The notes below the pieces were generated by a model. That model did not search any database and was not told the origin of the DNA. It saw nothing but the letters and a program-made list of their open reading frames with translations. From contig QHVE01000014.1 in NCBI GenBank assembly GCA_003223455.1, forward strand, positions 63,077 to 127,076: 64,000 bases of DNA. Direction: 5' to 3'. A program made the position numbers and the translations under genes. Below are positions 1 through 64,000 of this stretch, in pieces (the stretch's first letter is position 1; every line of letters starts with the position of its first letter). This stretch comes from Gemmatimonadota bacterium (GTDB taxonomy: Bacteria; Gemmatimonadota; Gemmatimonadetes; Gemmatimonadales; Gemmatimonadaceae).

Positions 1-669
1 CGCGACGTCGTTCACGTCGGCGATGTGCAGCACCTGCCACCCGTAGCCCTTGAAGCGAAGCGCGGTGTCGTCGGTGAAGGTGAGGTCGGTGCTGCCGTCG
101 ATCGTGATGCGGTTGTCGTCGTAGAATCCGATGAGCTTCCCGAGCTTGAAGTGTCCGGCGAAGGAAGCCGCCTCGTGCGAGACTCCTTCCATCAGGTCGC
201 CGTCGCTACAGATGAAATAGGTGTAGTGGTCGACGATGTCGTGGCCGTCGCGGTTGAACGTCGCCGCGAGATGCGCCTCGGCCACCGCGAAGCCAACCGC
301 GTTCCCCACCCCCTGGCCGAGCGGGCCCGTCGTCGTCTCGACGCCGTCGGTGTAGCCGTACTCCGGATGGCCCGGGGTGCGGCTCTCCCACTGCCGAAAC
401 TGCTTCAGATCCTCGAGCGTGACCTTGTATCCGCTCAGGTACAGGCAGCTGTACAGCAGCATCGAGGCGTGGCCGCACGAGAGCACGAAGCGGTCGCGGT
501 CGGGCCAGTGCGGATCCGCCGGATCGTGCTTCATGTGCTTCGTGAAGAGCGCATAGCCGAGCGGCGCGAGGGCCATCGGCGTGCCGGGGTGGCCCGAGTT
601 CGCCTTCTGAACGCCGTCCATCGCGAGCGTGCGGACGGTGTTGATGCTGAGCAGATCGAGATCGGTCAT
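1..669 (-). CDS. tkt: transketolase, N-terminal ~223 codons (gene continues past window start)
   Basis: Hand translation of the minus strand from ATG (complement of 667-669) gives [50 protein letters not shown]...[23 protein letters not shown]...[32 protein letters not shown]...[31 protein letters not shown]. These are the conserved TPP-binding N-terminal blocks of transketolase. It is not in the ORF track because the frame has no stop inside the window. Confidence 0.9.
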
Positions 670-707
670 GTCGGGGCGAGGAGTGAGGTCGCGGAAAGAT
701 AGCAAAT

Positions 708-886
708 GGTGAGTTGGTGAGTTGGATCGTTGGTTGGCTGGTCGGTTGATTGGTGAGTTGACCGCGAACGGCCACGAACCAGCGTGGAGACTCCACTGAG
801 GGAGCTTTACGCTGGTTCGTGGCACGTGCCGTTCAGCTCACTAGTTCACCGACCAACTCACTAGCTATCCAACTCACCAACTCACC
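708..886. repeat. ~180-nt imperfect palindrome (long hairpin-forming inverted repeat) with low-complexity GGTGAGTT-type arms
   Basis: The left arm GGTGAGTTGGTGAGTTGGATCG... (708-785) and the right arm ...CTATCCAACTCACCAACTCACC (809-886) are reverse complements with a few indels. A perfect 15-bp core stem, GCCACGAACCAGCGT (771-785) / ACGCTGGTTCGTGGC (809-823), encloses a 23-nt loop. It lies between the tkt start and the stop of the upstream minus-strand gene. Confidence 0.8.
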
Positions 887-1528
887 CCGGTCAGCGTCGC
901 GCGTGTACGCGATCGCAACCCCTCCTCTCCGTGGAGTCAGCGAGACCGCCGTGCGAAGACGAGTGGCCGCCACCTGTCGCCAATCATGGGAGCGATGCCG
1001 GCTCACCAGCAGACCGAGCGCGCCGCCAGCGAGCCCGCCGATCACGGTGCCAGCCACGGCGTGGTCCGTGATGGGGGGATTCGGCGTGGTGGTCACGAAG
1101 TCGCAGAGGAAACAGATATTCTCCCAGCAAGGGTCGCCTTTCTGGCAGCCACCTTTTGTCATCCCACCGCCAACGAGCGAGCCCAACCCAGCGCCGAGCC
1201 CGAGCCCGATCACCGTGTTCCGCACGAGATGCCGACTCGATCGCATCCCGGCGCTCACGTCCAACCGCGTCGCCCGCGACACTCTCACGAGTGTGGTGTC
1301 GCTGCCCGCCGTGCCGCGCACGAGCATGCTGTCGCCGGCGATCGACACGAGTGTTCCCGTCCAGGCGTGCTCACCGGGGAGCTTGACCCGCACGTGTGCG
1401 CCGGGAGTCATGAGGGCGCTGGTCTGGTCGACGCGCATGTCGCGTGTCGTGGACTGGGCGTTTCCTCTCGCCGACACCGCACAGAGAAAGACCATCGCAA
1501 TGAGACACCTCGCGAGAAGAGGAGGCAT
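833..1528 (-). CDS. secreted/lipoprotein-like glycine-zipper domain protein (hypothetical)
   Basis: From ORF 833..1567(-). The start was moved to [25 protein letters not shown], which looks like a signal peptide. There are two glycine-zipper stretches ([17 protein letters not shown] and [17 protein letters not shown]). The last ~18 codons are encoded by the right arm of the 708-886 palindrome. Confidence 0.55.
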
Positions 1529-1607
1529 GGTCGTGGCAGGAAGGAATGAATGGTGAGGGAGGAGCACCGGACGCGCTCACGGTGAGCGCGTCCGGTGCAG
1601 GCTTGCG

Positions 1608-2891
1608 TCAACGCTGCGCGAAGTACGCGAGCGCGCCGGTGGAGGTGGGGATGTTCAGGCGGTACGTCTTGTTGAGCGCCGTCGCGGCCGCATCGGCCAG
1701 CACGCGCTGACCCTCTGCGCTCGGGTGGATCCCATCGAGGCTGATGTACGGCCCGTAGGGCTGCGCCGTCGTCATGATCGAGATCGCGTTGAATGCCGGC
1801 TTGGTGGCGGCGCCCTCGTAGAGTGCACCGAGGGGGAAGTACGCGAAACCACGCGTCTGGGCTTCGTCCTGGATCACCGCGTTCATCGCCGCGAGTTGCG
1901 TGTTCACCGCCGCGACGTCGGTGGCGTCGAGGATGTAATCCACGACGGGCGCCGGAGAGTTGGCGCAGCTCAGCGTGTACGGGCCGTAACCGTGTTCTCG
2001 GTAGAAGATGCCCGTTCCCACCGCGGTCGGTACGATGCGGGGCACGAACAGGAGATTCGTGCTGTTCTCGCAGTTGGCGGAGATGAGGACGTTGAACGGA
2101 GCGAACGTCGCGCTGGCATTCCAGAACTCCGCACCGGTACGGAAGGCGGGGAAGCTGCGCACGTCGTTCACGAGACCCACGAGCACGGCGTGCTTCGCCG
2201 CGGCATCGACCCGCGCGGCGACCTGACGATACTGCGGCTCCCAATAGGCGACCGGCACCACGTTCACGCCGGGAGCGTAGTACCCGTCCCGCGCACCCAG
2301 GATGTCGTTCCCGCCGAGCTCCACGGACACGATCTTCGGGTTCTGCGACTCCATCGCCGTCACCTGCGACTGGCCTGGAGCGAGCACGCGCGGATACTGC
2401 GTCGCGTGACCGGGGTCGGGGCTCTCCGGCGTAGCCGTGAGCGCCTGTCCGGTGCGCGCGCCGTCGATCGCGACGTTGCCCGCCGGCAGGACCACACCGG
2501 CCTCGTTCGGCATGCACTGCCGCAGTAGGAAGTCGAGACCCGCGCCCTCACCGCTGGTGCGCTGGCCGGTTGCGAGCGGCGCGCTGAACGGGGCCGAGCA
2601 CCCGGGGGCCTGAATCAATGGAAGCGACAGCTCGCGATGCGCGAGCCGGGCGAGCTGCGCCGGCCACGACGTCTGCTGGGTCGCGCCGTACACGCCATCG
2701 CTCTGCACACCCATGCTGATGCTGGTGCCGATCGCGACGTATCGCTGGAAGATGCCCTCACCTTCCGAGATGAGCTCCGTGGAGCCCTGAGCGATCGGCT
2801 GACGTGCTTCGGTCGGTGCGAACGAGTTGTCCGTGCAGGCGGCGAGGGCGACGACGGCGAGGACTGCGGAGGAGAGGAGACGGGCGTTCAT
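1608..2891 (-). CDS. SGNH/GDSL-family hydrolase lipoprotein
   Basis: From ORF 1608..2981(-). The start is taken at MNARLLSSAVLAVVALAACTDN, which has a lipobox (LAAC). SGNH blocks are present: AIGTSISMG (block I Ser), ELGGNDI (block III) and DGIHPS (block V Asp/His). Confidence 0.8.
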   Translation of the reverse strand: MNARLLSSAVLAVVALAACTDNSFAPTEARQPIAQGSTELISEGEGIFQRYVAIGTSISMGVQSDGVYGATQQTSWPAQLARLAHRELSLPLIQAPGCSAPFSAPLATGQRTSGEGAGLDFLLRQCMPNEAGVVLPAGNVAIDGARTGQALTATPESPDPGHATQYPRVLAPGQSQVTAMESQNPKIVSVELGGNDILGARDGYYAPGVNVVPVAYWEPQYRQVAARVDAAAKHAVLVGLVNDVRSFPAFRTGAEFWNASATFAPFNVLISANCENSTNLLFVPRIVPTAVGTGIFYREHGYGPYTLSCANSPAPVVDYILDATDVAAVNTQLAAMNAVIQDEAQTRGFAYFPLGALYEGAATKPAFNAISIMTTAQPYGPYISLDGIHPSAEGQRVLADAAATALNKTYRLNIPTSTGALAYFAQR

Positions 2892-3216
2892 GGTATGGCT
2901 CCGGTTGGATTTCCTGTCCGGCGCGGTGCGAGAGTGACCGCGACGTGCGTTGGAGGAGCGCCCTCCGCAGCGTGGGCACACAGTCGCATCGCGCCACGCT
3001 CCAGTCCGTAGTGAGAACGACGTAGACGCGCGACCAGATCGACGTAGAGCCGCGCATCTGTCGTCGTATTCAGCGCTTGCACCGCTGGTACGCGCTTCGG
3101 CTCCGCGCTCGTGGCGCCGGATACGTCATTCTCGACGCGCTGCTACGTACTCTGACGGATCGTTGGCCCCTCGCCGCCGCGGCACCATTCCTCGCGACCC
3201 TTCACCGGAGCGACGA

Positions 3217-4230
3217 GTGGACGCCAGACGGCACGCGATCGATGGACAGCCCGGCGCGACGGGGCCCAGCATCCGCGGGATCGCCTACGTGTATGCGTCG
3301 GCGTCGCGCACGGTGCGCGACCTGGCCGCGAGCGGCGCGCTCGAGAGCGACCCCGCCGTGCTGGAGGGGTTCGGGTTCGATCGCGTGCACGTGGCCGTCG
3401 AGGAGACTCCGTACGATCTCGCACTCACGGCCGCGGCCCGGCTGCTCGACGAGCAAGGAGTGGATCCGGCCAGCGTCGGTCTTCTCGTATACGCGGGCAC
3501 GCCCAGCGCCATGGCGTTCGCCGCCGCCTCGGATGCCGGCGCCGGCGCGGCGGCGCTCTGCACCGCCGACCGGTTTCGCTATCCGGTGACGCGGCTGCAG
3601 CACGAGCTCGGGCTCGAGCGCGCCGCCGTGCTCGCGCTCGATCAGCTGGCGTGCACCACACTCTTCGGAGCGATCCGCGTGGCGCGCGCGATGATGGCCG
3701 CCGAAGGAATCGATCGGGCGCTCTGCGTGGCGAGCGAGTTCTATCCGGCGCACGCCGGTCGCGAGGCCGTGTACAACTGCACCTCGGACGCGGCGTGCGC
3801 GCTCCTGCTCGACGCGACCGACGACGCAGACGCGCGCAACCGCATCGTCGGCGCCACTACCATATCGAAGGGCTACTACTGGGATCCGGAAGCGATGCGC
3901 GAGGAGGTAATCGCCTCGTACTTCCCCACCGCCGTGCACGCGATCGGTCGCGCGCTCTGCGATGCCGGCTGGCGCCCGGAGGACGTGGACTGGGTGATCC
4001 CGCACAACGTGAGCACGCGAAGCTGGGAGGTGCTGCTCCGCTTGATGCGGCTGCCCAACGCGAAGCTCTGGGCGCACAACATCCCCCGCCGCGGCCACAC
4101 GCTGTCCGGCGACAACTTCATCAACCTGCGCGACGCGATCGACGGCGGCGACGTGCGCCCCGGTCAGCGCGCACTCCTCTTCGCCTACGGTTACGGCGCA
4201 CACTGGACGGCGCTCGCCGTGGAGGCCTGA
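3217..4230 (+). CDS. 3-oxoacyl-ACP synthase III (FabH/KAS III)-like condensing enzyme or acyltransferase
   Basis: C-terminal ~337 codons of ORF 2950..4230. It has IRGIAYVYASASRTVRDL (a FabH-like N-terminus), the nucleophile Cys in DQLACTTLFGA and His in VIPHNVS. The position of the FabH GNT Asn reads GHT. The start is assigned to GTG 3217, preceded by GGAG 6 nt upstream. There is no in-frame ATG nearby, so the start is uncertain. Confidence 0.8.
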   Translation: MDARRHAIDGQPGATGPSIRGIAYVYASASRTVRDLAASGALESDPAVLEGFGFDRVHVAVEETPYDLALTAAARLLDEQGVDPASVGLLVYAGTPSAMAFAAASDAGAGAAALCTADRFRYPVTRLQHELGLERAAVLALDQLACTTLFGAIRVARAMMAAEGIDRALCVASEFYPAHAGREAVYNCTSDAACALLLDATDDADARNRIVGATTISKGYYWDPEAMREEVIASYFPTAVHAIGRALCDAGWRPEDVDWVIPHNVSTRSWEVLLRLMRLPNAKLWAHNIPRRGHTLSGDNFINLRDAIDGGDVRPGQRALLFAYGYGAHWTALAVEA

Positions 4231-4231
4231 C

Positions 4232-5386
4232 GTGTACACTTCAAATAGTCGCGTCGACCTCGGCGCCGCACACGGCGACGGTCACGTGCTCGTCACGGGT
4301 GCCACCGGTCTGCTCGGCGCCGAGCTCGTACGGCGCTGGGCGAAGGCCGGTACGGTGCGCCGCATCGCCGTGCTCGTGCGCGACCGCGCGCGGTGGGACG
4401 CGGTCGCGTGCCGCCTCGCCCTGTCGGACGATGCCGTCGTCGCGCTCGAGGGCGACGTCACGCGCGAAGGGCTGGGTCTCACGCACGACGCACGCACGTG
4501 GCTCGCGCGCCACGCCACCGCGATGGTGCACCTGGCGGCGGACACGACGTTCTCGCGCCCGCTCGACCAGGCGCGGCTCGTCAACCGCGACGGCACCGCG
4601 CACCTGCTCGCGCTCGCGGCCGACTGCCCGCGCGTCGCGCGCGTCGCCTTCGTCAGTACGGCGTTCGTCGCCGGTCGTCGCACCGGGATCGTCGCCGAAT
4701 CCGACGACGGCGCGGCCACGGCGCAGATCGGCTGGGTGAACGCCTACGAGCAATCGAAGGCGGAAGCGGAGGCGCTGGTGCGCTCGGCGCGCCGGGACTG
4801 GGTGATCCTGCGCTCGAGCACCATCGCCTGCGACGACACGAGTGGCGTGGTGACGCAGCGGAACGCGGTGCACCAGGCGCTTCGCCTCTTCCACGACGGC
4901 CTCGCCGCGATGATTCCCGGCGTGTCGGACTCGGTGCTCGACGTCGTGCCGGCGGACTACGTCGCCGACGCGATCGCCCGGCTCGCGCTGCGCCGCGATC
5001 TGGACGGCGCCACGGTGCAGCTCTGCGCGGGCGCGGGCGCGATGCCACTCGGCGAGCTGCTCGACGAGTGCTACGCGCGCTGGGCGACCGATGCGACCTG
5101 GCGGCGCCGGCGCATCGCTCCCCCGTCGCAGGGCGACCTCGAGACGTGGGAGATGTTCACGCAGGCGGTGGAGGAGACTGGGCATCCGCGGCTGCGCCGC
5201 GTCACGCGAGCGCTCGCGCACTTCCTGCCGCAGCTCGCGCTGCCCAAGCGCTTCGACACTCGACGCGCGGACGCACTGCTCGGCGCCGCCGCGCCGCCGG
5301 TGCACGAGTACTGGGGCCGCATGATCGACCACCTTCAGCAGACGGGCTGGCGCGGCGTGCCGGGCCTCGCGGAGGTGGCCGCATGA
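4232..5386 (+). CDS. thioester-reductase-type SDR (NAD_binding_4 / fatty-acyl reductase-like)
   Basis: Contains a Rossmann motif (VLVTGATGLLGAEL) and the catalytic YEQSK (YxxxK). Length and layout match NRPS/PKS terminal reductase and fatty acyl-CoA reductase domains. It starts (GTG) 1 nt after the KAS III stop. Confidence 0.8.
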   Translation: MYTSNSRVDLGAAHGDGHVLVTGATGLLGAELVRRWAKAGTVRRIAVLVRDRARWDAVACRLALSDDAVVALEGDVTREGLGLTHDARTWLARHATAMVHLAADTTFSRPLDQARLVNRDGTAHLLALAADCPRVARVAFVSTAFVAGRRTGIVAESDDGAATAQIGWVNAYEQSKAEAEALVRSARRDWVILRSSTIACDDTSGVVTQRNAVHQALRLFHDGLAAMIPGVSDSVLDVVPADYVADAIARLALRRDLDGATVQLCAGAGAMPLGELLDECYARWATDATWRRRRIAPPSQGDLETWEMFTQAVEETGHPRLRRVTRALAHFLPQLALPKRFDTRRADALLGAAAPPVHEYWGRMIDHLQQTGWRGVPGLAEVAA

Positions 5387-5664
5387 GTGGCGCGCACGTG
5401 GTGCTGTCGCGCGCGGCGCTCCTGTCCGAGCTACTGGCGTGGCTCAACCAACGCTTTGCGCCCGACGGTCCGTCCATCCGGGCCGACACGCCGCTCTTCG
5501 CGAGCGGCCTGCTCGACTCGCTGCGCATCCTCGAGCTCATCGCGTGGACCGAGCGCGCCATCGGGCGCGAGATCCCGGATGCCGCGATCCGCATGGACAA
5601 CTTCGCGACTCCGGCGCGCATCGCCGAGCTGTTCGCGACGGAGGATCGACATGCGCTCCGCTGA
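5383..5664 (+). CDS. small acyl/peptidyl carrier protein
   Basis: 93 aa: MSGAHVVLSRAALLSELLAWLNQRFAPDG...DTPLFASGLLDSLRILELIAWTERAIG..., with the phosphopantetheine-attachment motif (G)LLDSL. The ATG overlaps the reductase stop (ATGA at 5383-5386). Confidence 0.75.
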   Translation: MSGAHVVLSRAALLSELLAWLNQRFAPDGPSIRADTPLFASGLLDSLRILELIAWTERAIGREIPDAAIRMDNFATPARIAELFATEDRHALR

Positions 5665-6559
5665 CCGCGTCGTGACGGAGCTGCGCGCGCGCGGCGAGCT
5701 GTGGGAGGCGGCTCCCGGACTCGTCGGATTGCGCGGCGACACGCTCGTCCTCTACGAGCTGATCGAGCGTCTCGCCGCCGAGTCGGCGGGCGACGGCGTG
5801 TGCGAGCCGTGGCGTCCCCCTGCCGCGCTCGCGCTCTCGACGCTCGTGCGGGCACGCTACTTCGAGTCCTTCCCGCAGTGGCTCACGCTCGCCGCGCATC
5901 TGCGCGAAGATGCGGCCTCGCTGGAGCGCGTCGCTCGCAGCACCGACCCCGCCACGGACGCGTGCGACGCGTGCGCACCCGCCGACGCCGCGCTCCCGCC
6001 CGCCGTGTGCTATCACGTCTACGCCGCGCTCGCCGGTCGCGTGCTAGAACAACCGTTGCAGGTCACGACCCAGGGTACCTGCTGGCGCCACGAGGGCGAC
6101 GCGCTCCGCCCGCTCGCGCGCGGGTGGGCGTTCACGATGCGCGAAGGGGTGTGCCTCGGCGACGCCGACGTCGTCACCGCGTTCCGCGATCGCGGCATCG
6201 CCCGCGCGCGCACGCTCGCCGCGGCGCTCTCGCTCGATGCGCGGCTCGAGGAGGCGACGGATCCCTTCTTCCGCCCGACCGCGCGCGGCCGCGAGCTGCT
6301 GCAACGCGTGAAGGGACTGAAGCAGGAGCTTCGGCTCCCGGTGGGCGACGACACCGTCGCCGCGGCGTCGTTCAACCTGCACGAAGGCTTCTTCGGCCAG
6401 GCGTTCGACATCCGCCTCCCCGACGGCTCGCCCGCCGCGAGCGGCTGCGTGGCCTATGGCATCGAGCGCTGGCTCCTCGCGTTTCTCGCCGCGCATGGCA
6501 CGTCCGCCCGCGGCTGGCCCGCCGTTCCATCCATCCATCTTCCGGAGGCTGCCGCATGA
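5651..6559 (+). CDS. class-II aaRS (seryl-tRNA-synthetase catalytic core)-like amino acid--[carrier protein] ligase
   Basis: 302 aa starting MRSADRVVTELRARGELWEAAPGLVGLRGDTLVLYELIERL, with GGAGGA 5 nt upstream. Motif-2-like PPAVCYHVYAALAGRVLEQPLQVTTQGTCWRHEG and motif-3-like ASGCVAYGIERWLLAFLAAHG are present. There is no N-terminal tRNA-binding arm. It sits immediately downstream of, and overlapping, the carrier-protein gene. Confidence 0.75.
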   Translation: MRSADRVVTELRARGELWEAAPGLVGLRGDTLVLYELIERLAAESAGDGVCEPWRPPAALALSTLVRARYFESFPQWLTLAAHLREDAASLERVARSTDPATDACDACAPADAALPPAVCYHVYAALAGRVLEQPLQVTTQGTCWRHEGDALRPLARGWAFTMREGVCLGDADVVTAFRDRGIARARTLAAALSLDARLEEATDPFFRPTARGRELLQRVKGLKQELRLPVGDDTVAAASFNLHEGFFGQAFDIRLPDGSPAASGCVAYGIERWLLAFLAAHGTSARGWPAVPSIHLPEAAA

Positions 6560-7347
6560 CACTCCCACCTTCGGCGCTCGATCTCCATTCGTCCGCGCCG
6601 TCCGGCGCTTCACGCTCCGCGACGCCACGACCGGGCTACGTGCGCCTTGCCGCCGCCGCCGACCGCGGGCGGTGGTCGGTCGAGCGCGACGTGCGCTGGT
6701 CGTCCGTCGATCCGGCGCGCGCCCACGAGCGGTCCGACCTGCTCGCGCAGCTCTGCACCGCGGCACTCAGCGAGAGCTACCACCCGGTGCACCTCGGCTG
6801 GATGCTCCACGACACCTGGGACGACATCGACGCCGGCGCGGCGATCGCGTTCGAGCTGTACGAAGGGTTCAAGCACTTCCACGCGTTGCGCAGCTACCTC
6901 GACGCCGTCGGCTTCGAGCCGGCGATCACCGACGCGGAGCTCGTCGCCATTCGCGCCAATGCGCGCGCCGTCGGGCCCAAGGGCTCGCTCGTCGAGCGAC
7001 TCGTCGAGTTCATGCTCTCCGAGCATCTCGCGTCGTACTTCTTCCGTCGCATCGGCGAGCAGGCCACCGATGCGGTGCTGGCCGAGCTGCTCGCGTTCAT
7101 CGCCGCCGACGAGGTGCGCCACGCGCAAGCCGCGTCGGACCTGCTCGCCACGCGGATCGCCGCCGACCCATCGGTCGTGCCGACCGTGCTCGATGCGGCC
7201 GTCCACTTCCATCACTTCGGCGAGCAGGCCGTGCCCGACGTGCCGGTCGCGCTGCCAGGCGATCCGCTCGCCATCCGGTCGTTCACCCGCCGCATCGAGC
7301 GCCTCTGCGGCGTGCGTCTCGTCGATCACCTCAAGCGGCAGCTCTAG
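6556..7347 (+). CDS. ferritin-like di-iron (carboxylate-bridged) oxidase family protein
   Basis: 263 aa from MTLPPSALDL.... It is helical, with Glu/His-rich blocks (AFELYEGFKHFHAL, MLSEHLASYFF, IAADEVRHAQAA, AAVHFHHFGE) like di-iron oxygenase/desaturase four-helix bundles. The ATG overlaps the ligase stop (ATGA). Confidence 0.6.
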   Translation: MTLPPSALDLHSSAPSGASRSATPRPGYVRLAAAADRGRWSVERDVRWSSVDPARAHERSDLLAQLCTAALSESYHPVHLGWMLHDTWDDIDAGAAIAFELYEGFKHFHALRSYLDAVGFEPAITDAELVAIRANARAVGPKGSLVERLVEFMLSEHLASYFFRRIGEQATDAVLAELLAFIAADEVRHAQAASDLLATRIAADPSVVPTVLDAAVHFHHFGEQAVPDVPVALPGDPLAIRSFTRRIERLCGVRLVDHLKRQL

Positions 7348-7367
7348 CTGCGATCCCGGAGGGTCCC

Positions 7368-7907
7368 ATGGACATCACGTCGCGAGAGCTCGACTTCCTG
7401 AACTTCTATCGCGCCTCGGAGCTGCATGGAGGTCTCATCCTCGGCCAGGTCGCGCGCCGCGCGCGTGGCTCGGAGCTCGTGCTCGACCTCACGCGCCACA
7501 GCGCCGAGGAGGTGGTGCACGCTCAGCTCTGGACCGAGACGATCATCGCCGTCGGCGGCCAGGTCCGACCGGTGCGCGAGACCTACCAGGCCCGCTACGC
7601 GCGCTTCGTCGGCACGCCGATCGCGCTCGTCGAAGTCCTCGCGCTCACGCAGGTGTTCGAGCGCCGCGTGTACCGGCACTTCACCGAGCACCTGCACCGT
7701 CCCGCGACGCATTCCATCGTGCGCGTCACCCTCGCGCGAATGCTCGAGGAGGAGAAAGGACACCTCCGGTGGGTGAAGCGCTGGCTCGACGAGCAGGCGC
7801 GCGCGCGGGGCAGCGTGGTGGCCGACGCCCTCGCCCGGTACACGGAGGCCGATGCGCTGGTGTACGCCGAGATGACGGACGAGCTGGGATGGCGGGAGGC
7901 CGCATGA
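7368..7907 (+). CDS. ferritin-like di-iron domain protein
   Basis: 179 aa: MDITSRELDFLNFYRASELHGG.... It has two EXXH motifs (SAEEVVHAQ and LEEEKGHLRW) spaced as in four-helix-bundle di-iron proteins. It lies 20 nt after the preceding gene. Confidence 0.65.
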   Translation: MDITSRELDFLNFYRASELHGGLILGQVARRARGSELVLDLTRHSAEEVVHAQLWTETIIAVGGQVRPVRETYQARYARFVGTPIALVEVLALTQVFERRVYRHFTEHLHRPATHSIVRVTLARMLEEEKGHLRWVKRWLDEQARARGSVVADALARYTEADALVYAEMTDELGWREAA

Positions 7908-9016
7908 GCCTCCGCGTCTCGCTCCCCGGTGCGGTGCACGACCGGCTCTTCTTCGCGCAGGTGCGCGAGGACCCACGCGCGGAGCTCACGGCGTTGCACC
8001 CCGGACTCGACGACGACGTCGTGGTCGTCAGCTCGGGCGGCTGTACGGCGCTCTCGCTGCTCTCGGCGGGCGCTGGACGCGTGGTGGCGGTGGACCTGAA
8101 CGCCACGCAGAACCACCTCGTCGAGTTGAAGGCAGCGGCGGCGACGCTGGGCGCCCGCGAGGCGATCGCGTTTCTCGGCGCCCTCCCCTCGACGCGACGT
8201 CGTGAGACGTACGCGTCGCTGCGCGATGCGCTCAGCCCCGTCGCCCGACGCTACTGGGACAACCGCGCGAGCGTGGTGGAGGCCGGCGTGCTCCGTGCCG
8301 GCGTGAGCGAGCGGTTCATCGCCGGCGTCGTCGCCGCGCTCAAGCTCGTCGTGCATCCGACGGCGCGGGTGGAACGGCTGCTCGCCTGCCGCACGCTCGA
8401 CGAACAGCGCACGCTGTTCGAGCGCGAGTGGAGCACGCGGCGCTGGCGGGCGCTGTTCGCGCTGCTCTGCAACCGCGCGATGCTCCGAAACACGTATCCG
8501 GCGCAATTCTTCGAGCACGTCGAGAACCCGAGCTTCGCGCGGCACTTCCGTGATCTCGCCGAGCGCGCGATCACCGAGCTGCCGGTGTCGAGCAACTACT
8601 TCCTGCATCAGATGCTCGGCGGCCGGTACCCGGTGGAGGAACCGGATGGTGTGCCGCCGTATCTGAGCGAGCATGGTTCGGCCGCCGTCGCGTCGGCCCG
8701 CGAGCGCCTGGTGCTCGTCGACGGCAGCGTGACGGCGTACCTGCGCGCGCGTGCGCCGAACTCCGTCCACGTGTTCGCGCTGTCGAACATCTGCGAGTGG
8801 ATGACGCCGCGCGACGTGGACGCGCTGTTCCAGGAGGTGCTCCGCACGGCGGCGCCCGGCGCGCGGCTGGTCTATCGCAACTTCGTCGGCTGGACGGACC
8901 TCCCTGGTTGGTGCGAGCGCATCGTCCCCGACCACGAGCTGAGCACGCGGCTGAGCCGCGAGGACCGGAGCCTGATGCAGCGGCGCGTCGTGGCCTGCCG
9001 CGTGGAGGCCGCATGA
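7904..9016 (+). CDS. BtaA-like (DUF3419) S-adenosylmethionine-dependent 3-amino-3-carboxypropyl-transferase family protein
   Basis: 370 aa: MSLRVSLPGAVHDRLFFAQVREDPRAELTAL...VVVSSGGCTALSLLSAGAGRVVAVDLNATQNHL.... This is the N-terminal FAQV(W/R)EDP block plus a Rossmann-like SAM fold typical of DUF3419/BtaA. ATGA overlap with the upstream gene. Confidence 0.7.
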   Translation: MSLRVSLPGAVHDRLFFAQVREDPRAELTALHPGLDDDVVVVSSGGCTALSLLSAGAGRVVAVDLNATQNHLVELKAAAATLGAREAIAFLGALPSTRRRETYASLRDALSPVARRYWDNRASVVEAGVLRAGVSERFIAGVVAALKLVVHPTARVERLLACRTLDEQRTLFEREWSTRRWRALFALLCNRAMLRNTYPAQFFEHVENPSFARHFRDLAERAITELPVSSNYFLHQMLGGRYPVEEPDGVPPYLSEHGSAAVASARERLVLVDGSVTAYLRARAPNSVHVFALSNICEWMTPRDVDALFQEVLRTAAPGARLVYRNFVGWTDLPGWCERIVPDHELSTRLSREDRSLMQRRVVACRVEAA

Positions 9017-10143
9017 CGACCACGCTCGCTCCATCGCGCATCGCCGGTGCCGTGCGCGATGCGACTGCGGCCGACAACGATGCGCTCGTTGCGCTCGCCG
9101 AAGCGTGTCCGATGCGCGGCGACATCACGATGTGCGTCGATCGCGCCCCCGACTTCTTCGCGCTCGTGCGCCTGGAGGGAGAGCGGTGGCGCGTCGGAGT
9201 CGCCGAGGACGCCGGCGGCGTAGTGGGTTGCGTCGCGGCGTCCGAGCGCCTGGCGTACGTGAATGGCGCCGCTGCTCGCACGGCGTACGTCGGCGATCTC
9301 AAGGTGCATCCCACGCATCGTGGTGGCTTCGCCGCCGATGCACTGGAGGAGTTCTCCCGGGAGGCGGTACGCGGCTACGGCGGCGACGACATGCTGGCGC
9401 TCGTCACGGTGCTCGGAGGCAACAGCGCGATGGAACGCCGCGCCGTCGGACCCCGCGGGCTGCCGAGGCTCACGCGGTTCGCCACGCTGGACGTGCACGC
9501 CATCCCGTTGCTCTGGTCGCGCGCGGAGTGGGTCGCCGGCCTGCGCGTCGACGTGGCGCGCGAGCGTGACCTGGACGAGATGGGCGCGCTGTGGAATCGC
9601 GTCGCACCGGGACGGCAGCTGGCGCCGGTGCTCGGAGCCGCGCGGCTCAGTGCATGGATCGCCGACGCGCCCGGCCTCGCCGTCGAGGACTACCTCGTGG
9701 CGCGTCGCGCCGATGGCCGCATCGTCGGATTCCTCGCGCTCTGGGATCAGTATTTCATCAAGCAGCTTCGCGTCCTCGGCTACTCGACGCGGCTGGCCGC
9801 GGTGCGCGCGGCACTGAACGGGATCGCGCCGATCGCTCGCACGCCGAGGCTGCCCGCGGCGGGCGCCGTGCTGCCCTCGCTCGCCGTGCTCCACTGCTGT
9901 GTCGGCGGCGACGAGCCCGCGGTGCTTCGGGCGCTGATGCTCCACGCGTACGCCGCGCGCCGCGGCGCCGGCTATCTCTTTCTCAGCCTCGCGCTCGATC
10001 GGCGCGATCCGCTCCGCACCGCGCTGCGTGGTCTGCTCGCGCAGCCGACCGTCGTCGGCGCGTACGCCACGACGCCCGCTGGCCGATGGACGGGCGCTCC
10101 GCTCGATGGTCGTCCGCTGCACTTCGAGTCGGCACTCGTATGA
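9013..10143 (+). CDS. GNAT-family N-acyltransferase (two GNAT-like halves)
   Basis: 376 aa. The first half carries the acetyl/acyl-CoA motif A-like YVGDLKVHPTHRGGFAADAL. The second half (IVGFLALWDQYFIKQL...) resembles a degenerate GNAT repeat. ATGA overlap at both ends. Confidence 0.6.
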   Translation: MTTTLAPSRIAGAVRDATAADNDALVALAEACPMRGDITMCVDRAPDFFALVRLEGERWRVGVAEDAGGVVGCVAASERLAYVNGAAARTAYVGDLKVHPTHRGGFAADALEEFSREAVRGYGGDDMLALVTVLGGNSAMERRAVGPRGLPRLTRFATLDVHAIPLLWSRAEWVAGLRVDVARERDLDEMGALWNRVAPGRQLAPVLGAARLSAWIADAPGLAVEDYLVARRADGRIVGFLALWDQYFIKQLRVLGYSTRLAAVRAALNGIAPIARTPRLPAAGAVLPSLAVLHCCVGGDEPAVLRALMLHAYAARRGAGYLFLSLALDRRDPLRTALRGLLAQPTVVGAYATTPAGRWTGAPLDGRPLHFESALV

Positions 10144-12387
10144 CCGCGCGCGCCGGCACGCTCTGGCACGACCGGCTCGCACGATTCGTCGTGCGGCGGC
10201 GGCGGTGGCTGTGGGGCGCATGGGCGATTGCCGTCGTGCTGCTGCTGCCGCACGCGCGCGAGGCGAAAGCGCGGCTGGAGGTCGCCGCACGCGTACGAGG
10301 GAGCGAGTCCGAGATGGTCGCGCAGCTCCTCGCCGACCGCTTCGACTCGCCGTTCGCGCGCTCGGCCGTCGTCGTCGTCACGGGTGTTCCGCGGCCGGAC
10401 AGGCCCGCCGGCCGTGCCGCGCTGCGTGGGCTCGTCACCGCCGCGGCTCGCGTCCCCGGCGTCACGCGCACGCTCTCCTATCTCGACGTCCCCGACAGCG
10501 CCTTTCTCGGCGCCGGCTCCGGCACGTTCATCGTCGTCGGGCTGGATGGCCGGCGCACCTCCGGCGATTCGCTCGTGGCGCGCCTGCGCGCCGGTACCGC
10601 CGCGGCCGCGATGACGATCCGGGTCACACATCCCACCGCCGAAGTGATGGTGACGGGAGAGGATGCCCTCAACCACGACCTTCGCGCCGCGAGCGCACAC
10701 GACGTCTCGGCGGCGGAGCGTCGCGCGCTTCCGCTCACGCTCGTGCTCCTCCTGCTCGCCTTCGGCGCGGTGGTGGCGGCGTTGATCCCGCTCGGTGTCG
10801 GAGGCCTGGCGATCGGGCTCGCGCTGGGCGCGGCCGCGCTCGTCGCCCGTGTGTGGCCGCTCTCCATCGCTCTTCAGAACGTCGTCTCGATGCTCGGCCT
10901 CGGGCTCGGCGTGGACTACACCCTGCTGCTCGTGAGCCGCTTCCGCGAAGCACGCGCCATCGGCGCCGACGCCGAGCATGCGGCGGTGGAGGCGGCGACG
11001 CACGCGGGGCACAGCGTGATCGTGTCCGCCGCGACGGTGGCGGTGGGCTTCGCCGCGCTGCTCGCCGTCCCACTCGCCGACCTCCGCTCCATCGCCGCCG
11101 GGGGACTGCTCGTCGTCGTGGTTTCCGCGCTGCTCGCCGTCACGCTCGTACCCGGACTGCTCGCCTCGCTCGGTGCGCGCATCGAGATCGGGCGCGTGCT
11201 GCCGCGTGCACGTGGCGCGGCCGCGTCGCGCTGGCGCGGCTGGGCCGCCCGCGTGGCGCGACATCCCCTGCGCACGCTGGTCGGTGCCGGACTACCGCTC
11301 GTGCTGCTCGCCGCGCAGGCGACACGCCTGAAGCCCCAGCTTCCGCGCGGCGACTGGCTGCCACGCTCGGCCGAGGCGGCACGTGGCGCGCGTGCGCTGC
11401 GCGCCATGGGCAGCGGGGGCGTGGTGCAGACGGTGCGAATCGTCGTCGCGCTGCCAGCAGGCGCTCGCGCGCTCGACGACCGCGGCTACGTCGCGACCGC
11501 ACGCCTCGCGGCCGCGCTCGTGCGCGATCCGCGCGTGCGGCGCGTGCGCTCGCTGCCCGGCGTCGCCAACGGCGTGATGCCCCGCTCGCCCTTCTTCGCG
11601 CTCGTGTCCGACGACGTGCTGCGCTCGTTCGTGAGCCGCGACCAGCGACTCGCGCTGCTCGAGGTGGTTCCATCCGATGGCGCCGACGGCGCGGCGCTTC
11701 CCGCGCTCGCGCGCGACCTCCGGGCCATCGACGCGGGAGCCGTGAGCGGCGTCGACGGCACGCGGCTGCTCGTCGGTGGCGTGCCGGCACTCAACGCCGA
11801 CTACGCCGACGCCATCGCACGCCGCACTCCGCTCGTGGTCCTGCTCGTCGTCGGCGGGACGCTGCTCGCCCTTGCCGTCGGGTTCGAATCGATTCTCGTA
11901 CCGGTCAAGGCGGTCGCACTCAATCTCCTCACCGTCGGATCGGCGCTCGGTGTCGTCGTGCTGGTGTTCCAGGACGGGCACGGCGCCCGGCTGGTCGGGC
12001 TCTCGGCACCGCTCGACGGCACCTTCGCCGCCGTGCCGCTGCTCGTGTTCTGCATCGTGTTCGGCTTGAGCATGGACTACGAGGTCTTTCTGCTCTCGCG
12101 CGTCGCGGAGGCGAGGCGGCGCGGCGCATCCGAGGGCGCCGCACTCGTCGCGGGCGTGGGACATTCGGGGCGCGTGATCACCAGCGCCGCATCGATCATG
12201 GTGGTGGTGTTCGGTGCGTTCGCGCTCGGGGACTTCGTCCTCGTGAAGATCCTCGGCGTGGCGCTCGCCACCGCCGTCGTGCTCGACGCCACCCTCGTGC
12301 GCCTCGCCGTGGGACCGGCGCTCCTCGCGCTCGCGGGCCGCTGGAACTGGTGGCCCGGCTCGATCGTGTCCCACCGCGTTCCAAATC

Positions 12388-12426
12388 CGAATTCCGTCGT
12401 TGAAGAGGAAATGGAAACGGCATTCG
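12388..12426 (-). terminator. hairpin immediately downstream of the cfa stop (possible terminator in the convergent junction)
   Basis: CGAATTCCGT (12388-12397) and ACGGCATTCG (12417-12426) pair at 9 of 10 positions around a 19-nt loop. This is a locally AT-richer patch. There is no strong U-tract. Confidence 0.3.
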
Positions 12427-13814
<1,388 letters not shown>

Positions 13815-13818
<4 letters not shown>

Positions 13819-16800
13819 GATGCCAGTAGTCCCTGCCTCCGCGCTACGTCGGCCAGCTCGCCGCGTGAGGCTACCTCGAGCTTGAGGAAGATGCTCGAGA
13901 GATGGGTGCTCACGGTCCGGGGCGAGATGCCGAGCGCCGAGGCGATCTCCTTGTTCGACTTGCGCGCGGCGACGAGGCGCGCCACGTCCACCTCGCGCCC
14001 GGTGAGCGCGCCGACGCCGGCGAGCGGCGCCTTCGCCGGCGGCCGCAGGCCGAGCTCGCGGATCACGTCGCGCGTGATCGAGAGCTCCACCTCGGCGCGC
14101 ATACGGAGGAACGCGTCGTGCGCGCGGCGCAGCTCGCGCGTCGCGCCCTCGAGATCGCCGAGCTTCGCGAGCACCCACGCCAGCTTGCGGCGAACGCGTG
14201 CGGCATCGATCAGCCACGGGATCGCCTCGAGCGCCTCGGCGCTCTGCCGGAGCAGGGGCGCGGCGGTCTCGTAGTCCTTGCGCAGCATCGCGATCAGGCC
14301 GTCACAGGTGTCGGCCCACGCGATGCCGAGTCGGTGTCCGAGCTGCAGCGAATCCCTCCGCAGCCGCGCCTCGTAGCGACGCGCCAGCTCGAGATCGCCC
14401 AGCCAGAGCGCGGCTTCGATCGTCATCGGCAGCAGCCGGTGGATCCCCCAGGCCACGTACCCGGTGCGATCGACGAGCGCGAGCCCCGCGTCGCCGATCT
14501 CGATCGCGCGCCGATAGTCGCCCGTCGCCACGTGATAGGCCACGAACCCGGCGTGCACCGGCACCGCCGAGTGCACGTCCGCCACGCGCAGCACGCTCTT
14601 GTCGCCCGTCGAGAGCCTCCACGCTTCGTCGAGATACTCCTTCGCCTGCGCCGTGGCGCCGCGATGCAGGTGGATCATCGCCGCCCACACGAGCAGTCGC
14701 GGCAGCAGCACGCGCTGCCGCAGCGCACGCGCCATCGGGATCGTCCGCTCGGCGAGCGCGAGCCCCGCGTCCCAGTCACCCGTGCCCGAGTGCAGCTCGA
14801 CGGCGATCTCCGCGGTCCAGCAACGCAGCACCGGCGAGCCCAGCGCGTCCGCCAGGCGCTCGCTCTCGGCAAGGTGCCGCGCCATCGCGCCGCTGTTGCC
14901 GGACAGCCCTCCCACCATCGCCATCGCCCAGTGGGCCGACCAGGCAACGCCGCGTTCCCCCGCGGACTCCGCGAGCTCGATGGCGCGCATGCCGTCGGCG
15001 TGCGCTCGCTCGGTGGGCCCGATGAAGACGTGCAGCAGCTGTGACGAGCGATGCACGCGCGCCAGCACTCCCGCGTCGCCGAGTCGCTCGGCCACGGCGA
15101 GGGCGGCGTCGATCTCCGCGCGCGCGTCGTCCGGCTTGCCGAGCGCCTGCAGCGTCATCGCCCGCGCGACTCGCGTGCGGGCCAGCAGTGAGTCGTGACC
15201 CGCATGCTCGGCGGCGGCCAGCGACACGTCGAAGTGGGCGAGCGCCTCTTCGTATTGGGTGCTCCAGAAGGCGCCGAGCCCGAGCCGACGCTCGATCGCG
15301 GCGACTCGCACCGCGTCGCCCGCCCGCTCGGCGGCCGTGCGCGCGCGCGTCCACAGCGCCTTCGCGGCGTCATAGTCGCCCAACCGCTGCCGCGCCTGGG
15401 CGAGATCCTCCACGAGCGCGTCGGGATCCACCGTCGGCGCGTCGAGCGGGCCGGCGCGATCGAGATGCTCCAGCGCCGAGTTCAGGTAGTTGGCCGCCTC
15501 GCGGTTGGCGTAGCGGGCGAGCGCGTCGCGACCCGCGGCCGCGAGATAGCGCACCGCCTTGGCCGCCAGGCCGCGCGTCTCCGCACGCGAGAAGTGGTAC
15601 GCCAGCTCGTCGGCGTGCGCGTCGGCCTCGGCGCCGTACAGCGTCTCGAGCGCCTCCGCGACCGTGGCGTGCAGCAGGCGTCCCCGCGCGATCCCGAGCT
15701 CGCCGTACAGCACGTCGCGCACGAGCGGATGCGCGAACTCGTAGGTGATGCCGCCGTCGCTCTGCACCTCTTCCGAGACCGCGTTCTGTGCACGGAGCTC
15801 GTCGAGCGCGGTGAGGACGTCGCTCTCCGTCAGGCCGCTCACGGCGACGAGGGCATCGTGCGACGTCCGCGTGCCGATCACCGCCGCGAGGTTCGCGATG
15901 GTGCGCGCCGCGGCGCCCAGCCGGTTCACGCGTGCCGTCACCGCGTCACGGATCGAGCGCGGCAGGCCGGGCAGCTCGGCCTCCCACCCGTGCCACGTCC
16001 CATTCTGCTCGTGCAGCGCGCCCGATTCCACGAGCGCCTTGAGCACCTCTTCGACGAAGAACGGATTGCCGCGCGTCCAGGAATAGAGACGGCCCGCGAG
16101 CGTGCGGGCCGAGGCGGCATCGGCGTGGAACGCCTCGCGCACCAGCTCCTGCAGTGCGTCCGCGCCGAGCGGCTCGAGTCGCATGAGGCGCGCCGCCCCC
16201 AGCGAGAGCAGCGATTGCTCCGTCGTGCGCAGCGTCGGGTTCGCGTCGAGCTCCGACTCGTTGTACGTGCAGAGAAGCGCCACGCGCTCGCTGCCGATCT
16301 GCCGCGCCACGAAGTGGAGCAGCTCGAGCGACGAGCTGTCGGCCCACTGCAGGTTCTCCAGCACGAGCAGGATCGGCCGCTGCGTCGCGAGCTGGCCGAG
16401 GAACTGGGTGAAGCTCCAGAGCAGCCGCGACTTCACGTCGCCCCCCTCGCGCGAGGCCGGCGTATGGGGCGAGGTGGAAAAAGCGGGACAGATGTTGGCG
16501 AGCGTGCTCGCATCGCCGCGCGTCATCACCGCGAGCGCCGCCGGTGTCAGGCCACGCAGCACGGCGGTGAGCGCGTCGGCGAACACCGCGTACGGCACCC
16601 CCGTCTCCACGGGATAGGCGCGGCCGACGGTGACGGTCCAGCCCTGGCGGGCGGCGCGCTCGGCGATCGCACCGACGAGCCTCGTCTTGCCCACACCGCC
16701 GACGCCGGCGAGGAGCGTGGTCCCCCCACGGCCGGCGGCGGCCTCCTCGAGCCACCCTTCGAGGGCGGCGACCTCGTTGTCGCGACCGACGAGTGGAAGC

Positions 16801-16859
16801 GGGAACGGGCCGCGTCCGCGCGACCCGCTCTCTACGGCTCTGGCAGTCGTTGCCTGCAT
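13815..16859 (-). CDS. LAL-type transcriptional regulator (AAA+/STAND ATPase - TPR-like - LuxR HTH)
   Basis: 1014 aa, with Walker A LLAGVGGVGKTRL, a long helical repeat middle region, and a C-terminal LuxR/FixJ HTH (LTGREVDVARLVAARKSNKEIASALGISPRTVSTHLSSIFLKLEV). Confidence 0.85.
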
Positions 16860-16958
16860 GGCGCGAGAATGCAGACGCTACCGTCTCAAGGCAAGGACCC
16901 GGAGGTCCGGGGTCCGAGACGCTCTGTCGATCCAGAGGTTCGTGGTGCCCCCCGGAGT

Positions 16959-18071
16959 TCAGCGCGAGGCGATCGCGGGCTTCTCGGACCCGATGTAGAG
17001 CAGCCCCGTGCTCGCCGAGCGCGTCGGATCGACGACCGTCGCGCGCGACGCCGCGCGGATGTGGCCCGCGACTTCGGCCGGCGTCGCCGTCGGATGCGCC
17101 TCGAGGTAGAGCGCGATCGCGCCGCTCACGTAGCCGGCCGACATCGACGTGCCCGTCCAGAGCTGCGTGGTCGCGAGCCGTCCCTCGATGCTCGGGAGGA
17201 GCACGGAGTCACCCGGGGCGAAGACATCGAGGCAGGGGCCGAAGGCCGTTCCCGGCGTGCGGGCGTCCACGAGGCGCGCCGTGGAGTCGCTGCCCATGCG
17301 ACGCACGCGCGAGGCGCCGACGACGATCGCGCCCGGCGAGTTGGCGGGGGCGATGCGGCAGGCGTTCATCTCGATGTTGCCCGCGGAGACGACGACGGGG
17401 ATCCCCGCGTCGATCAGCGCGGTCACGGCGCTGTCGAGCGCGGGGATCGTCGCCGCGGTGTCGGCGATGAACGACCAGTTGGCGATGGCGCGATGCTCGG
17501 GATGCCGGGCATGGTCGGCGATCACCCAGTGTGCGCCCTGGACGATGGCGTCGATCGTTCCGCGCAGCCGCCGGCACTCCACCATCTTCACGTCGACGAT
17601 CTCCGCCGCCGGGGCGACGCCGAGCGTCGTGCCGGCCACCGCGCCGGCGACGGCGGTGCCGTGCGCGTTGCAGAGATGCTCCTCGCCCGGGAAGGCGTTG
17701 AAGCCGCGCCGCACTCGCCCGACCAGCTCGGGATGCGTGTCGAGGATCCCGCCGTCGAAGACGTAGACCGTGATGCCGCTCCCGGTGCCGAAGTGCCGGT
17801 AGGTGCGGTCGAGGGGCAGCGACTGCTGGTCGATTCGGTCGAGGGCGAGCGAGACGGTCTGCGCCTCGACGTACTCGGTCGTCACCGAGGCCGCCGCACT
17901 GGCCGCCGAGGCCACGACGCCGGTGTGCACGTTCGCCGTCACGCCACGGGTCGCCGGCGCACAACCGCCAAGCAATGTCGCCGCGACGGCGGCGGCGGTA
18001 CGGAGGACGTGGGTCGGGAGCGAAACGCGGCGCATGCGACGGCGGCGGTGAAGTGGCCCGAGGCGAGACAT
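16959..18071 (-). CDS. S8-family (subtilisin/proteinase K-like) serine peptidase, lipoprotein-like
   Basis: The catalytic triad blocks are VYVFDGGI (Asp), NAHGTAVAGAVAG (His) and GTSMSAGYVSGAIAL (Ser). The signal/lipobox is TLLGGCAP. The true start may be the second Met (MRRVSLP, 18035). Confidence 0.85.
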   Translation of the reverse strand: MSRLGPLHRRRRMRRVSLPTHVLRTAAAVAATLLGGCAPATRGVTANVHTGVVASAASAAASVTTEYVEAQTVSLALDRIDQQSLPLDRTYRHFGTGSGITVYVFDGGILDTHPELVGRVRRGFNAFPGEEHLCNAHGTAVAGAVAGTTLGVAPAAEIVDVKMVECRRLRGTIDAIVQGAHWVIADHARHPEHRAIANWSFIADTAATIPALDSAVTALIDAGIPVVVSAGNIEMNACRIAPANSPGAIVVGASRVRRMGSDSTARLVDARTPGTAFGPCLDVFAPGDSVLLPSIEGRLATTQLWTGTSMSAGYVSGAIALYLEAHPTATPAEVAGHIRAASRATVVDPTRSASTGLLYIGSEKPAIASR

Positions 18072-18238
18072 CGCGTCTCGCAGGGACCACTAACACAAGC
18101 AACGTGCCAGATCGCCTTCGCCGGTCGACTCGGCGGTCGAGTGCGCCGTGCGCGGAGGATGGCCCGTCGACGCGAGACGGGCCGGCGACGCTCGAGGCGT
18201 GGCCAGCCCGGTGTCACATCGGTCGACGTGCTGTGGCT

Positions 18239-18418
18239 CTACCGCACCAGGCTTTCGACCTCGGCGGCCTTGCAACGCTCGGCGTGGGCCGGGTAGGCAT
18301 GGCCGCAGTGGACGCACTGCTCACCGAATCCGGTGCGTTTCCAGATCAGGTAGTAGACGGCGCGCTGCAGCTTGGCGACGCGATCCTCGAGATCGCGGAC
18401 GGACGTGCTGGATTCCAT
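18239..18418 (-). CDS. small hypothetical Cys/His-containing protein (59 aa; 68 aa if the ATG at 18445 is used)
   Basis: MESSTSVRDLEDRVAKLQRAVYYLIWKRTGFGEQCVHCGHAYPAHAERCKAAEVESLVR. GC3 is high and genome-like. GGAGGAG lies 3 nt upstream of this ATG. I recognise no family. Confidence 0.45.
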   Translation of the reverse strand: MESSTSVRDLEDRVAKLQRAVYYLIWKRTGFGEQCVHCGHAYPAHAERCKAAEVESLVR

Positions 18419-18500
18419 GGCTCCTCCGGGGCGAAGCGGCAACATCGCACGGCGATGGCGGTTGCGCTACTGGGCCGATCGAGGACATGCAGGGCCGATT

Positions 18501-18524
18501 ACATAAATATCAATTTATATATGG
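18501..18524. promoter_or_regulatory. AT-rich dyad (ATAAAT-ATCA-ATTTAT), copy 1 of a putative ArsR operator
   Basis: ACATAAATATCAATTTATATATGG stands out in GC-rich DNA. Its reverse complement shares AATTGATATTTAT with the site at 18864-18888. It lies between the arsR stop (18558) and the small ORF start. Confidence 0.4.
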
Positions 18525-18557
18525 CTTCACTCGTAGAGTAGCGGCCAGCCACTCCGT

Positions 18558-18857
18558 CTATCTCGCCCGCATCGGCTCCATCTCGAACAGCGCGAGCCGG
18601 CAGGCTCCGAGCGCCGAGTCGGCGATCGAGTAGTGGATCCACCGGCCGTCGCGCCGGTCGATCACCAGGCCGGCCTCGCGCAGGATTCTGAGATGGTGCG
18701 ACATCAGCGACTGGCCGACGTCGACGAGGGCCATCAGCTCGCTCACCGATCGCTCACGGCCGGCGAGGTGTTCGAGGATGCGCAGCCGAGTCTCGTCGCC
18801 GAGGGCTCGGAATCGGAGCGCGGCCACCGCACGCGCATGATCGGGGCGGGATGCCAT
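18558..18857 (-). CDS. ArsR/SmtB-family metalloregulatory transcriptional repressor
   Basis: 99 aa: ALGDETRLRILEHLAGRERSVSELMALVDVGQSLMSHHLRILREAGLVIDRRDGRWIHY. This is a winged-HTH with the ArsR signature. Confidence 0.9.
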   Translation of the reverse strand: MASRPDHARAVAALRFRALGDETRLRILEHLAGRERSVSELMALVDVGQSLMSHHLRILREAGLVIDRRDGRWIHYSIADSALGACRLALFEMEPMRAR

Positions 18858-18862
18858 GCCGC

Positions 18863-18890
18863 ACTATAGCAATTGATATTTATATGACAA
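18863..18890 (-). promoter_or_regulatory. sigma70-like promoter of arsR with embedded operator copy 2; predicts a leaderless mRNA
   Basis: The minus strand reads TTGTCA-(16 nt: TATAAATATCAATTGC)-TATAGT-GCGGC-ATG. The -35 is the complement of 18885-18890 and the -10 is the complement of 18863-18868. The -10 ends 5 nt before the arsR ATG. The spacer carries the AATTGATATTTAT motif shared with 18501-18524. Confidence 0.5.
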
Positions 18891-18920
18891 GGCCGCCGGG
18901 CTCGATCGAGCCCGGCGGCC
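18891..18920 (-). terminator. perfect 30-nt GC-rich palindrome, probable terminator of the 18941-19315 gene
   Basis: GGCCGCCGGGCTCGATCGAGCCCGGCGGCC is fully self-complementary. It lies 20 nt after the TAA stop of the upstream minus-strand gene. On the minus strand it is followed by TTGTCATATAAATAT. Confidence 0.5.
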
Positions 18921-18940
18921 TCTGGTGGCGGCGCGGGGGC

Positions 18941-19315
18941 TTACTGCCCGCGGTTCCGCTCGCGCGTGTCCGAGCTGTTCACCGGACGGCCGCCGGAGCC
19001 GCCGTAGCCGCTCCGGTGCTGATCGTCTTCGGGGAGGGGCTCCGAGCCGGCGCGCTCGTCCCCGTCGCGCGTGCTTCGCCCGGTCTCCTGGCCGGACAGC
19101 CCGCTGCGATCCCCCTCCGATCGCCCGCCGCCCTGTTGGGCGTTGTGCATCCCCTCCGATGCCTCGCTCCCGGCCCCCGTCTGGCGGCTCGGACGCCCTG
19201 TCGGCCCGTCGGAGTGCTGGCGTGGGGCGCTCGCGCTCTGGTCCGGCGCGCCCACCCGCGTCCCCTGGTCGTCGCCCAGCCCATCCGTCGATCCCTTCGA
19301 CCGCTGCTCGTCCAT
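18941..19315 (-). CDS. small hydrophilic, low-complexity (Gly/Ser/Asp/Arg/Gln-rich) protein, possibly stress-associated
   Basis: 124 aa: MDEQRSKGSTDGLGDDQGTRVGAPDQSASAPRQHSDGPTGRPSRQTGAGSEASEGMHNAQQGGGRSEGDRSGLSGQETGRSTRDGDERAGSEPLPEDDQHRSGYGGSGGRPVNSSDTRERNRGQ. A consensus AGGAGG (complement of 19321-19326) lies 5 nt upstream of the ATG. GC3 is strongly genome-like and there is a hairpin downstream. Confidence 0.6.
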   Translation of the reverse strand: MDEQRSKGSTDGLGDDQGTRVGAPDQSASAPRQHSDGPTGRPSRQTGAGSEASEGMHNAQQGGGRSEGDRSGLSGQETGRSTRDGDERAGSEPLPEDDQHRSGYGGSGGRPVNSSDTRERNRGQ

Positions 19316-19468
19316 CACTGCCTCCTGAGACTCGGGATGTGCGCGCCTCGAGGGCGCAGAGCCCCCAGGGGCAACGCACATGCCAGGGACGGCTCGCGCC
19401 GTGACCCGGCCGCGCCGTTTATCGTCGGTGGAGACGGCACCTCGCTGCCGAACTCGTCACTCCGAGTG

Positions 19469-21604
19469 ATGGCCATACCCTCCGCCTCCGCCGTCTTCTC
19501 GTCCGGCGCCGACGCCCAACACGGCGAAGGGGCGGATGGGACGTCGGCGGCGCCGACGCTCTCGCGGGAGCTCGCCGACTTCCTGATGGATCTGTCGGTC
19601 GCGATGCACAAGCACGCGATCTATCCGCCGGGCCATCCCCTCCTCGACCAGGCAGTCGATTCGGTCCACCGCGCCATCGGCCGGCTCCTCCTCGATCGCC
19701 CCGTGCTGTCGATCGGTGTCGCCCGCCGTCAGCTCATCATCGAAGGTGTCGCCACCGACTCGAGCCACCCGCTCCTCGCCGAGCTCGCGGGAAAGCTCCA
19801 CCGTCACCACATCGGCGCGGTCAAGTTCCTCCGGCAGCTGAGCCGCGCCGAGCTGAGCGACATGCTCGCCCTCGTGGGACTCGAGGTGCAGCGCGACACG
19901 AAGCCGATCGGGCTCCAGCCGGAGCTGATGAAGTCGCGCTGGTCGGACGTGAAGCTCTTTCCCCTTACGTACGACCGCCTCGAGCTGATGGACGACGACG
20001 AGCCCGAGCCCGAGGACGCGTCGACTGGCGTCATGCGGAGCGGCCAGGCGTCGCAGCTCTGGATCGGGCTCGCCCGCGCCGCGATCGCCGCCGATCAGAC
20101 CGCGCCGTCGGAGCGCGACGCGCTCGAGCCCGAGGCCGTCGCCCGCGCGATCGACATGCACGACCGGGAACAGGCGTACGACCAGGTGATCGTCGGCTAC
20201 CTGGTCCAGATCGCGCGCGAGATGAATGCGGAGGGGTCGCGCCAGACGTCCGGGCTGCAGCGCCGCATCTCCAAGCTCGTCGGCTCGCTCCAGCCGCAGA
20301 CTCTCACGCGCCTGCTCGAGATGGGCGGCGACGCGGCCCAGCGCCACCGCTTCGTGCTCGACATCTCGCAGGGGATGACGGTCGACGCCGTGGTCGAGCT
20401 CCTGCAAGCCGCCGCCGCCGTCGAAGGACAGACGATCTCGCACTCCCTCGTGCGGATGCTGACCAAGCTCGCCAGCCACGCGGCGGGACGGCAGCAGAGC
20501 GCGCGCAGTCGCGCCGCGGATGGCGCGTTCCGCGAGCATGTCGAGCGTCTCGTCGGATCCTGGTCGCTCGACGACCCGAACCCGGCCACCTACTCCGCCG
20601 CGCTGGCGCAGCTGGCGCAGACCAAGGCCACGCCCCGCGGCGACCCCGCCCCGGCGCGCTTCCAATGCGAGCCGGCGCGTATCGTCGGCGTCGCGCTCGA
20701 GATCGGCGCGTCGGGCGAGCGCGTGCGGCACGCCATCGCCGCGATGCTCGATGCGGGCCAGATCGGCGACCTGCTCGATCAGCTCAACGCAGCACCCGAT
20801 CCCAGAGGCGTCGTGGCCAGGGAGGTGTGGGCGCGGATCGCCGACCGCGATCCGCTGCGCGCGCTGCTCGGCGCCTCGCGGCTCGATCACGACGTGATTC
20901 GTCGACTCATCGCGCGCCTCGGCGCCGAGGCGGCGCCGCCCATCCTCGCCGCGCTCGAGAGCTGTCCCGAGGGGAGCCGACAGGAGCGGCTGCTCTCCTA
21001 TCTCGTCCAGGTGGGTCCACCCGGCGCCTCGGTGATCGCCGTCCAGCTCGGGCGATCGACGCCGGGGCTCACCCGCGAGCTCCTTGCCTGCCTCGCCAGG
21101 ATCGCCCCTCCGGTGCCGCCCCCCGAAGTGCGACTGTGTCGCGAGCACCCCGACCCCACCGTGCGACGCGAGGCGGTGAAGCTGCTCCTCGCGTACGACG
21201 CCACGCGGGAGTCGGCGCTGCTCGCCAGCGTGAACGACCCGGACGATCGCGTGGCCTACATCGGACTGCTCGCCGCGGGGCAGCGATGTTCCGTCAACGC
21301 CGCAGCGGTGATCCGACAGCGCATCGATAGTGGCGAGCTGGCGGATGGAACCGTGCGCGCCGCCGCGGTCCGCGCCGTGGCCAGTCTCCGTGACGAGGAA
21401 ACGCTCACGTGGATTCTCGACCGCACGCTCGCCACCGGCGGGTTGCTGCGCCGCACGCGACTCGCTCCCGTGTCTCCCGAGCTCCTCGCGTCGCTCGGTG
21501 CGCTCGCGTCGCACTGGCCCCAGGATCCGCGCGCCGCCGTCGCCATCGGGCTGGCGCGACAGAGCACCAGCGCGTCGCTCCGCGCCGCCGTGCACGCGCG
21601 ATGA
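19469..21604 (+). CDS. HEAT/armadillo-repeat protein with an N-terminal module homologous to that of the adjacent HD-GYP protein
   Basis: 711 aa from MAIPSASAVF.... The upstream 206 codons of ORF 18851..21604 overlap real minus-strand genes and are rejected. The C-terminal part has HEAT-like repeats (HPDPTVRREAVKLLLAYD, VNDPDDRVAYIGLLAAG, TVRAAAVRAVASLRDE). Confidence 0.7.
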   Translation: MAIPSASAVFSSGADAQHGEGADGTSAAPTLSRELADFLMDLSVAMHKHAIYPPGHPLLDQAVDSVHRAIGRLLLDRPVLSIGVARRQLIIEGVATDSSHPLLAELAGKLHRHHIGAVKFLRQLSRAELSDMLALVGLEVQRDTKPIGLQPELMKSRWSDVKLFPLTYDRLELMDDDEPEPEDASTGVMRSGQASQLWIGLARAAIAADQTAPSERDALEPEAVARAIDMHDREQAYDQVIVGYLVQIAREMNAEGSRQTSGLQRRISKLVGSLQPQTLTRLLEMGGDAAQRHRFVLDISQGMTVDAVVELLQAAAAVEGQTISHSLVRMLTKLASHAAGRQQSARSRAADGAFREHVERLVGSWSLDDPNPATYSAALAQLAQTKATPRGDPAPARFQCEPARIVGVALEIGASGERVRHAIAAMLDAGQIGDLLDQLNAAPDPRGVVAREVWARIADRDPLRALLGASRLDHDVIRRLIARLGAEAAPPILAALESCPEGSRQERLLSYLVQVGPPGASVIAVQLGRSTPGLTRELLACLARIAPPVPPPEVRLCREHPDPTVRREAVKLLLAYDATRESALLASVNDPDDRVAYIGLLAAGQRCSVNAAAVIRQRIDSGELADGTVRAAAVRAVASLRDEETLTWILDRTLATGGLLRRTRLAPVSPELLASLGALASHWPQDPRAAVAIGLARQSTSASLRAAVHAR

Positions 21605-22812
21605 GCGAGCCGGTCCGCTTCCTCACCTCGTTCGCCCAGTCGGTGGCGACGATGGCGCTCTACGGGCCATCGCATCCAGCGCGCAAGCGCGCCGTCGACG
21701 CATCGTACCGCATCCTGCGCGACCTCCAGACCCACGAGGCGCAGCCCGAGTTCTCCTTCCTCGGCGACGAAGTCGTCTACGGCCACCACCCGCTGCGCGA
21801 GATGCGCGACTGGGAGTGGGCGGCGCGTCTCGCCGCGTCCGGCGTGCAGCGGCTGGAGTTCGCCGCCGATGTGTCACGCGACGACTTCGAGCAATTCCTC
21901 GACGGCGTGGTCGCGCGGCTCGGCCTCTCCGCGATCGAGAGTGCCGAAGCGCGGCCGGGTGCGGCGCTCTCGTCGATCCGGTACGGCCCGCTCGGCATCC
22001 GTGGCGAAGGCCGGATCGCGCCGCTCGTCGCGCAGGACTTGCTGACGGACGCGTCCCTCACCTACGGGCTCACCGAGGAAGTCGCGACGGTGGAGTGGAT
22101 GCACGAGCAGGTGACCGCGCGCGCGCAGCTGCCGCTGCTCGAAGCGGAATCGGTGGTGCGATCGCTCGCCGTGGCGATGCACGGCGATCAGGAAATGCTC
22201 ATCCCTCTCCTCACGCTGCGCGAATTCGACGAGTACACGACGACGCACTCGCTCAACGTCGCCGTGCTGACGATGGCGCTCGCCGAGGCGATGGGGATGG
22301 GCGCGCGCGACGTGCGCGCCTTCGGCGTCGCGGGCCTGCTGCACGATCTCGGCAAGACGCGCATCCCGATCGAAGTGCTCAACAAACCGGGCAAGCTCAC
22401 CGACGACGAGCGTGCGCTGATGCAGAGCCACACGATCGAAGGGGCGCGCATCATTCTCGAGAGCGACCGCGAGCTCGATCTCGCGGCCGCGGTGGCGTAC
22501 GAGCACCACATCATGATCGACGGCGGTGGCTACCCGCACCGCCGCATCGCGCGCAAGTGCCACTGTGCGAGCGCGCTCGTGCACGTGTGCGACGTCTACG
22601 ATGCGCTGCGGACGCACCGCCCGTATCGCGCGGCATGGGAGACGGTCGCCGTGCTCGACTACCTCGAGAAGGGCGCGGGTTCCGACTTCGACCCCGATCT
22701 CGCCCGGACCTTCGTCGAGCTCATGCGCCGAATGGAAGGACGGATCGAGCACGCCACGCTGGCGGATCTCCGCGCGGGTGTGCAGGCCGAGGCCCCGGCG
22801 ACGTCTCCCTGA
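21601..22812 (+). CDS. HD-GYP domain c-di-GMP phosphodiesterase
   Basis: Contains THSLNVAVLTMALA, the HD motif GLLHDLGKTRIP, and HHIMIDGGGYP (the GYP motif). The start MSEPVRFL forms an ATGA overlap with the upstream gene. Confidence 0.9.
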   Translation: MSEPVRFLTSFAQSVATMALYGPSHPARKRAVDASYRILRDLQTHEAQPEFSFLGDEVVYGHHPLREMRDWEWAARLAASGVQRLEFAADVSRDDFEQFLDGVVARLGLSAIESAEARPGAALSSIRYGPLGIRGEGRIAPLVAQDLLTDASLTYGLTEEVATVEWMHEQVTARAQLPLLEAESVVRSLAVAMHGDQEMLIPLLTLREFDEYTTTHSLNVAVLTMALAEAMGMGARDVRAFGVAGLLHDLGKTRIPIEVLNKPGKLTDDERALMQSHTIEGARIILESDRELDLAAAVAYEHHIMIDGGGYPHRRIARKCHCASALVHVCDVYDALRTHRPYRAAWETVAVLDYLEKGAGSDFDPDLARTFVELMRRMEGRIEHATLADLRAGVQAEAPATSP

Positions 22813-22873
22813 CGGAGGGCGCTGAGGGCGTAAGCCTTCGGCGTCTGGTGATCGGACGGCCCGAGGTGCCATC

Positions 22874-23401
22874 TTGGGCACCATGGTCACTCCCGACCGG
22901 CTCGCCGTGCTGTTCAATACTTATCACGCACCGCTCGTCCGCTTTCTGACACGGCGGCTGGGGGATCGCGACGAAGCCGAGGAGATCGCGCAGGAGACGT
23001 TCGTGCGCGCCCTCAAGCAGGAGACGATCGCGAGCGAGCGATCGTGGCTGTTCGCCGTGGCGTCGAACCTCGTGCGCGACGAGGCGCGTCGAGGGGCGCG
23101 CGAGCAGAAGCGGCACGAGCTGATTCGCGCGCGAGAGGAAACGGAATCGTCGGTCGAGCCGGAGCCGACGACCATGGAGCGAGAAGAAGATCGAGCACTC
23201 GCACGCCAGGCGATCGAGATGCTCGGCGAGCGCGACCGCGATGCGCTGCTGATGCGGGAGGAAGGGCTGGGGTATGAGGAGATCGCGGAGGCGCTGGGGC
23301 TGTCCCTGGCGTCCGTGGGAACCACGCTGTCGCGAGCACGACGGCGGCTGATGGAGGCGTACGAGTCGCTGCAGCAGGAGCGCTCGGCGGAACGCACATG
23401 A
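22874..23401 (+). CDS. ECF (sigma-70 family, group IV) RNA polymerase sigma factor
   Basis: Region 2 is DEAEEIAQETFVRAL...WLFAVASNLVRDE. Region 4 is LGYEEIAEALGLSLASVGTTLSRARRRL. The true start may be ATG 22883 (MVTPDRL). Confidence 0.9.
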   Translation: MGTMVTPDRLAVLFNTYHAPLVRFLTRRLGDRDEAEEIAQETFVRALKQETIASERSWLFAVASNLVRDEARRGAREQKRHELIRAREETESSVEPEPTTMEREEDRALARQAIEMLGERDRDALLMREEGLGYEEIAEALGLSLASVGTTLSRARRRLMEAYESLQQERSAERT

Positions 23402-24723
23402 GCGACGGACCGATGGACGCGGGCACGACGCAGCATCCCGAGGAGGGGCTGATCCACGCGTGGCTGGATGAAGCCCTCAGCGCGGCGGAGGCGGAGCGTC
23501 TCGCGGCGCACGTGCGGACGTGCGTCGCATGCCAGGCGCGCGTCGCTGAGGCGCGCGGATTGATCGCCGGGGCGTCGCGCGTCGTCGCCGAGCTCGACGA
23601 CGTGCCGGCGGCGACGCGGCCCGCCTGGGCGCAGAGCGCGCTCGCCGACGGCGGTGGAGCGGACGGCGCGCCTTCCGCCGCTGGGTCTGCCGGTCCGGCG
23701 GCTCAACGGTCGCTCTGGCGGTGGCTCCGGGTCACCCCGGGGCGCGCCGCGCTCGCCGCGACGATCGTCGTCGCGGTCGGGATCACGCTGACGTACGACC
23801 GGGCCGCCATGGACTCGACTCCTCGCTCCACGATGGCGACGTTCGACCCTCAGAAGGCCGACGCGCCCGCGACCACCAGTCCAGAAGGAGAGGCGAGCAA
23901 CGCGGCGAAGCCGCGCGACGCGCTGCTCGATTCGGCCGTCGCCCGAAACCTGGCGATGGCGCAGGGCCGGCGGACCGTCGGGGCAGCGCCCGGTCCGAAT
24001 GTGCCGAATGCCCCGCCGCCCAGCGCCACGCCCCAGCTTCCGGTGGGTGCGGCTGGGGAGGAGGTGGCGCTGGGCCGCGCGCAGGTGCAGGCCCAGCGGG
24101 AGTCGGCCGGGATCGCCGCCGACCGCTCGCGGACGAAGATCGGGGGCGCGGCGGCGGCGACGCAGGCACCGACGACGCTCGGACTGCCTGCTCGACCGGC
24201 CGCGGCGGGTGCACTGGAGCAGACAGCGCGAAGAGACGCCATGATGGCGAAAAAGAGCGCTGATGCTGTCGCGAAAAGCTGCGTGCTCCTGAACAGTCCG
24301 GATAGCGACGCGCGCTGGGCCGATCTGGCCTTTCCGATGGTCGTGGCGCTCGATTCCGGCCTGGCGGACAGGCCTCGGCAAGCATCCGTGCTGACGCCGG
24401 CGGGCGAGCCGACGTCGCTCCGCGCCACGTGGAGCCCGCGCGGCGACAGCATCGTGGTCCAACTCCGCCGGATCGGCTACTCGGGTTCGATCGTGCTCGG
24501 ACCGGATGCGGGCGCGCGATCCGGGATCGCGGTCTCCGCCGCCGCGCCGACGATGCTCGAGGAGGTCGCGGTGGGGGAGCCGTCGGCACCGGCGCGCGCG
24601 GAAGCTCCCCGTGCGGATTCGCGTAAAGCCGCCGCCGCGGCGCCACGGCCCACACCGCCAGCGGGTCCGCCCATCCGCCAGCTTCGTGTGACGGCCCGCA
24701 GCGTGGTCTGCCCGGCGCACTAG
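23398..24723 (+). CDS. anti-sigma factor (zf-HC2 N-terminus, single TM, Ala/Pro-rich extracytoplasmic part)
   Basis: Contains AAHVRTCVACQARV (an HxxxCxxC zinc-binding anti-sigma motif) and a TM segment (AALAATIVVAVGITL). ATGA overlap with the sigma factor gene. Confidence 0.75.
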   Translation: MSDGPMDAGTTQHPEEGLIHAWLDEALSAAEAERLAAHVRTCVACQARVAEARGLIAGASRVVAELDDVPAATRPAWAQSALADGGGADGAPSAAGSAGPAAQRSLWRWLRVTPGRAALAATIVVAVGITLTYDRAAMDSTPRSTMATFDPQKADAPATTSPEGEASNAAKPRDALLDSAVARNLAMAQGRRTVGAAPGPNVPNAPPPSATPQLPVGAAGEEVALGRAQVQAQRESAGIAADRSRTKIGGAAAATQAPTTLGLPARPAAAGALEQTARRDAMMAKKSADAVAKSCVLLNSPDSDARWADLAFPMVVALDSGLADRPRQASVLTPAGEPTSLRATWSPRGDSIVVQLRRIGYSGSIVLGPDAGARSGIAVSAAAPTMLEEVAVGEPSAPARAEAPRADSRKAAAAAPRPTPPAGPPIRQLRVTARSVVCPAH

Positions 24724-24790
24724 GCGCCACGCGCGGGCGCCACCACCGACGGGCCTGGATGTTGCGCCTCCCACGACTGATATGATGAAC

Positions 24791-24819
24791 CCGTCAGCGT
24801 AGCGACAGCAAGCTGACGG
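24791..24819 (+). terminator. hairpin followed by an A/T-rich tract downstream of the sigma/anti-sigma operon
   Basis: CCGTCAGC (24791-24798) and GCTGACGG (24812-24819) form an 8-bp stem with a 13-nt loop. It is followed by TAATAAGAATATTGGATTATTAT. Confidence 0.35.
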
Positions 24820-24901
24820 TAATAAGAATATTGGATTATTATGGCGTCACCATAGAGCCGTTAAGAAGACGCCTACGCGACATACACGAAACACCGGTTC
24901 G

Positions 24902-26539
<1,638 letters not shown>

Positions 26540-26543
<4 letters not shown>

Positions 26544-28549
26544 CGCTGCCGCCGGTGATGGAGCTGCTCGAGCAGGAGATCTCGCGCCCCTCCGGGTGGA
26601 CGCTGCGGCGGGGCGCGCTCCTGCGTCAGGAAGGGGTGACGTTCAAGGTGTGGGCGCCGCGCGCGAAGGAGGTGGTGGTGCACGTCGCGGGGGGCGCTGC
26701 CGCGGGAGAGCATCCGCTCACGCGCGTGGAGGACGAGCGCGGGGTGTGGTCGGCGCTCGTGCCCAACGTCGTCGCCGGCGATCGCTACGGCTTCCGCATC
26801 GACGGCGGGACGCCGCTCCCCGATCCGGTGAGCCGCTCGCAGCCGGACGGCGTGCACGGATTGTCGGAAGTGATCGACCCGACACAATTCGCCTGGCAGG
26901 ATGGCAATTGGGGCGGGATGAGCCTGCCCGACTTCGTCATCTACGAGCTGCACGTCGGCACGTTCACCCCCGAGGGAACGTTCGACGCGATCATTCCGCG
27001 GCTCGGCCAGCTGGCGGCGCTCGGCATCACGGCGATCGAGATCATGCCGGTGGCGGAGTTTCCCGGCGCGCGAAACTGGGGCTACGACGGCGTGCACCTC
27101 TACGCACCGCACCACGCGTACGGCGGACCCGAAGCGCTGCGCCGCCTCGTGAACGCGGCGCACCAGCACGGGCTCGGCGTGGTGCTCGACGTCGTGTACA
27201 ACCACGTGGGCCCCGAGGGGAACTACCTCGACCAGTTCGGGCCGTACTTCACCGACGTCTATCGCACGCCGTGGGGACGCGCCGTGAACTACGACGGTCC
27301 GGGCAGCGACGCCGTGCGGCGATGGGCGCACGACAACGCGATGTACTGGATCTGCGAGTTCCACGTCGACGCGCTCCGGCTCGATGCGGTGCAGGGGATC
27401 TTCGACTTCGGTGCGCTCGCGTTTCTGGAGGAGCTGTCGGACGAGGTGCACGAGCTCGGACGCCGCATGGGGCGCAAGGTGCAGCTCATGGCGGAGAGCG
27501 ATCTGAACGACCCGCGGCTGATCCGTCCCCCCGAGCACGGGGGCTACGGCGTCGACGCGCAGTGGGCGGACGACGTGCACCACACCATCCACGCGACGCT
27601 CACCGGCGAGCGACACGGCTACTATCAGGACTTCCAGGGGATCGCGACGATCGCGGACGTGTATCGTGAGCCGTTCTTCTACTCCTGGCGCTACGCACCG
27701 CACCGCGACCGCATGCATGGTCGCTCGTCGGCCGGTGTGCCGCGCCAGCGGTTCATCGTCTGTGCGCAGAACCACGACCAGGTCGGAAACCGTCCACTGG
27801 GCGAGCGACTGGCCTCGCTCGTTCCGGCGGAGCGCCAGCGGCTCGCGGCGGCGCTGGTGCTCCTGTCCCCCTACATTCCGTTGTTGTTCATGGGGGAGGA
27901 GTACGGTGAGACGGCGCCCTTCCTGTATTTCATCGAGCACGGCGATCCGGCGCTCGTGGAAGCGGTGCGGGCGGGCCGCCGGCGGGAGTTCGAAGCGCTC
28001 GGGCAGACCGCCGCCGCACAGATCGATCCCCAGTCGGAGGAGACGTTCGCCCGCGTGAAGCTGGACTGGGACCGCCGCGAGTCTCCCTCGGGCGCGCAAC
28101 TGCTCGCGCTGTACATGGACCTGCTCGCGCTTCGCCGCGAGGAGCCAACCCTCAAGCCCGGAGCCAGCGTGGTGCATGTCGAGGGATCGACCGCCTGGTG
28201 CACCCAGCTCCGATCCATGCCGCTGCAGGGAGACATCTTCGATGCGGTGCGCGCCCAGCGCACGCTGTGGTGCGCGTTCAACGCCACGGGTCGGCCGCAG
28301 GACGTGCCCGTGCCGGCCGAGGCACCGTGGGGATGGCGGCTCCGGCTCTCGACCGACGAGCCGACCTACGGCGGCGTGGGGCTCACGACGGCGATCGTGC
28401 CGCCGGCCGATCAGGTGCCAGCCCCCGACTCGCCGAAGCGACTGCTCACCGCGGCGCGACCGACCGAGCACCGTGCGCGCACGGTGCGGCTCGCGCCCTG
28501 GAGCGCCGCGGTCTACGTGCGCGACTTCGAAGACGGGAGCAGCACGTGA
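26540..28549 (+). CDS. treZ: malto-oligosyltrehalose trehalohydrolase
   Basis: Contains FKVWAP..., [57 protein letters not shown] and [15 protein letters not shown] overlap with treS. Confidence 0.9.
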
Positions 28550-30726
28550 CGCTCCGCATCTGGCCCGGTCGTCCCTATCCGCTCGGCGCAACGTGGGACG
28601 GCACGGGGGTGAACTTCGCCCTGTTCTCAGAGAACGCCACCGGCGTGGAGCTCTGCCTGTTCCGCAACGATCAGGACGCGGAAGCCGCGGCGACGATCAA
28701 GCTCACAGAGCGCACCGACCAGGTGTGGCACTGCTTCCTGCCGGACGTCCGACCGGGCCAGTACTACGGCTATCGCGTGTACGGTCCGTACGACCCGGAG
28801 CGCGGCCACCGCTTCAACCCGAACAAGCTGCTGATCGACCCGTACGCCAAGGCGATCACCGGCGCGATCACGTGGAGCAACCACCTCTTCGCGTACAAGG
28901 TGGGCGGGCCGCGCGAGGACCTCGACCCGGACCCGGTGAACTCGGCCGGGGGCGTGCCGAAGTCGGTGGTGATCGACTCCGCCTTCACGTGGGAGGGTGA
29001 CCGGCCGCTCAGCGTGCCGTACAACCGCACGATCATCTACGAGTGCCACGTGAAGGGGATGACGATGCAGCATCCCGACGTGCCACCCGAGCTGCGCGGC
29101 ACGTATCTCGGCCTCTGCAGCGACCCGATGATCGAGTACTTCCAGTCACTCGGCATCACGGCGCTCGAGCTCCTGCCGGTGCATCAGTCCGTCGTCGACC
29201 GGCATCTCGCCGAACGCGGGCTGACGAACTACTGGGGCTACAACTCCATCGGGTACTTCGCTCCCGACGTGCGCTTCGCCACGCGCGGCCTCGGCAACCA
29301 GGTCTACGAGTTCAAGACCATGGTGAAGACGCTGCACGCCGGGGGGCTCGAGGTGATCCTCGACGTCGTGTACAACCACACGGGCGAGGGAAACCATCTC
29401 GGGCCGACACTCTCGCTCAAGGGGATCGACAACTGCGCCTACTATCGGCTCGAGGCGGACAACCTCCGCTTCTACACCGATTTCACCGGCACGGGCAACT
29501 CGCTGAACATGCGCCACCCGCGGACGATCCAGCTCGTGATGGACTCGCTCCGCTACTGGGTGAAGGAGATGCACGTCGACGGCTTCCGGTTCGACCTCGC
29601 ACCCGTGCTGGCGCGCGAGCTCTACGACGTGGACAAGCTGTCGGCGTTCTTCGACATCATGCAGCAGGATCCGACGCTGGCCGACGTGAAGCTGATCGCC
29701 GAGCCGTGGGACGTCGGACCTGGCGGCTACCAGGTGGGCAACTTCCCGGTGCGCTGGACGGAATGGAACGGCAAGTACCGCGACGCGGTGCGTAAGTTCT
29801 GGAAGGGGGAGAAGGAGCAGGTGCCGGAGATGGCGAGCCGCATCGCGGGGTCGAGCGACATCTTCTCGGCGAGCGACCGCGGCGTGTACGCGAGCATCAA
29901 CTTCATCACGGCGCACGACGGCTACACCCTGCGCGACCTCGTGAGCTACGAGCAGAAGCACAACGAAGCGAACGGCGAGGGCAACCAGGATGGCCACAAC
30001 GACAACATCAGCCGCAACTGGGGCGCCGAGGGAGAGGTCGACGATCCGGAGATCATCGAGCTCCGCTATCGGCTGATGCGCACCTTTCTCGCGACGCTGG
30101 CGTTCTCGCAGGGAGTGCCGATGCTGGCGCACGGCGACGAGATCGCGCGCACGCAGCAGGGGAACAACAATGCCTACGCCCAGGACAACGAGCTCACCTG
30201 GATGCCGTGGAACCTCACCGAGGAGCAGAAGCAGCTCCAGGCATTCACCCGGAAGCTGCTCGCGCTCCGGCAGGCACACCCCGTGCTGCGGCGTCGTCAC
30301 TTTTTCCGGGGCGCGCTGCTCGCGGGATCCAAGCGGAAGGACGTGACGTGGCTGCGCCCCGACGGCAAGGAGATGAAGCAGACGGACTGGGGCAACGCGG
30401 CCCACTGCTTCGGCATGCTGATCGACGGCATGGCGACGGACGAGGTCGACGACCGCGGGCATGTGGTCTCCGGCGACACGCTGCTCCTCCTGCTGAACGG
30501 CGGCGAGACGCCGGTGCGGTTCACCCTGCCCGCGCTCGGCGAGATGAAGATCTGGGTGGTGATGGTGGATACGGCGAAGCACGAGCTGCCGGTCGTGCGG
30601 CGCGGGCGCGTGATCGTGGACCCGCACACGCTAATGCTGCTGCGCTACGGCACGGACCGCCGGATCGCGACGAGCGCCGACGTGCGGCATGATCCGCTCA
30701 CGCCGAAGGAGCAACACACACCATGA
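28546..30726 (+). CDS. glgX: glycogen debranching enzyme (isoamylase-type)
   Basis: Contains [77 protein letters not shown] and [10 protein letters not shown]. The GTG start forms a GTGA overlap with treZ. Confidence 0.9.
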
Positions 30727-30733
30727 GCGATCT

Positions 30734-33010
30734 ATGAACGAGACCCGCCGAGCGCCGACGACTGCGTCCACACCGCGCAGCGCACCCGAGTCGTCGGTCC
30801 CGCCGATGGATGGTGGCGAGCGTGCGGCGCTGCTCGAAGGGCGACACGCCCACCCGCATCAGGTGCTGGGCGCGCACGAGGCGACCGTCGCGGGAGTCGC
30901 GGGCATCGTGGTGCGCGTGTTCCAGCCCGCCGCGGCGGATTGCGCCATGGTGGTGCACGGTGTGGTGACCGCGCTGCGTCCGGAAGGCGATGGGTTCTTC
31001 GCCGGGTTCGTCCCCGGCGCGACGATGCCCTTCCACTACCACCTGCGCTTCATCGCCGCCGACGGCACGACGTGGGAGCGCGGCGACGCGTACCGCCACT
31101 GGCCTTCGCTCGGCGAGATGGACCTGTATCTCTTCCGCGAGGGGACGCACCGCCGGCTGTGGGAGATGCTCGGCGCGCACCTTCGCGAGATGGACGGCGA
31201 CGAGGGGACGGCGTTCGCGCTGTGGGCGCCGAACGCCGAGCGTGTGAGCGTCGTCGGCGACTGGTGTCAGTGGGACGGCCGGCAGTTCCCGATGCGGCGC
31301 ATGGGCGAGAGCGGCCTGTGGGAGCTGTTCATCCCGGGCGTGCGCGAGAACGCGCTGTACAAGTTCGAGCTGCGCACGAAGGACGGCGGTCTCCGCGTGA
31401 AGACGGACCCGATGGCGCGCAAGATGGAGCAGGCGCCGAGCACCGCGTCGATCGTCGTGCGCGAAGGCACGTTTCCATGGAAGGACGACACGTGGATGGG
31501 TGCGCGCACGCACCGCGACTGGACGCACGAGCCGATGCTGATCTACGAGGTGCATCTCGGCTCGTGGGCTCGGCTGCCCGAGGAGGGCGACCGCACGCTG
31601 AGCTATCGCGAGATCGCGCCGCGCCTCGCCGCGCACGTGACGGCGCTCGGCTTCACGCACGTCGAGCTGCTGCCCGTGATGGAGCATCCGTTCTACGGCT
31701 CGTGGGGCTACCAGGTTACCGGCTACTATGCGCCGTCGTCGCGCTACGGCTCGCCGGACGACTTCCGCTTCTTCGTCGACACGCTGCACGACGCGGGGAT
31801 CGGCGTGCTGCTGGACTGGGTGCCGGCGCACTTCCCGAAGGACGACTACGCGCTGCGCTGGTTCGACGGCACGGCGCTGTACGAGCACGAGGACCCGCGG
31901 CTCGGCGAGCATCCCGATTGGGGGACGCTGATCTTCAACTACGGGCGAAAGGAGGTGCGCAACTTCCTCGTCGCCAACGCGCTGTACTGGCTGCACGAGT
32001 TCCACTGCGACGGGCTGCGCGTCGACGCGGTGGCGTCGATGCTCTACCTGGACTACAGCCGCAACCACGGCGAGTGGGTGCCGAATCGCTACGGGGGCAG
32101 GGAGAACCTCGAGGCGATCGATTTTCTCCGCGAGATGAACGCCGTGGTCTGCGAGGACGCCCCGGGATGCGTGACGGTGGCGGAGGATTCCACCGCGTGG
32201 CCCGGCGTGACGCGCCCGATCCGCGAGGGCGGGCTCGGCTTCACCTTCAAGTGGAACATGGGGTGGATGCACGACACGCTCGCCTACTTCGAGCGCGATC
32301 CGATCTACCGCCGCTACCACCAGGGCGAGCTGACGTTCGCCATGGTGTACGAGAACAGCGAGCACTTCATCATGCCCCTCTCGCACGACGAGATGGTGCA
32401 CATGAAGGGCTCGCTCTACGCCAAGATGCCGGGCGACCACTGGCAGAAGATGGCCAACCTGCGGGCGCTGTTCGCCTACCAGTTCACGCGGCCGGGCAAG
32501 TCGCTGCTGTTCATGGGCTCCGAGCTCGCGCCGTACGACGAGTGGGACCACGACCACTCACTGCCCTGGCACCTGCTCGACGATCCCTCCCGCGCGGGGC
32601 TGCGCGACTATCTCACGCGGCTCGCGCACGCGTACCGCGCGCTCCCGCCGCTCTGGCAGCGCGACGGCGACCATCGCGGGTTCGAGTGGATCGACACCGG
32701 CGACGCGCAGCATTCGGTGCTCTCGTACGTGCGGTGGTCCGACGACGCGCACGCCATCGTGATCCTGAACCTCACGCCGACGCCGCACGTGCGCTATCGC
32801 GTCGGCGTGCCCGAGTCGGGGACGTACGTGCGCGTGATCGGCACGGACGACGTGCGCTGGGGCGGGAGCGGCTACCCGGTGGACGAGCACGTGGCGACGG
32901 ATGACGTTCCGTATCACGGCCGCCGATACTCGGTAGAGGTGGCGCTGCCGCCGCTCTCGGCGATCATCCTGGCGCCGGAGCGCGTGGTGCCGGCGTCGCT
33001 TCTGCCGTGA
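30734..33010 (+). CDS. glgB: 1,4-alpha-glucan branching enzyme
   Basis: Contains FALWAPNAERVSVVGDW, LIYEVHLGSW, SWGYQVTGYYAPSSRYGSPDDF, GVLLDWVPAHFPKD, CDGLRVDAVASMLY, VAEDSTAWPGV and LSHDE. The start is placed at MNETRRAP, after the glgX stop. Confidence 0.9.
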   Translation: MNETRRAPTTASTPRSAPESSVPPMDGGERAALLEGRHAHPHQVLGAHEATVAGVAGIVVRVFQPAAADCAMVVHGVVTALRPEGDGFFAGFVPGATMPFHYHLRFIAADGTTWERGDAYRHWPSLGEMDLYLFREGTHRRLWEMLGAHLREMDGDEGTAFALWAPNAERVSVVGDWCQWDGRQFPMRRMGESGLWELFIPGVRENALYKFELRTKDGGLRVKTDPMARKMEQAPSTASIVVREGTFPWKDDTWMGARTHRDWTHEPMLIYEVHLGSWARLPEEGDRTLSYREIAPRLAAHVTALGFTHVELLPVMEHPFYGSWGYQVTGYYAPSSRYGSPDDFRFFVDTLHDAGIGVLLDWVPAHFPKDDYALRWFDGTALYEHEDPRLGEHPDWGTLIFNYGRKEVRNFLVANALYWLHEFHCDGLRVDAVASMLYLDYSRNHGEWVPNRYGGRENLEAIDFLREMNAVVCEDAPGCVTVAEDSTAWPGVTRPIREGGLGFTFKWNMGWMHDTLAYFERDPIYRRYHQGELTFAMVYENSEHFIMPLSHDEMVHMKGSLYAKMPGDHWQKMANLRALFAYQFTRPGKSLLFMGSELAPYDEWDHDHSLPWHLLDDPSRAGLRDYLTRLAHAYRALPPLWQRDGDHRGFEWIDTGDAQHSVLSYVRWSDDAHAIVILNLTPTPHVRYRVGVPESGTYVRVIGTDDVRWGGSGYPVDEHVATDDVPYHGRRYSVEVALPPLSAIILAPERVVPASLLP

Positions 33011-33023
33011 CCAGGCTTCCGCC

Positions 33024-35213
33024 GTGCTGATGTCCGAGCGATCCGTATCCACCGACCGTCCAGCGCTCCGCCGCCTCGCCGCCCGGCTCGGCATCGCCGA
33101 GTCGTACGTCGATCAGACCGGCGGGGAGCAGCGCGTCACCACCGACGCGACGCGCGAGCGGCTGCTCGCGGCGATGGGCATCGACGCGAGCACCGAAGCG
33201 CGGGCGGTGCGCGCGCTGCGCCGGCTGCGCCGCAAGGTGCAGCTCCAATGGATCGCGCCCGTACGGGTGGTGCGACAGACCAGTCGCACGCTGCGGCGCG
33301 TGCGGATCCGCGTGCCGACGCTGCACGTGCACGAGATTCACTGGACGCTGACGCTGCGCACGGAGGACGGCATCGCGCGCGAGTGGCGGGGCTCGGTGCA
33401 CGGCGGGCCGGCGCGCCGCACCGAGCTCGAGCTGCCGGTGGTGCCGCCGCTCGGCTATCACGACCTCACGATCGAGCTGGAGGCCGAGAGCGAGCGCCAC
33501 AGCGCGACGCAGCGGCTGATCGTCGTGCCCGCGCAGTGCACGCCGCCCGAGGCGCGCCTCCAGGGGCGGCGCGGGTTCGGGATCACGGCGAACCTCTACA
33601 CCGTGCGCAGCGCACGGAACTGGGGCGCCGGCGATCTCGCCGATCTCTCGGCCCTCGTCGAGTGGACCGCGCAGCAGGGGGGCGCGTTCGTCGGCGTGAA
33701 TCCGCTGCACGCGCTGCGCAACTCGGGCTACGACGTGAGCCCGTACTCACCGATCACGCGGCTCTTCCGCAACTCGCTGTACATCGCGGTGGAGAACGTT
33801 CCCGAGCTCGCGTACGACCCCTGGGCGCGCGAGCGGATCGCGTCGCCGGAGGTGCAGGCGGAGCTGGCCGAGCTGCGCCGCGCGCACATGCTCGACTACG
33901 GCCGCGTGACGGCGCTGCGCGCGCCGATCCTCGACTCGTTGTTCCGCACCTTCGTGGCGCACGAGCGCGACGCCGCGACGCCGCGGGCGCGCGCGTACGC
34001 ACAGTTCGTCGAGCGCGAGGATCCGCAACTGACGCAATTCGCGACGTTCATGGCCATCTCGGAGCGCGAGGGGCCCGACGCACGGCAGTGGCCCGAGCCT
34101 CTGCGCGACGCGAACGGCGCCGCCGTGGCGGCGTTGCGCACGGAGCTCGCCGACCGCGTGGACTTCCACCGCTGGCTGCAGTTCGAGATGGACCGCCAGA
34201 TGGGCTGTGTCGCCTCGGATGCGACGCGAGCTGGATTGGCGCTCGGGGTCTATCAGGATCTCGCGGTGGGATCGGCGCCGTCGGGGAGCGACGTGTGGGC
34301 GAACCCCCGGTTGTTCGTCCCCGACGCGACGGTCGGCGCGCCCCCCGACATGTACTCCGACGAAGGACAGAACTGGGGGCTGCCGGCGATCAACCCGCAC
34401 GTGCTGCGCGAGACGCGCTACGACTACTGGGTGCGGCTGCTGCGCGCCGGGTTCCGGCACTCGGGTGCGCTGCGACTCGACCACGCGCTCGGGCTGTTCC
34501 GGATGTTCTGGGTGCCGGTCGGCGCACCGGCGCGCGAGGGGACGTTCGTGAAGTCGTTCGTGAACGACCTGTTCGGCATCCTCGCGCTGGAGAGCGTGCG
34601 ACACGGCGCGCTCGTCGTCGGAGAGGATCTCGGCACCGTGCCCCCCGAGGTGCCGAAGGTGCTGCAGAAGTGGGGCGTGCTCGGCTCGAAGGTCGTGGTG
34701 TTCGAGCGCGGCTTCCACAGCGGACGATTCCGCTCCGCCGCCGAGTATCCGCGGCTCGCGCTGGCCACGGTGAACACGCACGATCTGCCGCCACTCGTGG
34801 GGTGGCTCGAGCAGCGCGACATCATCCTGCGCAGCGAGGTCGGCGACCTCACCGATCCCGAGCAGCAGCGCGGCATGCGCGAGGGGCGCACGAGCGACCG
34901 CTGGGCGTTGATCGAGATGTTGATCGAAGCCGGGCTGCTCCCCGAGTCGGCGCGCGACAACGTACGCTCGGAGCCGTTGATCGCCGCGCTGCACGCGTTC
35001 GTGCGACAGACGCCGTCGGCGCTCGTCGGGCTCGCGCTCGACGACCTCGCGCGCGAGAGCGAGCCGGTGAACATCCCCGGCATCTGGCAGGACAAATACC
35101 CGAGCTGGTCGCGCCGGATGCGCGAGTCGCTGGAGACGCTACTGGCCGATCCGGCGACGACGCGCATGCTCGGCGAGGGGCCCGAGGTGGCGCCGGTGCC
35201 GTCGCCGTCATGA
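33024..35213 (+). CDS. malQ: 4-alpha-glucanotransferase (amylomaltase, long form)
   Basis: Contains GITANLYTVRSARNWGAGDLADL, FVGVNPLHAL, GALRLDHALGLFRMFWVP, LVVGEDLGTVPPEV and TVNTHDLPPLVGW. Confidence 0.9.
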   Translation: MLMSERSVSTDRPALRRLAARLGIAESYVDQTGGEQRVTTDATRERLLAAMGIDASTEARAVRALRRLRRKVQLQWIAPVRVVRQTSRTLRRVRIRVPTLHVHEIHWTLTLRTEDGIAREWRGSVHGGPARRTELELPVVPPLGYHDLTIELEAESERHSATQRLIVVPAQCTPPEARLQGRRGFGITANLYTVRSARNWGAGDLADLSALVEWTAQQGGAFVGVNPLHALRNSGYDVSPYSPITRLFRNSLYIAVENVPELAYDPWARERIASPEVQAELAELRRAHMLDYGRVTALRAPILDSLFRTFVAHERDAATPRARAYAQFVEREDPQLTQFATFMAISEREGPDARQWPEPLRDANGAAVAALRTELADRVDFHRWLQFEMDRQMGCVASDATRAGLALGVYQDLAVGSAPSGSDVWANPRLFVPDATVGAPPDMYSDEGQNWGLPAINPHVLRETRYDYWVRLLRAGFRHSGALRLDHALGLFRMFWVPVGAPAREGTFVKSFVNDLFGILALESVRHGALVVGEDLGTVPPEVPKVLQKWGVLGSKVVVFERGFHSGRFRSAAEYPRLALATVNTHDLPPLVGWLEQRDIILRSEVGDLTDPEQQRGMREGRTSDRWALIEMLIEAGLLPESARDNVRSEPLIAALHAFVRQTPSALVGLALDDLARESEPVNIPGIWQDKYPSWSRRMRESLETLLADPATTRMLGEGPEVAPVPSPS

Positions 35214-38005
35214 CGGCAGGGGGTGGGGAGTGGGGGGTGGGGGGCGACGACGTCGGGACGCCAACGCATCCCGAGGCCGCAAACTCCCCACTCCCCACTC
35301 TCCAGAATTCCGTGGCCCCGCTGCGCGAGCGGCTGCTCAGCGCCACCTATCGCGTTCAACTCAACAGCGCGTTCACGCTCCACGACGCGCGCGCGCGCGT
35401 TCCATATCTGCACGCGCTGGGCGTGTCGCATCTCTACCTCTCGCCGGTGCTCGCGGCGCGCGCAGGGAGCACGCACGGCTACGACGTCGCCGACCCGACG
35501 CAGGTGAATCCCGAGATCGGCGGCGACGAAGCGTTCGTCGCCCTGGCGGAAGAGGCGCATGCACACGGATTGGGGCTCGTGCTCGACATCGTGCCCAACC
35601 ACATGGGCATCGGCGCGGACAATCCGTACTGGGACGACCTCCTCGCCCACGGCCCGCGCTCGCGGTATGCGTCCTGGTTCGACGTGCAGTGGCGCGCCGA
35701 GACGCGACGACTGGCGAACAAGGTGCACCTGCCGGTGCTCGGCGACTCGCTCGATGCCGTGCTGGCGCGCGGCGAGCTCTCGCTCGAGGTGACGGGGTAC
35801 GGGGCCCGCGTGCGCTACTTCGACCATCACTTCCCGATCGATCCGGCGACGTATCCTCCCGAGATCGAGCTCGCGCTGCGCGATCCGTCGGCGCTCCCCG
35901 CGGTGGGCGAATGGAGCCAGGGAGAGGAGGGCGCCGAGCGAATGCGCGCGCTGCTCGAGCAACAGCACTACGTGCTCGACTTCTGGCGCACGGCGAGCCG
36001 CGACATCAACTACCGCCGCTTCTTCGACGTCAACGAGCTGATCGCGCTCAAGGTGGAGGACGCCGAAGTCTTCGAGGCGACGCACCGGACGGTGCTGCAG
36101 TTCGTGGCCGACGGGCTCGTCGATGGACTGCGCATCGACCACATCGATGGGCTGCTCGAGCCGCGGCGGTACCTGGAGCGGCTGCGCGAGGCGGTGGACG
36201 CACGCCGGCCCCCGGGCCGTGGAGCGCGATTCCCCATCGTCGTGGAGAAGATCCTCGCGCCGGGCGAGACGCTGCCCGCCGACTGGCCGGTGGAGGGCAC
36301 GACGGGCTACGAGTTCATGACGACGCTCGAGGACGTGTTCATCGATCCGGCGGGATACGCCCGGCTGGAGTCGCACTATCGCGGCGGGCGCGACGGACCG
36401 GACTTCCATGCCGTGGCGTACGCGTCGAAGCGCGCCGTCCTGCGGAACGCCCTCAACGCCGACGTGCGGCGCGTCGCGCCGATGCTCGCGTCGCTGGCGA
36501 AGCAGGCGAAGTGGCCGGCGAAGTCGATCGCGGCGTACGCGGGGGCGATCGTCGAGGTGGTGGCGGCGCTGCCAGTGTACCGCACGTACATGGACGCCGA
36601 GCGTCCGGAGGCGGAGGGGTCCGACCGCGGGATGCTGGTGCGCGCGTTCGCCGAGGCGCGCGAGCGGTACCTCGCCGACGCGGATGGGCTCGACGCGCTC
36701 GAGCGCGTGCTGCTCGGCACGTGGCGCGATGCGCCGCCGGAGCTGGCACGCGCGCGGCTCGCGTTCGTGCTGCGGCTCCAGCAGATCACCGGGCCGGCGG
36801 CGGCGAAGGGAGTGGAGGACACCGCACTCTACGTCTACGCTCCGCTGGCGTCGCGCAACGAAGTCGGGGGCGATCCCGGGGTGCCGGTGGAGGACGCGGT
36901 CGCGCGTCTGCATGTGCTCCTCGCCGCGCGCGCCGAACGGACGCCGCGTGCGCTGAACGCGACGAACACGCACGACACCAAGCGCAGCGCCGACGTGCGG
37001 TCGCGACTCGACGCACTGAGCGAGCATCCGGAATCGTGGGAACGCCGGTTGCGGCTGTGGCGCCGCCGACATCGCGAGCTGCGGAAGATGGTGCGCGGCC
37101 GCCTCGCGCCGACGCGCACGACCGATCACTTCATCTACCAGGCCCTCGTCGGCATCTGGCCGATCGGCAGCGGCACGGCGCACGAGGACTCGGTGGTGGT
37201 GACCGAGCTCCGCGCGCGGCTCACGGCGTACATCCAGAAGGCGGTGCGCGAGGCCAAGGTGAGCACGAGCTGGACCGATCCCGACGCGGAGTACGAGGGG
37301 GCGGTCGAGGGGTTCATCGCGGCAGTGCTCGACCGGGCGTCACCGGCGCGCTATCTGCGCGATGTCGCCCCGCTCGTGGCGGAGGTGGGGGCGACAGGCA
37401 TCTGGAATGCGCTCGGCCGACTCGTCGTCCACCTCTTCGCGCCCGGGGTGCCGGACGTGTATCGCGGCGACGAGCTGTGGTTCCAGGCGCTGGTGGATCC
37501 GGACAACCGGCGACCGGTGGACTGGGACGAGCGCGCCGCTCGACTGGAGGAGGTGCGGCGCGCGTGCGATGCGGGGAGCGATGGAGTGCCGCCGCTCGAC
37601 GTGCTGCGCGGCTGGCTGACGTGCGTGGAGAACGGGACGCTGAAGCTGTACCTGACGACGCGGCTGCTCCGGTTGCGGCGCGACGACGGTCCGGCGCTGG
37701 CGACGGGCATGTACCGGCCGATCGCGGCGGAGGGGGTGCACGCGAATCGCGTCGTCGCATTTCGACGCGGGGAGGGCGCGGCGACACGCGTCGTTCTCTT
37801 CCCGCGTCTGACGGGTGGGCTCGGCACTGGCGCTCCGGTCGGCGCGCGGTGGGCCGACACCCGGGTTCGCCTCGACGAGGGGGTGGAGAAGTGGCGGTGT
37901 CTCTTGAGTGGCGTCGATGTCGCGACGGACGATGGCACCCTAGCGGTCTCGGCAGTTCTGGCCGAGTTGCCGGTGGCTGTGCTCGCACCAACGAAATCCG
38001 TGTGA
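35210..38005 (+). CDS. treY: malto-oligosyltrehalose synthase
   Basis: Contains SATYRVQLNSAFTL, LGVSHLYLSPVLAARAGSTHGYDVADP, GLVLDIVPNHMG, VDGLRIDHIDGL, TTGYEF and ATNTHDTKRS. ATG 35210 forms an ATGA overlap with malQ. However, the conserved TreY N-terminus begins only at ~35330, so GTG 35312 is an alternative start that would leave the G-rich element untranslated. Confidence 0.9.
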   Translation: MTAGGGEWGVGGDDVGTPTHPEAANSPLPTLQNSVAPLRERLLSATYRVQLNSAFTLHDARARVPYLHALGVSHLYLSPVLAARAGSTHGYDVADPTQVNPEIGGDEAFVALAEEAHAHGLGLVLDIVPNHMGIGADNPYWDDLLAHGPRSRYASWFDVQWRAETRRLANKVHLPVLGDSLDAVLARGELSLEVTGYGARVRYFDHHFPIDPATYPPEIELALRDPSALPAVGEWSQGEEGAERMRALLEQQHYVLDFWRTASRDINYRRFFDVNELIALKVEDAEVFEATHRTVLQFVADGLVDGLRIDHIDGLLEPRRYLERLREAVDARRPPGRGARFPIVVEKILAPGETLPADWPVEGTTGYEFMTTLEDVFIDPAGYARLESHYRGGRDGPDFHAVAYASKRAVLRNALNADVRRVAPMLASLAKQAKWPAKSIAAYAGAIVEVVAALPVYRTYMDAERPEAEGSDRGMLVRAFAEARERYLADADGLDALERVLLGTWRDAPPELARARLAFVLRLQQITGPAAAKGVEDTALYVYAPLASRNEVGGDPGVPVEDAVARLHVLLAARAERTPRALNATNTHDTKRSADVRSRLDALSEHPESWERRLRLWRRRHRELRKMVRGRLAPTRTTDHFIYQALVGIWPIGSGTAHEDSVVVTELRARLTAYIQKAVREAKVSTSWTDPDAEYEGAVEGFIAAVLDRASPARYLRDVAPLVAEVGATGIWNALGRLVVHLFAPGVPDVYRGDELWFQALVDPDNRRPVDWDERAARLEEVRRACDAGSDGVPPLDVLRGWLTCVENGTLKLYLTTRLLRLRRDDGPALATGMYRPIAAEGVHANRVVAFRRGEGAATRVVLFPRLTGGLGTGAPVGARWADTRVRLDEGVEKWRCLLSGVDVATDDGTLAVSAVLAELPVAVLAPTKSV
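35219..35303 (+). repeat. G-quadruplex-type G-run tract plus downstream C-rich complement (13-bp inverted repeat)
   Basis: GGGGGTGGGGAGTGGGGGGTGGGGGG (35219-35244) has four G4-6 runs with 1-3 nt loops. GTGGGGAGTGGGG (35223-35235) is the exact reverse complement of CCCCACTCCCCAC (35286-35298). Confidence 0.75.
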
Positions 38006-38233
38006 TTGTTGGTGATGCGTGCTCCGCCGAATCGTCTGTTCGGTACCGGACGGTTGCGCGTCAGCGGCTGGTCCCGGTACGATTCATCGTCGCTGCCGAG
38101 CCGGCGTCGAGCGCAGTACGTCCCTCCAGCCCGCATGCCAGGCAGTCCCGTCCATTGAATGGACGAGGCGGATCGGTAGAATTCCCCACAGCACCACATC
38201 GTCGGAATCACCACGACGTGACCCCGCGCACAT

Positions 38234-38267
38234 GGCGGCCACGCCCCGTGAGGGGCGCATGGCCGCC
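38234..38267 (+). other. GC-rich stem-loop with a GNRA-type (GTGA) loop in the glgP leader
   Basis: GGCGGCCACGCCCC-GTGA-GGGGCGCATGGCCGCC, with 14 paired positions and a 2-nt bulge. It ends 27 nt upstream of the glgP ATG, inside a 289-nt intergenic region. Confidence 0.3.
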
Positions 38268-38294
38268 GTCGCGCGACATGAGCATGAGGCCTAG

Positions 38295-40034
38295 ATGACG
38301 TTGATGTCCGCCCGATCCACCGTCGCGTATTTCTCGATGGAGATCTGCCTTGAGCAGGCGATCCCCACCTACAGCGGTGGACTCGGCGTGCTCGCCGGCG
38401 ACACGCTGCGCTCGGCGGCCGACCTCGGCGTGCCGCTGGTCGCCGTGACGCTCCTCCACCGGAAGGGCTACTTCGAGCAGCACCTCGATGCATCGGGACA
38501 GCAGACCGAGCAGCCCGTGCACTGGTCGCCCGAGGCCGAGCTGGAGCCGGTCGACGCCCGCAGCACCGTGACGATCGAGGGTCGCGAGGTCCACGTCCGC
38601 GCCTGGAAGTACACCGTGAAAGGGGTACGCGGGCACGAGGTGCCGGTGTTCCTCCTCGACACCCAGCTCCCCGAGAACTCGGAGTGGGACCAGACGCTCA
38701 CCGACACGCTCTACGGTGGCGACGAGCACTACCGCCTCTGCCAGGAGATCGTGCTCGGCATGGGTGGCGCGGCGCTGCTCCAGGCAATGGGATACGAGGC
38801 GGAGACGATCTACCACCTCAATGAAGGGCACTCGGCGCTGCTGACATTGCAGCTGCTCGAGCGGCAGCTCGATGGGCGACAGCACTTCGAGCTCGACGAT
38901 GCCGACCTCGAGTCGGTGCGGCAGCGCTGCATCTTCACGACGCACACGCCGGTGCCGGCGGGGCACGACAAGTTCCCGCTCGACATGGTGCGTCACGTGC
39001 TCGGGGACGAGCGCGTCGCGCTGCTCGAGGGATCGGGGGGCGTGCACGAGGGGATGCTCAACATGACGCACCTCGCGCTGCACCTCACGCGCTTCGTGAA
39101 CGGCGTGGCGATGCGGCACCGCGACGTGTCGCGCGGGATGTTCCCCGAGTATCCGGTGAACTCGATCACCAACGGCGTGCACGCGGTGACGTGGACCGCT
39201 CCCGAGTTCGCGGCGTTGTTCGATCGGCGGATGCCGGAGTGGCGGCGCGACAACCTCTACCTCCGCTACGCCGTCGGCATCCCCCTGCAGGAGATCCGCG
39301 ACGCGCACGCCGCGAGCAAGCGCATCCTCTTCGAGGAGATCGCGCGGCGTACGGGGCAGCAGCTCGACCCGTCGGCGATGACGATCGGCTTCGCGCGACG
39401 CGCGACGCCGTACAAGCGCGCGGACCTCATCTTCTCGGACCTCGACCGGCTGACACAGATCGCGCGCACGGTGGGGAAGATCCAGATCGTGTACGGCGGC
39501 AAGGCGCACCCGCACGACGGCGGCGGCAAGGACCTGATCCGCCGCATCTACAGCGCGCGCGAACGGCTCGGCGATCTGGTGAAGGTCGTCTACATCGAGA
39601 ACTACGAGATGTCGGTCGCGGGCCAGATGGTGGCCGGCGTCGATCTCTGGCTCAACAACCCGATGAAGCCGCTCGAGGCGTCAGGCACGAGCGGAATGAA
39701 GGCGGCGCTCAACGGCGTGCCCTCGTTCTCGGTGCTCGACGGCTGGTGGGTGGAAGGCCACGTCGAGGGGGTGACCGGCTGGTCGATCGGCGGCCCCGAT
39801 GCGGAGGGCGATCCCTCCCGCGACGCGCTGGACCTCTACATCAAGCTCGAGCGCGTGATCCTGCCGCTGTTCTACGGGCTGCCCTTCGCGTACGCCGAAG
39901 TGATGCGCTCGGCGATCGCGCTGAACGGCAGCTTCTTCAACACGCAGCGCATGGTGCGGCAGTACGTGCACAACGCGTATTTCCCGGGGGGGATACAAGC
40001 GGAGGTCGTAACGGAGGCGACGGCGGTACTCTGA
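38295..40034 (+). CDS. glgP: alpha-glucan (glycogen/maltodextrin) phosphorylase, short GT35 type
   Basis: Contains AYFSMEICLEQAIPTYSGGLGVLAGD, HLNEGHSAL, FTTHTPVPAGHD and the PLP-Lys block LEASGTSGMKAALNGVP. Confidence 0.9.
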   Translation: MTLMSARSTVAYFSMEICLEQAIPTYSGGLGVLAGDTLRSAADLGVPLVAVTLLHRKGYFEQHLDASGQQTEQPVHWSPEAELEPVDARSTVTIEGREVHVRAWKYTVKGVRGHEVPVFLLDTQLPENSEWDQTLTDTLYGGDEHYRLCQEIVLGMGGAALLQAMGYEAETIYHLNEGHSALLTLQLLERQLDGRQHFELDDADLESVRQRCIFTTHTPVPAGHDKFPLDMVRHVLGDERVALLEGSGGVHEGMLNMTHLALHLTRFVNGVAMRHRDVSRGMFPEYPVNSITNGVHAVTWTAPEFAALFDRRMPEWRRDNLYLRYAVGIPLQEIRDAHAASKRILFEEIARRTGQQLDPSAMTIGFARRATPYKRADLIFSDLDRLTQIARTVGKIQIVYGGKAHPHDGGGKDLIRRIYSARERLGDLVKVVYIENYEMSVAGQMVAGVDLWLNNPMKPLEASGTSGMKAALNGVPSFSVLDGWWVEGHVEGVTGWSIGGPDAEGDPSRDALDLYIKLERVILPLFYGLPFAYAEVMRSAIALNGSFFNTQRMVRQYVHNAYFPGGIQAEVVTEATAVL

Positions 40035-40036
40035 TC

Positions 40037-40153
40037 GAACTGCCAGTGAAGATCTCCCCGGGTCACGCTCTCGAGACGACTTCCGGGAGCCCGCGGACCG
40101 GATCTGGGTACTCGCTCTACGTCCGTCGTACTGGGTACTCGCCCTGGCAGTTC
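40037..40153. repeat. composite repeat in the convergent intergenic spacer: 10-bp terminal inverted repeat enclosing a 12-nt direct repeat
   Basis: GAACTGCCAG (40037-40046) pairs with CTGGCAGTTC (40144-40153). CTGGGTACTCGC occurs twice (40104-40115 and 40131-40142). Confidence 0.4.
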
Positions 40154-40154
40154 A

Positions 40155-41168
40155 TTAGGCCACCCCTTCGATCTCCGCCTCGTATTCCTCCGTCTTCCGC
40201 ACCGCTCGCATCACCGTATTCCCCGCCGCGAGTGCGCCGAGGAGGATGTAGATGTAGAAGGTGTAGAACCGCCACCAGATGAGCGCGGCGGCGAAGAGGC
40301 GGGGCGGGATCGTGCCGCCGAGGGCGGCGCGGAAGGCCATCTCCACGGCGCCGCCGCCGCCCGGTGCGGGGACGACGGCCGCTCCGTAGAGGAAGCCGAG
40401 CGGCCAGAGGGCGAGTGGCGCGAGCGGCGCCGCGGGGGCGCTCGTGAGCACGAGCGCCGGCAGCACGAGGAGCCGGATCCCGACGTGCACCACCGATGCG
40501 AGGAAGGCGTAGACGGCGGGACGCGTGCGGACTCGCTCGACCGAGTCGATCGTCGACCGGAGCTTGATGAGCGCCGTCTGGATGGTACGCCACCGGCCGC
40601 CGGTGAGTCGCAGCCGCTCGGCCCAGCGGGGCGGCGGGCCGCTCGTGTTGCGGCGCGAGAGATAGAGCGCCCCGGCGCCGATGCCGAGGATGACCGCGGC
40701 GTAGCCACCAACCATGCTCACCAGCGTCGCGACGACGACGCCAGCGTGGCGGAAGACGATCCCGACGACGAGCACGACCGCGGCGAGCGAGAACACCTCG
40801 AGGAACAGCTCGGCGTAGAGGATGACGAGCACGCTCGACGCGCGGAGCCCCGCTTCCGAGAGCACGAAGAAGCGGGCAGGCTCGGCGCCGGAACGCGCCG
40901 GTGTGATCGCGGCGGCGAAGTCGCCACCGAGACAGGTGCGCGTGGCGGTGGCGAGCGAGATCTGAATGCCGGCGGCGCGCGCGCTCCATCGGATCTTGAG
41001 TGACCGCGCGAGCACTTCGACCGCCACCGCGGCGGCGGCGAGCAGGTGGGCGCGCGGTGGGAGGGTGAGCGCCGCGCCGTGCTGCGACCAGCCGAAGACC
41101 AGGTAGAGCGAAACCCCGATCGTCGCCGCGAAGGAGACGAAGGTGAGCAGCCAGCGAATCGGGGTCAT
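40155..41168 (-). CDS. UPF0104 / lysyl-phosphatidylglycerol-synthase-TM-region-like (flippase-like) membrane protein
   Basis: 337 aa from MTPIRWLLTFVSFAATIGVSLYLVF.... It is polytopic (~8 TM) with the family-typical C-terminal block PAPGGGGAVEMAF. The upstream 259 codons of ORF 40155..41945 are Arg-rich shadow sequence. Confidence 0.75.
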   Translation of the reverse strand: MTPIRWLLTFVSFAATIGVSLYLVFGWSQHGAALTLPPRAHLLAAAAVAVEVLARSLKIRWSARAAGIQISLATATRTCLGGDFAAAITPARSGAEPARFFVLSEAGLRASSVLVILYAELFLEVFSLAAVVLVVGIVFRHAGVVVATLVSMVGGYAAVILGIGAGALYLSRRNTSGPPPRWAERLRLTGGRWRTIQTALIKLRSTIDSVERVRTRPAVYAFLASVVHVGIRLLVLPALVLTSAPAAPLAPLALWPLGFLYGAAVVPAPGGGGAVEMAFRAALGGTIPPRLFAAALIWWRFYTFYIYILLGALAAGNTVMRAVRKTEEYEAEIEGVA

Positions 41169-41222
41169 GCCGGAGCGGACGTCATCGGCTGAAGCTAGCG
41201 GTGATGGCCGATCGCCGCGACG

Positions 41223-42041
41223 ATGCGCGCGGCGAAGAATTTGCGCGTGCACGACTGCATGCGACGTCCGTATTTCGCCGCGGCGGCCCGACACTCCGCC
41301 ACTACGGTGCGAGGTGAGGAGCGGTTGCTCGATCTCGCGCACGGCACCGAGCGAGTGCCGGCCACGTTCCTCCTCCCGCCGGCCGCGCGCTCCGCACCGG
41401 CGGCGCTCCTGCTGCACGGCTTCTCGTCGAGCAAGGAGCGCATGGCACAGTCGGTGGGACGCGCGCTGCAGCAGCGCGGCGTCGCGTCGCTCGCGCTCGA
41501 CCTGCCATTCCACGGCGAGCGCGACGGCGGCCGCGACGAGATCCCGTATCGCAATCCACTGGCGCTGGTGGCCGCGTGGACGACAGCCGTGCGCGAGGCG
41601 CGCGCGGCGATCGAGTGGCTCGCGGCGCAACCCGAGGTGGACGCCGAGCACATCGGCGCGATCGGCTACTCGCTCGGAGGATTCCTCGCGTTGATGACGG
41701 CAGCGGAAGAACCGACGGTGCGCGTCGTCGCGCTCGCCGCGGCGGGCGATCTTCCCGCCACGACGCCCTACGCCGCGCTCGTGCGGCGGGCCGTGGATCC
41801 GCTGCGTGCCGTGCGCAAGTTGAGCGGCCGCCCGCTGCTGCTCGTCAACGGCCGGCGCGACACGACGACGCGTCCGGCGCAGGCGGAGCGATTGTTCGCG
41901 TACGCCGAGGAGCCGAAGGAACTGCGCTGGTACGACGGCGGGCACTGGCCGCCGCCATCGGCGATCGAGGACGCGGCAGCGTGGACGGCGGAGCAGTTGC
42001 GCGGACGCTCGTCACGCGCCGGAAAGCGTCAGGTCGGCTGA
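41223..42041 (+). CDS. alpha/beta-hydrolase (dienelactone hydrolase/prolyl oligopeptidase-like)
   Basis: Contains ALLLHGFSSSKE, the nucleophile elbow IGYSLGG, and a C-terminal LLLVNGRRD...GGHW (Asp/His). The start could instead be Met-13 (41259). Confidence 0.8.
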   Translation: MRAAKNLRVHDCMRRPYFAAAARHSATTVRGEERLLDLAHGTERVPATFLLPPAARSAPAALLLHGFSSSKERMAQSVGRALQQRGVASLALDLPFHGERDGGRDEIPYRNPLALVAAWTTAVREARAAIEWLAAQPEVDAEHIGAIGYSLGGFLALMTAAEEPTVRVVALAAAGDLPATTPYAALVRRAVDPLRAVRKLSGRPLLLVNGRRDTTTRPAQAERLFAYAEEPKELRWYDGGHWPPPSAIEDAAAWTAEQLRGRSSRAGKRQVG

Positions 42042-42841
42042 AGGCGTCGCCCGCGGCGATTGACGAGCACCTTGCGCACCATCAGCTCGCGCGTCGGCGG
42101 GAACATCGTCGGCACGAACCCGATCTGCTCGATCACGCACCCGCGCGCGTGGAACGCGCGCGCGTACTCGGCGACGTGCGCGATGTCGATCAGTGCGGCG
42201 ATGCCACCGGGCCGGAGCACGCGGACGATCTCGCCGATGGCGCGCCCACGCTCGGCCGCGTCGCGCAGGTTGTGGATCGCGAGGCTCGACACCACGACGT
42301 GCACGCTCGCATCGGGCAGGGGAAGCGCGCGCATGTCGGCGTCCCGCACCTCGACACGATCGCGCACACCCTCGGTCTCGGCGTTGGCGAGCGTGGCGGA
42401 GGCGCTGTTCTCCGCCTGATCGCGCTGCGACCAGACGTCGACGCCGATCGCGCGGCCGGTGGTGAGCCGATGCGCCGCCGCGACGAGGAGCAGTCCGCGG
42501 CCGCAGCCGACGTCGAGCACGGTCTCGTGGCCCCTGATGTGAAGACGGTGGAACAGTCGATCGCGCGCGCGAAGCTTGCCGAACCGGCTGCTCGCGATCA
42601 TGAGCAGCGCAGTCACGGCGAACGTGATCCCCGTCCAGCTCGCGATCCCGCCCAGCCGCCGAAGATTCAGGGTAGCGCCGAGCAACTCGAGCGCGATGCC
42701 GACGAAGAGCGTCAAGATGCCGAGCGCCGCGAAGCCGTTCACGACTCCGGGCGCGTCGAGCCCATAGTCGACGCTCCGCGCCGCACGAGGCTGGACGCTC
42801 GTGAGATGCGAGTGCGATGGCGCGCGGGAGGTCTGTGTCAT
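42029..42841 (-). CDS. membrane-anchored class I SAM-dependent methyltransferase
   Basis: 270 aa starting MTQTSRAP.... It has two N-terminal TM helices, then SAM motif I VLDVGCGRGLL, motif post-I IGVDVW, and LRPGGIAALID. Confidence 0.8.
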   Translation of the reverse strand: MTQTSRAPSHSHLTSVQPRAARSVDYGLDAPGVVNGFAALGILTLFVGIALELLGATLNLRRLGGIASWTGITFAVTALLMIASSRFGKLRARDRLFHRLHIRGHETVLDVGCGRGLLLVAAAHRLTTGRAIGVDVWSQRDQAENSASATLANAETEGVRDRVEVRDADMRALPLPDASVHVVVSSLAIHNLRDAAERGRAIGEIVRVLRPGGIAALIDIAHVAEYARAFHARGCVIEQIGFVPTMFPPTRELMVRKVLVNRRGRRLQPT

Positions 42842-42909
42842 GGGGTGCACCATGATACCGTGTACGTGCCCGTTGCGCATCCATCGCGGCGCAGCGCGGC
42901 CGCGGCGCG

Positions 42910-43917
42910 TCATTCCACGCGCGCGTACAGCTCGAACCAGGGTGCGAGCGGCTTGTCGCCGCGGGCGATGCGGGCTCCCGCGGCGATGACGCGCTTGACG
43001 AGCCGCTCCTCGAGCGCTGCCCATCGCTTCGTCCACCGGTCGGCGATCGGGACGAGAACGTCGCCGACGACCTGTTCGACGCGCATGCCGTTGCGCACGA
43101 GCAGTCGCTCGAGGGCGGTAGGGGTGAAGCCGTAGCGATACGGGAAGCCCAGCAGATTGTTCTGGGCGAGCCACTCGCGCGCGATGCCGGCGAGCGGTGA
43201 CTGGAGGAGCGGACGGAACGCCGCGTAGCAGGCGCCGTTGGGCACGCGCACGGCGAGCATCCCTCCGCTCGCGAGATGCGCGCGGGCCGCGCGTACCGCC
43301 GATGCGGGGTCGGCGAGCTGGTCGAGGCAGTTCCAGATCGCCACGACGTCGACGCGCCGCGCGGGGTCCAGCGACTCGATCGAGCCGTCGTCCACCTGGA
43401 AGCCGAGCGCGCGCGTGAAGGCGTTGGTCTGCGCATTCACGTCGACGCCGGCGAACTGCCAGCCGGCAGCGCGCGCCGCGGCGAGAAAGGCGCCGACGTA
43501 GCTCCCGACCTCGACGCCGGTGCCGCGCCGGCCGAAGATCTCCGTGAGGCGCGCCGCCTGCGCGTCGTACGCCGAGCGCTGCGTGTCGTGGAGCGCGCGC
43601 AGCACCGGCTCGTCGGGCCCCTCGTTCTCGTAGATCTCGGCGACCTCCGACGCCCGTTCCATCGGATTGCGGTACACCAGCCCGCAGTCGTCGCATCGCA
43701 CGAGCCGCAGCGGCGTACGCTGCGAGAACGCGACGCGATCCATCAGGTGGTCCGGCGGGATGTCGGCGCGCAGGCGCTTCTGGTGGAACTCCCAGAGCTG
43801 CTCGATCTCGATCCGTGCGTCGTCGGCGGAGAGAAGCTCCTCGGAGGAGGCGCTGGAGCACACCGCGCACCGCGTGAGCTCGTACGAGACGTCGGTCACG
43901 GGCGCTGCGCGCTGCAA
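42910..43917 (-). CDS. class I SAM-dependent methyltransferase with an N-terminal Cys4 zinc-ribbon
   Basis: Contains CAVCSS...CDDCGLVY (CxxC...CxxC), then GVEVGSYVGAFL, FAGVDVN, VVAIWNCLDQLADP and LASGGMLAVRVPN. Confidence 0.8.
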   Translation of the reverse strand: MQRAAPVTDVSYELTRCAVCSSASSEELLSADDARIEIEQLWEFHQKRLRADIPPDHLMDRVAFSQRTPLRLVRCDDCGLVYRNPMERASEVAEIYENEGPDEPVLRALHDTQRSAYDAQAARLTEIFGRRGTGVEVGSYVGAFLAAARAAGWQFAGVDVNAQTNAFTRALGFQVDDGSIESLDPARRVDVVAIWNCLDQLADPASAVRAARAHLASGGMLAVRVPNGACYAAFRPLLQSPLAGIAREWLAQNNLLGFPYRYGFTPTALERLLVRNGMRVEQVVGDVLVPIADRWTKRWAALEERLVKRVIAAGARIARGDKPLAPWFELYARVE

Positions 43918-43955
43918 GATGAGTGCGCGGCAGCGCTAGCGCTGCGACGTCACCT

Positions 43956-45218
43956 TCACGCGGGCACGGTCGCGGGCTCGGCGCGGAACGCGGCGATGGC
44001 GTGCGCCATCGCGAAGCGCTCGGCGTGCAGGCGACGCGCGTTCTCGGACAGCCGTTCGCGGAGCGTTGCGTCGGCGAGGAGCTTCGTGACCGCGCCCGCC
44101 AGCGCGTGGGGCGCGTGCGAGTCGGTGAGGTGGATCGCGCGCTCGGCCGACCAGAGCTCTTCCGTGCTCCGGCCGCGGTTGGCGATCGTCGGGCGGCCGA
44201 GGGCGACGCCGGCCATGAGCGAGCCACGCCGCGTGCTCGCGCCATCCTCGAACGGCTGAACGAGCAGGTCGCACGCCGCGAGGTGCATCGCGACGTCGTC
44301 GGGCGCGAGCCCGCCGGTGGCGACGATGCGCGCCGCGAGCTCCGGTCGCTCGGTGACGATGAAGTCGCGCAGCGCCTCGCCACCGCGGCCGACGAGCAGG
44401 AAGGTGCGGTCGTGCGCCTCGTCGAGGATGCGCGCGACGACGTGCGGCATGAGCGCGAAATGGAAGCGCCCGAAGGTGCCGAAGTGCCCGACGAGCACGC
44501 GCTGGTGGCGTCCGCGCGCGAGCAGCGTGCGCCGGAGCTCGGCGACGCGCGCCTCGTCGGCGTGGTCGGGGACGTTCGACGAGACGGGAACCCATGCGGC
44601 TTCCGCATCTTTCGGCAGCGCGCGCATGCCGAGCAGCGAGAGTCGCGTCTGCCACGCGGGGGTCGTGAGGTAGACGCGCCGCGCCGATCGCGCCGCGCAC
44701 CAGGTCATGACGCGGTGCATCATGCCGGCGAGCGCGCGGCGCGTCGTCTCGCGGCCGATGTCGAAGCCGGCGTCGTGCACGTAGAGATCGAGGCGGCGGC
44801 CCGGCAGCCGGAACAGCATCAGCGCGAACCGCAGGTTCGTCGTTCGCCGGCCGAACGCCATCGGCATCCACTGCACGAGCACGCGCGCGTCCGGCGGGAG
44901 CGCACGCAGCGCGCGGCGGAGTTGCGCGATCGCGCGCCAGCCGAAGCGCGAGGGCAGCACGTGCACCGTCACGCCGGGAATCTCCGGCGCACGCGCGGGC
45001 TCCGCATCGTCGAGCGTGGGCGCGGGCGGACACCAGACTTCGACCGTGTCGCCCGATGCGGCGAGCGCGGCGACCAGGTGGTGCGTGTGGTCGCCCAGGC
45101 TGCCCTCGAGCGGAGGATACTCGCCGGTGACGACGCACCAGTGCTGGCGCGGTACCTCGAGGGCGCGCACGGTTCGCGAGGGACGACTCGGTGTGGGGCG
45201 GTCGACGACGAGCGTCAC
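43956..45218 (-). CDS. GT-B fold glycosyltransferase (GT1/GT4-like)
   Basis: Contains WCVVTGEYPPLEGSLGDHTHHLVAALAASG (N-terminal Rossmann) and a C-terminal LLVQPFEDGASTRRGSLMAGVALGRPTI block. The start is assigned to GTG 45218, forming a GTGA overlap with the upstream GT2 stop. GTG 45170 is an alternative. Confidence 0.7.
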   Translation of the reverse strand: MTLVVDRPTPSRPSRTVRALEVPRQHWCVVTGEYPPLEGSLGDHTHHLVAALAASGDTVEVWCPPAPTLDDAEPARAPEIPGVTVHVLPSRFGWRAIAQLRRALRALPPDARVLVQWMPMAFGRRTTNLRFALMLFRLPGRRLDLYVHDAGFDIGRETTRRALAGMMHRVMTWCAARSARRVYLTTPAWQTRLSLLGMRALPKDAEAAWVPVSSNVPDHADEARVAELRRTLLARGRHQRVLVGHFGTFGRFHFALMPHVVARILDEAHDRTFLLVGRGGEALRDFIVTERPELAARIVATGGLAPDDVAMHLAACDLLVQPFEDGASTRRGSLMAGVALGRPTIANRGRSTEELWSAERAIHLTDSHAPHALAGAVTKLLADATLRERLSENARRLHAERFAMAHAIAAFRAEPATVPA

Positions 45219-46162
45219 GAGCTTCGAGCGGCGAGGAGCTGGGCCCGGGCGCGCCACTCGCGCCAGTGGAGCGCGATCGTGCCCAGCTCCACCGGGAGCG
45301 AGATGAGCGCGCTCAGGGTGTCGAGCGACTTGCTCCCGCGCACGATGCGCGCGAGTCGCGCGCGGGTCTGGTGCTGGAGGTACCAGGGCAGACCGTGACG
45401 CGGGCCGTGCAGCGTCATGTGCAGCACGCTCGACTCGTGCACGCGTGCGAGCGTCGCGCCCCACGGGAGTGGACGCGGCGGATGATCGACGTCGGCGTCG
45501 GGGATGAAGCGAATCATGAATCCCGCCTTGAGGAGTCGCGCCTGCAGATCGGCGCCCTCCATGTGCGGGTAAGGGTAGCGCTCGTCGAAGCCGCCCATCT
45601 GCGCGAAGTGCGCGCGCCGGATGGCGAAGTTGCACGACCAGAGCCTGCCGCCGTCGAGGTTGACCGGGGCGCCGTGACGCGGCGAGTCGAGACCGGCGCG
45701 ACAGATCGTGCGCCCCTCGAGCACATCGAGCGCGTCGGGGTTCGGGTTGAACACGCTGGCGAACGCCTCGAGCCAGCCGAACTCCGGCAGGCAGTCATCG
45801 TCGGTGAAGGCGAGCCACTCGCCGCGGGCGACGCGGGCGCCGGCGTTGCGGTTGGCGGCGGGCCCTCGACGCGGACCGCCCGTCCATCGCACCCACGGGT
45901 AGCGGTCGAACACCAGCTCCCGCGCCGCGGCGTGCGCGCTGTCGTCGGCGACGACCACTTCGTACTGGTCGTGCGAGAGCGCCTGCGCGCAGGGAGCGAG
46001 GCGATCGAGACAGCGCGCGAGCGCCTCGTTGCGGTCGCGCGTCGGAATGACGACCGAGATCAACTTCTGGACGGGCACGAGGGCGCGATCCGGAGGGGAG
46101 GGAGAGACGGCACGGCGCGACGATCGTCTCTCATTTGACGCTCGGCGCACCACCGGCGTCAC
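45215..46162 (-). CDS. family 2 glycosyltransferase (GT-A fold)
   Basis: Contains ISVVIPTRDRNEALARCLDRL, VVVADDSAHA, and the DxD region LAFTDDDCLP. Confidence 0.85.
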   Translation of the reverse strand: MTPVVRRASNERRSSRRAVSPSPPDRALVPVQKLISVVIPTRDRNEALARCLDRLAPCAQALSHDQYEVVVADDSAHAAARELVFDRYPWVRWTGGPRRGPAANRNAGARVARGEWLAFTDDDCLPEFGWLEAFASVFNPNPDALDVLEGRTICRAGLDSPRHGAPVNLDGGRLWSCNFAIRRAHFAQMGGFDERYPYPHMEGADLQARLLKAGFMIRFIPDADVDHPPRPLPWGATLARVHESSVLHMTLHGPRHGLPWYLQHQTRARLARIVRGSKSLDTLSALISLPVELGTIALHWREWRARAQLLAARSS

Positions 46163-46224
46163 CCCTGAGGCCGCCAGCTCGGCGGGCGGCCCTGCGGTGT
46201 CCCTCGGCCCTCATCCCGCCCGGT

Positions 46225-47418
46225 GTGAAGCTCGCACTCGTCTCGCTGAACGACTCGACCGACGTGCTGCAGTGGTCGGGGGTGAACTACCACATGGCGC
46301 GGGCACTGGAGCGCGCTGGGGCGACCCTCGTGCGCGTCGGTCCGCTGGCGCATCCGTGGACGCGGGCGATGAGGCTGCGCCGCCGCTGGTACGGCCTGTG
46401 GCGGCACGAGTACCTCGCCAGCCTGGAGCCCTCGGCGCTCGACGCGTTCGGTGCGCAGGCCCGCGCGGCGATCCCGGGGGACGTGGATGCGGTGGTGGCA
46501 GTGACGACGATGATTGCGGCGAGCCTGGACGGGCTGCGCGCCCCGGTGATCAGCTGGGACGATTCGAGTCCCGCGGCACTGCTCGACCACTCCCCCGAGC
46601 TCGAGCGCCTCGCGGCGCGCAGCGCGCGCGACGCGATGACGATGGGGCGCCGCGCCGCGCAGAACGTGCAGCTCGCGATGTACGCATCCGAGTGGGCGGC
46701 ATCGTCGGCGCGCACGGCGTTCGCTCTGCCGCTCGACCGCGTGGCGGTGGTGCCGTTCGGCGCGAACCTAGAGCGCCTGCCGTCGGGCGACGACGTACGG
46801 CGCGCCATCGCGGCGCGCTCCCGCACGCGCTGTCGGATGCTGTGGGTCGGCGTGGATTGGGAGCGCAAGCGCGGCGACCTGGTGGTGGAGATCGCGCAGC
46901 GCATCGAGGCGCACGGGATCCCGGTGGACCTCACCGTGGTCGGCTCTCGTCCGACAGGGGACCGCGAGCTTCCCGAGTGGGTGCAGGTGGAGGGATTCCT
47001 CAGCAAGCGCACGGCGGCGGGCGCGGCGCGGCTGGCGGAGCTGTACGCGCGGTCGCACTTCATCGTGATGCCGTCGAACGCCGAGACGTATGGCCTCGTG
47101 TACGCCGAGGCGGCGGCGTTCGGCGTGCCGTCGGTGGCGACGCGGACGGGGGGCGTGCCGACGGTCGTCGTGGATGGCGAGACGGGGATCCTCGATGATC
47201 CCGACGCGACGGCGGAGTCGTACGCGGGCCGGATCCTCGCGCTGATGAAGGATCGTCCGCGCTACGAGGCGATGGCGCGGGCCGCGGCGACGCGATCGGC
47301 GGCGATGCTGAACTGGGACGTGGCGGGGCGGGAGGCGGTGGCGCGGATCGCGGCGGTGGCGGGCGTGGTCGACGGACGGAGGGAACGTCCGCGGCGGATG
47401 GCACTGACGCCGATCTGA
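46225..47418 (+). CDS. family 4 glycosyltransferase (Glycos_transf_1)
   Basis: Contains the EX7E block FIVMPSNAETYGLVYAEAAAFGVPSVATRTGGVPTVVVDGETG. The start is set at GTG 46225 (VKLALVSLND) to avoid overlap with the divergent GT2. The track start is 46135. Confidence 0.8.
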   Translation: MKLALVSLNDSTDVLQWSGVNYHMARALERAGATLVRVGPLAHPWTRAMRLRRRWYGLWRHEYLASLEPSALDAFGAQARAAIPGDVDAVVAVTTMIAASLDGLRAPVISWDDSSPAALLDHSPELERLAARSARDAMTMGRRAAQNVQLAMYASEWAASSARTAFALPLDRVAVVPFGANLERLPSGDDVRRAIAARSRTRCRMLWVGVDWERKRGDLVVEIAQRIEAHGIPVDLTVVGSRPTGDRELPEWVQVEGFLSKRTAAGAARLAELYARSHFIVMPSNAETYGLVYAEAAAFGVPSVATRTGGVPTVVVDGETGILDDPDATAESYAGRILALMKDRPRYEAMARAAATRSAAMLNWDVAGREAVARIAAVAGVVDGRRERPRRMALTPI

Positions 47419-47618
47419 GCGTCGCGCGCGGCGCGTTGGCGCGTTGGGCTGCACGTCGACGGATCGCCCGGGTTGCGAGCAAACGATCGCAGCGTGCGAA
47501 GCCGTGATGTACGCGGAGTGCGCTCGATGGCCTCAATCGGCCTTGCGGCAGCGCTCGGCAACCGGGCACACCACTGGCGACATTCCTCCGGGCAGCGATC
47601 CGGATGCACCTGACGAGG

Positions 47619-48122
47619 TCACTCGCCGTTTCGCAGCACCTTTCGCGTCTCTCCGTGGGGAAGCCGCACCGCGGTCGGGTCCGCAGTCGTCTCGAGGATC
47701 TCCCGGTCCCGCCCCCGTCTCGCCAGGGCCAGCGAACCAGCGGCAGAGCCAGCACCGGCTACCGCGAAGACGGGACCCAGGAACACCAGGTTCCAGAGGA
47801 AAGCAGGGTCCCCGGCAAGGGAGACGGCCAGGACAAAGGTCGCGGAGAGCAGGAAACCCCCGGCTGCCCCCCATGCTGCGAAGCGTGGAAGGGACATCTC
47901 ATCAAACCGGCGACGGCCCTCAACGAGACCCAGCACTCCTGAGAAAATGAGCCCTGCGACGAATCCGGCGGCAGCAAACATGATGGGAAACGGAGCGTCC
48001 GGACGACTACCGGTTCGCAGCAGAAACCCGAGCATCACGAGCGTGCCGACGCCGCCCCAGGCTGCTGCCCAGGTCAATCCCAGCCCAACGGCGCCACGGA
48101 TGCGTCTCAACCACTTCTGCAT
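47619..48122 (-). CDS. hypothetical 4-TM membrane protein
   Basis: Starts MQKWLRRIRGAVGLGLTWAAAWGGVGTLVMLGFLL... and has four hydrophobic helices. I recognise no family. An alternative start is at 48140. Confidence 0.55.
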   Translation of the reverse strand: MQKWLRRIRGAVGLGLTWAAAWGGVGTLVMLGFLLRTGSRPDAPFPIMFAAAGFVAGLIFSGVLGLVEGRRRFDEMSLPRFAAWGAAGGFLLSATFVLAVSLAGDPAFLWNLVFLGPVFAVAGAGSAAGSLALARRGRDREILETTADPTAVRLPHGETRKVLRNGE

Positions 48123-48185
48123 GCCTACCTCCCACGCCATCCGAAGTCCTGCCTCGCCGCCTGGGTCCGACCAATACCGGTGAGC

Positions 48186-48204
48186 TACTTTGTGGCGCAA
48201 AGTA
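48186..48204. promoter_or_regulatory. perfect 7-5-7 palindrome TACTTTG-TGGCG-CAAAGTA (candidate operator)
   Basis: Exact dyad symmetry, ~65 nt upstream of the 47619-48122 gene start, inside a 396-nt divergent intergenic region. Confidence 0.35.
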
Positions 48205-48366
48205 CGCGGGCGCATCGTGACGGGCAAGCAGTCGGGCACGTCGAGATGGCGCCGATCCCATGACCACGGAATGGCCGGAGCTCGCGGCAAAGTGGCTGCG
48301 CTGGCGCGACCAGGACAGCATCACGCTGCGTCTCAGCGATCCGTTCAGTCGGCGATCGTCGGAATT

Positions 48367-48394
48367 GCGGCGGCTGCGCCGCCGCTCTTATTTG
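48367..48394 (+). terminator. orphan terminator-like hairpin GCGGCGGC-TGC-GCCGCCGC followed by TCTTATTTG
   Basis: An 8-bp all-GC stem with a 3-nt loop, with a T-rich tail only in the + orientation. There is no annotated + strand gene upstream of it. Confidence 0.35.
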
Positions 48395-48518
48395 ACTCGC
48401 CGCAGCTCAGCCAGGGCGTTCGACCGCGTCATCCATGTCAGGACGGGAGAGCACTGCTCTTGTCGCAGTCGTAGCGATCATCAGTCGGCCAGCCCCCGTC
48501 TACCGCACCGAGCGCCTC

Positions 48519-49799
48519 ATGACACCGGAACCTGTCGCCACCTCCGCCATTCCGCGCCTCCCCAACACCGATCGATTGCGGCTGTCTCGGCGGCACGTCA
48601 TTGGCCTGGTCATCCTGGCTGCGTGCGGCTGTTCACCGATCGCGGCGACCGACGCACCCGGTGGCAGCACCCAGCTCCTCGTATGGGCGTGGGACGTCGA
48701 CAAGGACTCCGACGATTTCCTGGCCGTCGTGGACGTGGATCGCCGTTCGCCGACCTACGGACAGGTCCTCCGCACATTGCCCGCACGGGGCGGGCGCGGC
48801 GCGCATCACGTCGAATACGAGATGACGACGAGTCAGCTCTTTGCCAATTCATTCGAGACCGGGCGCACGTTCGTCTTCGACCTCGGCGATCCGGGCCACC
48901 CGCGACAGCTCAGTGAATTCGGCGATGTGGGTGCGTACTCGCACCCACACAGCTACGCCCGCACGCCGAGCGGCACCGTGCTCGGCACGTTCCAGGGTCT
49001 CGCATCGGATCACCGTGCGGTCGGCGGTCTCGTCGAGATGGACGACCACGGGAAGCTGATTCGGGCTGCGAGCGCAGCAAATCGCCTCGATCCGGATCTT
49101 CGCCCCTACAGCCTGACGATCGTCCCGCAGCTCGACCGCGTCGTCACCACGTCAGCCGACATGCACGGGATGCTGGTTGGGCGGTCGGTTCAGGTCTGGC
49201 GTCTTTCGGACCTGACGCTGCTGCACACGGTGCTGCTGCCGCCCGGACCGCGTGGCGACGAGCACCTGCATCCCGCAGAAGCGCGAGTGCTTGCCGATGG
49301 AAAGTCCGTCATGGTCACGACGTTTCGCTGCGGGATGTACCTGCTCACGGAGCTCGACGGAATTCCTGTCGCCCGGCTGACGCGCTCCTTTCCGTGGTCG
49401 GCGGTGGCGGGCGAGGATACCGACTGCAACGTTCCCGTGCGGTTCGGCCGTTTCTGGATTCAGCCGGTCGGCACCACCGGAGCGGTCGTGGTGTTGGATG
49501 TATCGAGACCGGAAAAGCCGGTGATCGTGGACGAACTTCCTTTCGGGGTCGATGCCCGCCCCCACTGGCTCGCGATCGAACCCGGCGGAAGGCGCCTCGT
49601 GATGACCGGCGGAGGCACGCTCGCCGGCGGGGTTTACCTGATCGACATGAATCCGGAGACGGGAAAGCTCACGCTCGCGGGCGATCTTCCACCAGGCGGG
49701 TCCCGCATTCCCGGGATCCGATTCGACCGGGACGAGTGGCCTCATGGCAAGACCGGTCCGGCGTTCGCGCATGGCGCCGTGTTCAGTCCCGCGAAATGA
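48519..49799 (+). CDS. SBP56 (selenium-binding protein / methanethiol oxidase)-like beta-propeller lipoprotein, paralogue 1
   Basis: The start is placed at MTPEPVATS.... It has a Tat-like SRRHVIG plus lipobox LAACG. Blocks LLVWAWDVDKDSDDFLAVVDVDRRSPTYGQVLRTLP...AHHVEY, YSHPHS, GGLVEMDD and VQVWRLSDL parallel the N-terminal and propeller blocks of eukaryotic SELENBP1. Confidence 0.65.
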   Translation: MTPEPVATSAIPRLPNTDRLRLSRRHVIGLVILAACGCSPIAATDAPGGSTQLLVWAWDVDKDSDDFLAVVDVDRRSPTYGQVLRTLPARGGRGAHHVEYEMTTSQLFANSFETGRTFVFDLGDPGHPRQLSEFGDVGAYSHPHSYARTPSGTVLGTFQGLASDHRAVGGLVEMDDHGKLIRAASAANRLDPDLRPYSLTIVPQLDRVVTTSADMHGMLVGRSVQVWRLSDLTLLHTVLLPPGPRGDEHLHPAEARVLADGKSVMVTTFRCGMYLLTELDGIPVARLTRSFPWSAVAGEDTDCNVPVRFGRFWIQPVGTTGAVVVLDVSRPEKPVIVDELPFGVDARPHWLAIEPGGRRLVMTGGGTLAGGVYLIDMNPETGKLTLAGDLPPGGSRIPGIRFDRDEWPHGKTGPAFAHGAVFSPAK

Positions 49800-50017
49800 G
49801 CTCGACCCTCGCGGGAGGAAAGGAGTGATGGGTGCAACGCACCCGTGGTCTCTCGTTCACGCATCCCCGCCTGCGGTCCAACATGCGCTGAGCTGCCAAG
49901 CGGCGATGGAAACCTGCTCGTCGCCCGATTGGAGTCTGCGTTCCCAGTACAAGCTTCCGCTGACGAACGACTCAATGAAGCTCGGTTCGCTCGCATTTCG
50001 TCGTACTCGTTCGCAGC

Positions 50018-50596
50018 TTGGCTCTGGTAAGTGGGCACACGATTTCACTGGTTGACCGAGTGTCGCGATATCCAGGGTCACGGCCCATCCGCGCTGCGGT
50101 ATGGCTCGTCGTCGCATTCTGGGGTGCACCGAAACCGGCGAGTGCTCAAGTGGTCACCGCTGACAGCATCGCCGTCGAGCGCACCTCGGGCTTCGGCCTG
50201 CAGGCGGCGTATCGAATCTCCGTAGATCGCACTGGGCGCGTCCGCTTCAGTCGCCAACCTGCGCGTCGTTCATCGGCAGGACCTCGCCGTGCCAACGGCC
50301 GACTTGCGCCAGGGACGTTCGAATGGCTCGTGCGCCGCGCGGGGAGCACCGGCTTCTTCGAAATGCCGAGTGAGGTCAGGACGGATCCGGCCCTCTGCCC
50401 GACGTGGCGTTCAGACGCGACGACCGTGATCATCGCCGTGTACAGCCGCTCGGAGAGTAGGCGAGTCACCACCGATGAGGGCTGTATGGGCGCGTCAGGC
50501 GAGGACCACGTACGCCAGGTGCAAGCCATGCTCGATTTCGCGGCCGCCATCGACAGCGTGGCTGGCACGAAACGCTGGCTGCCTCGCGATCGTTGA
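50018..50596 (+). CDS. hypothetical secreted protein
   Basis: Has a signal-like segment AAVWLVVAFWGAPKPASAQ. I recognise no family and codon bias is only moderately genome-like. Confidence 0.4.
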   Translation: MALVSGHTISLVDRVSRYPGSRPIRAAVWLVVAFWGAPKPASAQVVTADSIAVERTSGFGLQAAYRISVDRTGRVRFSRQPARRSSAGPRRANGRLAPGTFEWLVRRAGSTGFFEMPSEVRTDPALCPTWRSDATTVIIAVYSRSESRRVTTDEGCMGASGEDHVRQVQAMLDFAAAIDSVAGTKRWLPRDR

Positions 50597-50698
50597 GCGC
50601 CCAGCTGACGAACCTGCAACTGACGGGCGACTAGTGTACGGAAGAGTGGCGGTCGCCGCTCCATGCCGGACGTTTCGGTCAGGAATGAGAGGAGACGG

Positions 50699-51151
50699 AT
50701 GACTCTTACGCGGATGGACAACGTAGGCATCGTGGTAGAATCCCTCGATGCCGCCATCGCATTCTTCGCCGAGCTTGGCCTGAAGCTCGAAGGGCGAGCC
50801 ACGATCGAGGGAGAGTGGGCCGGGCGCGTCACGGGGCTGGCGGCCCAGCGCGTCGAGATCGCCATGATGGTCACCCCGGACGGCCACAGTCGGCTCGAGC
50901 TCTCGCGATTCCTCGCGCCGCCCGTCGTCGCCGATCACCGGAACGCCCCGGTGAACGCTCTCGGTTACCTGCGCGTCATGTTCGCCGTGGAGGACATCGA
51001 CGAGACGCTCGCCAGGCTCCGCGAGCGTGGTGCGCAGCTCGTCGGCGAAGTGGTTCAGTACGAAGACGCGTATCGGCTCTGCTACATCCGTGGCCCCGAA
51101 GGACTTCTGATCGGACTCGCCGAGCAGCTCAGGCAAGGCGTTCCTGCATAG
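50699..51151 (+). CDS. VOC-family (glyoxalase/bleomycin resistance/dioxygenase) protein
   Basis: Starts MTLTRMDNVGIVVESLDAAIAFFAELGLKLEG, continues with ...LRVMFAVEDIDETLARLRERGAQLVGEVV...YIRGPEGLLIGLAE. Confidence 0.85.
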   Translation: MTLTRMDNVGIVVESLDAAIAFFAELGLKLEGRATIEGEWAGRVTGLAAQRVEIAMMVTPDGHSRLELSRFLAPPVVADHRNAPVNALGYLRVMFAVEDIDETLARLRERGAQLVGEVVQYEDAYRLCYIRGPEGLLIGLAEQLRQGVPA

Positions 51152-51234
51152 GCGCATTTGCCTCGCGGCGTGGCCTCGCAGCTGAGCTCGGGCGCTCGAC
51201 CGTCACCCTACCAACCGTGGACAACGTGTTCAAC

Positions 51235-51951
51235 ATGATCGCGGCGGGTAATCAGCTCCGATCAACCGAGGCCCGCGAACTGCACGAGCGCGGCTTCGTC
51301 GTGCTACCCGGTCCGATGTCGGCGGGAAGTATGGAGCGAGTGTCCAGCGCATACGATTCCATCGTGGCGTCAGCGATGACCGATGATGTGCATACCGGTA
51401 GCACGACGACGCGCGTTACCGATTTTGTGAACCGTGGCGATGAGTTCGATGCGCTCTACGTCTTCGCGCCCCTGCTGGAGGCGTGTTGCCGCGTCATCGG
51501 CCGAGACTTCAAGCTCAGCTCGATGCACGCGCGCACTCTGCGGCCGCACAGTCTCGCGCAAGAGCTTCACGTCGACGTACGCCGCGATTCGACGGATTGG
51601 CCGCTGGTCGGCTTCATCCTGATGATCGACGAGTTCCGCAGCGATAACGGCGCGACGCGTTTCGTGCCGGGTACGCATCACGGGTCGGACGTACCGGAGC
51701 AGGTGTTGGCCGATCGGCGGGCGGACTACGATGGTCAGGTCCTGGCGTCCGGCCCAGCGGGCTCGCTGATCATCTTCAATGGGTCGGCATGGCATGGTCA
51801 CACCGCCAACACATCCGACGCGCCGCGCCGTTCCGTTCAGGGTGCGTTCATTCCGCGAGACGGACGCGCCGCGACTGACTTCTCGGGACGCATGCGGTCG
51901 GAGACTCGCGCGCGACTCGGTCCGCTCGCGCAGTATGTGCTCGGGCTCTAG
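51235..51951 (+). CDS. phytanoyl-CoA dioxygenase (PhyH)-family Fe(II)/2-oxoglutarate oxygenase
   Basis: Contains ELHERGFVVLPG, the HxD facial-triad region QELHVDV, NGATRFVPGTHH, and a distal His in SAWHGHTANTS with the Arg RRSVQG. Confidence 0.8.
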   Translation: MIAAGNQLRSTEARELHERGFVVLPGPMSAGSMERVSSAYDSIVASAMTDDVHTGSTTTRVTDFVNRGDEFDALYVFAPLLEACCRVIGRDFKLSSMHARTLRPHSLAQELHVDVRRDSTDWPLVGFILMIDEFRSDNGATRFVPGTHHGSDVPEQVLADRRADYDGQVLASGPAGSLIIFNGSAWHGHTANTSDAPRRSVQGAFIPRDGRAATDFSGRMRSETRARLGPLAQYVLGL

Positions 51952-52056
51952 GCCGATGACACGGCCCCACGGGTGCGGCATCGAAGGAGCATCTCGCGCC
52001 GGCGTGAGCGTAGAAGCCGCACGTCCCGGATCGCCATCCTCGGCTGGGAGCAAAAA

Positions 52057-52704
52057 ATGACTCGTGTACGCGTGCACAACTTCACGATCTCGCTCGACGG
52101 GTACGGCGCTGGCCCGCTCCAGACTCGCGAGGATCCCCTCGGCGTTGGTGGTGAAGCGCTGCACGACTGGTTCATCCCGACCCGCGCGTTCCAGCGCATC
52201 AATGGCAAAGCCGGCGGCACCACCGGCGTCGATGACGACATCGCGGCGCGTTTTGGAGAGGGCGTCGGCGCGTGGATCATGGGACGCAACATGTTCGGCC
52301 CGATTCGTGGTCCGTGGCCCGATGACGCCTGGCGGGGCTGGTGGGGGAAGAACCCGCCGTACCACGGCCCAGTGTTCGTGTTGACCCATCACGCCCGCCC
52401 GCCGATCCAGATGGAAGGCGGCACGGTGTTCCACTTCGTCACGGGTGGTCCCCGCGAGGCGCTCGGACGAGCGACGGAGGCAGCGGAGGGAAAGGATGTG
52501 CAGATCGGCGGCGGCGTGGCGACGATCCGCCAGTACCTCGAAGCGGGGCTCATCGACGAGCTGCACGTGGCGATCGCGCCCAGGCTACTCGGGTCCGGCG
52601 AGCATCTCTTGTACGGCCTCGATCTCCCGGCGCTGAGCTACGAGTGCACCACCCATGTGCCCACCGCCGCCGCAACCCATGTCGTGCTGACCAGGCGTCA
52701 GTGA
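52057..52704 (+). CDS. dihydrofolate-reductase-like (RibD C-terminal domain) family protein
   Basis: Starts MTRVRVHNFTISLDGYGAGP and continues with ...AWIMGRNMF...VFVLTHH...QIGGGVATIRQYLEAGLIDELHVAIAP. Confidence 0.85.
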   Translation: MTRVRVHNFTISLDGYGAGPLQTREDPLGVGGEALHDWFIPTRAFQRINGKAGGTTGVDDDIAARFGEGVGAWIMGRNMFGPIRGPWPDDAWRGWWGKNPPYHGPVFVLTHHARPPIQMEGGTVFHFVTGGPREALGRATEAAEGKDVQIGGGVATIRQYLEAGLIDELHVAIAPRLLGSGEHLLYGLDLPALSYECTTHVPTAAATHVVLTRRQ

Positions 52705-52792
52705 GTCGCGCGATCGCCGCTCGGAACTACTTCATCTGGGCAACGGCAGGCAGAGCCGTGTAGCGGCGCGCCAGCGCCAGGTGATCGGGCGC

Positions 52793-54493
<1,701 letters not shown>

Positions 54494-54523
54494 AGGCTTC
54501 CGGAATATAGCCGGGGCCCCGAA

Positions 54524-55021
54524 CTACTTCATCGCGAGCACGTGCGCCACGAACTGATCGACGGCGATCTCGGTGCCCTGGTAAAAGCCACTCGTCTTGT
54601 TCGTCTCGAGGTCGGCTTCGTTCCGGTGGAGCGCCGTGAAGACGTAGCGAGTGCCGGTGCCCACCGTCTCCATCGTCATGATGGCGGTGATCGGAATGTC
54701 ATCGAAGACCGCCGGACGATAGCCGGGGAACAACATCGAGGTCCAGACGAGTCGTTCCATCGGAATGACTTCCAGGATACAGCCCAGGTTGGGCACGTCC
54801 GGACCGTCTTTCACTGCGATGTCGATGCCGATGATGCCGCCCGGTCGAAGGTCCATTTCGGCTCGCGACACCCGCCCCCAGGCCCTGGGCATGTACCACT
54901 CCTTGAGATGCTCCGGTTTCGTCAGCGCTTCCCAGACGAGCCGCGTGGGGGCGTCGATGAACCGCTCGATGGCGAAATCGAGTTTCGGATTGATCGCGAA
55001 TTGCTGGGTCATGGTTGTCAT
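54524..55021 (-). CDS. SRPBCC-superfamily (Aha1/BPI domain) protein
   Basis: Contains LDFAIERFIDAPTRLVWEALTKPEHLKEWY, typical of Aha1-domain proteins. ATGA overlap with the upstream arsR-type gene, which is the classic ArsR-SRPBCC pair. Confidence 0.85.
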   Translation of the reverse strand: MTTMTQQFAINPKLDFAIERFIDAPTRLVWEALTKPEHLKEWYMPRAWGRVSRAEMDLRPGGIIGIDIAVKDGPDVPNLGCILEVIPMERLVWTSMLFPGYRPAVFDDIPITAIMTMETVGTGTRYVFTALHRNEADLETNKTSGFYQGTEIAVDQFVAHVLAMK

Positions 55022-55362
55022 TCTTTCTCCTTGAGTTGTTTGACGTAGTCATCGAACCGGTCCAGCCGGGCTTCCCACAACCGACGGCGCGCGGTCAGCC
55101 AGTCTTCGACGACCTTGAACCGTTCGGGTGCGATCTCATAGGTCCGTACCCGTCCGCGCTTCTTCGACTTGACCAGTCGGCTCTGCTCGAGCACCGAGAG
55201 GTGCTGCACGAACGAGGGGAGCTGCATATCGAACGGTGCCGCCAGCTCGCTGACGGTGGCCGGTCCGACGGACAATCGCTCCAGGACTTTCCGCCGAGTC
55301 GGGTTGGACAAGGCGTGAAACACGTCGTCAGCGGCTGCGGATTGCACCATGTCCGACACCAT
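55018..55362 (-). CDS. ArsR/SmtB-family HTH transcriptional regulator
   Basis: Contains VFHALSNPTRRKVLERLSVGPATVSELAAPFDMQLPSFVQHLSVLEQSRLVKSKKRGRVRTYEI. Confidence 0.9.
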   Translation of the reverse strand: MVSDMVQSAAADDVFHALSNPTRRKVLERLSVGPATVSELAAPFDMQLPSFVQHLSVLEQSRLVKSKKRGRVRTYEIAPERFKVVEDWLTARRRLWEARLDRFDDYVKQLKEKE

Positions 55363-55395
55363 CCAGATGCTCGGGTTATCCGATCCGACGGAAGC

Positions 55396-55436
55396 ATTCT
55401 ACAACGGGATGACACTTTTGTAAATACCTAAGTATT
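55396..55436 (-). promoter_or_regulatory. near-consensus sigma70 promoter with overlapping dyad operator for the arsR-SRPBCC operon
   Basis: The minus strand reads TTTACA (complement of 55419-55424), a 17-nt spacer, then TAGAAT (complement of 55396-55401), about 34 nt upstream of the ATG. The dyad AATAC-CTAA-GTATT (55423-55436) overlaps the -35. Confidence 0.5.
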
Positions 55437-55546
55437 AGTGAGCTGCGAGATGATGGAAGCTGCGTGGCGGGGCCTGGCTCATCCGACGTCGGACGGCTCT
55501 ATTCGACGGGCTCGAGCGTCGGGCGCCCATCTTCAACGAGGAACGC

Positions 55547-56857
55547 GTGAAGACCTTGCTTCTTTTTGCCGCGGCAGCAGTGGTGGGCGCCCTTGCCTGG
55601 GGCTTCACGACCGGGGCGCAGGCGGTACCCGCCAGGAGCGTCTCGCGCAGAGTGGAAGTGGACTCGGCGTGGTCGGCGACGCTCTCGGGTGATCCGACTG
55701 CTGCGACCGCCGCCTTTCTGGCGCGCGTTCCGGCAGATGTGCGCGCTCGCGGCGACGCGTTCGGGAATACCCGTTACATCGCCCTGCTGGGTCGTGTCGC
55801 AGTGCTGGCCGGTACCATCGCCATCCTCATGTTCTCGGGCGCAGCCATCGGCATGCGCGATCTGGCGCGCCGGATCACATCGCGGGTGCCACTGCAAGAC
55901 GCCATCGTTGCGGTGCAGACGCTCGCCGCGTTCTTCCTGCTCTCGCTCCCGATCGAGACATACGCCGGCTTCGTCCGGGTGCATCATGCGGGATTCTCGC
56001 GCATGTCCTATGCGACCTGGCTGGGCGACGCTGTGCTGAGCTGGGCGGTCGCGGTCCCGTTCTTCGCTGTCGGCGTGGTGGCCATCTACGCGTTGATTCG
56101 CCGGCGCCCCCAGTCGTGGATGGTGTGGGCCACAGGAGTGTACGCCCTGCTCACGGCCGTTTTCATCCTGCTCATGCCGCAGTTCATCGCCCCGCTGTTC
56201 AACACCATCGCACCGATGGCCGACGGGCCCCAGAAGCAGGCGATCCTGTCGCTCGCGCGCGCGAACGGTGTCCCGGCGAATGACGTCTTCGTCCAGAATG
56301 CTTCCCGGCAGAGCGAATTGCTGAACGCTCATGTCACCGGCTTTGGCGGAACGGCGCAGATCGTTCTCGACGACAACACCATCACGAAGACGCCGGACGC
56401 CGAAGTGAGACTGGTGATGGCGCACGAGATCGGGCACTACGTTCTCGCACACGTCGCGAAGGGGATCGTCTTCGATACGCTGCTCACCGCACTCGGCTTC
56501 CTGTTCGTCGGCTGGGGCGCGACACGGTTGATCTCGCGGTTCGGAGACCGATGGGGTGTCAGCGGCCTGCGCGACGTTGGTGCATTCCCCGTGTTCTGGG
56601 GCCTGCTGATGTTGTGGGGATTCCTCGCGTTGCCGCTGAGCAACGGAATCGCCCGCGAGCAGGAGGCCGAGGCCGACATGTTTGGAATCAATGCGTCACA
56701 ATCGCCACTGGGCCTGGCGGAATTCATGATCCGCGATGCGGACGCGGGCCAGCTCGATCCATCACCGCTGGTAGAGTCGGTGTTCTACAATCACCCCAGC
56801 CCACGAAACCGAATCTTCCGCGCCATGCGATGGCGCGCCGAGCACCAGAAGCCGTAG
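55547..56857 (+). CDS. M48-family (Ste24/HtpX-like) zinc metallopeptidase
   Basis: Has a signal peptide, several TM helices, the zinc site VMAHEIGHYVLAH, and a downstream EQEAEAD. Confidence 0.85.
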   Translation: MKTLLLFAAAAVVGALAWGFTTGAQAVPARSVSRRVEVDSAWSATLSGDPTAATAAFLARVPADVRARGDAFGNTRYIALLGRVAVLAGTIAILMFSGAAIGMRDLARRITSRVPLQDAIVAVQTLAAFFLLSLPIETYAGFVRVHHAGFSRMSYATWLGDAVLSWAVAVPFFAVGVVAIYALIRRRPQSWMVWATGVYALLTAVFILLMPQFIAPLFNTIAPMADGPQKQAILSLARANGVPANDVFVQNASRQSELLNAHVTGFGGTAQIVLDDNTITKTPDAEVRLVMAHEIGHYVLAHVAKGIVFDTLLTALGFLFVGWGATRLISRFGDRWGVSGLRDVGAFPVFWGLLMLWGFLALPLSNGIAREQEAEADMFGINASQSPLGLAEFMIRDADAGQLDPSPLVESVFYNHPSPRNRIFRAMRWRAEHQKP

Positions 56858-56976
56858 GGCGACTGCCTCGCTACGCCGGGCGCTCATGTGATCGGACGGC
56901 GGCGCAACATGGGCGCGTCCACCGCTGACCTCCGACAGGCGTAGCCAGTCCCGCGGCTCGCCCCGCATATTCGGGG

Positions 56977-59097
56977 ATGTCCGTTCCCGCCAAAGAGCAG
57001 CGAGGCAAAGCAGGACGCAGCGCCCGGCCCGCCGATCAATCCGCACCGACGGCGTTCTCGCTGCCGGCGCGTGCGCTCTGGTATGCACTGGCGATCTTCC
57101 TCGGCAGCACGCTGCTGTTTCTGCTCGAGCCGATCGCGGCCAAACGGCTCGTCCCGCTGCTCGGCGGATCGGCGGCCGTCTGGACCGCGTGCCTCGTCTT
57201 CTTCCAGACGGCGCTGCTGCTCGGCTACTACGCCGCGCATCTGCTGGTCACACACACGACGCTGCGCACGCAGGTGACGGCGTACGTCGGGCTGCTCGGC
57301 CTATCCGTCGTGCAACTCGTGCGCGCCGTCGACCCCACCCTGCGGGCCAGTGTCGAACGACCGATCGCCAGCGTCCTGTGGCTGCTCTCGGCCCTCATCG
57401 GCCTGCCGTTCGTCACGCTCTCGGCGACGAGCCCGCTGCTGCAGGCGTGGTTCGCGCGCACGACGCCGCGAGAGCAGGCCGACGCATACAGACTGTTCGC
57501 GATCTCGAACGTCGGTTCGATCGTCGCGCTGCTGGCGTACCCGTGGCTGATCGAGCCGCGTCTGACGCTGCGCGTGCAGACGATACTCGTTGCCGTCGTG
57601 CTCGCCATGCTGTCGATCCTCGCCGGCGTCATGGGCGCTTCCGTGCGGAGAAGCGAGAACGACGGGCAGACCGCGGCAACCGCCGAATCCGCGGCCGTTC
57701 CGGCGGCCACACGCGCGCTGTGGGTCGCGCTGGCGGCGTGCGCGTCGCTGCTCCTCGCGGCGACGACGACGCACATCAGCCAGAACGTCGTCGCGCTTCC
57801 GCTCGTCTGGATCGTTCCGCTCGTCGCGTATCTGTCGAGCTTCGTCGTCGCGTTCTCGACGCGCGCGTGGCCGCCCCGCTGGCTGGTGGTCGGCCTCGCC
57901 ATCATCGGCCTGATCGTGAGCGCCGATCTGGTCGATGCGGGGGTGCTCGAGTTTCCGGTCCTTCTCGCCACGGCGGTGTTCTGCGTCGCGCTGTTCTTCC
58001 TGTGCCTGTTCCTGCACAGCGAGCTCTATCGCCGCCGCCCCGCGCCGGAGCATCTCACGTCGTTCTACCTGCACGTGGCGGCGGGTGGCGCGCTCGGATC
58101 GGTCCTCGTCGGCATCGTCGCACCGCTGGTGCTGCCCGGCGAGTATGACCTCGCGATCGGCCTCCTGCTCACTGCGGCGCTTGGCCTCGTCGTCGCCTGG
58201 GCCGGCAGTCGCGTGATGCGCGTCGTCTGGGCCGCGCTGGTCGCGGTGGGAATCGCCCTCGTCACGAGCCAGGTGGGCGGCGAGAGCGGCGCGATCGTGC
58301 GGGTGCGCAACTTCTATGGTACGGTGCGCGTCACGCAGGCATACGATGCGCAGCACGCGGAGGTCCGCTCCCTCTATCACGGCGTCATCGTGCATGGACG
58401 CCAGATCTTCCGATCCGAGCTGCGTCGCGTGCCGATCACGTACTACGCGCACACGTCGGGGGTGGGGCTGGCGCTCGACCAGTGCTGCGGCGGTCGGCCG
58501 CGACGCATCGGCGTGATCGGACTCGGCGCCGGCAGCGTGGCCGTCTACGGCAACCCGGGCGACACGATCAGGTTCTACGAGATCAACCGAGCGGTCGAGG
58601 ACATCGCGAGGTCGAGCTTCACGTTTCTCAGCGACTCACCCGCGTTCACGCAGGTCGTCCTCGGCGACGCGCGCGTCTCGCTCACCGCCGAGCCGCCGCA
58701 ACGGTACGACGTGCTGATCGTCGATGCGTTTTCCGGAGACGCCGTGCCGGCGCATCTCCTCACGGTGCAGGCGCTCGAGGTCTATCGCCGCCACCTCGCT
58801 CCCGGCGGGATCATCGCGTTCAACGTGTCGAATGACTTCCTGGCGCTCGCGCCCGTGCTCGAGCAACTCGCCCGCCACGCCGGCATGCAGGCGGTTCGCG
58901 TGATCGATCACCAGGATCTCGCACGCCACGTGTTCGACTCGGAGTGGGTCCTGGTCACGGCCAATGCCGAGTTTCTGGCCAACCCGGCGATCGTGCGCGC
59001 TCGCCTGCCGATCGACGTTCCGGCCGGGCTGCGCCTGTGGACCGACGACTACAGCAGCCTGTTCCCGCTCATCAAGGTCGCACAGAGAGTCTTCTGA
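56977..59097 (+). CDS. fused polytopic-membrane / spermidine-synthase-like (class I MTase fold) protein
   Basis: The N-terminal ~450 aa have many TM helices. The C-terminal part reads IGVIGLGAGSVAVYG...FYEINRAVEDIA...DVLIVDAFSGDAVPAHLLT...LAPGGIIAFNVSN, a spermidine-synthase-type fold. Confidence 0.8.
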   Translation: MSVPAKEQRGKAGRSARPADQSAPTAFSLPARALWYALAIFLGSTLLFLLEPIAAKRLVPLLGGSAAVWTACLVFFQTALLLGYYAAHLLVTHTTLRTQVTAYVGLLGLSVVQLVRAVDPTLRASVERPIASVLWLLSALIGLPFVTLSATSPLLQAWFARTTPREQADAYRLFAISNVGSIVALLAYPWLIEPRLTLRVQTILVAVVLAMLSILAGVMGASVRRSENDGQTAATAESAAVPAATRALWVALAACASLLLAATTTHISQNVVALPLVWIVPLVAYLSSFVVAFSTRAWPPRWLVVGLAIIGLIVSADLVDAGVLEFPVLLATAVFCVALFFLCLFLHSELYRRRPAPEHLTSFYLHVAAGGALGSVLVGIVAPLVLPGEYDLAIGLLLTAALGLVVAWAGSRVMRVVWAALVAVGIALVTSQVGGESGAIVRVRNFYGTVRVTQAYDAQHAEVRSLYHGVIVHGRQIFRSELRRVPITYYAHTSGVGLALDQCCGGRPRRIGVIGLGAGSVAVYGNPGDTIRFYEINRAVEDIARSSFTFLSDSPAFTQVVLGDARVSLTAEPPQRYDVLIVDAFSGDAVPAHLLTVQALEVYRRHLAPGGIIAFNVSNDFLALAPVLEQLARHAGMQAVRVIDHQDLARHVFDSEWVLVTANAEFLANPAIVRARLPIDVPAGLRLWTDDYSSLFPLIKVAQRVF

Positions 59098-59150
59098 GGC
59101 GTGCAGGCGATGTCGTACCACTGTCTCTCCCCCAACACGACACATTCCGC

Positions 59151-59546
59151 ATGGGCCTCCGATCGACCATCACGGCTGTCGCGGGTGTGTTCGTGCTCGC
59201 GCGTTCCGCGCACGGCCAGACACCGAGTGCGGCGAACCCCGTCGGCGTCTGGCGCGGCACGTCGTCGTGTACCGTGCGACCGTCGCCCTGCAAGGACGAG
59301 ATCGCCGTCTACCGTATCACGCGCACCACGCACGACAGCGTGTCGCTGGATGCACGCAAGCTCGTCGGCGGACGAGAAGAGGCGATGGGCGTCCTCGCGT
59401 GCCTCGCCGCGCCGAGGGGACAGATCACCTGCACGATGCCGAACGGGGTGTGGCACTTCACGATTCGTCGCGACAGCCTCGTCGGCGAGCTGCGGTTGAT
59501 GAACGACACGAAGTATCGCGACGTCCGCGCCGCCCGCTCACCCTAG
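59151..59546 (+). CDS. small secreted Cys-containing hypothetical protein
   Basis: Has the signal peptide MGLRSTITAVAGVFVLARSAHGQ and four Cys in the mature part. I recognise no family. Confidence 0.5.
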   Translation: MGLRSTITAVAGVFVLARSAHGQTPSAANPVGVWRGTSSCTVRPSPCKDEIAVYRITRTTHDSVSLDARKLVGGREEAMGVLACLAAPRGQITCTMPNGVWHFTIRRDSLVGELRLMNDTKYRDVRAARSP

Positions 59547-59566
59547 CCTCGCGCGAAGCGGCGCTC

Positions 59567-61405
59567 CTATTCCTGACCCCAGCCGAGCTTCGTGCCCTTG
59601 TTCTGAGCCTCGAGCCATTTCGATAACGGCTCGAAGTACTCGAGCATGGCGTTGGCATCGATCTGTCGCTCACCGGTCATCTCGAACAGCGTCTTCTGCC
59701 ATGGTTGGCCCGCACCCTTTTCGAGCATCGCCTCGAGCTTCCGGCCGGCTTCCTTGCTGCCATAGAAGGAGCAGCGATAGAGCGGGCCGGTGAAGCCGGC
59801 CTCTCGACACATGGCGCGATAGAACTGGAACTGGAGAATGCGCGCGAGAAAGTAGCGAGTGTAGGGAGTGTTGGCCGGGACGTGGAACTTCGCGCCAGGA
59901 TCGAAGTCCTCCGGCGTCGCCTCCGAGGGTCGAGAGATGCCCTGGTACTTCGCGCGCAACTCCCACCACGCCTTGTTGTAATCCGCCGGCGAGACTTCCC
60001 CGGAAAACACTTTCCATCGCCACCGGTCGATGAGAAGACCGAACGGAAGGAACGCAACCCTGTCCAATGCCTGACGCAGCAACAATGCGGTGTCACCCGA
60101 CGGCGGCGGGATCTCTGCGAGAAGCCCGACTTGTTTCAGATACGTCGGCGTGATGGAGAGGGCGACTGCGTCACCAATCGCCTCGTGGAAGCTGTCGTTC
60201 GCGCCGCCCCGAAAGAGATACGGCAGCTTCTTGTACGCGAGGTCGTAGTAGAGGTGGCCCAGCTCGTGGTGAACCACGATGAAGTCCTCGCTGGTCGGGA
60301 CGAGGCACACCTTGAGGCGGACATCATCCTGCGTATCGAGATCCCACGCGCTGGCGTGACAGACCACCTCGCGGTCCCGAGGCTTCACGAAGAGCGATCG
60401 CTGCCAGAACGTCTCCGGGAGCTTCTGCAGGCCAAGCGATGTGAAGAAGCCCTCGCCGTACTTCACCATCGCTTTGGCATCGACCTGCTTTGCGGCCAGG
60501 AGAGCGCTGATGTCGACACCTCCGGCGTTCGACGCCTTGGGGGCCATGACGTCGTAGACATTGCTCCAGTCCTGCGCCCACATGTTGCCGAACAGATGCG
60601 CGGGGATCAGGCCGTTCGGCGGCACGAGCTGCGTGCCGTACTTCTCGCCCAGCTTCGTGCGCGCGTACGCATGGAGCTGGAGATAGAATGGGCGAACCTG
60701 CGTCCAGAGCCGTTCCAGTTCCCGCTCGAGCTCCTGCGGTGACATGTCGTATGCGGATCGCCACATCTCTCCGGTGTTGCTGAACCCGAGCTCGCGGGCG
60801 CCCTTGTTCGAGAGCTCGACGAATCGAGCGTACCGCGGACGCATCGGGCGCGAGATCGTGTGCCACCCCTGCCAGGCCTCGAGCAAGGCCTTCGGATCGC
60901 GACTCTCGCGCAGGATCTTCTCGAGGTCCGGAAGCTGGAGACACTCGTCCTTGCTTCCGGCGGTCTTTCGGCAATATGTCCCCTTTCCATAGTCGGCCTC
61001 GAGGCCGACCTGGAGACGTGTCATCTCGGCCGCTTCCTCCGGATTCCCCGGCGGCGGCGCGACGAGCGCGAGCTTGAGCAGCAGGAACTTGCGGCGCAGC
61101 GGGGCGGAGAGCTGAGCATCGTCGAAGCGCTTCGCCTCGACGGCGTAGCGCTGCACGGCCACGCTGTACGCGGTCTGCGCCTGGGCGGACAGCTCTTCCG
61201 TGTCGTCCGTGATGAAGTTCGCGGCGACCCAGCTGGCCCGGCCGGACCGGGTGCCGAGGTCGAGCAGGTCTTTCTCGATCTTCTCCATGAACCGCTGCGC
61301 CTCGGCCGCAGTCGGCCTCGCGCCGACGCGTTGTTGCGCTCCGACGGTCGTGGCGGCGACGAGGAGAAGCCCCGTCAGGAGGGTCGCGTGCGTGCGTCGG
61401 TTCAC
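59567..61405 (-). CDS. M2-family peptidyl-dipeptidase A (angiotensin-converting-enzyme homologue), secreted
   Basis: Has the signal peptide MNRRTHATLLTGLLLVAATTVGAQ. The zinc site VVHHELGHLYYD is followed by the third ligand in GANDSFHEAIGD at the spacing seen in ACE. ACE-like blocks AHLFGNMWAQDWSN and PYTRYFLARILQFQFYRAMC are also present. Confidence 0.9.
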   Translation of the reverse strand: MNRRTHATLLTGLLLVAATTVGAQQRVGARPTAAEAQRFMEKIEKDLLDLGTRSGRASWVAANFITDDTEELSAQAQTAYSVAVQRYAVEAKRFDDAQLSAPLRRKFLLLKLALVAPPPGNPEEAAEMTRLQVGLEADYGKGTYCRKTAGSKDECLQLPDLEKILRESRDPKALLEAWQGWHTISRPMRPRYARFVELSNKGARELGFSNTGEMWRSAYDMSPQELERELERLWTQVRPFYLQLHAYARTKLGEKYGTQLVPPNGLIPAHLFGNMWAQDWSNVYDVMAPKASNAGGVDISALLAAKQVDAKAMVKYGEGFFTSLGLQKLPETFWQRSLFVKPRDREVVCHASAWDLDTQDDVRLKVCLVPTSEDFIVVHHELGHLYYDLAYKKLPYLFRGGANDSFHEAIGDAVALSITPTYLKQVGLLAEIPPPSGDTALLLRQALDRVAFLPFGLLIDRWRWKVFSGEVSPADYNKAWWELRAKYQGISRPSEATPEDFDPGAKFHVPANTPYTRYFLARILQFQFYRAMCREAGFTGPLYRCSFYGSKEAGRKLEAMLEKGAGQPWQKTLFEMTGERQIDANAMLEYFEPLSKWLEAQNKGTKLGWGQE

Positions 61406-61725
61406 CGTCGCTCCGTTGCTAGCTGGTTGCCTGATCGCTCAGCCGAGTGCGTCCCATCAGCTTCGAATGTATCACGAGTGCGGATCCCTCGACTCCGCTC
61501 GGGAGGACAATGCATGAAGGCGGACTGACTCCTCGCGCAAGGAGTTTTCACGCGGAGCGCGCGGAGCCGAGCGCCTCGACCGGCCACGATCACCAAAGTC
61601 TCTCGCGGCGCACCCCCAAATTCTTGCCGCCTGCACAGTCAGTCGGTTCAGACGGACTAACGAACGTCGCGGCGGAGGAGCACCTTCTGGTCCGCGTCCA
61701 CTGATTCCATCACGCGAGCGTGATC

Positions 61726-62922
61726 ATGCAGACAGCGATGAAGAACACACTCCTGAGCGCGTGTGCCTGCGCGCTCCTGCTACTCGATCCGGTCGCGCCC
61801 GAGCCCACGCGCTATCTGTTCGTATGGGCAGGGGACTCCACGGGAAAGGCGAGCGATTTCCTCGCCGTCCTCGACGCGACGCCGGCGCATCCCGCGTACG
61901 GCCGAGTCGTCGGCTCGGTCGCGGCTGGTGTGGCGGGCACGACACCGCATCACACCGAGTACACGCTGTCGAGCTCGGGCTTCCTGTTCGCCAATGGATT
62001 CAAGTCGGGAAAGTCGTTCATCTTCGACGTGCGCGACCCGCTGCACCTGAAGCTGGTGCGAGCCTTCGACGAGATTGACGGCTACAGCCATCCGCACTCG
62101 TTTCTCCGCCTGCCGAACGGCCACGTGCTGGCCACCTTCAGCATGAAGCACGGGGAGCGCGGCGGCGGCCTGGTCGAGATGGACGACGACGGTCGCGTCG
62201 TTCGGTCGGTCAGCGCGGTCGATCCTCGCGTTCCAGACGTCCTCATTCGTCCCTACAGCATCGCGGTGCTTCCGAAGCTGGACCGCCTGCTGACGACGAG
62301 CTCACCGATGCCGTTCCTCGACGGTCCGGGTGTCGCCGTCCAGTTCTGGCGATTGTCCGATCTGAAGCTGCTGCGGACGATCCGGTTGTCGCCCGGACCG
62401 CGCGGCTACGGACACGAGGATCCGCAGGAGCCGCGCGTGCTCGCGGACGGCAAGACGGTGCTCGTCCAGACGAGGTCGTGCGGACTGCACCGAATCACTG
62501 GACTCGACACCGACACCCCGAAGGCAGAAGCGGTCTACACGTTCGTTGGTGGGCTGTGTGGTGTGCCGCTCGCGGTCGGCCACTACTGGATCGAAGCGGT
62601 GCCTGCGATGGGTGGGGTCGTGGTGCTGGACGTCGCCAACCCGGCGAAGCCGGTGAAGGTGTCCGAGCTGTCGCTCGGCGCGGATCAGTTCACGCACTGG
62701 ATGGCGTGGGACGACGTCGGCAGCCGGATCATCCTCAACTCCGGCGGGACGGACAGTCGGTTGTTCATGCTTCGCTTCGACCGCACCACAGGTCGCGTCA
62801 CCCTCGACACCGAGTTCAGGAACCCGGGCTCCGCGAGCCCGGGGTTCAGCATGAGCAACCTGGACTTGCCGCACGGCTTTCACGGGACCGGCTTTCCGCA
62901 CGGCGCCGTCTTTTCCCGGTAA
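61726..62922 (+). CDS. SBP56 (selenium-binding protein / methanethiol oxidase)-like beta-propeller protein, paralogue 2
   Basis: Contains YLFVWAGDSTGKASDFLAVLDATPAHPAYGRVVGSV...PHHTEY, YSHPHS, GGLVEMDDDG, VQFWRLSDLKLL, RVLADGKTV and VVVLDVANPAKP. It is collinear with the 48519-49799 protein. The start could be ATG 61726 or 61738. Confidence 0.65.
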   Translation: MQTAMKNTLLSACACALLLLDPVAPEPTRYLFVWAGDSTGKASDFLAVLDATPAHPAYGRVVGSVAAGVAGTTPHHTEYTLSSSGFLFANGFKSGKSFIFDVRDPLHLKLVRAFDEIDGYSHPHSFLRLPNGHVLATFSMKHGERGGGLVEMDDDGRVVRSVSAVDPRVPDVLIRPYSIAVLPKLDRLLTTSSPMPFLDGPGVAVQFWRLSDLKLLRTIRLSPGPRGYGHEDPQEPRVLADGKTVLVQTRSCGLHRITGLDTDTPKAEAVYTFVGGLCGVPLAVGHYWIEAVPAMGGVVVLDVANPAKPVKVSELSLGADQFTHWMAWDDVGSRIILNSGGTDSRLFMLRFDRTTGRVTLDTEFRNPGSASPGFSMSNLDLPHGFHGTGFPHGAVFSR

Positions 62923-62961
62923 GCCGCGACGCCGCGATGGCGTGGCGCGGGAGGAAGTCAT

Positions 62962-64000
62962 ATGCTTGCGCCAATGGACCGCGTCGATCAGCTGAACGCC
63001 TCGTTCGAGGGGAAGTACCGGATCGAGCGGGAGCTCGGCTCCGGTGGCATGGCGACGGTCTACCTCGCCGAGGATCTCAAGCACCACCGGCGAGTGGCGA
63101 TCAAGGTGCTGCGGGACGACCTCTCGGCGTCGGTGGGTGCCGAGCGGTTCCTGCGGGAGATCGAGATCGCGGCGCACCTCCAGCATCCGAACATCCTCCC
63201 GCTGCTCGACTCGGGCGAGGCTGGTGGACGCCTGTTCTACGTCATGCCCTTCGTCGAGGGACAGTCGCTCCGCGAGCGGCTCACGCGCGAGCACGAGCTG
63301 CCGGTGAGCGAGGCCGTTCGCCTGATCGTCGAGATCGTCGATGCGCTGGCGTACGCGCACGCGCGTGGCGTGGTGCATCGGGACATCAAGCCGGACAACG
63401 TGATGCTGTCCGGTCGCCATGGATTGATCGCCGACTTCGGCGTGGCGCGCGCGATCAGCAACGCCACCAACCCGAGCCAGATCACGTCGCTCGGCGTGGC
63501 GCTGGGGACGCCGGCGTACATGTCGCCCGAGCAGGCCACCGCCGATCCCTCGGTCGATCATCGCACCGACATCTACGCCGTGGGTGTGCTCGCCTATGAG
63601 CTGATCGCCGGAACGGTGCCCTTCGCCGGCATGAGCCCGCAGAAGGTGCTCGCGGCGCACGTGATGGAGACACCCGCGCCGCTCTCGAAGCATCGACCGG
63701 GCATCTCGCCCGCTCTCGAGCAGGCGGTGATGCAGTGTCTCGCGAAGAAGCCGGCCGACCGCTGGCAGCGCACGGACGACCTGCTCGCCGCGCTCGAGCC
63801 GCTGGCGACTCCCACCGCGGGCATGGCCCCGACGTCGGCGCGACTCGAGCCGGTCCGGGTGCGACGTACGCGTCTCGTTCCACTCGCGATCGCTGCCCTC
63901 GTGATCGTCGCTGGTGCGTTCGCCTATCAGTCGACGCGCCACACCGGTCCGAGCCTCGTGTTCGGCGCGTCGTCGCAGCTGACGACGGACGCGGGGTTGC
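62962..64000 (+). CDS. Hanks-type serine/threonine protein kinase (3' end beyond window)
   Basis: Hand translation from ATG 62962, with GGAGG 7 nt upstream, gives MLAPMDRVDQLNASFEGKYRIERELGSGGMATVYLAEDLKHHRRVAIKVL...VVHRDIKPDNVML...IADFGVARA...GTPAYMSPEQ..., followed by a TM-like LVPLAIAALVIVAGAFAY. It is not in the ORF track because there is no stop before the window end. Confidence 0.9.
   Translation, partial: MLAPMDRVDQLNASFEGKYRIERELGSGGMATVYLAEDLKHHRRVAIKVLRDDLSASVGAERFLREIEIAAHLQHPNILPLLDSGEAGGRLFYVMPFVEGQSLRERLTREHELPVSEAVRLIVEIVDALAYAHARGVVHRDIKPDNVMLSGRHGLIADFGVARAISNATNPSQITSLGVALGTPAYMSPEQATADPSVDHRTDIYAVGVLAYELIAGTVPFAGMSPQKVLAAHVMETPAPLSKHRPGISPALEQAVMQCLAKKPADRWQRTDDLLAALEPLATPTAGMAPTSARLEPVRVRRTRLVPLAIAALVIVAGAFAYQSTRHTGPSLVFGASSQLTTDAGL

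What the first reader, a model, noticed from the sequence alone, without database searches (positions are those of the whole stretch)
5383..6559. Carrier protein plus tRNA-arm-less SerRS-like ligase with an apparent Cys/Glu/Cys zinc-site pattern
Seen in sequence: a 93-aa protein with an LLDSL phosphopantetheine motif overlaps by 14 nt a 302-aa protein. That protein carries class-II aaRS motif 2-like (QGTCWRHEG) and motif 3-like (GCVAYGIERWLLAFLAAHG) blocks but has no N-terminal coiled-coil tRNA-binding arm. Cys in AVCYHVY, Glu in WRHEG and Cys in SGCVAYG fall where methanogen-type SerRS and the described aa:CP ligases place their Zn ligands. This alignment was done by eye.

Established knowledge: that zinc site selects the amino-acid substrate in those enzymes.

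Inference: this is a dedicated amino-acid loading module, and its amino-acid specificity is unknown.
Basis: partly seen in the sequence, partly recalled or inferred. Interest (0 to 1): 0.7.

Follow-up and report, generated by a model that had tools for sequence, protein, structure and literature searches.

The report
Amino-acid:carrier-protein ligase in lipid-type operon
A small carrier protein and a tRNA-synthetase-derived enzyme that most likely loads an amino acid onto it are real, belong to a known but functionally unexplained family, and sit in a nine-gene operon conserved across Gemmatimonadota that looks like a pathway for an exported amino-acid-derived lipid.

Summary
A 93-aa carrier protein (5383-5664) overlaps by 14 nt a 302-aa protein (5651-6559). 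That protein is a divergent member of the amino acid:[carrier protein] ligase family, whose solved example is Bll0957 of Bradyrhizobium (PDB 3MEY). It matches 3MEY at E 4.7e-39. Its predicted fold matches 4H2S/3MEY at TM 0.78, followed by methanogen-type SerRS. Motifs 2 and 3 are present and there is no tRNA-binding domain.

The zinc triad is conserved, but it is C120/E165/C266.

The pair is the core of a translationally coupled operon: KASIII-like, thioester reductase, carrier protein, ligase, two diiron proteins, a BtaA-like DUF3419 protein, an N-myristoyltransferase-like tandem GNAT, and an MMPL exporter. Gene order is kept in 48 non-redundant Gemmatimonadota loci.

My reading is an NRPS-independent loading and reductive-release module feeding an exported N-acylated amino-acid-derived lipid. 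The loading step is well supported by homology. The product is inferred. The ligase is a new member of a known kind, and the operon gives that family a testable biological role.

The parts
3217..4230 (+). Gene A: KASIII (FabH)-like thiolase-fold enzyme, 337 aa, with a Cys-His-His triad
   Evidence: It hits PF08541 at E 2.3e-16 and FabH structures at E 2e-9. The positions of FabH C112/H244/N274 are C/H/H in all 43 homologs. The start is GTG 3217 behind GGAG, and the homolog in L001 is 337 aa. The gene lies immediately upstream in 44 of 44 loci that reach that far.
4232..5386 (+). Gene B: stand-alone thioester reductase (extended SDR), 384 aa
   Evidence: It hits PF07993 at E 1.1e-42 and the TIGR01746 thioester-reductase domain at E 9.6e-32. 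The closest solved structure is the MxaA terminal reductase, E 5e-15. TGATGLLG and YEQSK motifs are present. Its stop overlaps the carrier-protein start.
5383..5664 (+). Gene C: 93-aa carrier protein; Ppant Ser46 at 5518-5520
   Evidence: It hits PF00550 at E 1.9e-7. The closest solved chains are the CcbZ and DltC carrier proteins. The serine is kept in all 49 tblastn-matched homologs, in the context [DNST]-S-[LIM].
5651..6559 (+). Gene D: amino acid:[carrier protein] ligase homolog, 302 aa. Zinc ligands are C120 (6008-6010), E165 (6143-6145) and C266 (6446-6448). Motif 2 is R146/E148 and motif 3 is R273.
   Evidence: Supported. The AF2 model has pLDDT 82.6. The Foldseek top hits are 4h2s/3mey at E 1e-24 and TM 0.78, followed by 3w3s and 2cim.
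6556..7347 (+). Gene E: ferritin-like diiron protein, acyl-ACP-desaturase-like, 263 aa
   Evidence: A profile of 25 orthologs matches DesA2 (1za0) at E 1.3e-9. Weak Pfam hits are MiaE_2 and FA_desaturase_2. E100, E103, H107, E156, E186 and H189 are invariant.
7368..7907 (+). Gene E2: small four-helix-bundle diiron protein, 179 aa
   Evidence: The frame plot shows a coding frame here that the ORF list obscured. The start is ATG 7368 behind GGAGGG. E18, E47, E48, H51, E129 and H132 are invariant (E98 nearly so), giving two ExxH motifs. Similarity to Rubrerythrin, COQ7 and symerythrin is weak. The gene is present in 43 loci.
7904..9016 (+). Gene F: DUF3419 protein, the BtaA family of SAM-dependent 3-amino-3-carboxypropyl transferases, 370 aa
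   Evidence: It hits PF11899 at E 2.8e-63, full length. DUF3419 is the BtaA/BTA1 betaine-lipid synthase family (PMC10685587).
9013..10143 (+). Gene G: tandem-GNAT acyltransferase with an N-myristoyltransferase-like fold, 376 aa
   Evidence: Pfam GNAT hits cover only residues 51-113. The AF2 model has pLDDT 91.4. All 50 Foldseek matches listed are N-myristoyltransferases, at E 1e-14 and TM about 0.6 over the full length.
10140..12509 (+). Gene H: MMPL/RND-type exporter, 789 aa
   Evidence: It hits PF03176 at E 7.5e-61. NCBIfam hits are MmpL3, HpnN and HAE3 models, all below their cutoffs. It is the last gene of the operon in 28 loci.

Best explanation
Genes C and D form a two-protein amino-acid loading module of the aa:CP ligase type. 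The ligase is a class II aaRS catalytic core without a tRNA-binding domain. It binds an alpha-amino acid through an active-site zinc held by C120, E165 and C266. It activates the amino acid with ATP as an aminoacyl-adenylate (motif 2 R146/E148, motif 3 R273). It then transfers the amino acid to the phosphopantetheine thiol on Ser46 of the carrier protein encoded just upstream.

In this lineage the module is the core of a nine-gene operon. Together with the stand-alone thioester reductase it is functionally equivalent to an NRPS A-T-R module.

My proposed pathway is inferred, not shown:
1. The aminoacyl-S-CP, probably carrying a small residue such as Gly, is N-acylated with a long-chain acyl group by the N-myristoyltransferase-like tandem GNAT.
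2. The tethered intermediate is oxidised or desaturated by the acyl-ACP-desaturase-like diiron protein or proteins, and possibly extended or O-acylated by the KASIII-like enzyme.
3. The thioester reductase releases it as an aldehyde or alcohol.
4. The BtaA-like enzyme decorates it with a 3-amino-3-carboxypropyl (homoserine) group from SAM.
5. The MMPL transporter moves it to the envelope.
For: Loading module:
- The ligase matches Bll0957 (3mey) at E 4.7e-39, or 9.9e-51 with a family profile.
- It matches NF005479 at E 9.5e-50.
- The best fold match is the Gly:[CP] ligase-CP complex 4h2s, E 1e-24, TM 0.78.
- C120, E165, C266, R273 and the SFNxH block are invariant across 36 sequences that include Bll0957 and a methanogen SerRS; the motif-2 residues R146 and E148 are nearly invariant (at least 90%).
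- The carrier-protein serine is kept in all 49 matched homologs.
- The carrier-protein gene lies directly upstream of the ligase in 47 of 48 loci; the exception is a locus cut at the contig end.
- The segment that differs between native and CP-engineered Bll0957 (3mey versus 4h2w) aligns to ligase residues about 207-224. That segment holds the family-invariant G213, Q218, K221, L223 and K224.

Operon:
- Start/stop overlaps run from gene B to gene H.
- Order and strand of all nine genes are kept across Gemmatimonadota species genomes. No gene was missing in more than 5 loci where DNA was available.
- Four neighbours belong to families that act on carrier-protein thioesters: KASIII-like, thioester reductase (nearest to MxaA, which releases an amino alcohol), an acyl-ACP-desaturase-like diiron protein, and a GNAT.
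- Gene G has a full-length N-myristoyltransferase fold, and that enzyme N-acylates a glycine amine with a C14 acyl-CoA.
- Gene F is in the BtaA family.
- Gene H is a lipid-type RND exporter.
- A 2022 review states that the biological role of aa:CP ligases is unknown (PMC9437257).
Against: - No biochemistry exists for any protein of this clade.
- The ligase scores 169 bits against the NF005479 curated cutoff of 357 and is only 31-34% identical to Bll0957. Substrate and acceptor could therefore differ.
- I could not measure Cys/Glu/Cys distances in the model because no coordinates were available, so zinc binding rests on alignment alone.
- The carrier protein is not detectably related to the Bradyrhizobium cognate CP at E <= 0.1.
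- The order of steps, the acyl donor, the role of the KASIII-like enzyme and the final product are all inferred from family names.
- Gene G's link to the ligase is by operon only. The ligase-GNAT fusion P0212 carries an unrelated GNAT.
- Relatives in Chloroflexota sit in glycan-type clusters. The module is therefore portable, and the family alone does not imply a lipid product.
Confidence: 0.8

Rival explanations
1. The carrier protein mainly carries a fatty acyl or polyketide chain that is handled by the KASIII-like enzyme, the desaturase-like diiron protein and the reductase. The SerRS-like enzyme aminoacylates a different acceptor, such as a small thiol like CoA, a lipid hydroxyl or amine, or the finished product.
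For: Genes A, B and E resemble FabH, fatty acyl/thioester reductases and acyl-ACP desaturase. The carrier protein shows no detectable similarity to the Bradyrhizobium aa:CP-ligase partner. Bll0957 has been crystallised with CoA (3pzc, listed).
Against: The carrier protein and ligase are adjacent in all loci examined and their genes overlap in the window, the same pairing as in the characterised systems. No acyl-ACP synthetase, FAAL or acyltransferase that could load a fatty acid on the carrier protein is in the operon. The putative CP-docking segment of the ligase is conserved.
Confidence: 0.12
2. The module supplies an aminoacyl starter unit. The KASIII-like enzyme takes the aminoacyl group from the carrier protein and condenses it with malonyl-ACP. 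This starts an amino-terminated fatty or polyketide chain, which is later reduced and exported. It is a variant of the best explanation with a different order of steps and a different product.
For: The Cys-His-His triad is intact and invariant, consistent with a condensing rather than purely acyl-transferring KAS. Gene A is the first gene of the operon in all 44 loci that extend far enough.
Against: The operon holds no further elongation enzymes such as KR, DH, ER or a second ACP. The N-myristoyltransferase-like fold of gene G points to attachment of a ready-made long acyl chain.
Confidence: 0.2
3. The product is not a membrane lipid but a secreted amphiphilic metabolite, such as a lipophilic metallophore or signal. 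It would be made by A-T-R-like logic plus diiron N- or C-oxygenation, analogous to pvf/ham-type pathways or acylated siderophores exported by MmpL proteins.
For: The combination of an A-T-R equivalent with diiron oxygenases resembles the pvf and ham clusters; that comparison is from my own knowledge and was not tested. MMPL proteins also export siderophores. A LAL-type regulator lies next to the operon here and in L001.
Against: The diiron proteins match acyl-ACP desaturase-type rather than AurF-type N-oxygenases. A BtaA-family enzyme and a neighbouring cyclopropane-fatty-acid synthase fit membrane-lipid chemistry. The cluster is near-universal in the sampled clade, which is more typical of envelope biosynthesis.
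Confidence: 0.15
4. The 302-aa ORF is a decayed or truncated seryl-tRNA synthetase, or another non-catalytic aaRS paralog, and the neighbouring small ORF is coincidental.
For: JGI annotates members as 'seryl-tRNA synthetase'. The Pfam tRNA-synt_2b hit is below its threshold, 22.1 against 29.3 bits.
Against: All catalytic and zinc residues are invariant at 60-90% overall identity across dozens of species. The coding signal is strong. The full-length fold is confidently predicted. Synteny with the carrier protein is strict. The library of 50%-identity cluster representatives holds 1,259 such representatives at E <= 1e-10.
Confidence: 0.02

Closest known systems
Amino acid:[carrier protein] ligases Bll0957/Bll6282 (Bradyrhizobium) and Atu2573 (Agrobacterium); PDB 3MEY, 3MF1, 4H2S; NCBIfam NF005479
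   Same: Both have a truncated class II aaRS core derived from methanogen-type SerRS, with no tRNA-binding domain. Both have a Cys/Glu/Cys zinc site and motifs 2 and 3. In both, a dedicated small carrier protein is encoded next door. This is the best sequence and fold match.
   Different: Identity is only 31-34%, and the score is below the curated family cutoff (169 against 357 bits). The N-terminus is shorter. The carrier protein is not recognisably the same subfamily. The gene context is different, strongly conserved and lipid-like. Specificity is untested.
Methanogen-type seryl-tRNA synthetase (M. barkeri 2CIM, M. kandleri 3W3S)
   Same: Same catalytic fold (TM 0.78-0.82 normalised to the query) and the same three zinc-ligand positions.
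   Different: It lacks the ~230-residue N-terminal tRNA-binding part. It has Ala rather than Gly at Cys266+2. It scores far below the SerRS model cutoffs (59.6 against 489 bits). Its expected acceptor is a carrier protein, not tRNA.
NRPS A-T-R termination/loading modules (for example the MxaA reductase of myxalamid synthetase, or PvfC-type A-T-R enzymes)
   Same: It works the same way: activate an amino acid, tether it as a thioester on a Ppant arm, and release it reductively. Gene B's nearest solved relative is the MxaA reductase domain.
   Different: The three functions are separate proteins. The adenylating enzyme is an aaRS-class II fold rather than an ANL-superfamily A domain. There is no condensation domain.
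BtaA/BtaB betaine-lipid pathway (DGTS synthesis)
   Same: Gene F is a full-length DUF3419/BtaA-family protein. BtaA transfers the 3-amino-3-carboxypropyl group of SAM to a lipid hydroxyl (PMC10685587).
   Different: There is no BtaB-type N-methyltransferase in the operon. The acceptor here would be the reductase product rather than diacylglycerol. This is inference.
DltA/DltC D-alanyl carrier protein system
   Same: It is also a stand-alone ligase that charges a small dedicated carrier protein with an amino acid for envelope modification. The carrier protein here weakly resembles DltC.
   Different: DltA is an ANL adenylating enzyme, unrelated in fold to the ligase here. The downstream enzymes (DltB, DltD) are absent.

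Membership tests
Amino acid:[carrier protein] ligase (aa:CP ligase; Bll0957 type) | Class II aaRS catalytic core with motif 2 (fRxE) and motif 3 (GxGxGxxR-type Arg) | tested here: met
   R146/E148 and G270/R273 lie in conserved columns. The Foldseek top hits are 4h2s/3mey at TM 0.78, followed by class II SerRS and ProRS.
Amino acid:[carrier protein] ligase (aa:CP ligase; Bll0957 type) | No tRNA-binding domain | tested here: met
   The protein is 302 aa in total. Alignments to methanogen SerRS begin at chain residue about 234-243 of 527.
Amino acid:[carrier protein] ligase (aa:CP ligase; Bll0957 type) | Active-site zinc held by Cys/Glu/Cys | tested here: met
   C120, E165 and C266 align to the ligand positions of Bll0957 and M. 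barkeri SerRS and are invariant. This was tested at sequence level only. Metal content and 3-D clustering could not be measured.
Amino acid:[carrier protein] ligase (aa:CP ligase; Bll0957 type) | Adjacent gene for a dedicated carrier protein with a Ppant serine | tested here: met
   There is a 14-nt overlap and a PF00550 hit. The serine and the adjacency are conserved.
Amino acid:[carrier protein] ligase (aa:CP ligase; Bll0957 type) | Score at or above the curated NCBIfam NF005479 equivalog cutoff | tested here: not met
   The score is 169.3 bits against a cutoff of 357. NCBI accordingly calls it 'hypothetical protein'. It is therefore a divergent clade and not an equivalog of the characterised enzymes.
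Amino acid:[carrier protein] ligase (aa:CP ligase; Bll0957 type) | ATP-dependent aminoacylation of the holo-CP thiol; no tRNA charging | not testable with these tools
   This requires enzyme assays.
Methanogen-type seryl-tRNA synthetase | N-terminal tRNA-binding domain, and a score above the TIGR00415 / NF002120 cutoffs | tested here: not met
   Scores are 59.6 and 68.7 bits against cutoffs of 489 and 611, and only the C-terminal catalytic half aligns.
NRPS A-T-R module | ANL-superfamily adenylation domain fused to T and R domains | tested here: not met
   There is no AMP-binding domain in the operon, and the T and R functions are separate proteins. This is functional analogy only.
BtaA (gene F) | Full-length DUF3419/PF11899 domain | tested here: met
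   E 2.8e-63 over profile positions 8-376 of 385. Catalytic activity and acceptor were not testable.
N-myristoyltransferase-like tandem GNAT (gene G) | Two GNAT halves in one chain with the N-myristoyltransferase topology | tested here: inconclusive
   The fold match is E 1e-14 with TM about 0.6 and 15% identity. No significant Pfam NMT hit was found for gene G itself. I treat it as similar in fold, not as a family member.

The most novel reading that the evidence does not exclude
The nine-gene operon 3217-12509 encodes a previously undescribed route to an envelope lipid that is independent of both tRNA and NRPS. In this route an aaRS-derived ligase loads an amino acid on a carrier protein, and an N-myristoyltransferase-like enzyme N-acylates it while it is tethered. 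It is then oxidised, reductively released and homoserine-etherified by a BtaA homolog, and finally exported by an MMPL pump. That would be the first physiological role assigned to aa:CP ligases and a new lipid class characteristic of Gemmatimonadota.
Probability: 0.25. Interest if true: 0.75.

Novelty: new member of a known kind. Interest (0 to 1): 0.5.

Why it matters
aa:CP ligases were described in 2010 as a link between ribosomal and non-ribosomal amino-acid activation. A 2022 review still lists their biological role as unknown (PMC9437257). In this clade the ligase-carrier protein pair is locked into a strictly conserved operon with recognisable downstream chemistry (reductase, acyltransferase, diiron oxidases, BtaA-like transferase) and an MMPL exporter. 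That turns 'what are these enzymes for?' into a concrete experiment. It also points to an unknown, possibly abundant, envelope lipid in Gemmatimonadota.

The clade is also inconsistently annotated. NCBI calls these proteins 'hypothetical protein' and JGI calls them 'seryl-tRNA synthetase'.

Tried and rejected
- The primary papers (Mocibob 2010 PNAS; Bilokapic 2006 EMBO J) are not in the library. No held paper lists the zinc-ligand numbers. I verified my recalled numbers indirectly through the tag-offset arithmetic on two independent PDB chains.
- Full-text searches for aa:CP ligases in characterised gene clusters found nothing beyond reviews.
- The weak carrier-protein hit to 'ACP_for_OlsHI' (21 bits against a cutoff of 130) was checked against the OlsH paper and review. 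OlsH is a GH3-like enzyme and is unrelated.
- The ~95-aa N-terminal extension of the ~390-aa relatives is not a fused carrier protein. It has no PP-binding hit and no DSL motif.
- The ligase-GNAT fusion P0212 does not contain an ortholog of gene G.
- There is no riboswitch or other Rfam element in the operon leader.
- The first locus search with the 36-sequence alignment failed because no stretch was conserved enough. A 12-sequence alignment worked.
- My first synteny pass missed gene A because of a frame error in my own coordinates; I corrected it.
- No cultured organism could be identified among close homologs.
- I could not measure inter-residue distances in the AF2 model because coordinates are not exposed.
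Full report
**1. The observation**

The window has about 70% G+C, so long spurious ORFs abound. I therefore used GC3 frame plots to define genes.

- ATG 5383 to TGA 5664 gives a 93-aa protein containing LLDSL.
- ATG 5651 to TGA 6559 gives a 302-aa protein.
- The two genes overlap by 14 nt, and both frames carry the strong GC3 signal of real genes.
- The small protein passes the Pfam PP-binding threshold, E 1.9e-7 and 31.7 bits against 20.8. It most resembles stand-alone peptidyl/D-alanyl carrier proteins such as CcbZ and DltC.

**2. Identity of the 302-aa protein**

- It matches the NCBIfam model for amino acid--[acyl-carrier-protein] ligase (NF005479) at E 9.5e-50, and methanogen-type SerRS models much more weakly.
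- Against solved structures the best hit is Bll0957 of Bradyrhizobium (3mey and related entries, 'Amino acid--[acyl-carrier-protein] ligase 1') at E 4.7e-39 over residues 26-291. Next comes M. kandleri type-2 SerRS at 2e-11. A family profile raises these to 9.9e-51 and 1.5e-20.
- An AlphaFold2 model (pLDDT 82.6, pTM 0.85) finds the Gly:[carrier protein] ligase-CP complex 4h2s and the other Bll0957 entries first (E 1e-24, TM 0.78). M. kandleri and M. barkeri SerRS follow, then ordinary SerRS and ProRS.
- Alignments to the methanogen enzymes begin only around residue 234-243 of 527, so the tRNA-binding part is absent.

**3. The zinc site: one correction**

In a 36-sequence alignment that includes Bll0957 and M. 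kandleri SerRS, the invariant residues include C120, E165, C266 and R273. R146 and E148 (motif 2) are nearly invariant.

In the HMMER alignments C120, E165 and C266 pair with chain residues 151, 196 and 299 of 3mey and with 326, 375 and 481 of 2cim. Both chains are 20 residues longer than the native proteins. These therefore correspond to Cys131/Glu176/Cys279 and Cys306/Glu355/Cys461, which are the published zinc ligands as I recall them. The primary papers are not in the library. Two independently remembered triplets both map exactly, which makes a memory error very unlikely.

The zinc Glu is thus E165 in FTMRE, on the strand after the motif-2 loop. The conclusion that an intact Cys/Glu/Cys site exists stands. 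I could not measure distances in the model.

**4. Surroundings**

The pair sits in a tightly packed plus-strand operon with start/stop overlaps.

| Gene | Coordinates | Assignment | Main evidence |
|---|---|---|---|
| A | 3217-4230 | KASIII-like | FabH positions C112/H244/N274 read Cys/His/His in all 43 homologs |
| B | 4232-5386 | Stand-alone thioester reductase | TGxxGxxG and YxxxK present; nearest solved structure is the MxaA terminal reductase |
| C | 5383-5664 | Carrier protein | see section 1 |
| D | 5651-6559 | Ligase | see sections 2 and 3 |
| E | 6556-7347 | Diiron protein | ortholog profile matches the acyl-ACP desaturase homolog DesA2 at E 1.3e-9 |
| E2 | 7368-7907 | Small diiron protein, 179 aa, two ExxH motifs | found only through the frame plot |
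| F | 7904-9016 | Full-length DUF3419 protein | the BtaA betaine-lipid synthase family |
| G | 9013-10143 | Tandem GNAT, 376 aa | confident model (pLDDT 91.4); all 50 Foldseek matches listed are N-myristoyltransferases, E 1e-14 |
| H | 10140-12509 | MMPL exporter | |

The flanks carry three minus-strand genes: a GDSL lipase, a cyclopropane-fatty-acid synthase and a LAL-type regulator. No riboswitch precedes the operon.

**5. Relatives**

- The window's ligase is 100% identical to a 'hypothetical protein' of a Gemmatimonadetes MAG. JGI labels relatives 'seryl-tRNA synthetase'.
- In the library of 50%-identity cluster representatives the family has 1,794 hits at E <= 1e-3 and 286 at E <= 1e-30.
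- A scan of one genome per species returned at least 566 loci. The best 80 comprise about 46 Gemmatimonadota loci (48-79% identity) and about 34 mostly Chloroflexota loci (about 38%).
- Across 48 non-redundant Gemmatimonadota loci, each gene was found on the same strand and the same side wherever the contig extends that far:

| Gene | Loci where found | Loci with DNA present but no match |
|---|---|---|
| A | 44 | 0 |
| B | 47 | 0 |
| C | 47 | 1 |
| E | 46 | 0 |
| E2 | 43 | 2 |
| F | 36 | 4 |
| G | 33 | 3 |
| H | 28 | 5 |

- The carrier-protein serine is present in all 49 tblastn-matched homologs.
- One variant adds a PPTase and a radical-SAM/SPASM enzyme and lacks E2.
- The Chloroflexota relatives carry an extra ~95-aa N-terminal domain. 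They lie in glycan-type clusters with none of these neighbours. The ligase module is therefore portable between pathways.

**6. Mechanism**

Shown by homology: a zinc-dependent class II adenylating core paired with its own carrier protein. This is the architecture for which aminoacylation of the Ppant thiol has been demonstrated in Bradyrhizobium and Agrobacterium (summarised in PMC9437257).

Inferred: with gene B the system is a dissociated equivalent of an NRPS A-T-R module. Gene G would N-acylate the tethered amino acid with a long acyl chain. Genes E and E2 would oxidise or desaturate the tethered intermediate. Gene A would condense or transfer an acyl group. Gene B would release an aldehyde or alcohol. 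Gene F would add a homoserine-type head group from SAM. Gene H would export the product.

Hints at a small amino acid such as Gly are weak:
- Ala at Cys266+2, as in the Gly-specific Bll0957, whereas the two methanogen SerRS have Gly there.
- The N-myristoyltransferase-like partner.

Rival readings are listed separately with their refutation tests. They are a carrier protein that carries a plain acyl chain, an aminoacyl starter unit for KASIII, a secreted metallophore or signal, and a decayed SerRS.

**7. Comparison with known systems, and novelty**

The ligase meets the structural definition of an aa:CP ligase: fold, no tRNA domain, zinc triad, adjacent carrier protein. It falls below the curated equivalog cutoff (169 against 357 bits) and is 31-34% identical to Bll0957. 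I therefore file it as a new, divergent member of a known kind and not as an equivalog.

Recent aminolipid and ornithine-lipid reviews mention no carrier-protein- or aaRS-based amino-acid loading and no Gemmatimonadota pathway. The 2022 aaRS-paralog review states that the role of aa:CP ligases is unknown. The conserved operon is therefore the more interesting result, but its product is hypothesis only.

**8. Verdict**

- Interest is moderate (0.5). The protein family itself is no surprise, but the context is conserved and testable and could finally give the family a function.

Noticed in passing
L076 9475-9714 and 9707-10894 (Chloroflexia MAG); also L050-L083: The ligase relatives in Chloroflexota are about 38% identical and about 390 aa long, with an extra ~95-aa N-terminal domain that has no Pfam hit. 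They sit in glycan-type clusters (capsule synthesis, GT2, cytidylyltransferase, GNAT, Antibiotic_NAT). Each is preceded, with start/stop overlap, by a 79-aa ACP-like ORF that reads 'WDLLGH' where the Ppant serine should be.
   Followed up: partly
P0212 (743 aa, metagenomic protein): This is a natural fusion of an aa:CP-ligase-like domain (with the N-terminal extension) to a C-terminal GNAT region. That GNAT is not orthologous to window gene G.
   Followed up: yes
L002/L003 7078-17191: A variant of the cluster in other Gemmatimonadota has a PPTase-like gene (ACPS, faint hit) upstream of KASIII. It lacks the small diiron gene E2 and has an extra radical SAM/SPASM gene before the MMPL gene.
   Followed up: no
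window 7368-7907: A 179-aa diiron four-helix-bundle gene (two ExxH motifs) is hidden inside longer spurious ORFs in the mechanical ORF list. It was recognised only from the GC3 frame plot.
   Followed up: yes
window 3217-4230: The KASIII-like enzyme has a Cys-His-His triad where FabH has Cys-His-Asn. This is invariant in 43 homologs and is unusual for the FabH fold.
   Followed up: partly
window 12427-14217 (-) and 13815-16859 (-); 1608-2981 (-): A cyclopropane-fatty-acid synthase and a large LAL-type regulator (AAA_16-TPR-GerE) lie directly downstream of the operon on the opposite strand, and a GDSL lipase lies upstream. The regulator is also next to the cluster in L001. The two minus-strand ORFs overlap as listed, so the true start of the CFA synthase is probably near 13700.
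   Followed up: no
window 5651-6559 and homologs P0001-P0120: Annotation is inconsistent. NCBI calls the protein 'hypothetical protein' and JGI calls homologs 'seryl-tRNA synthetase'. Neither reflects the aa:CP ligase relationship.
   Followed up: yes
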